The notes below the pieces were generated by a model. The model made no database searches. It was not told the origin of the DNA and worked only from the letters and a program-made list of their open reading frames with translations. Shown piece by piece: positions 1 to 64,000 of a stretch of 64,000 bases of DNA; the first letter of the stretch is position 1; each line of letters starts with the position of its first letter. Position numbers and translations under genes: made by a program. The DNA lies in assembly GCA_010015805.1 (NCBI GenBank), contig ML978134.1, forward strand, positions 1-64,000, in the 5' to 3' direction. Source of the DNA: Rhizodiscina lignyota (lineage: Eukaryota).

Positions 1-1
1 C

Positions 2-337
2 ATCCAGAAAGCTGAGATCGCCAGTTGGTGGTGCGAAAGGTACGACTGCTTCCGAGAAGGAGAGAAACCCGTTTCCCGCCGAACAGTTCGAGAGTGGCCG
101 CTAGAAGGCTCTGAAGGAAGGAACAAGAAGCTTAGAAACGATGGAGGTGGTCGACTGTGCAAAGATGTTCCCGGGGCGTTTACAGTCACTCGTAAAGTGC
201 GGTATGAGAATCCCAGTCGAACTTGGGAAGAAGCCTTGGAACAGGATAAGGAGCAGAAGAAGGAGATTCTCAAGCGGCCGGACAGTGGCGACGAAGACGA
301 TGATGAAGGCGGAGTTAGAGTTGCATGGCAAGACTGA
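2..337 (+). CDS. 3' end of a hypothetical protein running in from the left edge (partial)
   Basis: Frame starting at nt 2 is open to TGA 335-337 (…YENPSRTWEEALEQDKEQKKEILKRPDSGDEDDDEGGVRVAWQD*). Charged, protein-like tail with no recognisable family. Confidence 0.5.
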   Translation: MQKAEIASWWCERYDCFREGEKPVSRRTVREWPLEGSEGRNKKLRNDGGGRLCKDVPGAFTVTRKVRYENPSRTWEEALEQDKEQKKEILKRPDSGDEDDDEGGVRVAWQD

Positions 338-926
338 ACGGAGGCACAATGTCAAGCAGGGCGAGCAAGAAAGCTTGTTGAATGCGATGCTACGTGGAAA
401 TTAGGACTTGCTGGCTCGTTAGCTAGTTATGCGGGTCTATGAAGGAGCTAGTTTGCAGCGAGCGTACAGTATACAGACCCATTCTATTGCACTTATCCTG
501 AGCATTTCCTAGAGCTTTCTATGCGTTACTGAGTTTACATTTGAGGCTGTCGTGGAGTAACTTGCTAAGCTTGCCTCGGAAGATTTGCTTCTCGTTGTTG
601 CGGAAAAGAGACCCAGATACGGGTTTCATGCGCTCGCTCATAGTACGAGTCTTCTTCACCGTTTGTGTTTACAGACGTGTGGCCAATGTTGTGCTCAAAC
701 ACGAACACCCTTTATTAAACACTCCATACGACGTCATGCAATTTCATTATCCGCGTACCACTTGTTGTCATAACAAGCTCCCCAACTACAAAACACTCGC
801 CCTCTTGAACAACTCTTTCTCCAAACACCATCTACCACATTCATTGAGAGACACTCGTTAACTCTCCCCTCATAATACACCATTCCACAAACTACTGAAG
901 AGCAAACAAGCCCACAAATCCTCACA

Positions 927-1307
927 ATGGCGTACAGAAAGAACTTCTTCCGTCCTTCCCAATCCGCCCGCAAGACGCAGGGTCAGAACCAGGATGCCGC
1001 CGATCTCCTTAAGCACATTCACTCCAGCGATCGTGCTGTGCACTTCGAGGTGCTCAAGCCCAACCCACCAACATGCTGCATCTGCTTCAAGAGCGCCTCC
1101 GCACAGACCAAAAAGCTTGTCCAGTGCTGCTACTGCGCTTATTGGTACCATCAGAACTGCCAGACGAAAGAGATCGACGAGAAATATGTCGGAGGGGATG
1201 ACGATCTGTACAACCATCCTTATGCTTGCGAGGACTGTCAGAAGCAGAGAGCGAAAGCGAGGAAGCAAGAGGATGAGTATGTTGCCCTGTCAAACACGAT
1301 TTTTTGA
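927..1307 (+). CDS. Small PHD-type zinc finger protein (126 aa)
   Basis: C-x2-C…C-x2-C-x4-H-x2-C…C-x2-C pattern (CCIC…CCYCAYWYHQNC…CEDC) matches PHD C4HC3 spacing; good start context (ACAATGG). Confidence 0.7.
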   Translation: MAYRKNFFRPSQSARKTQGQNQDAADLLKHIHSSDRAVHFEVLKPNPPTCCICFKSASAQTKKLVQCCYCAYWYHQNCQTKEIDEKYVGGDDDLYNHPYACEDCQKQRAKARKQEDEYVALSNTIF

Positions 1308-1815
1308 ACAGTCTTAACTATGTTAGTCGAGATTTAGGGGCGGAGTGAAGCTGCCAAATGCTGTTGACGCTGACGGCAACACCGAGATGACTGAGTAGAG
1401 CACGGCGAGGAGGACGTTGGATAGCAGATGATATGGCGTTGACAGGCGCTTGAAAAACGGCTGGTTTTTGGATTGCTGGAGTACGATTGGGCTATACGAT
1501 ACGAGCGAGCACTGTACCATGGTAGCTCATAGCCGTGAATGGAAGAGCACACAAGCACTGTGAGCAGAGATATCGTTTAATTCCCAGTCCCATTCAAGCT
1601 ATGTACAAGAAACCTACAGAAACCCCAGGACTATTCAAACGCACTGCCGTCACTCATTTTTAGCCTGACTCCTTTCGTCACTTCCACTTCATCCTACAAC
1701 TCCTACTTCACAAAAGATCGAACACGCCATCCAAGCCTCATCCCAGCATTTACTAAAAGTCTATATGCATCAAGAAGTGAAGACGACGAAGCTTACACTC
1801 TTACACCATCAAGCA

Positions 1816-4497
1816 CTACTGCACCGCCCATCTCCCCTTCAACCCGTCGATCCACCTCCCATAAAGCACATCCGCAAGCAAGCCCTGATGCTCCATCCCC
1901 TTCTCCACAAAACCCGGTAACTTCCTCTCATCAACCTGCACGCTTTCTCTGCGCCTCAGTTTCTCCTTCTCGTCCGCATCCCGACTCCACTGCCGACTCT
2001 TACTCGGGCTACTCGGCGTGCTGCTCGGCACAAGCTCGGCACCCGCCCAACCAGCGCTCGAAGGCGTGACGAACGCGGACTGTCGCCGCTTGTGGTGAGA
2101 TTTTAGGTGCGGGTTGTTCTGACTGAGGACGAGCTTGGGCGTTGCTTGACCTTGGATGTGCGAGACGGCGGTTGTGGGCTGGCTTTGCTTGTGGGGGTTC
2201 TCTGGTGCGGGGAATGGGGCTGCTACGGCGGTGGTGTTTGAGCGTCGAAGGAGGCCGGGTACTGGAGGAGGCTGCATTGCTGCGGTGGCGGTAGAATTTG
2301 GAGTGCTGGCTGCGGATGGAGTCGGAGTACCGATGCCTGCATCGGAGGTGAGACGGCGGGCTTTCTTTGGGCTTTGCTGGGAAGGTTTGGCCTCCTGAAG
2401 CTGCTTCGATGGACTGCATGGTTGACGAGATGAGAGATCAAGGGGAGTGGAAAGCTTGGAGTCGGATTGCAGACGCTCCGTCAGGAGGCGGAGGAGCGCC
2501 CATTCTCCTTCTGGGTCGATGCAGTCGAGTGCCATCCATGCTTGCGCGACGCGAGCCAGAGCTTCGCGTTTGGAAGGTTCAGCGGTTTGGTTGATGATGT
2601 CTTGGAAGCTTGAGTCAATTGCGCTGCTATATGCCAGATGTGCAAGTTGGGCTTCCTTGCTCAAGGTTTGTGGCGCTTCTAATTGAAGTACTCGGTCCAC
2701 GACTGGCCGTGCCTGGGTGAGAGGTGTGCTATACTGGCTCACAGGTGGATGTGCAGGCGTTTGTGGAACGAGTAATGGCTCGTGCTGCACCGGCGGTGGA
2801 GTATTCTCATCCCAGATGTAGCTCGACTGATCGTACTCCCATGGATTAGTTACGTTTGAAAGATCGCTCTTCGATGGAGTCTTTGGCGGCTTAGACGGCG
2901 ACAATGGCTTGTCTACTTTCTTTGGTTCTGCAATCTGTTCGCGCTGGCGATCTGCAGAGACGCGACGGAATTGACGAACGGTGGAAGTGCCGTTGCCGAA
3001 AGACATATCGAGGCCGAGTGGCTGCTTCACCGCACCGACGCCACTGACGCGTCTCGCTGTTGGAGTTGAACCAGATGTGACCCTGATGGCAGAGACTTTC
3101 CTGGCCGTCGGCGTATTTGTGACACTAGCTTTACGCACTGTCTCTTTGTCTAGAGAATAGCCATAGTTTGATGCTGGTGAATTAGCCCCCAACGGCATCG
3201 AGTTTAGATCCAGTCGTTCTAGTAATGCAGAGGGGGTAAGAGCATCATCGTCATCTTCTACGACAGAGTCGATACGTGCGAGCTTACGGCGCTTTGAGCC
3301 ACGTCGAGGAGCGGGCTTCTGCTCAACAACAGGGGCAGGCTTGACGGTATCGAAGACCCACTCGTCCTGTTCTATTTGCGGGGAGAGATCTTGCCTGTAT
3401 AGAGAATGTTAATAACAAAAACTGCTAACCCCATTTCAACAGTGTCACGTACATTGTCTCCTCGTAATACTTGGCGTGCGCGGCTTTCTCGTTGGCTTCG
3501 TCCCAGCGTTGGTATCTGTCGATCAGGTCTCGGAGTTGCTCTACCTTGCCGGCCCCCTTGATGAAACGATGTTTAAGCAAGTCTTTTGCGGACGGTCTCC
3601 TGTCTGGATCTTTGACTAGACATTGCGCGCAGAAGTCCTTGAAGTCTTTACTCCACTTGCTCCCCTCCAAACGCGGCGGAGCATTTTTCGGAATGAGGAA
3701 CAGCACTTTCATAGGATGCGTCTGGGCATTCGGAGGCTCGCCTTTGGCCATTTCCATTGCCGTTATACCCAAACTCCAAATATCCGCCTTGAAGTCGTAT
3801 CCCGCCTCTTGAATGACTTCTGGGGCCATCCAGAAAGGTGTCCCAACGAATGTCATGCGTTGTGATTTCATGTTCGAGAGCTGTGCGGCAACGCCAAAAT
3901 CTGCTATCTTGACAACGCCAGCTGAGGAAAGGAGGATGTTGGCGGCCTTGATATCTCGATGTATCTTGCCGGTGGAGTGTAGGTAGAGGAGGCCTTGTAG
4001 GAGCTCGCGACAGATGATGGCAATGTGCGCTTCTAGGAAAGGACCGGGTTTCAGCTAAGACACTGTTAGTACTCGGTTTCTAATAACTGCAAGAATGTGT
4101 GCATCGAGAATCGCACCAGGTCAAGACATGAGCCTCCGCCGAGATACTCCATGACAATCCATAACTTGACGCCGCGCACAAAGCTGGTGCGGTATTGAGT
4201 AATTAATGGACTGGAGCAGGTGCTGAGCAGATTAATCTCTTGTTGGATTTCTCTGATATCGTCATCGCTTCCTTCAAGATCAATCTGTGGCACGCATCAG
4301 TTCAATGTACTTGGCATAGATGTCTCAGACGGTGACACGAACATGCTTGATCGCGACGAGGTCGCCAGTTGATCTCTCCCGAGCTTTGTAGACTATGCCG
4401 AAGCTGCCACCTGCGCATATGTTAGTGAATTGAATGTATGAAACTTTTTCTGGCACATACTGCCAAGCTCCTCGAGCATCTCATAGTCGTCCGCCAT
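1816..4497 (-). CDS. sid1: STE20/GCK-family Ser/Thr kinase, Sid1/SepL type (septation initiation network); multi-exon
   Basis: Spliced N-terminus [22 protein letters not shown]…VAIKHIDLE…; [25 protein letters not shown] motifs; long S/P-rich tail ending [17 protein letters not shown] as in fungal Sid1 orthologues. Confidence 0.85.
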
Positions 4498-5497
4498 TGC
4501 GCCTGAATCTCTAGTGATCAAGGATGCGCAACCACAGCGAACTCTCTGTCAGTTGCCAGACTGGAAGGAGGAGGGAGCAGTCGGCGAGGAGCTGGACAGG
4601 CGGAGATGGTAGAAATAAAAGGGGTTGCAGAGTGCAGAGTTCACGATGTCCACGGTCCGTTTGTGAAGTTGTTGACAGGGGCCTCGGCTCCGTTTCCATG
4701 ACAACAACACCACGATGTCGTCGGCTGTTACAGAGCCGTCGGCCGACCCACATGAGGTCATTGCTACGGGCAAAGAATGCATATTAATCAGTTACCAGAC
4801 GACTTGCGAGAAGGTAAGTAGTGGCCGAGTCTCAAGGTCTTTGTGGACTTCAATTGCCATGCTGAAGGAGAAAATAACTGAGATCCAAGATCTCAGTAGA
4901 GGCGCAGTAGCTTATCCCGTTCCTGCAGGCACTCCCGCTGCCGTGGATTTGTAGCCTGTCAACTGTCACCAACAACCATGGAAACCATGCGGCCATCTTG
5001 ACGACCGGGAAGCCATCTTGACGACTGGTAAGTTCGGCGCCGAAACCAGTGGATGGGATCTCGACTCCCTCGTCCAGCGTGCTTCTAGAAATCTTCGAGT
5101 CTCTAAGCGTAACGCTGCCCCGTCTACTGCCTTCAATCATTGGTAGCACTGGCCGCATGGTGGATACGACGTTATATTAATAACGCATAAAGGTTTATAT
5201 CGCATCTGGCCATTACCCTTGGACGACTCACGCACAGTAATTGACGCAACAAACGCACAGAGAGCAAATTGGCAGCGCTATACTGATCTGATATCGTGCT
5301 CCGCGCATGTGATCCACTTCACGCCCCAGGGTCCCTCGTCGAAATTGCCTGTATACATCTCCAGACGCGTTCAGGGACCATGTTCGCGTCGTGCAGCAGG
5401 ACGACTGCTGCATTTGCGCCCCTATTTCATACAGCAGAGCTGACTCGATAGAGATGAGCGTAACATTTTCGCCTCTTCATCGGCTGTCTCCCGGTCA

Positions 5498-7750
5498 ATG
5501 TCTGCCTGCATTGCCGGCGGTGAAGATCCGCAATCAGCTGGCCATATGACCATCGTACCACTTCCGAACGCCAGTCTAGAAACTCAGCAACAAGTCTCAG
5601 AGATCACTCCTCCACGTACGTGTCTGCAATGCCCTCGTCCATATTGGCTTCATGCTCCTCGTGCTCCAGCCGTATGCTTCAGCGTACTGGCAGGCGTATT
5701 ACTGGCGCGTTCCTGCATCAACCGTTGCGGCGCTCGTGAGATTGGTGCGCGCCGTCTGGTCAAAGCTTGGCCGGCACTTTGCTTTCTTCTTCACCATCCC
5801 ATCACACTTGCTCACGCGACGACATGATAGAAACGACATAGACGACTTTCGCGAACCTCGCAATATGGACGAGGACACGTTGAAGCAGTTGGAGGGCGCG
5901 AAAAGGCTGCCAATAGACCCGATAAAGGTCTTTCCACGAGACATCCAAATCGCCTCAGGAGGTCCAAACAGTCCAATACTTCCCTCGCCAGCAGAACATA
6001 TCGGACAACCAAGCAGTCCGACGACGAGAACGACAGTCGCAAATGATACTACAGTCCAGAATGATACCACAAACACCTCGTCGTCGCGTCTTCACACCCG
6101 CTCCATGTCTGTCGCCGATGTGGCAAGACAAGGCAAGCGCCTTTCGCTGAACTTTCCCATCCAAAGTGCAAGCAGCAGACCTACACGACCTCCGTCATGG
6201 GCAAACAGCAGCCCTGTTCTACCCCCAATACCCTCGCCTGACCCATCTGTCGCACCATCACCGACCGAGAACAATTTCCTCGCCGTTCTTGCCGCACAAG
6301 AACGCCGCGTCTTGGAGTTGAAAGAGGAGCTCGGCAAGGCAGAGAAGGAGCTTGAGATGCTCAAGAAACAATGGGCCCAGCATGAGATGGTGCGCAAGAA
6401 GCAGGACGTAAAGCGTGTCACGCAGCTGCAACCTCTGCAGACTGCTCCGTCCCCGGGTTTGGACAGCGGCAACGACAGTGATGACATTGATGGATCAAGC
6501 CAGTGGATGCACAAGGAGATGGAGAGGCGCAAACACCTGTTGAGTGGTGTCAAGAGCAGCAATCGAAAGGTCTTTAGTGGTAGTCGCCACATGAGGACAC
6601 TGAGTCTGCTGTCGCCTGATAAGACTCAGGGACCATCTTTTCCTCAACCTCCATCGTTGGACGGCACAGATGAATCAAGGCCGCCTTCAGCAACTGCACT
6701 AGGACTTCCTATACCGCGATCCACCATAAGTCCGAACAATATAGAAGAGACTCAACGTTCGTTCACACCGGACAGTGCTTCGGACAGCATGGTATCGTTG
6801 GATCTACCCAGGCTACCCAGCGATGCCATCCTCCAAACCGGGAAGCAGATGGCAACAGACTTCAAACAGGGTCTATGGACATTCTTCGAGGACATCAGAC
6901 AAGCTACCGTCGGCGAGGAAGCTATCCATGGCACCACTCCGCGCCGACGTCCGCAGAGCATGTATGCTGCTGGACCCAATGCAAAGCATAGCAATGGCAA
7001 TCTGAAGAAACAAGGAAGTCGGGGTAACTTGCGGAGGTCGGCTACATTAAAACAGGACTCCAAGGATCCGCTGAAAAATGGCTCGCTTCAGCGAAGAGCT
7101 ACAGATCTATCACCGCCTGCGGACATAGGAGGTTCATTTTGGCGTGAGAATGGGCTCGAGGAGCCTCGGACCACTACCGCTGCGAAAGTGAGGCCGGGCA
7201 GCAGAGGAAGCACTGGCAAGACTCACAAGGGAATGGAGAAAACGGCACATGATGCTACAGATGATGAGAGCTGGGACTCTTGGGACACACCAGCGAGCAA
7301 GGCTGAGCCGTCACCGAAGCAGCTACAAGCACCAGGGATGAGCAGCAATGATTCAGTCTCTGAAGTCGCGTCCTCGGCAAGAAGCACACCGAGGACTAGT
7401 ACTAGGTCCGTTCATCCTCCTCTCCTCTCGCCACACCTCTAACGCACTGTAGCTCGACCGGTCTTGCTGCTACAACATCCAAATCCACCGATACCCAAAA
7501 CGACGCCAGCCACGGGTCTAACCGAGACTCTATTCCCTGGCCTGCGTTGGCAAAGCTCGTCACCCCATCCCATCTCAAGCGCACAGCGTCGCATCTGATG
7601 AGCGAGTGGGAGCGCAGCCTCACACCTTCTCCGCCGCCTGGACAGTCACCCGCAAGGCTGTCTCCAATTCCGAGCGACAGTGGCGAGAGGGATTACTTTG
7701 GAACTCCAGTTTTGGCGGCTGGCGAGAATGGGAGGAGTAAGAAGGACTGA
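5498..7750 (+). CDS. Conserved fungal coiled-coil/low-complexity protein (DUF4048-like); start and first intron uncertain
   Basis: Long ORF 5652-7442 with LAAQERRVLELKEEL…LKKQW coiled coil and GLWTFFEDIRQATVGEEA. Intron near 7405-7451 joins the last exon (…HLMSEWERSL…KKD*). A phase-compatible intron 5616-5841 could link to ATG 5498; otherwise the start is ATG 5865. Confidence 0.7.
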
Positions 7751-7950
7751 GGGTTTGTATTAATGTATCTAACGATTTGACACGAGTAATGGAATGTGTA
7801 TAGTATACTTACATATACAACTATAGAGATGTTAGAGCACTTAAGAGAATTTAAAGCGTTTGTCCATAACAGCAGTAGGTGGTTCCCTGGGATGCATTAT
7901 TTGCACTAACTCACAGTGTCATTTCTACTGCTGATGTATGACAAGATTGG

Positions 7951-9018
7951 TTACGCGTCTAGTTCTATGATCCAGACATCTCCCAGCCGACTGTTGTCTT
8001 CTGCAAGTCCCCCATGTACAACTATCGCATCCTTCATCTCAACGTCAGCTACGACATCTGCGTCGAACCAGCCTCTTGGCGGCGGCAATTCACCGCTTGC
8101 TTCCACTTTACTCCAAATCCCAAGCTCAACGTCATACGCCCAGACATCTCCAAGCATTTTCCCAGCCCCGGCATGTCCGAGTGAACTTGGATCACGCTCA
8201 CCAAAGAGCGTTACGAGAAAAGGCTTGCCGTCCAACTGGAGAGGAAGCAGAGCACTAACGCTGCGCGCTTCTGGACCATTTTTACCATCTGCAGGATACG
8301 GAACCACAGACCATGAATCCTGCGAAGGGTCGTACACGTCCAAGTTTCCACCTTGCTCTTGCTTCCCGTCGAAGCCGTTCATGCGGTACAGCTTACCAGC
8401 GCAGTACGCGATCGACGTGCCTCCTCGAGGCGGGTTCGGCGCATCGGCTAGACTCTTCCATGTCCTTGTGTTGACGTCGAAGGACCACAGATCGGAGAGC
8501 CGCCCGCTTTCTGGGCAACCGGCGTGCACATAGATCGTACTATTGCCGTTGTTCGTCATTGCGTGATAGCTGCGAGCCGCGGGATATGGGGCTGCAACAT
8601 CGGCAGGGGAAACCAGAGACCATTGAGAGGTGGACGGCTTGTAACTCCACAGTTGACCGTTTTCTTCGATAGGCGCCATGGCCATACCGCCGCGGCCGGA
8701 GAAGAAATAAATCGCATCGCCGAGCACGGTGCTTGCGGAGCCGACTCGTGGTGTTGGGGCTTCACCCTGCGCGGGAATCGTTTGCACAGCTGCGGATGCT
8801 ATTGAATATGAGCAAGTGGCGCATGGATCTGCCTAGCAATGCCATTTCGTACCCTTGGAGAGCTCAACCACATCGAATTGGTTGTCCACGGGCTGGCGGG
8901 GATGCAGTTCGCCGCCGAAGATCCAGGCGTTGTTCGCGATCACAGAGACTGTGTGCGAGGAGCGCTGAAGACGAGCGCTGGATGCTAGGCATGTGCATTT
9001 AGCGGTGATTGGAGCCAT
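7951..9018 (-). CDS. Kelch-repeat beta-propeller protein, nitrile-specifier-protein-like; one intron near 8800-8853
   Basis: Kelch blades RSSH…IFGGE, PRVGSA…FSGRGG, RSYH…HAG, PRGGT…NGFDG, ARSV…LFGE, PRGW…HGG. ATG at 9018 (MAPITAK). Confidence 0.8.
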
Positions 9019-10089
9019 TTTTGGGTTTTTGACGTTGTCGTTTTGCTGACGATGGTGCCTAATGAGGTTGCATATACGTCCGATATCGTATGTATGGCGT
9101 GTGGCCATCAGGGTAGATCGTATGACTGGCATCTCGATTTGCGAGGCTCGGGAGGGGGAAGCTCCGGGCACTTAAGGCACCTAAATTATTGCGGTCATCA
9201 GGGCCGTGTACCTAATGTTTAGGTTGGTCGGTACCCGTAGTTCTGCTGATCTCGCCCAAGACTGGTGGACGCTGGTGCATCGTGAGTAGACCCGATCGTT
9301 GACAACTTTGTTACACGTTATAGTACTCAGAGCATTGCTTTCTTTTTTGCTTTCCTGCCACTGTTCCTATGTTCTCCCTGTTCAGCATGTCCTTTCTCGT
9401 GTGGATACCTCTCATCGTGTCATTCAACTAATCCCTAGATATGCTGGAATCGTCAATCGCAGAACACGATGTTCTCTTAGACTGTCTGTTAGTACCGATC
9501 CTGCTATAATGATTTCGACTGCGATCAACGCGAAGGACCTCTGCATACTCCAAAGCTCATATCCCGTATTGATGTGGAAAACTGGCCCGATTACGGTTAG
9601 ACGTCTCTTTGCATTCATTCAAGCGGGGAAAGAGGAGCAGGTGCAATTCGCTGTGACGCGGAAATCGATGTTGCGGGCTTGACGCTGCAGAATGGGAATA
9701 TCCTGATCTCCTGATGGTTATCCTTCCAGCCGGTCGATCGACTCGAGATGCGGCACGACTATCGAAGACATGTGGACAGAAGACGCGGAGGGAAAGAATC
9801 GTGCGGACACTGTCTGCGGCGATTATGAGGCCCATACAAACATAGCCGTTCATGCTAGAGCACAGAGTTCTTCAACGTTACAATGGCGGAGTGCATTTCG
9901 CTTTGGATCTGAATCCGATTTGATGGAGGCTGGCAGGGTCACCAGCATCGCAAACAAGCAAAAGTGGTATCGATGGTAATCGAGAAGCTCAACATGTCTT
10001 CAGCCGAAGAATGCGTTTCCTCTCTCTACCTGCTCCCTTCGCCGACGTAGTATTATTCTGTTACAGTATGCCTCCGGCCGTATGGGATA

Positions 10090-10210
10090 GCCGGATTATC
10101 ATGGGACTTGGAAAGACAATGAAGACGATCACGGCCATCATCAAGCTTCGCCACCTGAATCCGGACGGGGCCCATGTCCTAGTTGCGGTTCCTCTAAGCC
10201 TGCTACACGC
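10090..10210 (+). pseudogene. Probable relic of a SNF2-family helicase N-terminal ATPase segment
   Basis: MGLGKTMKTITAIIKLRHLNPDGAHVLVAVPLSLL resembles SNF2 motif I (MGLGKT) and motif Ia (LVvvPlSll). No flanking helicase ORF. Confidence 0.45.
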
Positions 10211-12383
10211 AAGCAACAGGCCGATTGCGATACAGAGAGTAGTATCCACGAGGTCCGAGCAAAGGTAGCTGGTGATGTTGGATCGCCTCTCTCCACTGTT
10301 GCACTGGCCGAAAGGCATTTCGCTCTCGTTCTGCTTCAAACTCAGGAGTTCTCTCCACCTATCATCAGCACCCAAAGAGGTTATGGGTATGAAGGTTGAA
10401 TGAACCTTCGGCTGTAGATGCACACGATCGGGTTATGTTTGAAATCGGACTATTTGGAAACAGCGGATCCTCACTGCTTATCGTTAATTCATCACTGATA
10501 AAGCCACCAGTAGGGCTATACGAGAATGATGTCGTTTAAGAATCACGGACCGCACCGCTTAGATCCCGCTTAGATCTGACGGGTACAATGTTTTATCTGT
10601 GCTGGGGCGACGTTAAAGAGCTCCATTCACTCTACGTTTCCCCGACACAACTCATTCGCAATGCTCGGAACGTTCCTCTTTCGTCAGACGGGACTTTGGT
10701 GGGGATATTCCTCCACTCCAACGACGACGTGCGGCGAAAGCGCAGAAATGGAGCAAATTCAATCAGCAAAATACTACGCTGCGCCCACTCTTTCTAATCG
10801 TGTACTGTAGTATGTCTCCGCCCAGCGGAGACTTCGATGGATTTGTGGATTTTCACTGACCCGGGCTTCTCACCGCACTGGGTGCGGCCGCAAAACCCGG
10901 AGATGGGGCGCAGTTCTCATCGATTTGTGAAATTCGCCATCAGACATGACATACAATTGATAACATATTACACACAAAGCTGTAATTTCTTGAAATTATT
11001 AAAAATAAAAGGGATTTGATTTGTGCACCTGGAAGAAATGGACGAACATTGATTAGAAGCCCTAACCCTAAAGCCTGTGAGACGTCCGGTAAGAATGCGG
11101 AGCCTTCCATTTTAACACCTGCTGGCCTCCTGGACATGCTTCTTTTTGGAGAGTTCGTCTCAACAAGCTACTGTCCGGACATGATTGGCGACTACGGCCT
11201 CTGAATGACACGCTGAGAGGCGCCCTGACACCGGCTGCTCAACTCGAAGTACGCACAGTGTCATCTGTAACGTGAGACGGTGGTCGCGACCCTCATCTCC
11301 ATTGCTCGGCCGGGAACGATTTCCATAGCAGGAAAATGCTATAGGTGGTATAGTCTCCGTGAATGCTACAAAATTTTCAATTGAAGCAACGAATACAGCA
11401 AAGAATGAGAAGTTGTATTGAGCGTCAAAATTGTCGGTGAAGACCAGATAAATTATGCTAACGGATCTCACAGTGGTCACACGACCACCAGAAAGCTCCA
11501 CCAGAACCCGAAATTCGTCTCTCGTGCCGTGGCTTTTTCACAAAAGCATAGCAAAGATAAACTGCGCAAACCTGTTTCGGGTCATTGTTGTGACATCATT
11601 TCCATCTGGACGCTCATGTATGGTCGTTGCGGCAGGTGTGTCGTGCCGAGTCTTACCTTACATGCGGAGCCTCACCTGCTCTCACAAACCTCTCTCTATA
11701 GGCCAACGAAAGAAACTTTCCAATACCGCCTTCAGTAATACTCGAAGATCAGTGCCCAATTCCAACGTCCCGAGCGCGGCTAGAATGCGGTCTGACACCT
11801 ATGTTCGACAGCGCAACTCGCCGCAGGGCCACTCATAATATGTATTAGGCTATACAACAACGCACTTCTTAGTCACCCACGTTCCTGGCCCCTATTTCCC
11901 GTTGATTGTCGCGTGCCTAGTCGAACTCGGTGAAAAGGATTCCGACCAAAACTCTTGTCTATTTGTTGTCTCGTCTACAATGTTCGAATTCTCATCTCAG
12001 ACACCATACGTTGGCAGATCTCAGGCACAAAGCGGCTTCTTTAGTCCAAACAAGGCTCTAACGAAGAACCCTGACGTAGTTCGCTCCGGAATATTTACGA
12101 TATCGAGGGTTCTGCCTGTGTCCGGGCTGAATAGACTTCTCAGACAGTGATCATTAAGTTAAGATTCTTACCATAAGATTACAACGCTCAGCGGTCCTTG
12201 AGCCTCTAAGCTGAGACACCACTCCATATCTCCTCGCTTTATTCCCGCTCGACATTTTCAGTCATACTTATTCCGTGCTTCCTCTCAGTCGAATTTTGTT
12301 TTCAGCCATCAGAATCTCAGGTTTACCGGGATGAGAAACTTTAGTCAATAGCACGAGAGCAAGGTGTAATATTGGCTCTCAAT

Positions 12384-13924
12384 ATGAACGAAACAGACTT
12401 GCGGCGCTGGAGTGGCCGTACGCTCACTTGGGAGCAGCTGGAGAGGACATGGGATGAGGTCGCCAAAGTCGTAGAGGTCGAAGTGCCGTCGACACAACCA
12501 GGAGTGGAAACCAACGGAACATCCCCACCTCCGGTGCCTCCAGACGGAGGTACTATAGCCTGGATTCAAGTTCTCTCCGGCTGGTGCTTATTCTTTAACT
12601 CGTACGGCCTACTGAACTCGTTCGGTCAGTTGTCTCGAACCAAAACTCACTATTGTCTCGCTAACTTGGCGCAGGTGCCTTCCAAAAGTACTACCAAAGC
12701 CATCTTCTCGAAGGCTCTTCCGCGTCCAATATCTCTTGGATTGGAACGCTTCAATCATGTTTCATCCTCTATGGCACCATCTACTCCGGGCCTCTCTACG
12801 ACTGGGGCTTCTTTCGCCGACTCGTCGCCACTGGGTGTGTCTTATCGGTTTGTGGCATGTTCTTAACAAGTTTCTGCCATGAGTATTACCAGATAATTCT
12901 CATGCAAGGCCTGCTTACTGGAGTCGGCCTGGGATGCCTCCTCGCTCCCATGGTAGGAACTGTCGCTGCTCATTTCGAGAAGCGTAGAGGCCTGGCTATG
13001 GGAATTTCATCGACTGGAAGCATATTCGGTTCGTATATTGGCGTTATTAGTGATTGCAAAGGCTAACGTTGTAACAGGCGGAGTACTGTACCCTATAATA
13101 TTTGACCATCTCGTCAACGAGATCGGTTTCGGCTGGGCTGTGAGAGTCATCACACTAATAATGGCTGTCCTATTCATCATACCACTATTGGGCATGCGAA
13201 TGTTGACCAAACCGCCGGAGAAACGGCGACTCTGGATTGGCGAAGCCTGGAGGGAACCACAATTCGCTCTCTTTGCTGTCGCGTTGCTTGTCGCTTATGC
13301 CGGGATGTACATTCCTTTCTTCTACATACAGCTCTTTTGTACAGAGAAGGGCTTCGCCACAGGACATCTTGATCAATATCTGCTGCCAATCATCAATGCG
13401 GCTGGGTTACCTGGTCGACTCGTAAGTCATTCGCCGCCTACCAAGGGATAGAGCTGACGAGTTCTTAGCTATTCGGCTATCTCGCCGACAGAATCGGCCC
13501 ATTAAACTCTTTCGCTCTTGCTAGCGGCGGCAGTACAATCCTTCTCTTCGTGTGGATGGCAGTAGATTCTCTGCCCTCTACCATAGCCTTCTGCGTGCTC
13601 TATGGCTTCTGTCAGTCCGGAATCACAACGCTCGCTTGGACGGTGATTGCGACAAACCTCTGCCCAGACCTACGGCAGTATGGGGTTCGCATTCTCATGC
13701 AGAGTATCTTCGGTGCAACGGGATTACTGATCGGTAATCCGATCGCAGGCGCGATATTACCTACTGGATGGATAAGTCTACAAGGGTGGGCGGCCGCAAC
13801 GCTGGCTGCCTGTTTTCTTCTTACTCTTATTGCGAGAGCTTGGGATATTAAGAAAGTTCTTCATAAGGAGAGGCCCGGGGCATATTTTGCAAGGGAACCG
13901 CGAATGGTTGGCATCATCGAATAG
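12384..13924 (+). CDS. MFS monocarboxylate-type transporter (Mch/MCT family); about 3 introns
   Basis: PPDGGTIAWIQV…FNSYGLLNSFG, HFEKRRGLAMGISSTGS, GFGWAVR, GMYIPFFYI, GLLIGNPIAGAIL signatures across successive ORFs. Confidence 0.88.
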
Positions 13925-14679
13925 ATTCTCTTGACATTACTGATTTGATACCCGATTGCATGGTTTCAGGTGTCGTATCATGGTTATGTTTTATGTTTGT
14001 TATATGGTTTCATTACTGCATCTGTATGATAGTTGAAGGTCTCCGAAGAAGAGTGCGGCAATGTAGGTGCCAGGAATTTGGATGAGGGGTAAATGGGCAT
14101 TTAGCAAAATATGACACTGAAGGTCTTTGGGGCGCGATGGTCTCTCTGCATGCTTATGGAGCATAATGAAAGTTCATTCTATTATACTCAATCAAACTGT
14201 TTTCGATTATCCGGATTGGGATGCGAATTCTATTGATAGGACAGATAAAAACTTCACTCACATTGACTACCGCGAACTCTTTAATTCCAAACCCGATAGG
14301 GGATCTTGTGTTGTTATCTCGGGAGACCCACGGCCTATAGCGCTAGATTTAAGGCATAATGTTAAAGATCGATATCTAAGATTATCGTTAGCAGAATACC
14401 AAAATAATGTGAGGAGAAGCTATCTATTCTGACGACGTTAGTGCTGAGTGAAGACATGAGTGACATGAGAGTGTGAAGTAGCTGTATGATTGACGGACGC
14501 GCGAACGTACGGAAGTAGTAAAAGTATATAAAACGGCACAACTTCGGCTGAGGGTTGCAGGACATCGTAGAAAGCTATTAACTCAGTCCGCTTACAGCCT
14601 CACTCCTACATCCATTTTTTGGTCTTCATTCTTCAGATCTCTAATCTTCTGGGTCCGTGTCTGCAATTAGAACATTAAA

Positions 14680-16689
14680 ATGAGTTATATCCATTCGTGC
14701 CAGTACTGTTCATCTGTCACAATCCATTCCCATCGATCGGCGAGAAGGCCTGTCTATGTTCTTGAGGACACTCCCACACGCACTCTAAAAGCAGCTCCAT
14801 TGAATTTGTCGTTTAATGAGGCTGTGTTTGGGGCTAGAAAGGGGTGCCCTTTCCTACAATGGGTAACTTCGCTGTCTTCCGCGAAGGAAAAGACATGTCT
14901 TAACGTTATTTGGAGCGGGAACTATCCCCTGGACTCCGCCGTCCCGGCCAACCCCTGGATTTGGTGGTTGGGAGAAACCCAAGAGAACCCAGAAAATATT
15001 TTTAGGACTGTTCACAAGATTCTCGCAGAGAAGGCCAACATACTGCTATGCGCAGAAGAGAAGTAACATTGTCCCTTTTTTTTTGGGGTGTGCCACCACC
15101 AGAATCTTGCTGATCACACGCACAGCGACCCAGCCGCAGAAGACTTCAATACTCGTCCTCCAGCTTTAAATCTTCAACTGAAGACTCGATTTGTGCAAGC
15201 AAGAGGATGGCTCGAGGAATGTGTTAAGACCCACAAATGCAGAGAAGAAAACGCCTTTGTGCCAAGTCATTTAATCCTAATCGACAGCACGGCGAACCCT
15301 CCCAATCTTAGACTTGTCACTCGAGAGGAAACTAGCGGCATATTCTTAGAATATGCCGCACTGAGCTATTGCTGGGGCAAAACTCAGGATTTTACCCTTA
15401 CATCATCATCGCTTGAAAGTTTTCTGTCCTCGATTCCATACGACAAATTACCTCAGACAATTAAAGACGCCATTCTAGTAACATCCGAGATGGGCCTGCG
15501 TTATTTGTGGGTTGATGCTTTTTGCGTTATTCAAGATAGTAATGAAGAAAAGGCAAAAGAGATCGGCCAGATGGCAGAGATATACGATCATGCTCATGTC
15601 ACAATTGCGGCTTCTAAAGCCAAGTCTGTGAACGAAGGTTTTCTCTGGTGGCCAAGAATCGAAATGATCCGACTTGGATACGAATGCTCAAGTGGAGAGA
15701 TAGGATCTGTTCTGTTCTCACCTGAGCTTAACGGAGATACGAGATTCTCGCCTGAGCCTCTTGACACTCGCGGATGGGCTTTGCAAGAAGAGCTTCTCTC
15801 ACCTAGACGGCTTGAATTCGGCACGTACCAATCGAGATGGACCTGCCGTGAGACTGTAAAAGAAGACGAGACTGTGGTGGATGGTTGGCTAAAACGCAAA
15901 GTTACAAGCCCTTACATGTACGGTCGTGTACTGTCCCCTCAACCTGTCAGTTGGTGGGATATTGTTGAAATATACACTACACGCAGTCTTTCGGACCCAC
16001 ACGATAGGCTTCGGGCTATATCAGCCGTTGCCAGGAAATTGGGCGAGTTGTCTCGGGATGAATACGTGGCTGGACTATGGAGATCTTCATTCATTAAGGG
16101 ACTCCATTGGGGAAATTTCGCACAGGAACAAACGAAAAAGGAGGAGGATATGCACCTGGGAAGGCTGAAGAATGAAGATTCAGATTTACATGGTACAGCT
16201 CCGTATATCGCGCCGTCATGGTCGTGGGCGTCCGTCAGCCATCCGGTCGAATTCCACTATTTTTATGCTCCCAACGAACTCCAGCAAGTTAAAATAGCGA
16301 TCATCGATATACGGACCAAAACAGAACCTCCAGATGATCCATACGGGCCTTTGTGTGATGGCTCTCTCAAGATCAAAGGTCCTTGTTGTAGCTTTGTGGT
16401 AGGAGAGCGCTCGGAATTACATGCCGTCAATAGTGATAATCAATTTGTAACGCATGTAAGCTTTCCTAGTGTACTGGTCGAGCTGGATATGGTTAGTGGT
16501 GATCATTTGTTTCTATTGCTCCTTTCTGTAAGGCACGGGGAAGGTTATTGCTTAGTATTGAAGCAGACTGACGAAGAGCAGTATATAAGGGTTGGATTCA
16601 TGCGTCTAAGTGGACCTTCTCAATATCCAGTGCTTAGCTTTGAGTACAAGAAAGAGGAATGGAAAGAGCAAATTGTAACTATCCTATGA
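14680..16689 (+). CDS. HET-domain (heterokaryon incompatibility) protein; intron about 15063-15126
   Basis: RGWLEECVKTH, YAALSYCWG, LPQTIKDAI…LRYLWVDAFCVIQDS, MAEIYDHAHVTIAA, LDTRGWALQEELLSPR, YVAGLW, YIAPSWSWAS. Confidence 0.88.
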
Positions 16690-17524
16690 AATTCTGTATT
16701 GCTTGAGATGTACTCTGATGAGTTAATTGAACCATTCAGGGCCTCAGGATTGGCGCTTTCTAACTTTGAAAGACTTTCACAATGAAATAATTTCAAACTT
16801 TCAGGCACATCTATTAGACTTCCATATACACGCGGCCATGAAAAACAAACTTTTAGAAGAATTTGTGGTTGTTGTGGACATATCTTTGATGTACTCTCCT
16901 CTCAGTTTTGGTCGACCGTAGATGGGGCCAAAACTCATCTGGATCGTTGGGAACTCCGAACTCCCACGTTCATATCGCAAAGACTAAGGAGACCCTGTTT
17001 TGCAGAGCAACTTCGAACTTTCTGCGTCTGGCATTGCTCCGCCTCAGTAGAAATCACACTCTTGACACTCTTCTGGACGTTTTGCCCTGAAGAACGAAGC
17101 GTGGCTGGGGAATACAGGTTGTGTGTCGACGCGTGGCGACGAGGTGCATGCACTTCGATAGAGCTGCAGATGTAATTCGGGGTTGCATAGAAGGTAGGTA
17201 AGGCTGAACATTTAGTTTCCATATAATGAAAGTGTATCTGTCCTCTCTCGTATATCTTCTTTTCTCCTCTCAACACTCATATCAGGCCGGGGCAGGGACG
17301 CGACGTTCTGAAGAGACTCTAACCACCGTTTACTTTACGTCGCATCTAATGATTAGTGACTTCCCTAAATCTCTCTGGAGCCTATTGACGATAGTCTAAA
17401 ACATTGATAATTACTACGGAAGTATCCGGTATCTTTATAGTAACGGAGACTTAAGGGAGAGTAGGTTTGTAAGCGCGAAGCATATCTACTCGTTTAGAGT
17501 CCTGTTCAGAGTCTAATTTTAAAT

Positions 17525-19441
17525 ATGATAAATACCTCTAAGGCCGACGATAATGATTTAGATTTTGTTCCGACATTTTTAGATACACCTAGACGCGTCG
17601 ATTCCCACCCTGAGTCATATCTTGCCGCTGAATCATGGATATCACTGACTTGCAAGATCGGCCACCTTTCGACTGTGTTCCGAGCAAGCTTGATGCTTTG
17701 CGTCGCAGCGACAATCAGCCAGTCCGGATGGATTTGGTTTGCTCAGCGGACTAGGCCACTGAGAGACTTGTACTGGTATGACGCCGCAAGTAGAGGCTCG
17801 TTGGGGAGCATAAGGTTACTTTGGAACTTGAGATTCATGTAAGGCTGTCTCGATCGCCTCTCCGTCGTTGATAACTGACCATCCGACGCATCTGTAGTCG
17901 CCCAGCCTGTATTGGAGCACTGATCACAATTACAACTCTCGCTCTTGACCCATTCTTCCAACAGACGATCAAATATCAAGGCCGCCCTGCTGTCGACCCC
18001 GATCAGAGAGCCGAGGCTGTCGCTGCTTATGGGTACAACGGTAGCATTGGTCTGGAAGATGTTTTCGGCGATTCTTGTACGCTTACTCGAATTTCGATGT
18101 CAACCTCTGCGGTACTAACCATCTCTGACAGATCTTCTCATGCCATACAATTTGAAAGCAGCCATGTTCAGTGGTCTCTATTCATCAAATCAGATGACAT
18201 TTCCGAGCCCACCGTTCTCTTGCCCCTTAGGAAATTGCACCTGGGATCCATTTGCAACTCTGTCTCTCGATAGTAGCTGCTTAGATATAACATCTAGTGT
18301 TTCTCTAAACTGCAGCAATTCCTTCCTCGGCGGGTCTGGCATTACGTGTAATTTCGCCTCTTCGAACGATGATCTCTTAGCAACGATGCTCAATGGAACG
18401 ACAACCAGAGTCATGATGGAGATGGAAACGTATCTTCCGAGGAACTCACTTCCGGCTCTTATACCATATCTTATACCATATCGGGACATTACCGGTGCAT
18501 TGGCAACGGTGCAATGGGTTAAAGTAAAAGATTTCTTGCTGGCGAATACTCCTGTTGGAGCGTTGGTAATGCCAAACACTACATACGAAGCGGGGCGATG
18601 CCTCGTCTATCTTTCGGTCAAACAGGTAGAAGCGAAGGTTGATAACGGGGTCTACAGCGAACGAGTTCTACAAGAGTACAACCATATTCCAAATGTAACG
18701 GCACCACCAATGTATACGCTGAATGGCACCGACTTTTATTTCCGCGATCCATGGACCTGGGATCGAGACCTAATATTCCAGCCAAAGTTCGCGCCTAAGA
18801 GAAATTTCACAGTTACGTGGTCCGACTTTGACGTCCTTGCGTCTTCGATTATGCAACTTGTGCAGCTAAACGAGGAAGGCGGCGTTGCAACTGTTTCAAC
18901 TGGCGACTCGGCTGGAGTAGGTGGACCACCCGTTTTGGTGATGCTACTTCAAGCCGACAATGTGACGACGGCTATGCAAAACATGGCACACTACATGACG
19001 ACTGCGCTTCGAGCAAACGACACACAGCTTCTGCAGAATAAGATGCATAATGCGTCATTGATTGCACCTAATCAAAGCGTTGAAGGCAGGGTCTGGGTGC
19101 AGAAGCAGTTCGTGATTGTGATATGGGCCTGGCTGACGCTTCCGGCTGTAACATTCCTCACGGCGATCTTGTTCTTCTGCATCACCATAACCAGGACGAG
19201 GATTCATATGGTTGGTGTTTGGAAATCGAGCCCGCTTACGCTATTCTTCCATACTGGTTTCAACAACGGCTCTTCAATAAGCGATGAAGTACCCAGCGAA
19301 GCTTTGCACACGTCGGATGGAATGTATACAGCTGCAGGAGCCATTTCGATGCGTGCTGTCAGAGCTAGCAGTGTAAAGTTCGAAGTTGCTAGAGAAGAGA
19401 GCCGCAAATTATCTCGAGATGAATTGGAAATATGGCGTTGA
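17525..19441 (+). CDS. DUF3176-type membrane protein, apparently 5'-truncated; introns near 17839-17896 and 18077-18131
   Basis: ISQSGWIWF…RPLRDLYWYDAASRGSLGSIRLLW, GALITITTLALDPFFQQ, CPLGNCTW, WAWLTLP, VWKSSPL motifs. The usual first TM segment is absent. Confidence 0.7.
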
Positions 19442-19515
19442 ATGAAGTGTTTATTTCTGTGGGATTGCGTCAGGCACTATTTCTCAGGCTGTTAAACTGT
19501 TTCTAAAGTAAAAGT

Positions 19516-20645
19516 TCAAATAATCAGTTCACCCTTCATAACTTCAGCAGCATGACCAGAGAGAATGACTTTCTTTGGACGAAGATCGTCATTCAGAGTA
19601 ACATCTACAATGATCTCACTTCTCTGCAACAGTATTTTGGTTAGCACACCATTTAAAATGCGCGTAAAAGCATTGAAGCTTACCCTTCCCATTTCGACAC
19701 CTTGCTCAATTTCGTACCGGATCGTCTTCTTCTCCAAGCCGGCCTCTGGCCTCTCCCGGCTCCTTACCTGACTCTGCCAGACACTGAACGCACACGCCGC
19801 GCTGCCAGTCGCCAGATCCTCTTCTCCGATAGAGGTCATTCGTCTAACCCTGAAGCGATGGGCATCATCTGTAGAAGATAATTCGTGGTAGAACATAGTG
19901 CCTCCGAGAGCGCCTGAAAAGCCCTCGTCAAGTACTTTCGTCGCATCTGGAGGCGGCCTTGCTGGACGTAGGCTCGCCATCGTCTCGAGCAATTCTATCT
20001 CCACTGGTATGAAACTTAACAGTAAAAATTAGTAAACTTCGTAGAACCAAAGCTTCGCAAAACCCAAAGCGATTGTGTCGTGTTTGTGACGTACTAAAGC
20101 CCTCCGGCAATGCTTATGACCGGAAAGTCATGAGCAAGTGATTCCGAGATCCCTTGTAGCTCAGGATGCTGCTGAACGATAGATGCTCTCTCCACTCTCC
20201 CCAATCCTTGACTGTGTACTCGGTAGTTGCTGCATGGAATATCTGCACCAATCAGGCCGGTACCGCGGTCCCGTCGAATATGGATCTCGCCCGCTTTTGC
20301 TATCAGAATGCCACCCTCCGAATCATGGTGAAAGACATGGTTGAAGCAATAAGCTGCAGTCCCGATCGTAGGATGGCCCGCAAAAGGAATCTGTTTTGTC
20401 TTGGTGAAGATGTCGACGGTTCTCTTGGTGGCATGTCCCTCCGTATCGCCATCAGAATAATCATGCAGAAATGTGGTCTCTGAAAAATTGAATTCTCTAG
20501 CGATGAGATGCTTCTGCTCCTGACTGATTTGTTTTGCAGTTTCTTTCGTGAGTTGGATTACCGCCAGGGGATTTCCTTGTGCCCAAGGAGTGTTTGTAAA
20601 GACGTCAAAGACCGTGTATTTGAGGCGCAACTTTGACGAGGTCAT
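19516..20645 (-). CDS. PhzF/PhzC-like (diaminopimelate-epimerase fold) protein; introns
   Basis: FDVFTNTPWAQGNPLAV, IAREFNFSETTF, IFT…PFAGHPTIG, EDLATGSAA, EQGVEMGR motifs. Confidence 0.88.
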
Positions 20646-20971
20646 TGTGTTGCAGGAACATAAACAGCAAACACTTCAAGATAAGAGAACGAGTTTATAA
20701 AAGAATATCTGTCTGAACAAGATTGCATAGGTGCGAGGGGCGATAAATGGTGCCAAGGGTTGCATGGATACTTGTGAGTCACAATCACGGCTTTTCCACG
20801 CTCCGTTCAAAACTCAAAACTTTCCGATCATGGCAGAATTCTAATACTTCGTAGTGTAATCCTGTGCCGTATAAGATCATCTACACTAAGGAGTAACAGA
20901 GCAATCTTCTTTTTGAAATTATTTCTTCCTATTGACATTCTGCGCCTCCGTGGTTAGCTAGGATCAACGGG

Positions 20972-22044
20972 CTAAACACCCAAATGCTTCTTCAAGAATT
21001 CCGCCTGTGTTCCAGCGTTGCTTTCAAAGGTAGGCCCCGAGTATGCATCGAAATGCCCTCCTGGCAAAATTTGCAGCTGCTTGGGTTCCAGAGCCTTGGA
21101 GTACGCGTCAAGCGCCAATTGCGATGGTGTCAGAACGTCATTCCGCTCTACCGTCATGAGCAGCGGAGTGGGCGATATGCGGTGGATGTATGCGACTGGT
21201 TCGTATGCTCGGAGCATTTCCATACTTTCACAAATCAGTACAATTCTCACAATTGAAGAGGCATTCATACCTTTTCAACGTGACATCATTTTTCCAGGGA
21301 GATTTCTTCCCCCACGCCTGGAAGAATTGGTAACTGTCAGACGTAGGTAGTGCAGAAGGCGCTTGTGGATTTTCATCCACTACCGGTATTCTGACAGGAT
21401 CCTTATGCGCAAAACGAGCTAATCGATCTGCCGGACCATTAGTGAGTGACCCTCTGGAAAGAGGTAGTGAGATTCACCATCCATGAACATCTGATCCATC
21501 TGAGGCCGAACATCAGATCGAACCAAGGCCGAGAAATTTCCAAGCCCAGTCACGAGGGGGCTGGAGGAGAACGAATTAGCAAGAGGACGAGAAGGTGCAA
21601 TAATGAGATTGTGTCCAATGCATACACTTGGCTCAGCACAATCTTGACCCTTCGATCAATAGCTCCAACAACAAGGACATGTCCACCACTGTACGAGCTC
21701 CCCCACACACCGATCTTGTCCGCGTCCACTTCCGGCAGCGTTTGAGCATACGTGATGGCATCACTGTAATCGCTCACTTGCTCATTAGGATTGATCTCGT
21801 ATAGTGGATGACCATCCTTTACGTCGCTTGAACCAAAGCCACGATTATCATAGACGAGGCAGACCAGGTTAAGCTTTGATGTAAAATATTCAGCAAAGGT
21901 GTCGAGATCCATTTCTTTGACCGCACTGAAGCCATGCGCCATCACAAGACATGGCGCTTTGCCAGATCCGGATGAGGGGGTATACAGCCAACCACGCAAT
22001 GTGACATTGTCGTGGGTCTTGAACTCGATATCTTTCCGAGGCAT
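20972..22044 (-). CDS. Alpha/beta hydrolase (peptidase S15/DltD-N-like; family includes fungal polyketide transferases/thiohydrolases); 3 introns
   Basis: LRGWLY, MAHGFSAVKEMDL, YDNRGFGSSD, nucleophile GSSYSGGH, ISPTPLLM…D…GGHFDAY (Ser/Asp/His triad). Confidence 0.87.
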
Positions 22045-22607
22045 GGCGGAGTGGAAATTTGCGTCTGCTTGATAGTATTGATCGAGAGTGCGATAGATCT
22101 GTGATTTATAGAATATTATCGGACTTGGTTAAAATAAGTAAAAAAGGTCGCAAGCTTCTAGAATCTGATATTCTGATTCAGACTGGATGCTCGATGCAGT
22201 AAATGGTACACACCAAAGCCAAGACTTCTGGGTGGGTACGAGAGTACGAGCCAATCAACGCAGGAGTATATAGGGTAGCTAAGAAGTAAACAGAGATTAG
22301 CTGACGTTATGTAGGCATTTCCCTGAAATTCGCAAGACGTTGAGATATAGCCCACGGCCCACGGGAGGCTAAGCTTGGCTCTCGTAACGCTAGCCTCTTG
22401 GAACGCCGTCAGTCACCGTCCCCGCAGAGTGACCCCGCAGGTTCATCGGTTCATTCATGCAGTTGGCACTAGCGGAAACTTGCATAGTGCAGATGGATCA
22501 GGGCCGGTAGATGCCGAGCATGGGACATTCTAAGAACGGAGAAACGAGAGATCTTTCAAATTAAAGATTTATACATATACACGTACCCTCGTTCCGCTAG
22601 TCCCGTC

Positions 22608-24620
22608 TTAAGCTAACTCATGAGTTGCCGTCTTATCGTGGAGTTTGGCAATCCAAGACTTCGCCATGAAGATCCGAAGCCTCTTCCCCCAGATCATGAA
22701 AGGTATCACCGAGAGGTTGTTTGCGAGCAAGACCCCACAGAAGATTCCTGAAATAACCACTGTGTAACCCCTCTCCAAAATCCAGTTCAAGAGGAAGCTG
22801 CCCATTCCGAATGAGATGGCCTGTTTGCCGAGGTTCATCGCAATCAGCATCTCGCTGGTATTCGCTGTGTGACTGTCCACGGCATATGCCAGGGTGAATG
22901 TGAAGTAAAAGTACGATCCCCAGTTATTCATTGCAACGCCAGCAAAATAGCCGAACCAATGAAGCTTTCGTTGCGCCGTAAAACCATACAGGATGAGGCC
23001 AGCAGGAGACATCAACATGGCAGGTAACAGAGCTCCAAGCCGCATCTCCGCTTCTCTGATGCCTCCATTTCGTTTCGTTAGACGCGCAGCAAGTCGGTCC
23101 GAAATCGTTGTGAACGGTATGGCGAGGAAGTAGCCCACAGCAGAAGCAACTGCAATGAGACCAGAATTCGTCTGCGACCAGTTGTAAGGCGGAAGCACAA
23201 TAAGAGCCGGAAATGTGTAGTTGAATGCCAGAGCACCGAGACCGATGTAAATCCCATAAGTAGTGACGACCCAGAAGACTGGAGGAACCAGAAAGTACGT
23301 GAAGCTCCGGGCCATAGTGAGAAAGAATTGGGCGTCCTTATTTACGCCTGACCACAGGCTGAGCGAAGCGAGGAAAGAACGTCGAGCCCCCCAAGCGACA
23401 GGAACGGCCTCCTGGTGTTCCGATGTAACATTCTTCTCGTAATCCTCGATCGGAGTTATTTGCTCTACCATGTCTGGCGTGACCACTCGCTTATACTGGG
23501 TCTCCTCGACGAAGAAAAACGCCAAGATGAGCAAGGCCATTGAGAATGCAAACGTGACATAAAAGAACAATCGCCAAGAGTATCCACCTGCAAGCATGTA
23601 GCCGGCGTATAGAGGGCCAGTGGATCCCAGGCAGAGGCAAACTAAAGCAGAAATATCAGCCACAAGCTTCAGGGCTAAAGAAAGGATCGTAAAGCTCAAC
23701 ATACCTGTGTAATATCCAAGCCTCTTGCCGCGCTCATGAAGGAAGAACTACAGCGAGATTTAGCAATACCGATCGGTTATCTCAAACCAAAGGTTCACAT
23801 ACAACATCGTTCACAAGCTGAACTGGAAGTGCTTCGCAGACACCAGAGCCAAACGCGTGAATAATTCGGCATGCCATCAACGATCCGTAGGTGTTGCATT
23901 GTGATGCACCAATGAGACCAGCGCAGAACTGGAGAGAACCATATCAGTATCTCCATATTGATCGACAAGTGGAGTTGCGTACGAAAACCAAGGAGCCGAG
24001 CATCACGGGTCTGCGTCCGATTTTGAGGTAGAGAGGGACAAGGAATAGAGAGCCTTCACAACGTTAGTAGGATTTCCGTAAACTTATCAGCAGAGCACGT
24101 ACCGAATCCATATACAAGATTCGCGTATGATACTAGTCCAGATGCCGTCGTGGGTGATATCTGGAACTCTTCCGCATATATTCCTATGTATACGGACGGC
24201 CCAAGGAGAGCAGCATTTCCCAGAAACGAGTACAGCGAGCAGAGGATCAGAATCACCGTCTTCTTCCATGGTTGCCACTGCAAATAATGTTCAGCAACTG
24301 CATCGGCAACTGTATCGAGCTACAGTACCTGGAGCGGGTCATTTGGATCCAACGATGGCACTGGGAAAAGAGCTTGGCCATAGCCGGTATCGTCACCCTC
24401 TGAAAGGAGGTTACAATAGAGTCAGATGGATAACTGAAGGATTAGGATTCGGTGCGTACCTTTCGCATTCAGGTCCACAGTGCCAGGAACGGGTCCTTCA
24501 TGCGCATGGCTGCAAGTGTGTCAATGTAAACTGAGGAGCCAAGCTGCTGACGGTGGGGCAATTTGTAAAAAGCTCGCACCTGTGAACGAGATGGCGCTCA
24601 TGATGCCTCTCTTCTGCCAT
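22608..24620 (-). CDS. MFS transporter (DHA1-like drug/H+ family); multi-exon
   Basis: Spliced N-terminus MAEERHHERHLVHSHAHEGPVPGTVDL…PSLDPNDPLQWQPWKK; GRRP, FFLHERGKRLG, SWRLFF, EETQY, EAEMRL; 12-TM hydrophobicity. Confidence 0.85.
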
Positions 24621-25286
24621 TTTGGTGTCACTGGAGTTCTTAACGGCGATGAGAACGCGTAGAGGGTGAGACAACGTTCAATTAAAGATTCAAACGACAT
24701 CTGACCGAAAAGAATTAGAAGACACCCGACCCCATGGCACGCGTCCATGATGATCCTGCTTCCCCAACTGCCGAAGTTCTGGCTGGAGAGCTCGCCAAAC
24801 AATGCCTGATCAGCGGTTGCCAAAAGCACGTGCAGCTGCGCGTGGACTTGGAGAAGTTGGAGATAGGACCTTGCATCTCGTGGGTTGCCCCAGAATCCCC
24901 GCAGACGCTTGCTGCAAGCCAAGTAAAGATCGGATAGCGCCGCCTGACGGGAAATTTTAGTGGATGGTCCAAACACGGTCCTCGCTTTAGCCTGATTCAC
25001 CTCCCGTGCGCGCGGCCGTGCAACCCTAGACGATTATGCATTGAACAACCAAAAGCGTCACAAGCGTCGGGTGACTCCACAACTCTGTTGCGTGGAAGAA
25101 CCTCCGCAAGCGACGTTCAGGGTGACCCCAGTGGTCGGATTCAAATTTGGGCCCGACGGACAGACTTCTCCAATTGACCAAGACAAAGAAAGAAAGCCAC
25201 AAGCCATCTCAGAGGTTTAAGTATCAAAATCTATACGTCTCAGGCCATGAATATCCCGCAATGCACCGCAATGCACCGAAAACGCA

Positions 25287-27144
25287 TCAACTCTCGGGCG
25301 CTTCCAAGACCTCCTTCGGCTTGAGTAGATAGAAGGCGAGGTCTTCCTCCTTAGTCTCTCTGTCCTTGGTTTCCAAGAGCGTCCAGCCATTGCCAAGGAA
25401 GTCCCACTGGTTGTTTTCACGGTAAACATAGTCCCAGTCCTCGTAGCGCGGTTCCGATATCGTCTCAAAGTAGTGGAGACTCGAACCTGGCCAAATGCCG
25501 ATGACCTTTCCATCCGCTCTGCCGCCTTTGTACCATGACCGGCAATTATCTGTAAACACCATACGCTGTAGGAACTTCTGATGCCGCTCGTTGAGCTGCG
25601 AGACCACATCCGATTTGACATCGAATGCCTTGAGATTTTGACGCTGCATCTTGTCGACAAACCGAATCATGTACTCGCTCTGCTTCTCCATGACTGGAAT
25701 AAGAGTGCCGTTCGAGATGGGAGCATTGGGACCGAGGAACATGAAGTAGTTCGGAAAGCCTGGAATTGCCATTGCGAGATATGCCTCGACCGCGTTGGTG
25801 TCTGCCCAGAGGTCAAAAAGTGGTATGCCTTGTCGGCCGACAAGCTTGAACCGTGGTCGATATGTGGTGTTGAAGCCTGTCGCACAAACGATAGCATCAA
25901 CCTTGTGAAGTTTGCCATCGGCAGTTACGAGTCCTTCAGCTTCAATATGATCAATCTCGTCGCTAATAACTTCCACATTTTCCTTGACCAACGACTCCAG
26001 GAAATTTTGGCCTGGTGTGAGACGACGGCATCCGACTCCGAATTTGGGTGTCAATCTGGATGCAAGCTCCTCATTGCCACCAAGTCGATCTTTCATAATC
26101 TTTGCAAATACATGAATTGCTTCCTTCTGTTTCGGACTATCCTTAACGAATGTGTCGAATGTTCGATTCATATCCGACTCGATCCTCTTGCGATAGCGGA
26201 GGAATTCGTCTGGGTCTTCTCGAAATTTGCGCTTCTCAGCAGCTGTATAGTGGAAATTCTTCGGTCCCTCATTCTTGGGGTCAACGAAGCCCTGCGAGGG
26301 AGCAATCCATGTTGGAGATCGAATAAATGCTTTCATCTTGCCGACGATGGGCTGAAGCTCAGGGACAATCTGAATGGCCGAGGACCCAGATCCGATGACA
26401 GCTATGTTCTTACCCTCCCAATCAAAGTCTTTCCATCGAGCGGAATGGCACAGGTGGCCCTTGAAAGTAGTCAACCCGGTGATGGCGGGCCATTTCCAGT
26501 TGTTAAGCAGGCCGCCTGCATTGATGAGAACATTACAAGTGCGCTGGAAATATTGCGTCTCTTCGGGCTTTTCAGAATTGCTGACTTCAAATGCGAGCTC
26601 CCACAACCCGAGTTCTTCATTCCAAACTGCTGAGACGAGCTTGTGATGATACTGGACGTATTTCTCCACATCATGCTTCTTTGCAACAGCCTTGAGATAC
26701 GCATGTATTTCGAGTGAGCCAACATAATAGCGGGAGTAATCCGGATTTGGCTCGAATGTGTATGTATAAGCATGTGCTGGTACCTGCAATTGTTAGCTCG
26801 AGGCAATGCTGAGCCAAAGTGCACACACTCACATCGCAGGCGCACCCGGGATACCTGTGTTATGTCAGTCATCAAGAAATCTACCAGATTTCACAAGGTT
26901 CATGCCTGTTCTCGAGCCATGTGCCTCCTAAATCGCCATTCTTCTCGTAGATTGTAAAGTCGCAGTTCTCGAGAGTTTCTTGGACGCGAATTGCGGTTGC
27001 TATACCGGAGACACCAGCGCCAATACAGACAACACTGACGCGTGACCTAGAATTCAAGGGCCTCTCATGGACTTCTTCGCTAACAGGCCCCTTCTGTTGT
27101 CCGTTCTCGACTACCGAATCTATTCGTTCTCGTGACGGTGCCAT
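25287..27144 (-). CDS. Flavin-binding (Baeyer-Villiger-type) monooxygenase; 2 introns
   Basis: IGAGVSG FAD motif, GGTWLENRYPGCACDVP (after splicing), FKGHLCHSARW (FxGxxxHxxxW), IGSGSSAIQ, CATGF, CRSWYK. Confidence 0.92.
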
Positions 27145-28649
27145 GATTTGAGCGAGGGAAGGATGTTGTCCAAGAAGCGCACAAGATAGGGCGGCTGAAC
27201 ATTTCTATGAGAGACGACGGCGCAATTAATCAAGTGACTTGATCGGCAATTCTCGCCGCATACACAAGCATGTAGCTGAGCGGTACGCCGTTTGCCGTGG
27301 AGTAAAAGTGTACATCATGGCGGCGGCAACTCAGGGCTGCCATCTGCCGTGTGAGATCAAGCTCACGTCGGCCGTCGTGTCCTCGATGTTCAGCATTGCC
27401 CCACTCGTCCTGGCCACCGCGGCGATTGTGGGCCATCTCAAGGACCGAAAAGGCTTGGAATCTGCGAATGCGGGGATCGTAGATGTGGGGTGACTGGCTC
27501 ATGTTCCGGACGCGTTTCCATGACATGGGAGTGACCTGCCCAAGTTGTAGTTACGACCAATGGACCAGCTCGATATTTGGAAAAGTCGCGAGAGATATTC
27601 GACTTCAGTGTAACTCAGATCAGATTGTGTGCCTCCTTTATGTATCCCGAGACTTTCGGGCTAATTATGATGCCGGATTAACAACTCCCTCACGATGTTC
27701 TTAACTAGCCTGATTAGGTAGTAACGCTTTTCCTCATTCACCCCCATCTCGAAAGGTTGTCAATAATCATATCCGCCTTTCGTATAAACAACATGTATTG
27801 TGATAAAACATCACTTCTCTATCGTTCCAGCTATCAAACTTATCTGAGCACCTCCACGTCCTTCGCTCTCTCATGAGACGGAATGATTCTGTGGAAGATC
27901 ACATGCACACTAGCAAATCTCTGTCTAGTCGGTTGGCCAATATGTTCCTGCGCACCTTGGACTTGGGCTTCATCGTGTTTAGCGCGCCGTCTGTCCATTC
28001 TCAGATCATGTATCGCAGGTTCGTGGAGGATCATGGCAGGAAAGAGAAGTGAATAACTGAGCAAACCGTAAGTCGACCGTGTGTCACCTCAGTTGCAACC
28101 TTTCGTGTACACTTTCCTTCAAAATTGCTGGCTTTGAAACAGTATCAGGCGGTGAAGAAGTGAAGGTAAGCATGATCATCGTGATGAGCATATCGTATCT
28201 AGATATTCAGCTGTTATGAACATTCTGAACTCCGATATCTGGCTTCAGTACTTCCTCTCCATTCCAAGGCCCATCTTGTAGGTCGAACGAGTGTCGCAGA
28301 AAATTCTCGGAGTCGAAGGGTACCATCATTTGTGAAGAGGTAGCCCACAACACAGCGACTGTCTTTCGTTCAGGGAGGTGGCGCTTCTGTCCAGCAATCG
28401 GGACAGACTACGTTTAAGTCAGTAGTTGATCATATTGCAGTAGTACACGGGTCTGTAGGCTTGCGAGTTCATACAGAAAGTCGGCGTTGGTTTTGGTGGT
28501 GGTGGTGCAACCCCTATGTGGACTGCGACTGAATCAGCACTTGATCACATAGAGACACGATAGCTTTCAGAGCTGAAGAGCCACCTACACACGCTATGCG
28601 TTGGTTTTAGCAGCGGTGGCGGCGTGGGGTCTATTTTCGGAACGAACGC

Positions 28650-29141
28650 CTAATACTGTCCAGAGTAATCTCCAGTGCTCATGAATACGCCATGGGTGTC
28701 TGAGTACGTGTCCAGATACCATCCAGGCCCTACCAGTGCATTGGAGAGCTTGTACGGATATGCGCTGTTTCCAGAGTCCACGAGCGTCCAACGGAACTGA
28801 GGCAGACCATTCCAATTAGCTGAATACTCCGCGACAACATGGTTAATGGTAGTGTTGTATGCAAGGTCTATGCCGAGGAATTCAACGGCCGGGTTGAAGA
28901 ACAGGAACTGGTTATTATTGATGATGGTCACTCCAAACGCATAGTCGGTCCATTGTGCGGTGCGAAGTCCGTTAACGTGTGTGGTAGAGTCTTCAGCTGC
29001 CGGATCGGGTTGGAGGTTATAATTTGGACCTGTGTATGCATTTACCAGATAGTACAGTCTGTCAGGTGCGGGAGGACCACCAGTTGCTAAAATGAAGTGG
29101 AAGAAAAGAACGAACCAAACAGCTGTTGGATTTGGTGGCAT
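28650..29141 (-). CDS. Small secreted protein with ricin-B/beta-trefoil lectin-like repeats; probably truncated by a nonsense codon
   Basis: Hydrophobic N-terminal signal; repeated Y.L.NA..GP…L units (YYLVNAYTGPNYNL / YKLSNALVGPGWYLD) with Q-x-W-like motifs; ends SGQY*. Confidence 0.55.
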   Translation of the reverse strand: MPPNPTAVWFVLFFHFILATGGPPAPDRLYYLVNAYTGPNYNLQPDPAAEDSTTHVNGLRTAQWTDYAFGVTIINNNQFLFFNPAVEFLGIDLAYNTTINHVVAEYSANWNGLPQFRWTLVDSGNSAYPYKLSNALVGPGWYLDTYSDTHGVFMSTGDYSGQY

Positions 29142-29676
29142 GTTGGAGCTTAGCGACTAAGATGAGAAGCGTAGTAGCGGAGAACTATGGTGAAAAGCAA
29201 GTGAGTGATCGAGGGGATCAAAGTACGATACATATATAAGTTGTTCCTCGCTTCAAGACAAATTTTACTAACCCTAATTCTTTGCGTGGTTGTTGCACAA
29301 GAGCGGTCTCGACCCAGCCATTACAGAGCTGAACTGAGACGTTCCTCTGAATGCTGTCAATTCTGTCACATAGAACCTTTTGAATACCGGAGTTGCCGAT
29401 CACATCGCGAGTATTTGTGATAGCGCGCTACCCGTTTGAAGGCTAGATGAGATCGTGCGTTGTATCATAAATAATCACTGAGGAACGGCGAACGTGGCAC
29501 CTCTGCAGCATTTCGTGGTACGAACACGAGTTGTCCCACCATACAGCTCTTGATACCCTTACTTTGTCCTCCTGCTACGAAGACTGTTAGTGGCTGAAAT
29601 CAATAACGAGTTACACGGGCTCGATATGGAGCTCCGAGAGTTGCCCAGCCTCAATCGAGCAAGAACGAAGAAGGAA

Positions 29677-30423
29677 TTACGCCCTTTTCACAGCTGACTG
29701 TATAGTGTCCAAGTTCAGCTGCCCCTTTCTGCCCCAGCCTTTCTGTCCGGCGCTCACTGATGGCCGGAAGTCTTCGTAGAAACCGAATGCCTGCTTGTTG
29801 AGCTCTTCTTCATCGCCCTTCCAAGTCTCCAAAGACTCCTCGAAAGTTTTCTTGACTCGCTCATACGCATCCTCGCCAAACTTGGACTTCAATGCCCCAT
29901 CGTTTCCTGGCTTGCCCTTTTGTTCACTCCCAACGAGCGCGACTCCATCCTTTATGCGCAGCTTGAACTGCATCACCTCCATTATGTCGATATCTGTAGG
30001 CCGCTGCTCTTTCTTCTTGCGCTTGGCTTCCGTGTCCTTAGATTCTTCGATTGTACCGATCGACCGACCCTTTGCGATTGCGGTAATTGTAGATATCGCC
30101 GACCCTGCACTCAAACATGTAGACCAGGAGAGTTTGGGGTGGACGAAGTGGGCGACGCATGCTGCCCAGAGGTGAAGGACGGGAGCGCGATTGATGAGGA
30201 TGGCTTGCTCTCCTGTGGCATCGTCGCCTCCGGTTTTCTGTTTCTTTGAGCCTTTTGCATCCGCTTGACGGTCTTCGCTAGCTGGAGGAGCTTTGCGCTT
30301 CGTTGGTTTCTTTGCAGGTTTCGGTGTCTTCGATTGCTTTGCTGCTCCGAGGGGCTTCTTGCCGTCGTCGAAGTCCTCAATTTTTGCCTGCTCTTTAGGA
30401 GCCTTGCTTCGAGTAGTTACCAT
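29677..30423 (-). CDS. Conserved fungal hypothetical protein with Lys-rich N-terminus
   Basis: Intronless 248-aa ORF with INRAPVLHLWAACVA, AIAKGRSIG and FYEDFRPSV…GWGRKGQL blocks and coding-like codon use. Confidence 0.75.
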   Translation of the reverse strand: MVTTRSKAPKEQAKIEDFDDGKKPLGAAKQSKTPKPAKKPTKRKAPPASEDRQADAKGSKKQKTGGDDATGEQAILINRAPVLHLWAACVAHFVHPKLSWSTCLSAGSAISTITAIAKGRSIGTIEESKDTEAKRKKKEQRPTDIDIMEVMQFKLRIKDGVALVGSEQKGKPGNDGALKSKFGEDAYERVKKTFEESLETWKGDEEELNKQAFGFYEDFRPSVSAGQKGWGRKGQLNLDTIQSAVKRA

Positions 30424-31159
30424 GTTGACCTGTTGTTATGCTCAATGTAAGTTGCAATTAACGAGGTATGCAAAGGGAGACGAGAGAAAGTACGTTCCCC
30501 GCACTTCGCGTCTTCTTCCATTTGGACGCGTCGGTTGACGTCACGCTTACACAGCATGGCTTGATGGGAAGATCTCATCCCTCAAAATAGTTAAGATCTG
30601 ACATTCTCCATGCCAGTGTGAACGAGGCACGTTGTGATGCTGCTTTGGAGCGTAAAGAGACTTGTAAGAAACTGGCACCGTCGATGCCAAAAGGCCCTTT
30701 TCTCATGAGGCGAGCTAAGCGATGTGACAAGATGATCTCTCCAACCTTACGATAACTGAACGATATTATCAGAATGGATACCTTTCCTATACTATTTCGT
30801 CTTCAAAGAGCAGTATAGATCCACAGTAGATTTTGTTTTGGCTGTCTTTCATCAATTAACCAAGATTTGTTGAATACATACAATACAATGGCCCCCAGTC
30901 TGATCCTTCAGATGGCCACTTTCATCAGGGCTTACCGGCAAACATTCCAGACAAACGCGAAGTCACGTTAATTCGCGTCAATGATGTCAGCGGTATTTTT
31001 CGCCGATGATCATCATCGCGTCCTACGCGGCACCTGTTATATACCATAAGGAAGCAAGACTGTCCACCCCACTTTCAGTGCAATTTCAACCAAGTGAAAT
31101 GCTGGCCGAAAATCCAAGAGAAAGCAAGCTTTTGTCTCAAGAACTCATGGAGAGACGAA

Positions 31160-32021
31160 ATGCTGTCAGACAGTTCAATCGCTTCAAGTAGAGAGAGCTC
31201 GCTGACGAATTTCCAGACTAACCACAATGGCAATCGAAGAGTGCTACAGGAACTGTGTAACCATACCGACCCAGCTTTTGACTGGACAACTATCGGAGCC
31301 CGCATGGCCTACGATGAAGCGATACACATGTCATGCTCTAGCTTCCGGACGCTTGGGGAAGGTACAATAGATCTTGGAGACCGAGGTATTTTGAGTATCG
31401 ACGGACTCAGTAACCATCGCGTTCGAGAGCGAGTGTTCGAGTATATTGAGAAAAAGGCCGTAAAGTCTGAGAAGAAGTCCACTCGAGCAGCGATATCGCT
31501 GTGCCAGACAGTACCTTGTCCTTCCTCCGTAGCACACAGCATGCCCGTCCTAGTAACAAAGCCATCATTGTATAGCGATGCAACCACAGTATACCTTCCC
31601 CAACTAGAAAAGAATAGCATCCACTAACGTTTCTAAACAGAATCAACGACTATTAAGAAAATTGGGGGACAACGCTACGATTGGCGATTAGGAGCTCAAT
31701 AAACTTGCCAATGAGATCATATTTTGGCGAATGCTCTTGAAAGAAGGGAAGGCTCTGACTGAGAACAGGGATGGTGTTTTCGAGATTGATAGAATGTTGA
31801 GCACCGACGATATACGCACTGAGGATGTGAAAGCTGATATTGATGACTGGATTGAACTGAATGTTCTAATCAAGCAACGCGGAGCACTTCGAACAGCAGT
31901 CCTGGGATCATCGGCTCGGTTTTCTGGAAAAGGAACAAAGCGGAAAACTTCGAAGATTGACGAGTCAGGCTACGGTTTCCTTAATGGTCTCTATCAGCAG
32001 CCAAAAAGGCGGAGGTGTTGA
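31160..32021 (+). CDS. Hypothetical protein, possibly a pseudogene (in-frame TAG at 31689)
   Basis: ORFs 31094-31627 and 31731-32021 can be joined by an intron ending CTAAC…AACAG at 31640, but the joined frame contains TAG at 31689-31691. C-terminal PKRRRC is NLS-like. Confidence 0.4.
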
Positions 32022-32056
32022 AGATGTCATTGTGTATAATTCCTCCCGGAGTCAGA

Positions 32057-32477
32057 TTATTCAAGCCAGTCATCTACGAGCAGCGTATCCCACCCCTTCT
32101 CATCCTGCCGGTGCCAGCTCTTAACGTCAAAGACATTGTGCTTTCCGAGACTCCCGTCGAACAAGTGTGCACATCCTGTGAGCTCATCCGGCCAGTCGAG
32201 TTTCGATCCCATGTCTGCTGTTGAGACCTTTAATATCCACAGTTGTGGAGAATCCTTGAAAAACAAATTTGCGGTAATAGGAATCTTGAATTTAGTTACT
32301 ACGTTAATTAATGAGGCACGGTGAGATAATTCATACCTGCTTCGCATCACTTAAATGAATAAATCCATCTTTTTGATCGAGCTCCGAAAGCGGAAGTGTT
32401 TCAGGGATCGGAGTCGGTGGAGGCGCATCTGCAATTTTGTAGACGAAAGCCGGGTTGACATTGGGATTTGGGACCAT
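32057..32477 (-). CDS. DUF952 family protein; one intron
   Basis: FVYKI…LPLSELDQKDGFIHLSDAKQ | IPITANLFF…LWILKV…CAHLFDG motifs. Confidence 0.8.
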
Positions 32478-32639
32478 TTTCGTGGATTGGGACTTCAAAA
32501 TGAAAGACGGTATCAAGATTTTCCTCAGCAACGGAAGGTAGTGTAGGTTAAAATAGGGTTTGTCTTTGCTGACGGTGGTCGCTCCACCCAAACACACGTG
32601 TGATAAAATAGTTGAGCCCAATTAACTGAACGGCTGCAG

Positions 32640-32890
32640 TAAGAACGAGCTGTACTCTTTAACACGAACGAGAGTATCTCTTTCGATTATAGATACTAGC
32701 TAGTATTTATTTAAAATACACAGCTTGGGCATATATAATATATATAAACTAGCGAGGCTATATATCCTCGTAGTTCGACATATTGTAGCCACGACTCGAA
32801 TTTTTTGTTATCTACCTAGGTACCTGTTAAATCCCTGCCTCATGTCGTGATAGGGGGCACGCAGGTTTAACTATAGGGTTAGGGTTAATT
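32640..32890. repeat. AT/TpA-rich island with a short hairpin and TAGGGTTAGGGTT; possible degraded repeat relic
   Basis: Abrupt TA enrichment (TATATAATATATATAAA), imperfect inverted repeat AACTAGCGAGG…CCTCGTAGTT, and two telomere-type units at 32874-32886. Confidence 0.3.
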
Positions 32891-33059
32891 TCCCGAAGAA
32901 GTTGTTGCTGTCGGGTGATTATTTAACAACATTCTTGGCTGTATTTTTAACCCGTCCCATTCTTTCGTTTTTATCATGTTGGATTTTCTCTTCTCCCTGA
33001 CCATGTAGTTACGGTATTATCTTCAACATCTTTATTAAATTCCATCTCCTTCTCTACAC

Positions 33060-34501
33060 ATGGCGGAAAACCACCCGCCTGGTGGTAGCAGCGGCGCTGA
33101 AAATGCCGGTCTCGTATCTCATCTGGAAGTCGACGTTAGTGATAGCAGCTCCAGGTAATCGATCCTGATATCTAACGGCCGAAGCATCGCGATCTTGTCG
33201 ACTCTGGACTTGGCAGCGAGGTGACGTCGTAGGAAAACTTCTCCTTTTCAAATTGTGACAAAGGTTGATCAGTTCCTGAAAGGATAACTACCTCGATCGC
33301 GAGTTCCGCAATGGATTTTAGATTCGAGCACGGGAGGAGGTATCATGCATATGGAGACAATCGTAGGCACAGCTATGTCCCTCAATTTTGACTTTGCTGA
33401 TTTCTTTTAGAATACCACTTGCCGAATGATGAAGTACACATCCACCCGCTTTACTTGGCACGCATGCCATTGACTGATTATATAGCAAGAAATGGATCGA
33501 CTTGGTACGCCCGGCAGCTCCCATGTCCCAGTTCCTAAACCTGATAAACAACATAACTGCAACACCGTATATGGTCATTAGCTTTCGACCGTCGTCTCTA
33601 CCTCGCACCTCTCCCCTCAACGATGACCCAGGCTCTCGACGTTGGCTGCGGAACTGGAGGTGCGCTTTTCAATTTTCAGCGTTGCTCATCCGATCCCCTG
33701 ACAACTGGCAATAGCTTGGGCGATTGAATTCGCCGACGCGCATCCCCATACTCATATCACTGGCACCGACATTTCCCCCATCCAGCCCACCGCCGTGCCA
33801 CCCAACTGCACGTTCATGATCGACGATGCAACACGCGAGTGGGCGTTCGGACAACGTTTCGATTTTATCCACACGCGGGCTCTGACCATGGCCATCGGTG
33901 ACTGGGATCGGTTCGTCTCGCAAGCGTTCGACAATCTGCTTCCCGGCGGGTGGATAGAACTGCAGGAATTTCACTTGCCCCTGGGCTGCGACGATGAGAG
34001 TATGTCTGAAGGCACAGCACTGTGGAAGTGGGGCGTCGAGATCAGGCGCGCTTGCCAGAAGGTCGGCATTGAGTCGATGGCATCCGTAGAGCATCCAACG
34101 CGACTGAAGAAGGTGGGGTTTGAGAACGTGAATGAGCATGTGTTGAAGGCGCCGATAGGCCCGTGGGCGAAGGGGAAGAGAGAGAAGAGGCTGGGTGCAA
34201 TGGCGAGGAAGGATCTATCGGATGGCTTGGATGGCATTAGTACGAAGCTGTTCCATATTCTTGGATATAAGGAAGAAGAAGTCAAGGCGCTTTTGGATGC
34301 GGTTAAGGAGGAGCTGGATAATCCTGATGTTAGTTCTGAACCCTACTTCCAGTGCGTAGAACGCGTTGCTAAGCTTGAAATAGATCCATTCCTACATGCC
34401 ATTGTAAGTTTTGTTTTGTCTCGACGAGTGTGAAAGATTCAGTGCTAACTTCACACAGAGACATATGTTGGGGTCAGAAGCCCCTCGAGGCCGGAACTTG
34501 A
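33060..34501 (+). CDS. LaeA-like/TAM-domain SAM-dependent methyltransferase; many short exons
   Basis: F.HGRRYHAY, YHLPNDE, LDVGCGTG, GTDISPIQP…VPPNCTFMIDD, FDFIHTR, LLPGGWIELQE, PIGPWAK, terminal WGQKP. Confidence 0.87.
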
Positions 34502-34777
34502 TGGAATATCATATCATAAACTCTTGTGACATCGTCTTTCATAAGCTTTGATGTCGTCGCCACGTAGCGACATGGATTATGTCTGGTATCTCTAAGTGAT
34601 CATTTAAAAAAAGCGAACTCACTGCAATAGTCTTCTCCTTACCTGTCTTCATTTTTGGATGCAGCAATGCCAGTTGCTACCGGATATTCAACAGCAAAAA
34701 AGCCGTTTTGTACACCGTGATCATGCCAAGTCATGCGAGTCTGCTCTGCAAAGCCGCTTAAACATTCCACTTTTCCT

Positions 34778-35893
34778 TTACTTGCTCCTCTTGTAAATCT
34801 TGCGCAGGAATTCCTCGAAGACCTGCTTCTTCAGACCCTCACTCTCGTCCACCTGATCAATCAGCTTTCTCAATTCTGCAACCCTCTCCTCTTCGTATTT
34901 CTGATACACCGCCTTCAAGTCGAGCTCATCGAAGACAACCTTGACCTTCTTTTCGCATTCCGAATCTTTGCGACCATAGTTCTCTTCGAGCACTTTCCGC
35001 TGCTCTAGACTCGCTCGCTGCAACGCTTGGTTGATGAGCCAGCTGCACTTGTTGTCCTGTATATCTGTGCCAATCTTGCCAAGTGTCTCAGGATCGGCGA
35101 AATTGTCCAAGTAGTCGTCTTGAATTTGGAAATACTCTCCCATCGGAATCAGGATGTCCTTCGCTTGCTTCAGGTTCTTCTCCGTCGCAACATTGCAATA
35201 GTGCATCGCCAGCGCAACCGGTAGATAGAAGCTGTAGAACGCGGTCTTGAAGATCACAATGAACGTGTACTTCTCCATGCTGAAGTTGTCCAGATCGACA
35301 TGATCCTCCGGTGCAGTCAACAAGTCGCACGTCTGCCCAAGCTCTGTCTGGAAAGTTGTCTCGTGGAACAGCTCCAGTAAGTCAACATAGCTCTTGTGAC
35401 TTCTGAAGTATTTTTTCAGCAACACGTAGATGCTTCCTTCGAGCATAAATGCGTCGTTGATTGCGATCATCCCAACGTCGGGCATGAGATACCAGCAGGG
35501 ATTGCCTCGTCTGGTCTTCGATGCATCCATAATGTCATCGGAGACAAGGAAGAAGGCTTGGAGCAGCTCCACCATCCATCCCAGCGAAGCAGCGTGGAAG
35601 TATTCGTCTTGGGAGAGGGAGTGGCCGAGGAGGATGGAGGTTGTGTCTACGACGGACATGCCACGATTGCATTTTCCGCCCACAGTGTTGTGCTTTGCAT
35701 TCTATAGCTGTGGTATTAGTGAGGATAGTCCAATATGTGGTCTCGCGATTCAATGGCGAGAATTGGAAATTTCCCCTACCTTCTCGAACCACTCAAGAGC
35801 GTTGGTTGGCAGTCCATATTGCCTGCAATGGTCCAGTACATCATTAACCAAATTAGGAAACACCGTTTCAAACTCTTTGAGTGTCGTCGGCAT
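34778..35893 (-). CDS. ERG20: Farnesyl pyrophosphate synthase; one intron
   Basis: [22 protein letters not shown] (FARM), [19 protein letters not shown] (SARM), [13 protein letters not shown], terminal KIYKRSK. Confidence 0.96.
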
Positions 35894-36253
35894 CGTGAAA
35901 AGAATGGGAACGTTGTGAATGAGCTGATTGAGAGTGTATTTGTATTTGTTTGCGTTTCACCGTAGTGGCCGATGTTAGGAGATTCAATTGGTCCACCGGC
36001 GGTTTAACCCCCCGGAAAAAGGTCGGCCCGTACGATAATGGACGCGCCGCGACGCGACTCCGTCATCAAGGCCATGTTGTGTAAATAGCTGCATACTGCC
36101 ACACCACTTTACCTTGAGATGCACTTTTCATTGAGATCGTGACCGACCAAAATATAACAAACCGATAGCAAAATGATGCTTGAATCTCTGGAGTATTTTC
36201 CTGCAACACTCAGCAATTAAATTACCCTTTCTTAGGGCGCACAAGCCTCCACC

Positions 36254-38322
36254 ATGGGTGGTCTCTCATCTGCAGACGCCGCGCAATTGCAAGCGCACTT
36301 GCAACACGCCGTCACTGCCTGTTCCGAGAGATGTCTATGGCAGTCGGCAAAATGGTATTCGAACAAAAACTTCTTCTGCGGCTGAAAGAGACCTGACATC
36401 TGATTAGGGCAGCAGAACTCCTCAACTCTCTCCCAGGCGTTTCTGACTCGCTCAACCAGTCCGACACTGAAGTGGACTCACCAATGAGCGATGGAACCCA
36501 ATCCACACCCCCAAAGCTGAAAATTTCAGTCGATCCAGTCCAAACACAGCTTGAAGCGAAAGAGCTTCCAAGATACCTGCTTGCGAAATCCTTCTTCGAC
36601 TGCCGAGAGTTCGATCGATGTGCGGCCGTCTTCTTACCCGGCAGCTTGCCCAAAGGTGCGGTCGGCTCAAATTTACCACAACCCAACAGGAGAAGTTCGG
36701 CTGGGAAGGGTAAAGCCAGGATGAGCACACCTATAAAGGTCAAGTCCTATGAAGAGTCGCTGTCAGGAATAAGCCACAAATCTCTTTTTCTGGCACTGTA
36801 TGCGAAGTACATCTCAGGAGAGAAGCGGAAGGATGAGGACAGTGAAATGATCCTTGGACCTGCCGATGGGGGCGTGACGAGCAACAAGGAATTAAATGGA
36901 CTGACCTCGATACTTGAAGGGATACTCTCGAATCTGCACGCGAACAACGCCAATGGTGGAGGCTGGCTGGAATACTTGTATGGCATAGTCCTGGCAAAGA
37001 ACAAGAATGAAGAGCTGGCGAAGACATGGCTGATCAAGAGCGTTCATCTCTATCCATACAATTGGGGTGCTTGGGAAGAGTTGTGTAACCTCCTCGGTAC
37101 AATTGAACAAGTATGTCCAACCTCTATTGGAGTAACATGTAGAGTACTGACTTGTTTTAAGCTTCAGCAGGTCACAGAGCAACTCCCTCAAAACATCATG
37201 ACCTACATTTTCCACATCTACGCCAGTCAATCCCTCTTCCAAGTTACCGATCAAGTCCACAACCAACTCACCTCGATTCAATCGATCTTTCCTTCCTCGG
37301 CATTTCTCAAGACTCAAAGAGCACTCCTCTTCTATCACTCTAAAGATTTTGAAGAATCCGAATCGATTTTCTCAGAGCTCCTCACATCTTATCCGCACCG
37401 CATCGACTCTGTGGACGTCTACTCCAATATCCTCTACGTTATGTCGCTACGACCAAAACTCGCTTTCCTCGCACATACCTCGACTCTGACAGACAAATTC
37501 CGACCAGAGACATGCATAGTCGTTGGGAACTATTACTCTCTCCTCTCGCAACATGAAAAGGCGGTCATCTACTTCCGCCGCGCACTCACACTGGATCGCA
37601 CGTTTACTTCTGCATGGACGCTTATGGGCCACGAGTATGTTGAAATGAAGAACAGTCACGCTGCTATCGAATCGTATCGGCGAGCAGTCGAGTCGAACCG
37701 CCGTGATTACCGTGCCTGGTACGGCCTCGGACAGACTTACGAAGTCCTCGAGATGTTCAGTTATGCGCTATGGTACTACCAACGTGCTGCTGGTCTAAGG
37801 CCGTACGATGCCAAGATGTGGCAAGCCGTGGGCCAATGCTTTGCCAAGGTGGGCAAGCTTGGGAATGCTCTCAGGGCATACAAACGCGCTCTTATTGCAG
37901 GGAGCTTCAACGACGGCTCAGCAAGCAGTTTTGGAAATAGCCAAGGTGGCGAGTTTGGCGTCGGACATCTTGGAGGCGGAGTGCTGGATCCGGAAACCCT
38001 CTACCAAGTTGCGAGTATCTACGAAAGACTGGATCAAAAGGAAGAAAGTGCAGCGTATATGGAGCTTGTGCTCGCGCAGGAAGAGGGACCGCAGGCTGAT
38101 GACGAAGACGGAATCTTTGCTGGTAGTTCAGTTCAGGGCGTGGGTGTAACACCAACAACGAGCAAAGCGAGGATGTGGCTGGCGAGGTACGAGTTTGCGC
38201 GAGGAGAATACCAGAGGAGCATGGAGTTGGCGAACGAACTGTGTCAGGACGGAGTTGAGGTCGAAGATGCGAAGGCGCTGGTGAGAGATATTCGGGCAAG
38301 AGTTGAGGCTGATGCGGGATGA
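36254..38322 (+). CDS. CDC23: Anaphase-promoting complex subunit 8 (TPR protein)
   Basis: CSERCLWQSAKW|AAELLNSL, YLLAKSFFDCREFDR, FRPETCIVVGNYYSL, WTLMGHEYVEMKNSHAAIESYRRAV, DYRAWYGLGQTYE. Introns near 36354-36407 and an in-frame one near 37111-37161. Confidence 0.95.
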
Positions 38323-39370
38323 AGTGGTCGCGGCGGAATCAGAAATGATGGAAACAGCACCCTGGGTGTTCAACTACAAGCAATGGAATCCCCCATGCAG
38401 ATAGGGGGAAATATCAAGGGAGGATACGAAGTCCAGCAATCAGATATGAGCTGTCATAAGTCCTAACAATAGGTCACCTCAAGGGGGATCATGCAGCCAT
38501 GTCTTTAGTCCAGCCTTTTCGGCGCTCTGTATCAACTGAATTCTATATTGCTGGAGCTCACAGGCTCTTTGAATTGAAGACTTTATTGGAGTGTACGGAA
38601 CTAATTGCGGTCATCCGACCGTGACGCCCTTGGCATTTCAGTGCATCCCCGCCCCGCTCGGGGAGGATAGCATCCAGCATATCGCACTGCGTACCTCACT
38701 CTCGAGAAACGTAACTGCCGAAATCCATCACTTGCCTCTTTCGTTCCATCTTTACATCAAGAGACGAGACTTCCTACCACTATGCAGGAAAGCCAAGGAG
38801 GCTATACAATGAGTCCTACCCGGTTGAGCACCTTCCTGGATTCCTCACTCTCGAACCTCAAAACGACTGGCCTATGAAATCTTCCGGACTGTGGAGATCG
38901 AGTAGTTAAGCGTTCGGCATCGTCTACATTTTCGAGTTAACAACCGAAGGTTCGGGAGACACCCAGGCGGAAGATGACCTGCGAGACATCTCTGCTACCG
39001 GCATGCCGTCACGGCCAAGAGTGTGGAGTCAGGACAAGACTTCCGGGATAAATCCCTACTTCCCCGCAAACTACAAGGATTGAAGGGTGTTTCCCTATGT
39101 ATATCGACTCCTTAGTTGTGAGGAGTGGCCTATCGCTAGATATATTCCGGTACACCATGCAAGGTCTCCGTTGCTTCGAGTAGCATTGGCACATCCATAT
39201 GAACTGGGTTGATCACGGCAGTAATCCCAATCAAACTGCCGTTTCCTTCTGTTTGATGCATACATGAACCCCATGCTTGCTGTCTGGCTACGGTTCTTAG
39301 ACTTCATCAAATTTGGCGTAACCTTTCTACGTATTGGCAACACTCGCAGGCGTTACCTCGCGTGTTCAAG

Positions 39371-41184
39371 ATGACATCTGAGTCCAAGATCCTTCAAACA
39401 GACACGGAAAAACAGTTAGAAGGGACAGTCGTCCATCTTGAAGATGCCCTTGATGCTCTCAATATTGACCCCAAGGAGGCCGATGAAGCCTTTGAATTTC
39501 TTAAAGACCATCCAAATGCGGACGCGGTTACTCAAGAGGCAATATCCATTCTAGCTGACGATAGGAAACGAAAAAAGCTCCTTCGCAAGATAGACTGGGC
39601 GATTCTTCCGTGCATGATTGTCGTATATTTTCTCCAGTTCCTGTGAGCTAAGCACGAATGAATGGTTGCGTGGATGCTAACAATCGGACAGTGACAAAAC
39701 CACAATCGGCTACACTGCTGTGATGGGCCTGCGTGAGGACACCCATCTCAAAGGACAAGACTACAGCAATGTCGCTATGATCTTCTACATTGGCTACCTG
39801 GTGGCGGAGTTCCCAACACAATATCTCGCTCAACATATTTCGAGGCTTGGAAAATATCTCGGTGCGAACGTAGTCTTATGGGGTATCACTCTAGCCGCTC
39901 ATTCAGCCGCCCAAAGTTATGCTGGATTGATGATTTGCCGTACAATTCTTGGGATTTTCGAAGCTTGTGTCACGCCGACGTTGGTGCTCGTCGTCGCGAT
40001 GTGGTACAAGAAACAAGAGCAAGGACGGAGGATCTCATACGTCTATGTTTGCAACAGGTCCGTCAGAAACTTAGTGGCAAGCCACATCCCTTGCCATTTT
40101 GTTTCATCGCTGACAATCAATTAGCTTCACTTCCATCTTCGGTGGACTTGTGTCCTACGGTATCTCGTTCTCGAAAAACAACAACTTTGCAAGCTGGCGG
40201 ATTTTCCTCCTGACCATTGGCCTGTTTACTGCCGTAGCTGGTGTGGTAGTATTTTTCTATCTTCCTGATTCTCCGGTCAAGGCAAGGAGGTTCACCGATG
40301 CCGAGAAAGTCGCAACGCTGTTACGTGTGAAGGACAACCAATCCGGGACACAAAATGCCAAGATCAAGGCTGATCAGTTGCGCTTGGTCTTCAAAGATCC
40401 TGGAGTCTATCTTGTTGGCCTCAGTGTGCTGATGTTGAGCGTGCCGACCTCAATCCCCAACTTCGCAAGCATCCTTTTGACAACATTTGGATACACTCCC
40501 CAGCAGGCGGTACGTAGATTATGACTTATTGGGAAATTGTACTGACATTTCTAAAGCTGATTCTCAACATTCCGGGTGGTGTTGTTGGCGCCATTGCTAC
40601 AATTCTCATCGGATACCTTAGCGATCGATGGAATGACCGCAGTCTAGTGATGATCATTAGCATTCTCCCTACTATTGCCGCCTTTGCTATGATGATCGGC
40701 CTCGATCCTGGTGGTGTGCCCAAAAACAAGGGTGCATTGTTGTTTGCACTATATCTTTGCAACTCCTTCACAGCGGTTAGTCATGAAGCCATCTAAACGG
40801 ACAATGTAGTGACTGACCCAATCTTCATAGTCCTTTATGCTTCTTCTTGTCTGGAATGCATCCAATCTTGGGGGCCACACCAAAAAGGTCACAGTCAACG
40901 CAATGACGCTTGTCCTGTACTGCGCCGGAAATATTGCGGGCACCGAATCGTTCATCTCAACGGAAGCCCCGGGTTATGTCAGCGGAAAAGCTGCGATCAT
41001 GGCCACACTATCAGTCCAAGTTTTCTTGTGTTTGGCTCTGAGGTGGCGAAATGATAGGCTGAACAAGAAGAACAAAGAAAAGCTTGCTGCTATGAGCGAA
41101 GATGAGAAGGAGAGGTTACGCGAACAACTTGCGTATGCTGACAAGACGGATCGAGAGAACCCGTTCTTCGTTTATACTCACTGA
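39371..41184 (+). CDS. MFS allantoate/dipeptide (Dal5-type, anion:cation symporter) transporter; about 4 introns
   Basis: LLRKIDWAILP, QFLDKTTIGY, MWYKKQEQGRR, LPDSPVKARRF, SNLGGHTKK, DKTDRENPFFVY. Confidence 0.9.
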
Positions 41185-41421
41185 GAGGTCAGTTTATCTA
41201 GCGCTGTTAAAATCTATTCGCTGGCACTGTCATGTCACATGCTATACGAAGGGGGTAAATGCAGCTCCAGTATTCTGGTCGACCTTTTATGGAAAGGTGC
41301 AGAGAGCAGTTGGCTAGGTCCGATCATGTCAACGAAAACATGAGATAGAAATGAGTAAATTTTGTCGATTTGAAGCTGCTGTTTTCTTAACACTGAGTCA
41401 AAAATTAACTCGGCTCAAATT

Positions 41422-44335
41422 TTAACTCATGTTGTGGTCACGTATAGTCGCCAATTTGTCCAATTCTTCCTGCTTTTCCTTCACTCTTATCACTGTTACA
41501 TTACCTTCACCAACTGCTTTGATTAACTTGTCCAGATCTACATACCAACCCCTCGCCTCCTCCGGTCTTCCCTGAGCCTGCAAAACCATTCCGATATTGA
41601 CTCTACTGACCCAAGTCTGCCATACCTCACCCAGCTGTTGTTCCCGCTGCTCCAGAGCTTTATCATGCAAGCTTTTCGCCTCTTCCAACATTGCCACACC
41701 ATTGGGGCCTCCATCCTCCGCCCACAATCGGAGGCTTTCAGCCAGATTGTTGCGGCCGAACATCACTTGCCGGCTAACACTGAAATCGGGTTGGGAAAGA
41801 GCCTTCTCAAGAACATCGTGCTGGATCTGGATGGCCTCTGCATACTTCCTTTGCTGCTGTAATGCGCCTCCGAGATTGTTCTGAATCAGAATTACGTCTG
41901 GGTGTGCCAGGTTGTCTGCATGTCGCTCCATCTGCACCTGTAATAGGTCGCGGTACTGTGTCTCTGCCTTGCCCGAATCACCTTGCCGCAGATACAAGAG
42001 GGCCAGGGAGTTGCGCACGCGTAGCAAGGTAGGGTTAGCGCGTGGTGCGGTTTTACACAACTCAAACGCCTCTTCAAGGTGTCGCTGCGCTTTATCATAC
42101 CGAGACAACCGATCCAGCGTGATGCCTAAATTGAGGTGCGCGTTCAATGTGGTCAGGCCCGGCTCCGGCTCAATGTACGGCAAGAGGGTGATGAGCTCCT
42201 CCTGTTGCTCGGCCGCAGCAACGATCTCTCCTGCAGTGGACAGCGCTACGGATAGTTCCTTGCGTGCGTCGAAGAGACCCTGGGATGTCACGTCGGAACT
42301 GAGTTTCGCGTATTTCACAGCCTCCCTGTGCTGTTCGATGGCCTCCTTGTACCTGCCGAGTGGTGCGAGCATATTGCCCAGGTTGGTCATCGCTTGGATC
42401 ACATTGGGGTGCGTCTTGGGCATATCTCGAAGGAAGAGCCTCAAGTTCTCCTCAGCCTGGGCCCGCCCTTTCTCCCATTTCCCTGTCAACCCGTACAGAC
42501 GGACTAGAGAGTTACGCGCAATAATGCCGCTCTTGTTGTTCTTACCGTATAGTTTTATTGCTCCTTGGGCGCCTTGAAGCAGTCGAACCTCCGCAGCCTG
42601 CCACTTGCCTTGCTCCATAAGTACAGCTCCGTAGGCACCGCTGTGTATCAACAGTCGCCAGTCGTCTGGCTCGAGGGTGGTTGTATAGATGCTCTCGATG
42701 ATTTCGTGAATGACTGCCGCCTCGTCCGGCTTGTCCATCATCATTTCCGTGTAGGCAACATGCTCTGCTACTTCCATGGTGCGCATATCAGTCGTTCCGT
42801 ATACTTGCTCGCAGATCGTTTCGGCGTCGCAGAAGTATTTGTGCGCTTCAGGAAGCTTGGACATACGTTCCCTATATATTCCCAGCTTGCACAGCAGAGC
42901 TTCCCGTGACTTCTGAAGCCGCATCCAATCCTCTTTGGAGAGGTTGGTCACCCTGCCATCGGTCGTAAACAGGAGTGGGAATCTGCAATCTGTGGCCTCG
43001 TAGATTATGGTCTGTGGTATAGCCTGCCGTAATGCTTGCCGTATATGGGGAATGAGTGCCTCGCATGTCTGCAAGAGCATTGACCTGTGGACTTTGCCGA
43101 ACAATGCGTCCAGGTCTTTGACGGCGTCCCAATGGTACGACGCCAGTGTGCCGTCTTCAGACAGCCGCTTGTAAAGATATGTCCGTATCAGCTCATTCAT
43201 GAAACACTGGTATCCATCGCGTGAGCAGCCGATCAAGGAAAGCGACAGCAATCTGCGGAGGCCGCGCCGGACCTCAAGAGTGTAATGGGGAGATTCCTCG
43301 GCCCAGGCGATATAGAGAAGTGGCAGCGGCATGCCTTGTGTGTCAAGGGCAGACATGCAGCATAACATCTCATATGACTTGTCGTTGCTTCTCGCGACGT
43401 AATCGACAGCCGCCTTCAAGGTGAGCTCCAATGTGTTTGATGCTTCGCTCGATACCTGTTTCTTCAATTGGTGCCAGGCATCTTCTTCGTCGTTCATCCT
43501 CATATATTGGGAGCCAAATGCAGCAAACAGAGCAAGGCCAACCGGTGAGTACTGCAGGCTTTTCAGGGTCTGGTTTGTCTCGTGACCTTTCAGTCTGCCC
43601 TCTGACAACCTTGTGTCCAGAAATTTTTTGGCTTCATCATTCGAGAACGAATCCATTTCGATGAGGCGCATCTTTCCCGTATCAATTCCATTCTCTAAGA
43701 GAACTGACAATTCGAGTCTTGTTGTTATGAGTACTCTCCCAAGCAAAGGTTTGAAAGTATTCAGGAAATTGACCAGTGCTACCTTCTCCATCTCCGGAAA
43801 GCAGTCGAATGACAAGTCGTCGAAAACTAAATGCCTCTTGGCATCGGAATTTTGGCTGTTGTACCATGCAATGAACTGTCTTAGGCCATCAACGTTAGCC
43901 CGATGAATGCCCAAGTCCCGTAGAAGCGTCCCAATTGATTGTTCTAGTCTCCAGAAGCCCCGTGATGAGAGCCACATGAATAGCTCGTCCGGCCTTTGAT
44001 CTCTATTCCTGTATGCATGCTCGATAGCAACATGTGTCTTCCTGAGCTCTGTGTTAGTGGTGATTGCAGGCCATTTAAGGGATATTGAAACTAACCCAGT
44101 TCCCGATGGCCCGTGAAGAATTATGACGCTATTGTAGTTGAGTTTTCGAAGAAATTCGTCTCGTCCGACAAACTTTGCATCCCTCGGAAGTTCCATAATA
44201 TGCGTGTCAGAGAGTGTTAACTGACGCCCTTGTCGTGGAGATAAATCACCCCTTCATGAATGGTCCTCGCTCAATCAACGCTTTAACATGATTGACAGCG
44301 CACGCTGGCAGGAATGATTGAACTTTCTTGTTCAT
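41422..44335 (-). CDS. NLR-like STAND protein: NB-ARC + TPR repeats, with no N-terminal effector domain
   Basis: FVGR, Walker A GPSGTG|KT (split by intron 44042-44095), Walker B HLVFDD, VLITTR, PVGLAL, then kinesin-light-chain-type TPRs (HPNVIQAMTNLG, HPDVILIQNNLG). Start is ATG 44196, or ATG 44335 via intron 44252-44303. Confidence 0.85.
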
Positions 44336-44535
44336 GAGATTTTCAGCTTTCCGGAATAAAATAGGAGAAATTGTTCAATATTCGTAGCTGAACAAAGGAA
44401 AACACGCTAGTTGGTATCTGATTAGCGTTGCCTAACTGGGAACCACCCCCTGAATCTTTATTTAGTCTGTGAGTCTGGACCTTCGAATTTCCAGAGCGAT
44501 AAAACTTCTTCAAGAATTCGCAACATACCTCTGAG

Positions 44536-47082
44536 ATGGAGCATATTCACAGCGGCTCTGGTAAAAGGCCAGAATTACAATTCCCCTGTCTGGTTAGTAG
44601 ACTCAACACAATTACTAACCGAAAATGCCAATGGCACGAATATCCAAAAGTCCGAGACTATGACTTCGAGGACATCCGGTTCTATCAGTGGCAAAAATTC
44701 CCAGCCAGGGAGTTTGCGACGTTCCTACAGGACTGGCTTTTCTTTGGACTCCTGCGCGCTATCTTACCGGCGGAAATTGTCGTGCGCGTGGACGACTTCG
44801 TCAGAACGAACGACAGAGGAGAGAGGTACATTACCACGCACAAATTGGTGAATGACTATCTCAAACCATGGGAAAAGATTCTCAGTGAAATGCCCGAGGA
44901 AGAGATGAGAAAGCTTACCAAAGAAAATCGACGGGTCTTGGAAAAAGCGAGGAATCTCAGCTATCACCTGTCCGAGTTACCTCGTGCGCTTGGCCCCCAC
45001 CTCTTCCCGCCCTTACAGTTGGAATGTGTACTACCATGTGCACTTCTGGGTCATGCTCTATCAATCTCAAACGCCTCTCCTATCACTAATGATGCCCTTT
45101 GCCATGCTTGGACTACTGGAGACCTGATAGCAGAGCAGATGGAGCTACAAGGCTGGTGTCCCTTCATTGTCTGCGGTATAAAACACTCCCACGACATCAC
45201 GACGCGTTGCTACTTTACGACCTTGGGCCGGCCGAAGACGAAGAAATATAAAACCCCGCGGAACCACGCCAGATGCACTGACACGCTCTGTGACCAAACG
45301 AGGATCAAGGATGCCCAGCATACCACGCAGCATTGTACGTGCGCCACGCTCCTGCCACCTGTAGCTCGTGTAGCAGAAGCTATCAGAAATGCATCAACCC
45401 CTGTGCTCCAATATCTACCACCCACAGACTCTGCTCTATCCAGCCTAAGCTTCGGATTCTCGAACAGCAGCTCTCCATACGTGGCCATCTCACACGTATG
45501 GGCTGACGGTCTAGGCAATCCGAGGGGAAATGAGACTCCTGATTGCCAGGCCAAGCGTCTTCAGCAGGCCGTGGATCGGATATTCCATATTCCCAAAAAT
45601 TCGAAATCAACTGGAAGTGGTGGCGGGTGGTGGTGGCTCGACACGCTGTGCGTGCCTGCTGACAAGAAAAAGTATGAGAAAGAGTACGAAAAAGCTATCA
45701 GGCAGATGAAAATGATCTATGCACAGGCTGATAGCGTTCTGATTATCGACTCAGGTCTCGAGACTTGCGATGATGATACCTCTACCCTGGAAGTCCTCGC
45801 GCGCCTGCGACTGTCAAACTGGATCCGACGTCTCTGGTGTTATCAAGAGGGCCAATTTGCCAAATCAATCTACGTGCTAGTTGGGTCGACGCCAAGGTCA
45901 TGGGATGACATCGCGGACGCAGCAATTCAGCTTCCGAGGGAAGGATACCAAAGACGTATTGCCGAGGAGTTGATGAACACCTACAGCAAGCTCTTTTTTC
46001 CGCGCATCATGAACGAAACCTTCGTAGATGAGCCCGAACCTTTGGATTCTGGAGTTGGAGCTATCAATATGGAAGTGGGAGAGGTTCCAGGGGAATCTCC
46101 TTTCATCACTGAGCGAGTGCTATCAGAGGTCATCGAACAGCTATCCAACCGGGTTGCAACGAATATAAGAGATGAGCCTCAGTGCCTCTCCTTGCTCCTG
46201 AATTTGAACACAAAACTGGTACAAGATGCTGTAAAAGAAGAGGAATGCGAAGAATGTAAAGTAAATGAACCCAATTGTGCCGAAGGAGACAGAGGAGATC
46301 CACCTGGAGTTGAGCAAAAGAAAAGCAGTGATTCCAACGATCATTTCTCAATCCCCTCCGAAGCTGGTATGGTCATGCTCCTGCGGTTGGCCAACCAAGC
46401 TGCCAAGTTGACGCCAGATCACGTACGGCCTCGTGGATGTTTTCCGCCATCGATGATCTTTCCCACTGGCCGGCGCTTACGTCGACGTGGCTTCCGCTGG
46501 GCACCACAGTCGTACCTTTACTCCGGAGCCCTCCAGAGCTTCAGCTCTTTCTTACCACTGAAAGTCCACGATGCACGCTTTCGAATCACCCGCGACCGAC
46601 CGTCCGGGCTGCTTTGTGAGAGCGAGCATGGGTTGAGGGTCATGTATCCTGGACTACTCATAACCGACATCGACTCTGTCAGGCCTGTGGCCGAACATTT
46701 CATTATTGACTCGTCCGATGAACCAATTGAGGGCATGCCCAAGTTCTGGAGATGTACATACACGAAAGATGTCCAAGGCGGGGGCGGTGCATGGGAGGAT
46801 ATTGCACCCAGGTCGAATTCGGACTCATGCGACAAGATGGACATGCGCCAGCTGGCGATCATTGTTGACGGCTTCAATAACTTGGACTCTTCTCAGAGCT
46901 TCTCCAGCATTCTAGTAAAAGTTACGGGCGAGTGCCCTGAAGGTGGTTATACTGTGCAACGCCTTGGCAGGTTGGTTGGGGCTGCGACTCCAAAGGATGA
47001 TGATTATGAATGGATGCGAGATCCCTGGCTACGTGTGAAGGGCAGCTGGCTGCCATTGACTCAGATGTGGTGCGTTGACTGA
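44536..47082 (+). CDS. HET-domain protein (848 aa, intronless)
   Basis: FLQDWLFFGLL, GWCP, H..CT…C, YVAISHVWADGLGNP..N..P.CQ, WLDTLCVP, MIYAQADSVLIID, WIRRLWCYQEG, GFRWAPQS, terminal WCVD. Confidence 0.9.
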   Translation: MEHIHSGSGKRPELQFPCLVSRLNTITNRKCQWHEYPKVRDYDFEDIRFYQWQKFPAREFATFLQDWLFFGLLRAILPAEIVVRVDDFVRTNDRGERYITTHKLVNDYLKPWEKILSEMPEEEMRKLTKENRRVLEKARNLSYHLSELPRALGPHLFPPLQLECVLPCALLGHALSISNASPITNDALCHAWTTGDLIAEQMELQGWCPFIVCGIKHSHDITTRCYFTTLGRPKTKKYKTPRNHARCTDTLCDQTRIKDAQHTTQHCTCATLLPPVARVAEAIRNASTPVLQYLPPTDSALSSLSFGFSNSSSPYVAISHVWADGLGNPRGNETPDCQAKRLQQAVDRIFHIPKNSKSTGSGGGWWWLDTLCVPADKKKYEKEYEKAIRQMKMIYAQADSVLIIDSGLETCDDDTSTLEVLARLRLSNWIRRLWCYQEGQFAKSIYVLVGSTPRSWDDIADAAIQLPREGYQRRIAEELMNTYSKLFFPRIMNETFVDEPEPLDSGVGAINMEVGEVPGESPFITERVLSEVIEQLSNRVATNIRDEPQCLSLLLNLNTKLVQDAVKEEECEECKVNEPNCAEGDRGDPPGVEQKKSSDSNDHFSIPSEAGMVMLLRLANQAAKLTPDHVRPRGCFPPSMIFPTGRRLRRRGFRWAPQSYLYSGALQSFSSFLPLKVHDARFRITRDRPSGLLCESEHGLRVMYPGLLITDIDSVRPVAEHFIIDSSDEPIEGMPKFWRCTYTKDVQGGGGAWEDIAPRSNSDSCDKMDMRQLAIIVDGFNNLDSSQSFSSILVKVTGECPEGGYTVQRLGRLVGAATPKDDDYEWMRDPWLRVKGSWLPLTQMWCVD

Positions 47083-47869
47083 ACCGAGACTGCGTTTCTC
47101 TGAAGATATATCAGCTTGTAGATCACCATATGCGGGAATTGGGGTTCCTTGATAACCTTTCCTGATATTCCTTTAGCCTTGTGGTTCTTTGCGAGCGCCA
47201 ATTGTGACACCACACAGGCACATGAGTGATGCATGATGCTAAATTTGAAAGTTCGTATACTGGCACCTTTTGTCTTTTCAGAAGATTGGACTTGATGTTG
47301 GTTAGTCTCCGCTGCCATTGTTGGTTTCTGGTGATGTCTTCAATTCCTTCAAACGAAGATCGCAGTTTGACGCACCCGATCCAGGACACATATCGAGTGT
47401 CTAGTGCTCCCATTTTAGGCCGTAGATAATCAAAGACATTGACTTGGCCATTTAGCTGTGATCTCGAAAGCTAAACGGAAAGGCGGGGATGCTCACCAGT
47501 TCCTGATTTGTTCGAGCCTGTAACGTCGTGCATACTCTCCGTTATTCTGGCTTCTCTCGCACGAATCAACCTTGCTAATGTATTCTAGATAGCGCGGCCC
47601 GCTTGATGCTGTCTATGAGCTCTGTGCCACAGCTTAGTGGGAGAGAAGGTGTCCGAGGTGCGCCACAGCGGGCAAAAGGCTGAGACCCCTGCATGTGACG
47701 TGCGTACTAATCATATGTGGGCCGATCTACTCCTTAATTACTTTCTTTCAACCTGACCTTCACAACCTTTCAGAATTGATGTGAGCGCCAATTGCTCTTC
47801 AAACTGGGCTTTGGTGGTCCATTGCAGTACGTCGACGCATTCATTGAACTCAACTAGAGCTCCGAATCC

Positions 47870-49726
<1,857 letters not shown>

Positions 49727-50212
49727 TTGCATCCGCAGCTTGTAGCACAGCACAACTCGATTGTAAGATTTCCCAGCTGACTATGTTTCTCTGGCGAAGC
49801 TGCGGTGCAGAGGTATACGTAGTTGCAATTGCATTGAGAATATTTCATGACTTATCACTCAAATAACTTCCATAATCAGTGAAACAGACTTGAAAATTAT
49901 TGCCTTGAGGGTAACAAAATAGAGTAGCTAGCCGCTGATGCCATAACTGAACGACCCATCCAAGTTCCGGGTGCGCCCCACCTAAATCTAGGTGGCCGTG
50001 GTGGCCTGCGGGGCCCACTAAACTAATCTCTGGGCCTTTTTCGCACATCTCCGAGATTCAACCGAAGATTATCGGAATTCTTCGGCTAACAAATCTGACA
50101 TGAAGTTCCTGACGAATGTCGGTCGAGCGGGCTTGGGAGTTGTATTCCTGGAGCAGTGAATCTCTCAATTGCTAGTTGACGGAAGGAACACGATCCTTCC
50201 AGTGGCGCCAAG

Positions 50213-53200
50213 ATGGAAAAAGAGGCGTCGCGGGTTTCCGAATCCGCAACAGCACCGCTGGAGTCTGTGGAGGCTGCTTCGCCTACCAATCAACATTTCC
50301 AGGCCATTTTCTCAATCACTGGCATGACATGCAGTGCATGTGTTCGAGCCATTACTGAGCGGCTAGAAACCGAGCCTGTTGTTCTCAAAGCCAACGTTGT
50401 GCTCCTGGCCAGCTCTGCTACGGTCGATTTCTCTGGAGAAGGTCATGCTGGAGACCTTGCGGAATTGATTGAAGAGCTCGGATACGGTGCCGTTATCGAG
50501 GAGGTGAAGCCGATACTGGATCACGAGCAAAAATTTGGCAAGGGGAAGCAGAAAGCACAACTATGGAAGGCAATCATTTCAATGGAAGGCATCATGGACA
50601 CTACTACCGATGAGGCCATCAAGACGGCCCTGCAGGAGCATCCTTCGATATCCCGCACTTCAATCAGCCCCGAGGAGCATGAGCCAAGGGTGGTAGTCGA
50701 GATCAGTGACAGGAAGAGTCTTCCAGAGATCCTGGAGGTGATCAACTCAACTAGTGGACATTACGGCGCAGTTCTTTTGGATCTAGTGCAAGTTGATGCG
50801 CAAACTGATGCCTCTGACCAAGAACTGTATCCCCGATCAGTTTCAGTACAAGTTCAAGGTGGCCTAGATGAGCGGAAGAAAGAACAAATTTACGATGCTC
50901 TAGCCGACTTCAAAGGATGTATTCTGGTTGACACACAAACCCTCAGTACAACCAACACGATACTCAACATTGAATACACTCCAAGAGTTCCAAACTTTAC
51001 AATCCGCAACATAGTCGTGACAGTCAAATCTGTCGATCCGCTCTTCGCTGTCAACATTTATCATCCACTGACTCTCGAAGAGCGTGTCCGGTTGATGCAT
51101 ATCCGGGAACGGCGGAACATCATCTATCGCGTTGTTCTCTCAGTCATTGCGGCAATCCCGTCGTTTATCATAGGCATCGCTCTCATGAGTCTTGTTCCTC
51201 GTAACAATGCTGCTCGAATGTACTTGACGAGACCGTGGGCAAACGTTAGCAGAGCGCAGTGGGCTCTACTGATAATAGCGACTCCGGTTTACTTTCTCGC
51301 AGCCGACATGTTTCATCGGCGTGCCCTGAAAGAGCTTATAGCACTCTGGCGCCCAGGAAGTTCTACACCTCTCTTCCGTCGCTTCTACCGATTCGGTAGT
51401 ATGAACCTCCTAATGTCCCTCGGTACTTCCATTGCATATTTCTCTTCAATAGCGGAGATTATTATTGCATCACAAAAGCCGTTTGTCGCAAACATATCGA
51501 ATAGTTCCTTCTATTTCGATTCCGTTGTTTTTCTTACCATGTTCCTTCTAATCGGCCGTTTGATCGAGGCCTGGAGCAGAGCAAAGACTGCCGATGCAGT
51601 CACAAGTCTTGGCCAACTACGCCCGACGACAGCGAATTTATGCAGCACTGTCCGATTCGATAAAGCTAACTCTGCCCCCATTCAGAAAGTCCCTGTGGAC
51701 ATGATCGAATCCGGCGACGTAATCATGATTGCTCATGGTGCCTCTCCACCTTGTGATGGCTTCATTGTTGATGGCAGCGGAAGTTTTGATGAATCGAGCT
51801 TGACTGGAGAGTCTCGACTTATTACCAAGACAATTGGCGACGACATTTTCTCCGGTACCGTCAACAAGGGATCCCCCATCCTCATGCGCGTCACGAAGAT
51901 TGTCGGCTCGTCAATGCTCGATCAAATAATTCAAGTTGTGAGAGATGGGCAAGCTCGACGAGCGCCAGTGGAGCGTATTGGCGATATCCTCACTAGCTAC
52001 TTCGTTCCTGTCATAACGGTGATCAGTATTACGACATGGATTCTCTGGCTAGCTCTCGGAGAGAGTAGAACACTGCCTCGGGACTGGCTGGATGTTGAAT
52101 CGGGAGGCTGGCCTTACTGGTCATTGCAGTTTTCTGTTGCCGTCTTTATCATTGCTTGCCCATGTGGATTTGGACTTGCAGCTCCAACGGCATTATTCGT
52201 CGGCGGAGGAATCGCCGCAAAGAATGGAATTCTCGCGAAAGGCGGTGGCGAGGCATTCCAAGAAGCTAGTTACATCGACATTGTCGTGTTTGACAAGACT
52301 GGCACTTTGACAGATGGGGGCAAGCCGGCAGTAACCGAGATCGAATATCTACAGAATTCGGGTTCGAATCAGCTTGATCAAAAACTCCTCCATAGCTTGG
52401 TTCAAGCAATTGAGGAAAAGAGCAATCATCCCATTGCGTCGGCTCTAGTCACATATGTCAGCGGCAAGGACCGGGTGAAAGTCAATGCAACCTTCATTGA
52501 CGAATTGCCTGGACGTGGGATGAAGGGCTTGTTTGGGAGCGATGAGTATCCAGATAGCTCGTTTATGGTCCTGCTTGGGAACGAGAAATTATTATCTGAG
52601 AATGACGTTGAGATTCCAGATTCTGCTGCCGAAACATTGGATTCCTGGAAGCGCCAGGGGAAGTCGATTGTTCTTATCGCCATCAGGGTTACGGATCTAC
52701 CGAGTTCAACAGTCGGCGATTGGTCGCTTCAGCTCATGTTTGCCATATCTGACCCAATTAAACCAGAATCCATTGGCGTCATTAAAGCACTAAAGGAGCA
52801 AGGCATTGGCGTGTGGATGATTTCCGGAGACAATCCTACAACAGCATCTGCAGTGGGGCAGACAGTTGGGATTCCGCCCGACAAAGTCATCGCTGGAGTC
52901 CTTCCAGAACAAAAGGCCGAGAAAATACAGTATTTGCAACGTTCGCAGGCAAAGCAAAAGCAGGGTTGGTTCTCAGAGCGCAAGTCGGGTGGCGGTAGAG
53001 CGACAGTTGCCATGGTCGGTGATGGGGTCAATGACTCGCCAGCTTTGACCGTGGCTGATGTTGGGATTGCAATTGGGTCTGGATCCGATGTAGCCATTTC
53101 CTCTGCAGACTTTGTCCTCGTCTCTTCCGATCTTTCAACAGTACTCGTCCTGCTCCAGCTCAGCCGTGCAGTGTTTCGACGGATCAAATTTAACTTTGGG

Positions 53201-53416
53201 TGGGCTCTGGTGTACAACATCATTGCCCTGCCTATCGCTGCGGGGGCGCTGTATCCAGTCCGGAGCAATGGCAGCCATGTACGGTTAGATCCTGTATGGG
53301 CAAGCCTGGCCATGGCGCTCAGCAGCATCAGCGTCGTTTCCAGCAGTTTGGCTTTGAAGACAAAACTTCCATTGGTTGGGTTTCGGAGACCTGCCATCCG
53401 AATTGAGAGATCATGA
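50213..53416 (+). CDS. crpA: P1B-type copper-transporting ATPase, CrpA/Crp1-like exporter
   Basis: GMTCSAC HMA motif, ESSLTGES, TM6 CPC, DKTGT, HP, GDGVNDSP, YN and MALSS Cu(I) motifs. RFGSMNLLMSLG and RLDPVWASLAM blocks recall the CrpA clade (orthology moderately sure). Confidence 0.85.
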   Translation: MEKEASRVSESATAPLESVEAASPTNQHFQAIFSITGMTCSACVRAITERLETEPVVLKANVVLLASSATVDFSGEGHAGDLAELIEELGYGAVIEEVKPILDHEQKFGKGKQKAQLWKAIISMEGIMDTTTDEAIKTALQEHPSISRTSISPEEHEPRVVVEISDRKSLPEILEVINSTSGHYGAVLLDLVQVDAQTDASDQELYPRSVSVQVQGGLDERKKEQIYDALADFKGCILVDTQTLSTTNTILNIEYTPRVPNFTIRNIVVTVKSVDPLFAVNIYHPLTLEERVRLMHIRERRNIIYRVVLSVIAAIPSFIIGIALMSLVPRNNAARMYLTRPWANVSRAQWALLIIATPVYFLAADMFHRRALKELIALWRPGSSTPLFRRFYRFGSMNLLMSLGTSIAYFSSIAEIIIASQKPFVANISNSSFYFDSVVFLTMFLLIGRLIEAWSRAKTADAVTSLGQLRPTTANLCSTVRFDKANSAPIQKVPVDMIESGDVIMIAHGASPPCDGFIVDGSGSFDESSLTGESRLITKTIGDDIFSGTVNKGSPILMRVTKIVGSSMLDQIIQVVRDGQARRAPVERIGDILTSYFVPVITVISITTWILWLALGESRTLPRDWLDVESGGWPYWSLQFSVAVFIIACPCGFGLAAPTALFVGGGIAAKNGILAKGGGEAFQEASYIDIVVFDKTGTLTDGGKPAVTEIEYLQNSGSNQLDQKLLHSLVQAIEEKSNHPIASALVTYVSGKDRVKVNATFIDELPGRGMKGLFGSDEYPDSSFMVLLGNEKLLSENDVEIPDSAAETLDSWKRQGKSIVLIAIRVTDLPSSTVGDWSLQLMFAISDPIKPESIGVIKALKEQGIGVWMISGDNPTTASAVGQTVGIPPDKVIAGVLPEQKAEKIQYLQRSQAKQKQGWFSERKSGGGRATVAMVGDGVNDSPALTVADVGIAIGSGSDVAISSADFVLVSSDLSTVLVLLQLSRAVFRRIKFNFGWALVYNIIALPIAAGALYPVRSNGSHVRLDPVWASLAMALSSISVVSSSLALKTKLPLVGFRRPAIRIERS

Positions 53417-54776
53417 TTTATGGACTGGCCGAAACGACATTTTTACATGGTTGTGTAGATTAAGGCGCCTGAGAAGAGTTTGATGAAGGTTGTGAGCTAC
53501 ACAGAGACTTGCCGCTTGCGTCTCGGGTGTGACAAAAGCTGTCCCACAGCATCCAAAGTATGAACAGCTATAATATAATTAATATAGCGTGACGTTTTTA
53601 ATGGTATGCGATTGCCACATGCATTCTAGGGAATGTAAAACTCAACTTCCAAAGATGGCCTCTCTTACCTTGAAGTTCTCGAAGCTCGAGCTGTTTGCTC
53701 TTTCGTCGCTCCCGAGGCAACCACGTGTGTACTTGCCCCTAAGATCTCATACGTAAATTCGTAATATCTTGGTGAACCGCTTATGGATAACTTTCGGTGA
53801 GGTACGAGCATGCTGTTACGTATCTACTGAAAAACGTGCGCGACGAAAGTATTGAGGAAATGGGGTTAAAGAAATGATCGGCAACTTGCAGAAGAGATGT
53901 ACCTCAGCAGAACTTTGAAAAGCAAAATATCCCTGAATTTAAATGAATAGGTGAGATCTAGAATCATATTTCAAGATTCTGACGACTTGCCATTACTCTT
54001 CTGAGAGATAGCTGAGCCCTGTAAAGTAAGCCCTAATTTTCCGCAACTCTGGCACTCCCGTGGGGAATCCCAAAGGAGACCATGCCTGGACTCTCAAAGC
54101 AGGTACAACAGCCAGAATCGGAAATCCTTTTGCATACGTTTTTCAAGTCTGACATGAGGTAAGGCCAGTCTCCTGGTATGGTGTTCTCATAGCTGTCCCT
54201 GGTGAGAGCGCAACTTCAAAGAATTCCGAATCCTGGACTAGCACATTTTGTCGCTTCACCCGCAAAAACTTTGCCTTGTAATGAGACACAGTGATAACAT
54301 ACCAGGCAGGCTTCATTGGTGGAGTTCAGTAATGCATAGTTGCTGCGGCAAGATCCGTAACTCTAGCATTTGATGCTTTTTTTTTAACGAATTTGCTAAA
54401 CGTGTAATAGCGAAGACTGTGAAAAGGACATGAGAAAGTAACAAATCAGAGAGCACAGGGAAATAATAAAGAAAAGGAATCGATCTTCATATCAGGGTTA
54501 GGTGCTGGAAAGGGAGAATGGACATCAGCATGCATACCCTGGTAGAGCATGTACCTTCTTTGTAATCTTGTCCAAGACGGCGAGCTGTCCTTGTTGCCGA
54601 GCAATGAAGAAGCTGCTCAGGGGAAGTTCTGATCGCAAACTTCGAGGTATAAAAATCCAGGCTCTGAAGGCTTCGGTTCAGTTGACAGTGAAGCCAAATC
54701 AGAGTCATTCCTTGAATCAGATATCTCCAAGCCCATTCAGCAACGTCTCTCGTTTATCCTCTTGCAAATTTCCGCT

Positions 54777-55316
54777 ATGCAACTTTCAACTCTCTTTTTC
54801 TCCTTCGCCCTTGCTGGCACTTCATTCGCGCTCGTGGTACCACGCCAGCTTGAGGTCTCATCGATCTTTGGCACCATCACTTCAGCAGTCGATACCCTCG
54901 AGGGCACTATCAACAACATCACATCAACTGTCGGCGGAGATATCACAACCGAAATCAATGCAGTCGAGACTGACCTGAACAATGTCGTAACTGCTGTTCA
55001 GTCTGCCACTACCGCCATTGAAGGTGCTGGCACTTTGGCGATAACAGATGCGTTGGCCTTGGTTTCTGATGCCACCACCTTGGTCAGCGAGGTGACACAG
55101 GTTGTCAACGGCTTGGTTGCAAATTCTGGAGTCCTCAGCACCGCTGGAGCAACATCTGCGATTTGCAACACCACCTCTACCCTCGAAACATCGGTTGAAT
55201 CATTGGTTGACAGCGTAACTGGAATCCTCCCGCTCGGGTTAGGAGGCGTTGTTACGAACTTGCTGAACTCGGTCAATGGACTGCTTGGAACCGGCTTGGG
55301 GGCACTGGGCTGTTAG
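54777..55316 (+). CDS. Secreted helical cell-wall/surface protein (HsbA/Mp1-like)
   Basis: Signal peptide MQLSTLFFSFALAGTSFA, propeptide …PR, T/V/L/S/A-rich amphipathic helices, two Cys; TATAAAA at about 54648 upstream. Confidence 0.65.
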   Translation: MQLSTLFFSFALAGTSFALVVPRQLEVSSIFGTITSAVDTLEGTINNITSTVGGDITTEINAVETDLNNVVTAVQSATTAIEGAGTLAITDALALVSDATTLVSEVTQVVNGLVANSGVLSTAGATSAICNTTSTLETSVESLVDSVTGILPLGLGGVVTNLLNSVNGLLGTGLGALGC

Positions 55317-56741
55317 ATGCAGCATATTACTATACTTAATACTGTGACATGTGGTGAAGGATAGAGGTTGAGAGGAGCGGGGGCCGAAAGGTGTATATAA
55401 TCCCAAATCTAATGGCATGGCAGATGTAGCCGGTATCTGAATTCCTCCGTCCAAGATGTCCGGGCAAAACTTGCCGTGATGTTTATATTGTGAATCTCTT
55501 GACGGAGCATCAATACAGACATGATGTCGTCGAAGTCGTTCTGGTCAATATCTCGCTCGCCCTGGCACTTTAGATAGCAGTTGGTCACCAATGCGGCTAT
55601 GTCGATAAGGCTCTGGTATCTTTAAACAGATTGAAGTTCGGCGTGCTCGGCGTCTGCATGAATTTCATGTGTCTGAATGCTGTATGCGGCGGATTCCTCG
55701 GGACGCGGCCATTTTGGATCGGGGCTTCTTGAAAATTGTCAGATTCTGAACTTGGTGCCAAACAAACAAGAGCTTTCTTTCTTACTTTAAACGTGGCTGA
55801 GATATACCAAGCCTGATACTGGAGCTCTATTGGGTCACTTCTTATTCAGCACTGTCATGTTCTGCTCTTGCAACTGCTTCAACAGCTTCCGGTTGACAAA
55901 AGGTGATATCACGAAAGTCGCAGTAATATCGTGTTGAAATGAACTAAATTTAAGGACGAGATGGCTGAATGAGTGCGAGTCTGACTACTATATACACAAA
56001 AACATGGCTCGGAGAAGAGGCGGAGAGCCGGCCTCCTCTGACAGGATCAGGGCTCAACTGCAACGGCCATGGAGAGAAGGATTCCCCAGATTTCAACTTC
56101 CGAAGGACATCGCCAGATATAGCAGGCTGTGGTATCGGACGGCGAATCCTACGCCACGAACTCAATCACTCTGTTGCTCCAAGATAGTCTTAGCGCTATT
56201 TCGAGATTTTAGCGGGCTCGGTATCGCGATCACCATCTCCTCTTCCGATTTAGCTCATTGATCCTCCCGCTTTTACATAAGCAGGCGATGTAACCTCTTT
56301 TCAATCTCAACTTCATTGGAGCTACACAACGTCTTCTAGAACTGCTGCGGAGCGCCACATGCCGCTTAGTCAATCTTTCCATGCATGCACGAAAGCTTTG
56401 GGGACGAATCAATTAGCTAACGCTTGTTGAACAGGCGCAATACTGCAGTAAGGCGCTGCTTCTGGATGAAAAGTGGTGTTCGCCTTTTGCGCTTCAGATT
56501 GGCTACTATTCTTTCCTGCATTTTCTTTTCCGACGCTCTGACTGATGACTGACTCTATTCAATGCAGCTACTCATCTTCTTGTTATTTAGGCTGGATGTC
56601 ATGTCAATTTGTGCCTTTCCGTAGCAGCTCAGCTAACTATACAACGTAAATTCAATCCTCTCCGCCCACACGGTCCTGGATAAAACGATGCCACTACCGT
56701 GCTTAGTCTCTTAATCCGACAAGTGGATCAACGTGCTTTCG

Positions 56742-57836
56742 ATGATGGCTTTCACAGCGCCATGCCCATACGTGCCACTCTCACAATTTGATTGGACCTT
56801 ATCACACCCAGTCATCCAGAACCCGGCTCGTTGTGGCGATGTCCCCTGGAACCCGGCTGTTCATGCCTTGACTGCCGCATTTGAAGCTGCATGCTTGTAT
56901 ATGGGTGTCGACCTTATCCTGCAACTCTTCTGTACATTTCGGAAGTGGACAACATTATACTTCTGGTAGGAATTCTAACGATTTAATTACGGCACTTATA
57001 ACTACTGCTAACCTCGCTTTGTATAAAGGTCAATCTTGATCAGCACCTGCGCAACAATGTTATTCGCATCATGGGAGCTTGTCAGTCGGTTCAGTGGTGC
57101 TTCGACGACGGGCACGATCTTGAACAGCATAGCCAGAATTCCCATGCTCAGTGGATTCGCCCTCGTCTTGTACTCGCGGATGCATCTCGTCGTAACAAGC
57201 AAAAGGGTTCTCCGAGGAGCTCTGGCATTCATTATCGTTGTTGCCATAATATTCGATCCGCCGACCGTCGTAGAAGGTGTCCTGGGGCACAATCGAACAA
57301 TCGTCCTCCGCGTGATCCGACATTGTGAGATTATATACGCTGTCCAAGAGGTTCTCCTCGCCGGGATCTACATTTGGGGTTTCTGGGGCTTCACGAAAGG
57401 CTCCCACTCTGAGCCTCGGACTAAAAAGACCTTCGCATTGCTCATCGGCGCAGAAGTCATGATATTCTCAGTCCATGTTGTAGTCATGGTCCTTGCGCTG
57501 ATGGACATCGTGCTTGCGAAGAGGATAATTCTTGCCTTCACATACGCGCTCAAGCTTAAAGTTGAGTTCTTATTGCTCAACTCGCTTCTCAAGTACTCGC
57601 AGCACGAGCAGAACCGGCCCACAATTGAATGGCTGCCGAAACTCCCGGTTGACGCCGAGAAGGGATTTGTGAGTCCAGTAATGCCTGTCACAAGTTGTAT
57701 ACAAACTGCTCCATGGAACGACTTCGAGAAGCACGCGGCGATGCAAAGCCTGGGAGAATTACGAACAGTTCAGCCTATTATCTCTACGCCCTCGACGGAA
57801 CGATCCAGTTTCATCGGAGAATTAGCGCTAGGATGA
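56742..57836 (+). CDS. Fungal multi-pass integral membrane protein; intron about 56966-57029
   Basis: TFRKWTTLYFW|SILIST, GFALVLYSRMHLV, QEVLLAGIYIW, YALKLKVEFLLLNSL; about 7 hydrophobic segments. Confidence 0.8.
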
Positions 57837-58058
57837 GGAATGTACGTAGGGAACGATGGACAAATAGAGGTCATTCAGAGTGAGAATTGGCGATATCAAG
57901 CACGTTCTCGTAGAGCATTCGGACAATCAGAGTATACTTTCAATTCGCCAAAGGAGCTGCTCGAGTAATCACGAAATCAGCAAAAAGCACGCTTGGTCAT
58001 CTCGCAATCACCTTTGCTAAACCCCCTCTTAACCTTGGGAGGCTCATACTCATGCTCC

Positions 58059-59795
58059 TCATAGTCTCGGCTTTTCGCGCGCATCTTCCCTCTTTACGCG
58101 GTCTTTCAGTAACCTGCGCAGGATCTTCCCGGAAGCGCTCTTAGGTATCTCGTCGATGAAGCGTACGCCCCCTCTCAATCGCTTGTGGCTGGCCACCTTA
58201 CTCTGCGTCCAACTCACAATCTCCTCAGCATCTTTGCTCGTGTCTTGCGTGGGCAATCCAGTCTTTTTGTCCCCAGCCTTTCCACCGAGCTTGGCGTGGA
58301 CGATGTATGCCCTTGGAACCTCGGTATGCTGCTCTTTATCCTCGACGCCAATCACCGCAACGTCATTTACGAGTGGATGATCCATCAGCTTCCCCTCAAG
58401 CTCTGCCGGTGCAACCTGGAATCCCTTGTACTTGATCAACTCCTTCACACGGTCTGTGATACTGAAGTTGCCATCTTTATCTTGAAATCCCACGTCTCCT
58501 GTCTTAAAGTAACGCAGCCCGTCCTCTTCAACAATGGAATTCCGAGTCGCTTCTTCATTATTCCAGTAACCCTTAAAGATATTAGGCCCGGCTAACCAGA
58601 GTTCACCCGTTTCACCAGGGCCGAGCTCTTTGCCTTCTGGATCCACATATTTTGCAGTCATGTTCGGGAACATCTTCCCGACACTCCCAACCGACTTGGA
58701 CCACTCATCCCAAGGCTGAGTGTGCGTCATCGGCGATGTCTCGGAGAGGCCATATGCTTGGTTGATTTTGATTTTAAAACGCTCATACACCGCATCGACA
58801 AGTTCCTTTGTCAGTGGTGCTGCTCCGGATGTCATCATACGAACGCTGCTGAGATCGTATTCTTTGACCATAGGATCTCGCAGGAGCCTCACGATGACTG
58901 GTGGAGCGACGTAGACAAATGTGATCTTGTGCTCTTGGATGATCTCGAGAAATTTCCTGAGATCGAACGCCGGCATCACTACCATTTCGATCCCGCGGTA
59001 GAGTGTCTGATTGACGAGACCTTGAAGTCCATAGATATGAAAGAATGGTAACACGCCGATCATCTTGTCCGCGCCAGATTTGTACCAATGGCCGACACAT
59101 CCTTTGATGAGACACTGATCCGCGATGATATTGCGATGAGTGAGCATCACGCCTTTCGGTAGGCCAGTAGTTCCGGAACTGTATACCAGAAAAGCAATGT
59201 CCTCAGCAGGATTCATTTTCCTCCGTCGGTACCGAAGCGCACCAGAAGTCTTGCGGATGTTGGTCCAATGCTTAAATTGGTGCGTCTCATCTTTTTCCGC
59301 TCCAATCAGGACGATACGGTCTCTGGGAATGCCAGCCTTCTTTGCCGCTTCTATTGCCCCTGGCAAGAATTTGACGGTGGTCGCAATCGCCTTCGCGCCA
59401 GCGTTGGATAGCTGAAAAGCGAGCTCATCGGGCGAGTAGGCGGGATTGGCAGGGGAGACGATACCGCCAGCGAAGAAAACGCCGTATGTCAGTGGCCCAA
59501 AATCCACATCGTTTGGGGAATAAACTCCGAGGACGTCTCCTCTTTGCCAGTCCCAGAGGTTCTGGAGGCCTTCCCCAAATGCTACTGCTGCTGCTTTCAC
59601 CTCGCTAAAGGTATATTGTCTTGAGCCAGTTGCTGCTCGATATATCACTGTAACAGGTCAGAATATCTAAAATTTAAGTGGAAATCAATGCAATTAACCT
59701 TGAGAATCGTCAAAATCGCGCTTTTGGTCGAACATGAAAGACCATAGGTCGACATTGGGTATGTCGACGTCGGGGAAAGTGGACTTGGTAGGCAT
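58059..59795 (-). CDS. 4-coumarate/phenylacetyl-CoA ligase-like adenylate-forming enzyme, probably peroxisomal; one intron
   Basis: YSSGTTGLPKGV, LPFFHIYG, QAYGLSETSP, FKTGD, DRVKELIKYKGFQVAPAELE, IPKSASGKILRR; C-terminal PRL is PTS1-like. Confidence 0.92.
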
Positions 59796-60295
59796 CTTGT
59801 GAGCCACGACCAAATGTAAACGAGACGATGCTGATTAGTTGTTCACCGTTGCTGGGAAAATCAAGACTATAAAGTCATGCCGCCGACAAACTGGACGTAA
59901 TAACTCCTGCCTCGTAGTGCTATCGTAATGTAGAAGCGCGGCGTACTTTCATCTAGGGTACCAGAGCAGACCGTGCAGCAGTCATGGACAATGCAAACCC
60001 TGGGGATCCCAGAAACCAATGATCACACGCGAGATAATGAAAGAGTGAGAACGCACATAAGAACCCAGAACAGGTACAAACGGTGACGAAGAAAATTGGC
60101 GGACTTGAGACGGAAGAGATGCTTCCGGCTAGGCAAATCCAATTGGCCCGCGAGCACGTCATTGACGCTGCGACTGACAATCTTGGCATTAACTTACAGA
60201 ATTCTGCCACCCTTTGAAGCCTTCGTTTGTAGTACTCTACCCTAAAGCCTCAATTCGCAAACGCAATATCTAATCCTCTCATTCTGGCCCTCTCA

Positions 60296-60328
60296 CATCC
60301 CGAGAGCATCCCGAGAGCGTCCCGAGAG
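60296..60328. repeat. 11-bp tandem repeat x3 (CATCCCGAGAG) in the divergent CoA-ligase/NmrA intergenic region
   Basis: CATCCCGAGAG CATCCCGAGAG CGTCCCGAGAG read directly. Confidence 0.85.
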
Positions 60329-61319
60329 TAGTGGTGCTGACTCGGATAAGTAGTGGGGTCTCCGGCAAAGCTGACTGGACATAGTATATCCGAAGCCAGT
60401 TGGGGCATGATCCACCGGAGTCATGGGTGCTCGAGTACCTCGCCTCTATATAATTGAAACGCCGCCACTTTCAGCATTCTCCGTACTCCATGAGTCGAAA
60501 TAGATATATGTAACCTCGAGTGCGCCTGCCTTGGAAGATTTGCTTCTCGCATTCGCGGAAATGAGATTCTGTCGTGATAGAAAGCGCGATCTACCTTAGG
60601 TGGGAAGGAGCACTCATATCGAAAAAGTATAAACACCCCCCACCAACTTGGCGAACTCAAACCTCAGACCTCAGAGGTTTACGAAAAGCTGGATTGGAAG
60701 GAGAAATGCCAAAGATTGTTGACCGATGATATTGCCTTAGAGATACCTTATTACTCCTTAAATGCCAACTGTAGTGTGATATCACGGCGCGTCAATTAAG
60801 CTCTCCCATCACATGCGATACAATGTACCTCCAAGCACCATCCTTACAAAGAGCATTTGAGAGGCTCTCGACCCAGCCAGCTGGGACATACGTAACTGTG
60901 ACATGGTCTCGCATGCCCTGTCCGTCGAGATGTCCCAAGAGTCCTGGGTGGTGCAGTATCGGTCTGCGCTTCCCTGCGGCGGGAACTCCCACAAATGCCA
61001 GGCCCACAAAAAAACATTTACCACCCCCTCCGGAACCGACTCCGCCACCTATCAAATCAATCCAATTCACTCGCTACACTCAAGAAACAAGAAACAGGAA
61101 ACAGGAATGTTCCAGCAAATGCTAATTTTTGAGGCTTGAGAGTCGGTAGGCCAATCGACGATCACCTCCCGCCTTCGTGATGTGAAGAGCATCGGCTGCC
61201 AGAAATTACGAACGTGACGTCGGCCCTTAGCTTCCTTTTATTTTATGCTCCGACCACGCCTCAGACCGATGCCTAGAGATTGAGCTTTGCATATTCACTC
61301 AAGGCACTTCTCAAGAAGT

Positions 61320-62373
61320 ATGGCCCGCGATATCAAGAATGTCTTGGTTATAGCAGGAGTAAGTTTCATCATCCAGGCTCCACCACACGCAGCCGCAACA
61401 CAGCTAATGACCATGCCTGATATAGGAAAATGGAAGTCGACATAGTCTATGCGAGATCATCAACTCTACTCTCCAAGAAAAGGGCTTCAATACCAAGTTC
61501 ATACACGGTCTGTGGAACGGAGCAAGGTTGTGTCCGCAGGCTGATACTGACATGAAGAGGCAGGCCAAGTGGAGCAGTCCGCCTTCGAGAACCAAGATGC
61601 AGTCGTTAGTGTTGTCGATCCGGACAGGATTCCGGAGCAGAAAGCCATGATCGATGCTGCGATTGCTGCCGGTGTTTCACGCTTCGTCCCAAGCGAATTC
61701 GGCGACAATACGGTGGACGAGCGTGTGAGGGACCTCGTCCCTCTGTATAATGAGAAGTGGAATATCGCTGAATATCTGAGGACGAAAGAGAGCGACGGTT
61801 TTAGCTGGACGGCTCTGATAACGGGACCAATGTTCGATTGGGTATAGCACCATGGTATCGGAAAGCGACTTGCAAATGCTGGCTAACAAGTCAATCCAGG
61901 CACTCAAGTCAGGATTCCTTGGCTTTGATCTCGAGGCGCATACAGCCGGTATCGCCGACCAAGGAACTGTCTCATTTGCCCTCACAAAGCCCACCACAGT
62001 GGCATCAGCAGTGGCCAATATGCTGCAAGACTCAGAACTCTTGAAAGCGACTACGAACAAATACATCTACATCGCATCTTACACCACCACCCAGAACGAC
62101 ATACTTGCGAAGCTGCAGAAGTTGACGGACGACCATTGGAGGATGGAGCGCGAACACTCGCAGCAGGTTCTAGCAAAGCACAGTGAACTTTATCATAAGG
62201 TTGCGGAGAAGATGCCAGTAGTCCCGCTACTCAATCGTGCGGGGACACATGAGGCAGCGTTCGGCGATATTAGAAAAGTCGAGGGAGGTTTGTGGAATGA
62301 GAAGCTCGGGCTCCCGAAGGATGATCTGGAAGAGGATCTTAAGGCTTTGTTGAAGGAGGGCTTTGCCGAATGA
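61320..62373 (+). CDS. NmrA/isoflavone-reductase-like (CipA-type) oxidoreductase; 3 introns
   Basis: IKNVLVIAG, QDAVVSVV, Q..MIDAAIAAGVSRFVPSEFG, WTALITGPMFDW, GFLGFDL, TTTQNDIL, NEKLGL. Confidence 0.82.
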
Positions 62374-62479
62374 GGCTGATTGATAGCAGCAGCATCGTAA
62401 AGCTGGAGATACCCCCAGAGGCAATTATCATAGCGAATGTGACATTCGGACTGGTGTCCATTGCAAATCTATCACTCCA

Positions 62480-62844
62480 ATGAGATACTCGCCCTCCACA
62501 TTCTAATTGACTTGTTGTAGCCCGTGTTTGAGTCCGAATCTGCCTAACGTCAACCTGTCATGAATATGAATTTCATTGACGAAGCTTCTGCGGCGTTACA
62601 CGACACTTTCCAGCCGTTGAAGTAAACCGTGTGGAAGGCGACAAAATAGGACAATTACGTACCAAGCTAAAGCGTTAGCCCGGAGTACATCAAATATGAG
62701 GGTAACACCATGCTACCAACGCAGTTCATGGATGCGGAGATGGACTATTTCGGTGCGCATGTTTACGATCAACGGAATGTTCTAGGCGAAGATCCCGGAA
62801 AACCGAAGAAAGGAGCGCATCATCATGAGTGGAAACCGGTGTAG
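62480..62844 (+). pseudogene. 6-phosphogluconate dehydrogenase C-terminal relic
   Basis: One frame reads …IDLL*PVFES…MNMNFIDEASAALHDTFQPLK*TVWKATK*DNYVPS*SVSPEYIKYEGNTMLPTQFMDAEMDYFGAHVYD…HHHEWKPV*, i.e. the DYFGAH and H.EW C-terminal 6PGD motifs with several in-frame stops. Confidence 0.8.
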
Positions 62845-63080
62845 AGACGAGCGAATGTATTCCAAATTTAGCTCGGTATACAAATACAACAAGAAGCAAC
62901 ATGGCGCAAATAATGTAGTGGAAAATTCTTCTCTTAGCGTGTCGCCATTGATCTCCACTCGCTCAAGTTAATATTTTCGTCCCTCTAGTTCGCAGTCTCA
63001 GGATCACAATCTCGCTCGTATCCCTACTTAAAAACGCTGTTCTCGGCCCTTATCCGCGAGATATGATAGCGATTCATGGA

Positions 63081-64000
63081 TCACGTCACTGTTGGCGTCA
63101 TACGGGACGACGACTCAGCAACGTTCTGTGGCCGGTACTTGTCTTTGTTACTTGGATGTGGGTCATTGAGGCGTAGTTCCTGTTCAGTAATGAGTTACAA
63201 GTTAGTAAACCAGTCCTAAGTAAACTAGACACACCTCAAAAGAGTAGCTTTCGAAACTTGGAACTACTGTGAGACACTGCATGTACTGGATCCCCCTTTT
63301 TTCACGAAGGGGTATTGTTGCAAATTTCCTTGGCTGAGAGGCACACAATAACCGAGTGGTGTTGACGTACCTTTGTCTTTGTCCTGCGAGCCACTGCCGC
63401 CGAAAGTAGCCTTAGCGCGTATTTGATGTTGGTCGCCATCACTAATTAATAACCCCCTCCCGAATGGATTGGTGTCGGAACTCTTCGAACCAAATCCTCC
63501 TCCAAACATAGCGCCGCCATTGATCTTGGAAGTGGAGTGTCCAAATTTGGGATCATTGCTATTCGAACTGATGCCTCCAAACAGGGTCGCACTGCTCTTT
63601 GGACCTCTGATTCCGGCAGAAGAGGAAAAAGGGGAAGGTGTGGAGGGAGACTTTGGGGGGTCAGCAGAGCCAAACAGGCTTGTACTGCTCTTTGGGGCGC
63701 TGCTTCCCCAAGGAGATGAAAAAGGTAAAGGTGCAGAGGGAGGCTTGGGGGGAGCAGAGCCAAACAGGCCCCCGGCAGGCGGCGAGGCACTGTTAGGCGG
63801 TCTCCCAGTACCCGAGTTGGGCGGAGATGGAGAGCTGAAGGAAGTTTTCCGAGTGGCTGAAGCGTTGCCAGAAGCAGGCTCAGAACCTGTGGAGGCTGGA
63901 TCAATCTTGAAGGCTGGCACCTCTTTTGTGCTCTGTCCAGTAGTGGTGGAGGTGTTGGCTGTGCCAAAGTTGGTCGTACCTGATCCTATTCATGAATTCA
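63081..64000 (-). CDS. FG-rich S/P/G low-complexity protein with a C-terminal GLEBS-like motif (5' end uncertain at the window edge; frameshifted)
   Basis: GLFGS, SLFGS, TLFGG, MFGGGFG, NPFG repeats; in another frame YMQCLTVVPSFESYSFE|ELRLND across intron 63180-63234. Confidence 0.5.

Follow-up and report, generated by a model that had tools for sequence, protein, structure and literature searches.

The locus studied here occupies positions 41,422 to 47,082 of the window, i.e., the whole 64-kb stretch of Rhizodiscina lignyota DNA that was analysed, and holds an NLR gene and a HET-domain gene transcribed away from each other. Both ORFs proposed in the earlier note were recovered, at 41422..44196 (-) and 44536..47082 (+, 848 aa), and the distance of about 340 bp given there between the divergent starts (from ATG 44196) was measured as 339 bp. 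The permease and ACH1 flanks were also recognised, as an MFS transporter on one side and an acetyl-CoA hydrolase on the other. The features are as follows.

39.3-41.2 kb: MFS transporter, flank (best NCBIfam match TIGR00893, family 2.A.1.14)
41422..44196, minus strand: effector-less STAND/NLR-like gene, 906-aa product
44196..44096, minus strand: NLR exon 1
44095..44042, minus strand: NLR intron, 54 nt, in-frame, within the Walker A loop GPSGTG|KT
44041..41422, minus strand: NLR exon 2, stop included
42958..44196, minus strand: NB-ARC-like NOD, aa 1-395, from alignment, motifs and predicted-structure neighbours
41425..42897, minus strand: TPR sensor-type region of kinesin-light-chain type (TPR_12/TPR_10), aa ~416-906
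44197..44535, no strand: divergent intergenic region, 339 bp, conserved in spacing (343 bp in locus L002) and not in sequence
44536..47082, plus strand: HET-domain gene, intronless, 848 aa, N- and C-terminal domains of its own
44536..45435, plus strand: HET protein N-terminal domain, aa 1-300, no Pfam family
45436..45975, plus strand: HET (TIR-related) core, aa ~301-480, Pfam match at aa 315-407
46354..47079, plus strand: HET protein C-terminal domain, aa 607-848, PSEAGM...MWCVD, fused to NOD in the metagenome protein P0008
48031-49399: acetyl-CoA hydrolase (ACH1), flank

The spliced NLR of 906 aa (P0003) was letter-for-letter identical to KAF2094355.1, "TPR-like protein [Rhizodiscina lignyota]". 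Its intron reads GTTAGT...CACTAAC...CAG in the DNA (44095..44042). A metagenome scan gave three further loci (L001, L002 and L003, none of them on the contigs of P0004, P0005, P0008 or P0151), and in all three the same P-loop intron position was indicated, since the tblastn match resumes at K35. The three loci also keep the start of the protein, MELP..RDA[KN]F[VI]GRD, in which the NOD begins, at FVGRD, after ~8 residues. This bears out the claim that at most about 30 aa precede the NB domain and that the NLR lacks an N-terminal effector or signalling domain; an upstream exon supplying an effector is unneeded, because the MELP start is the same in the three loci. The alternative start at ATG 44335, from which a spacing of 200 bp had been derived, was discarded since it lies in a different frame and runs into a stop after 29 codons. 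A 21-aa insertion at the NOD/TPR border was considered as a possible missed intron, and was rejected on finding no plausible splice sites in the DNA.

Once the intron is removed, the NOD presents Walker A GPSGTGKT (G29-T36, with K35), Walker B D108-D109 (within HLVFDD, aa 104-109), the sensor T140-T141-R142 and a GLPL-like motif at S199-L205. D108 was invariant in 15 aligned sequences, while T140-T141-R142 and P200 were invariant together with Pfam-NB-ARC proteins. The product therefore has both Walker motifs of a P-loop NTPase and the C-terminal repeats (TPRs) of a STAND/NLR-like protein. The TPRs themselves were scored by Pfam as TPR_12 (7e-37) and TPR_10 (8.6e-21) and matched a kinesin light chain TPR in the PDB (1.5e-16); NCBIfam FxSxx_TPR reached 247 bits, under its cut-off of 300, and a PADLOC scan gave nothing useful. 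The identification of the NOD as NB-ARC, as first proposed, was upheld by alignment, motifs and predicted-structure neighbours but not by Pfam: NB-ARC (PF00931) had no match at E<=0.01, nor at E<=10 with the NOD alone, and appeared in 0/6 NLR family members in the precomputed Pfam annotation. The NOD nevertheless aligns from residue 4 onward to a Pfam-NB-ARC protein. BLASTP aligned it end to end with P0010 (E 1e-16), where the same NOD begins at residue 185, behind that protein's TIR-type domains. In the Atlas, a lead-grade source of predicted structures, the NOD model scored TM 0.79-0.83 against NB-ARC-TPR NLR clusters, its nearest neighbours including HET-NB-ARC-TPR and Patatin-NB-ARC-TPR clusters, and 10/10 best named feature matches fell in the same family or clan. 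By alignment, motifs and these neighbours, the NLR sits with the NB-ARC-TPR NLRs.

The 848-aa HET ORF matched its NCBI/UniRef record letter for letter, and the protein falls in a separate subfamily of HET proteins, which has N- and C-terminal domains peculiar to it. In the N-terminal domain, H244, C247, C252, H262 and C269 are conserved. The HET model (PF06985) scored 37.1 bits (cut-off 22.5) at aa 315-407, covering model positions 1-88/146 only, and the remainder of the core aligned by hhalign to the window's canonical HET gene (probability 87%). The W..R.W..QE core, described as intact in the earlier note, was indeed present as W429..R432.W434..Q437E438 (E438 codon GAG at 45847-45849): among 52 HET family sequences, W429, R432, L433, W434 and E438 were invariant and Q437 nearly so, as were S319, H320, V321, W322, D324, G325, W367 and D369 without exception. 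The glutamate of this motif is common to HET and TIR. As of a 2023 review, in the part of it available, enzymatic (NADase) activity of HET had yet to be shown (PMC10197012). For the C-terminal domain the Atlas pointed to DUF8212 (scores 0.91-0.92), where the Pfam scan gave no match; the HET family profile, run against PDB sequences, returned nothing below E 0.6, and no fold was assigned to this domain. A mucin WxxW likeness, seen as 16 weak phmmer repeats in the animal mucin P0159, proved spurious, as the HET family profile gave it an hhalign probability of 0.2%.

In relatives, the NLR homologue search yielded, apart from the record of the window itself, only five close matches, and NLR and HET homologues were paired as listed below; a shared contig was called from equal contig size and source, these contigs being seen through their proteins.

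P0004/P0022: NLR/HET homologue pair, shared contig of 7,145 bp
P0005/P0023: NLR/HET homologue pair, shared contig of 5,640 bp
P0151/P0153: NLR/HET homologue pair, shared contig of 258,255 bp
P0006/P0026: NLR/HET homologue pair, shared contig of 51,447 bp
P0155/P0179: NLR/HET homologue pair, shared contig of 203,212 bp

Since P0005 and P0151 fall in one 90% cluster, and likewise P0023 and P0153, these contigs and L002 amount to five lineages apart from the window. L002 showed the pair directly in its DNA, at ~55% identity and in head-to-head layout, the two ATGs lying 343 bp apart; its HET gene carries a 1-base frameshift, which counts against a module. The 2.4 kb past the HET stop of L002 contain neither the window's ACH1 nor any other common flank, and the pair has thus outlived local synteny. 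The NLR and HET gene trees are congruent, with parallel identities of 78/75, 76/73, 55/53 and 55/57%, and both genes are retained together down to ~50-55% identity. The exception is the L001/L003 lineage, in which the genes are >10 kb apart: no HET homologue lies near the NLR within 10 kb in L001 or within 2.4 kb upstream in L003, and the NLR's head-to-head neighbour is a C2H2-like ORF. Since this NLR, with HET >10 kb away, stays under purifying selection (dN/dS 0.24, 386 codons), adjacency of the two genes is not obligatory. The HET subfamily also extends beyond the range of the NLR (Thozetella, 43%; members of ~25% identity in lichens, Aspergillus and Basidiomycota), so the HET protein can exist without this NLR. 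L001/L003 aside, then, the two genes co-occur, and in L002 their orientation is kept beyond local synteny, as in a conserved two-gene module; unlinked orthologues, one of the refuting conditions set by the earlier note, were mostly not found, both genes sharing a contig in five other lineages, head-to-head as read in L002, while L001/L003 have them >10 kb apart. No fused HET-NOD-TPR form was found among close relatives, PF06985 occurring in 0/19 NLR-search matches and TPR or NB-ARC in 0/120 of the HET-search matches listed.

The intergenic DNA behaved differently from its spacing. In the alignment of the window with L002, nothing beyond the two coding starts formed a conserved block, and a conserved bidirectional promoter was rejected as a candidate element; the earlier idea of a shared bidirectional promoter is left with the geometry as its basis, because the intergenic DNA is not conserved.

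One metagenome protein joins parts of the two gene products directly. P0008 is an uninterrupted 590-aa ORF consisting of the NOD followed by the HET protein's C-terminal domain; its NOD half shares 79% identity with P0004 and its C-terminal half 75-76% with P0153/P0022, and the halves are equally diverged. P0008, from a contig of 6,208 bp, is known here through its protein, which counts against a module; no inverted repeat that might explain an assembly chimera turned up in the window at the sites matching the junction. In P0008 the HET C-terminal domain takes the position of an NLR's sensor domain.

Together, these observations suggest that the two genes are inherited together and are probably coupled in function, as a module of regulated cell death or immunity, a reading that we favour tentatively and place a little short of even chances. 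In kind, the locus is probably a two-gene NLR/HET module independent of amyloid, a variant of the known fungal two-gene cell-death clusters. If so, the TPRs would restrain the NB-ARC-like ATP switch as long as no cue is bound; on binding, nucleotide exchange would let the NODs oligomerise, and the oligomer would recruit and cluster the separate HET protein via direct protein contact rather than amyloid templating, clustering being the step that may switch on the HET domain and lead to cell death. Docking or regulation would most likely fall to the HET C-terminal domain, because in P0008 it is fused right behind the NOD. The direction, with TPRs as sensor and HET as executor, is putative. HET joined to a NOD-TPR of this type is already known to work, since the structural neighbours include all-in-one HET-NB-ARC-TPR NLRs. 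The full version of this reading, in which an effector-less NB-ARC-like/TPR switch activates a separate TIR-like HET in trans by docking, with the HET C-terminal domain engaging the NOD and no amyloid motif involved, would be an undescribed form of NLR signalling and is, taken as a whole, unlikely.

The strongest competitor holds that the genes are independent neighbours drawn from large, dynamic families, the pair persisting through common descent since a divergent spacer of 340 bp seldom gets broken, and P0008 being a dead rearrangement or an assembly artefact. With inputs of ~40 NLRs, 65-132 HET genes and roughly 11,000 genes per genome, we estimate ~0.4-1 NLR/HET neighbour pairs per genome by chance. 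The first figure is a count per Pezizomycotina genome (PMC4986451) and the second comes from two Sordariales (PMC10890737), as given in the available parts of these papers. A single NLR/HET adjacency is thus about chance level, and the window itself has a second HET gene; conservation of the pair is what exceeds chance. Independence would agree with the break of linkage in one lineage with neither gene lost, with the unconserved intergenic DNA, with a HET family wider than the NLR family, and with the sample of relatives, which come from one narrow clade and chiefly from metagenome contigs. It does not account so well for the retention of both genes in five other lineages to such low identity, for orientation and spacing kept although the flanks differ, or for a fusion ORF that is open over 590 aa with both halves equally conserved; moreover, an NLR without an output domain needs a partner of some kind. 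We therefore regard independent neighbours as somewhat unlikely.

A further alternative reverses the roles, in that the HET protein would be both sensor and executioner through its own C-terminal domain and the NOD-TPR protein a recognised or guarded partner, or an inhibitor or antidote, rather than the upstream receptor. Such a system exists in het-B of Podospora anserina, where Bh, a non-NLR HET protein, and the adjacent Bp set incompatibility and the HET C-terminal domain sets specificity (PMC10890737, available part). Here too, a non-NLR HET protein with a large, conserved, recognition-type C-terminal domain stands beside a partner gene, the HET subfamily occurs without this NLR, as expected of an autonomous sensor-executor, and in P0008 that domain occupies the NLR sensor-domain position. 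However, the het-B partner is a PII-like protein and the one here a STAND ATPase, whose intact Walker A/B and sensor motifs under purifying selection exceed the needs of a passive ligand, and the C-terminal domain in the het-B HET protein has a lectin fold where none could be assigned here (PMC10890737, same part). Moreover, alleles of het-B share 60-70% identity and are subject to balancing selection (PMC10890737, as far as the available text goes), whereas highly divergent haplotypes did not appear here: variants within the metagenome clusters differ by ~5%, evenly spread. The reversed reading is quite unlikely. As for a possible het/immunity locus, raised in the earlier note, these clusters show no sign of highly divergent alleles and so lend "het locus" no support. 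The TPRs, for which that note proposed a test of hypervariability, are not hypervariable: they lack internally conserved repeats, and their divergence does not exceed that of the NOD (77-83% vs 73-78% identity), and the HET C-terminal domain is close to the HET core (76% vs 80%). That these sensor-type parts are not fast-evolving also counts against the module that we favour.

Among two-gene arrangements, plant sensor/helper NLR pairs divide the labour over two head-to-head genes with a short common upstream region, and plp-1/sec-9 is an NLR and its functional partner encoded by adjoining genes. The divergent layout here is like that of the plant pairs, but both plant partners are NLRs and only one is here. 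Bcvic1/Bcvic2 of Botrytis likewise places an NLR and its functional partner side by side (bioRxiv 10.1101/2022.04.03.486892, available part); in this pair and in plp-1/sec-9, the NLRs bring a lipase or esterase effector of their own and are partnered by a SNARE, not a death domain protein. All-in-one NLRs, HET-NB-ARC-TPR and HET-NACHT-WD40 (het-e/d/r), contain the same kinds of module, i.e., HET, an NB-ARC-type NOD and TPRs (PMC4986451, available part), and the NOD model reached TM 0.81-0.82 against the HET-NB-ARC-TPR clusters in the Atlas. Here, however, the modules are split over two genes, and HET is internal (aa ~301-480), between N- and C-terminal domains of its own.

Close in plan, too, are the NWD2/HET-S-type clusters, in which an NLR with a short N-terminus acts on an adjacent effector gene's product by amyloid templating (PMC3321046, PMC9815663 and PMC10197012, in their available parts). 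The earlier suggestion that no known amyloid motif is used here stood: no motif of amyloid or other type was common to the NLR and the HET protein (best BLASTP E 2.4), and with ~8 residues before the NOD there is no room for one. The homologous NLR N-terminal and effector C-terminal motifs of an amyloid-signalling pair were not found, and the NLR here is accompanied by a HET protein of 848 aa, whereas partners in those clusters are HeLo, sesA or PNP_UDP proteins of 200-400 aa with a C-terminal motif. One study counted 11,634 fungal NLRs whose N-termini are short and unannotated, and only 17% of them carried amyloid-like motifs (PMC9815663, available part). The NLR was not found in the supplementary files of that paper (11/13 files searchable), which fits the failure of Pfam to score its NOD, and our literature search found no published description of a pair of this kind, in which an NLR that lacks an output domain accompanies a free-standing HET protein.

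The conserved pair and the natural chimera make a small, concrete two-protein system for testing trans-activation of a HET domain, and P0008 points to the domains likely to touch. As for the DNA itself, the contig of the window is 78.7 kb long, and the only sequencing run listed, X1, which is DNA and probably the source assembly, spans the stretch unbroken and without joints.

Both open reading frames of the divergent pair in Rhizodiscina lignyota, a Dothideomycete, were found where the earlier note had placed them, and the flanks agreed with its description. The features are:

15067-16686, plus strand: second, canonical HET gene (PF06985, 103.9 bits, full model 1-146)
39.3-41.2 kb, strand not given: MFS transporter, best NCBIfam match family 2.A.1.14
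41422..44196, minus strand: NLR, equal to NCBI protein KAF2094355.1 ("TPR-like protein")
~42940-43040, minus strand: 8-aa and 21-aa insertions in the NLR (aa ~373-409)
44095..44042, minus strand: in-frame NLR intron of 54 nt (GTTAGT...CACTAAC...CAG)
44536..47082, plus strand: intronless HET gene, 848 aa, letter-for-letter in NCBI/UniRef
45265-45342, plus strand: H244, C247, C252, H262 and C269 of the HET protein (aa 244-269)
48.0-49.4 kb: acetyl-CoA hydrolase gene, on the other flank
farther out than these flanks: Cdc23 and a copper P-type ATPase

Family 2.A.1.14 presumably includes Dal5. The start codons of the pair lie 339 bp apart; ATG 44335, formerly offered as an alternative NLR start, was rejected, being in another frame that reaches a stop.

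The NLR intron interrupts the Walker A loop, and splicing yields 906 aa with GPSGTGKT, an exact match to the public record. About 8 residues precede the nucleotide-binding domain (NOD), and both the start, MELP..RDA[KN]F[VI]GRD, and the P-loop intron position recur in three metagenome loci with NLR homologues (L001, L002, and L003); therefore, the protein has no N-terminal output domain, as the earlier note held. Its label "NB-ARC-TPR" stood in part. Pfam recognized TPRs alone (TPR_12, 7e-37; TPR_10, 8.6e-21), and since no NB-ARC match was obtained even with the NOD alone at E<=10, and precomputed annotation placed PF00931 in none of six family members, the formal NB-ARC test failed. Despite this, alignment, motifs, and modeling indicate that the NOD is of NB-ARC type. 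It aligned end to end with P0010, a TIR/SEFIR-NB-ARC-TPR protein carrying PF00931 (E 1e-16; NLR residue 4 pairs with residue 185), while D108, T140-T141-R142, and P200 were invariant across the NLR family and seven remote NB-ARC-TPR-type matches, six of which carry PF00931. The Atlas model of residues 1-376 matched NB-ARC-TPR NLR clusters, HET-NB-ARC-TPR and Patatin-NB-ARC-TPR among them, at TM 0.79-0.83. The TPRs are similar to those of kinesin light chain (1.5e-16), with no internally conserved repeat units found in the protein and no repeat structure in its TPR DNA. The insertions at the NOD/TPR border are specific to the R. lignyota lineage, being absent from all five aligned homologues, and no plausible intron in the window DNA accounts for them.

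The 848-aa protein passed the Pfam HET threshold (37.1 vs. 22.5 bits) over model positions 1-88 of 146 only, and the remainder of the core aligned with the canonical HET gene by profile comparison. The W..R.W..QE core was intact as proposed, the motif blocks including W429..R432.W434..Q437E438 being invariant or nearly so among 52 family members. This HET protein represents a distinct subfamily, ~800 aa long, that has an N-terminal domain of its own, with conserved His/Cys positions, and likewise a C-terminal one (signature PSEAGM...MWCVD); lichen fungi, Aspergillus, Leotiomycetes, and Basidiomycota all include full-length members at ~25% identity. No solved structure resembled the subfamily by sequence. 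Searched exhaustively with HMMER, the C-terminal domain matched 24 proteins. Of these, 18 were scanned with Pfam, leaving aside two members already known and four pieces of <=143 aa: 10 carried HET, seven had no Pfam family (the fusion ORF P0008 and short pieces), and one, an animal mucin, was rejected by the family profile. The N-terminal domain matches no Pfam family; its H244, C247, C252, H262, and C269, invariant or nearly so across the 52 members, are a possible metal-binding site. Lying 28 kb from the pair, the canonical HET gene has nothing but the HET core in common with the 848-aa protein.

A single NLR/HET adjacency is not above chance. We estimated ~0.4-1 such neighbour pairs per genome, taking ~40 NLRs for a Pezizomycotina genome (PMC4986451), the 65-132 HET genes counted in each of two Sordariales species (PMC10890737), and a total of roughly 11,000 genes; a second HET gene lies within this same window. 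What counts for the pair is conservation rather than adjacency. Searches returned 19 proteins for the NLR (of which only five are close relatives, apart from the window's own record) and 143 for HET, and homologues of both shared a contig, as deduced from equal contig size and source, in these cases:

7,145 bp: P0004 and P0022
5,640 bp: P0005 and P0023
258,255 bp: P0151 and P0153
51,447 bp: P0006 and P0026
203,212 bp: P0155 and P0179

Since P0005/P0151 share a 90% cluster, as do P0023/P0153, and L002 is added, these represent five lineages in addition to that of the window. The two smallest contigs are too short for the genes to be anything but neighbours, which speaks to adjacency only and not to orientation. 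In L002 the pair was seen directly, HET on the strand opposite the NLR with 343 bp between ATGs, at ~55% protein identity to the window; the 2.4 kb past its HET stop showed no likeness to the window. NLR and HET trees agreed, with parallel identities, and intergenic DNA was not conserved beyond the two coding starts.

Unlinked orthologues, which the earlier note named as a refutation, were thus mostly not what was seen: the genes share a contig in five lineages and are head-to-head in L002. In L001 and L003, no HET homologue was found near the NLR (10 kb each side and 2.4 kb upstream, respectively). P0155 is 99.9% identical to the L001 NLR, and its contig also carries P0179, an intact 850-aa HET orthologue; therefore, the L001 lineage keeps the HET gene, and in this species the two would be linked yet >10 kb apart if the two contigs are collinear. 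Since the NLR tree nests this lineage within paired lineages (L002 sister, support 0.999), the separation is secondary. Purifying selection acts on the NLR of this lineage (L001 vs. L003: dN/dS 0.24, dS 0.29, 386 codons). We consider it rather unlikely that the two genes are independent neighbours retained by descent.

P0008 is a 590-aa uninterrupted ORF on a 6,208-bp metagenome contig, in which the HET C-terminal domain follows the NOD immediately, taking the place of the TPRs. Identity to P0004/P0151 is 79% in the NOD half, and to P0153/P0022 75-76% in the C-terminal half; the halves have diverged about equally from every other lineage. With the genes in divergent orientation, one inversion that broke each of them once would yield exactly such a product, and no inverted repeat able to mislead an assembler was present at the window's sites corresponding to the junction. 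Neither a reciprocal HET-TPR protein nor a HET-NOD-TPR form was found among close relatives; HET was absent from all 19 NLR-search matches, and TPR and NB-ARC from the 120 listed HET-search matches. The fusion, known from the protein, is a strong lead rather than proof.

Since the pairing is conserved and the chimera exists, the HET protein is the obvious partner candidate for the NLR, and HET occurs fused to this kind of NOD-TPR (PMC4986451; Atlas clusters). As an ATP switch that lacks an output domain, the NLR needs a partner, and the neighbouring HET protein would be the partner it acts on. Such a sensor/switch-to-executioner module, working by direct contact, is our tentative reading, at somewhat under even odds; beyond domain content, linkage, and selection, its steps are what we infer. 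HET enzymology was unproven as of a 2023 review (PMC10197012). By analogy with het-B (PMC10890737), the HET protein might instead sense through its own C-terminal domain, with the NOD-TPR protein as target or inhibitor, which seems improbable. Templating of the NWD2/HET-S amyloid type is excluded, since the NLR and HET protein have no common motif (best E 2.4), in keeping with the earlier proposal that no known amyloid motif is used.

The TPR hypervariability that the earlier note suggested testing for was not seen. Identity was flat along both proteins (NLR TPRs 77-83% vs. NOD 73-78%; HET C-terminal domain 76% vs. core 80%), and variants inside 90% clusters differed by ~5%, evenly spread. This even variation, with no TPR repeat structure, tells against a hypervariable sensor and against reading the site as a het locus. 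Two-gene cell-death clusters are already known in fungi, including NWD2/HET-S, gasdermin/protease, het-B, and NLR/SNARE (PMC9815663, PMC10197012, PMC10890737, and bioRxiv 10.1101/2022.04.03.486892); what would be new is the combination of an effector-less NB-ARC-type/TPR gene with a stand-alone HET gene, of which full-text search found no example in the literature text available. The window NLR was absent from 11 of the 13 supplementary files of PMC9815663; the other two could still contain it.

The L002 HET orthologue has an extra base (~4590, minus strand), outside a homopolymer, that splits it into two overlapping frames, the downstream 717 codons being open and conserved; either the frame was shifted very recently or the assembly is wrong here. 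In L001, the NLR lies head-to-head, at 1.8 kb, with a 459-aa ORF (6831-8210, minus strand) that shows C2H2-like Cys/His patterns but matches no Pfam family. NLR identity is 86% between L001 and L003, and 65-67% from either to L002; similarly, two HET proteins among P0024, P0027, and P0179 share 84-85% identity, and their identity to L002 HET is 65-66%. This mirrored divergence points to P0024 as the L003 species' HET orthologue.
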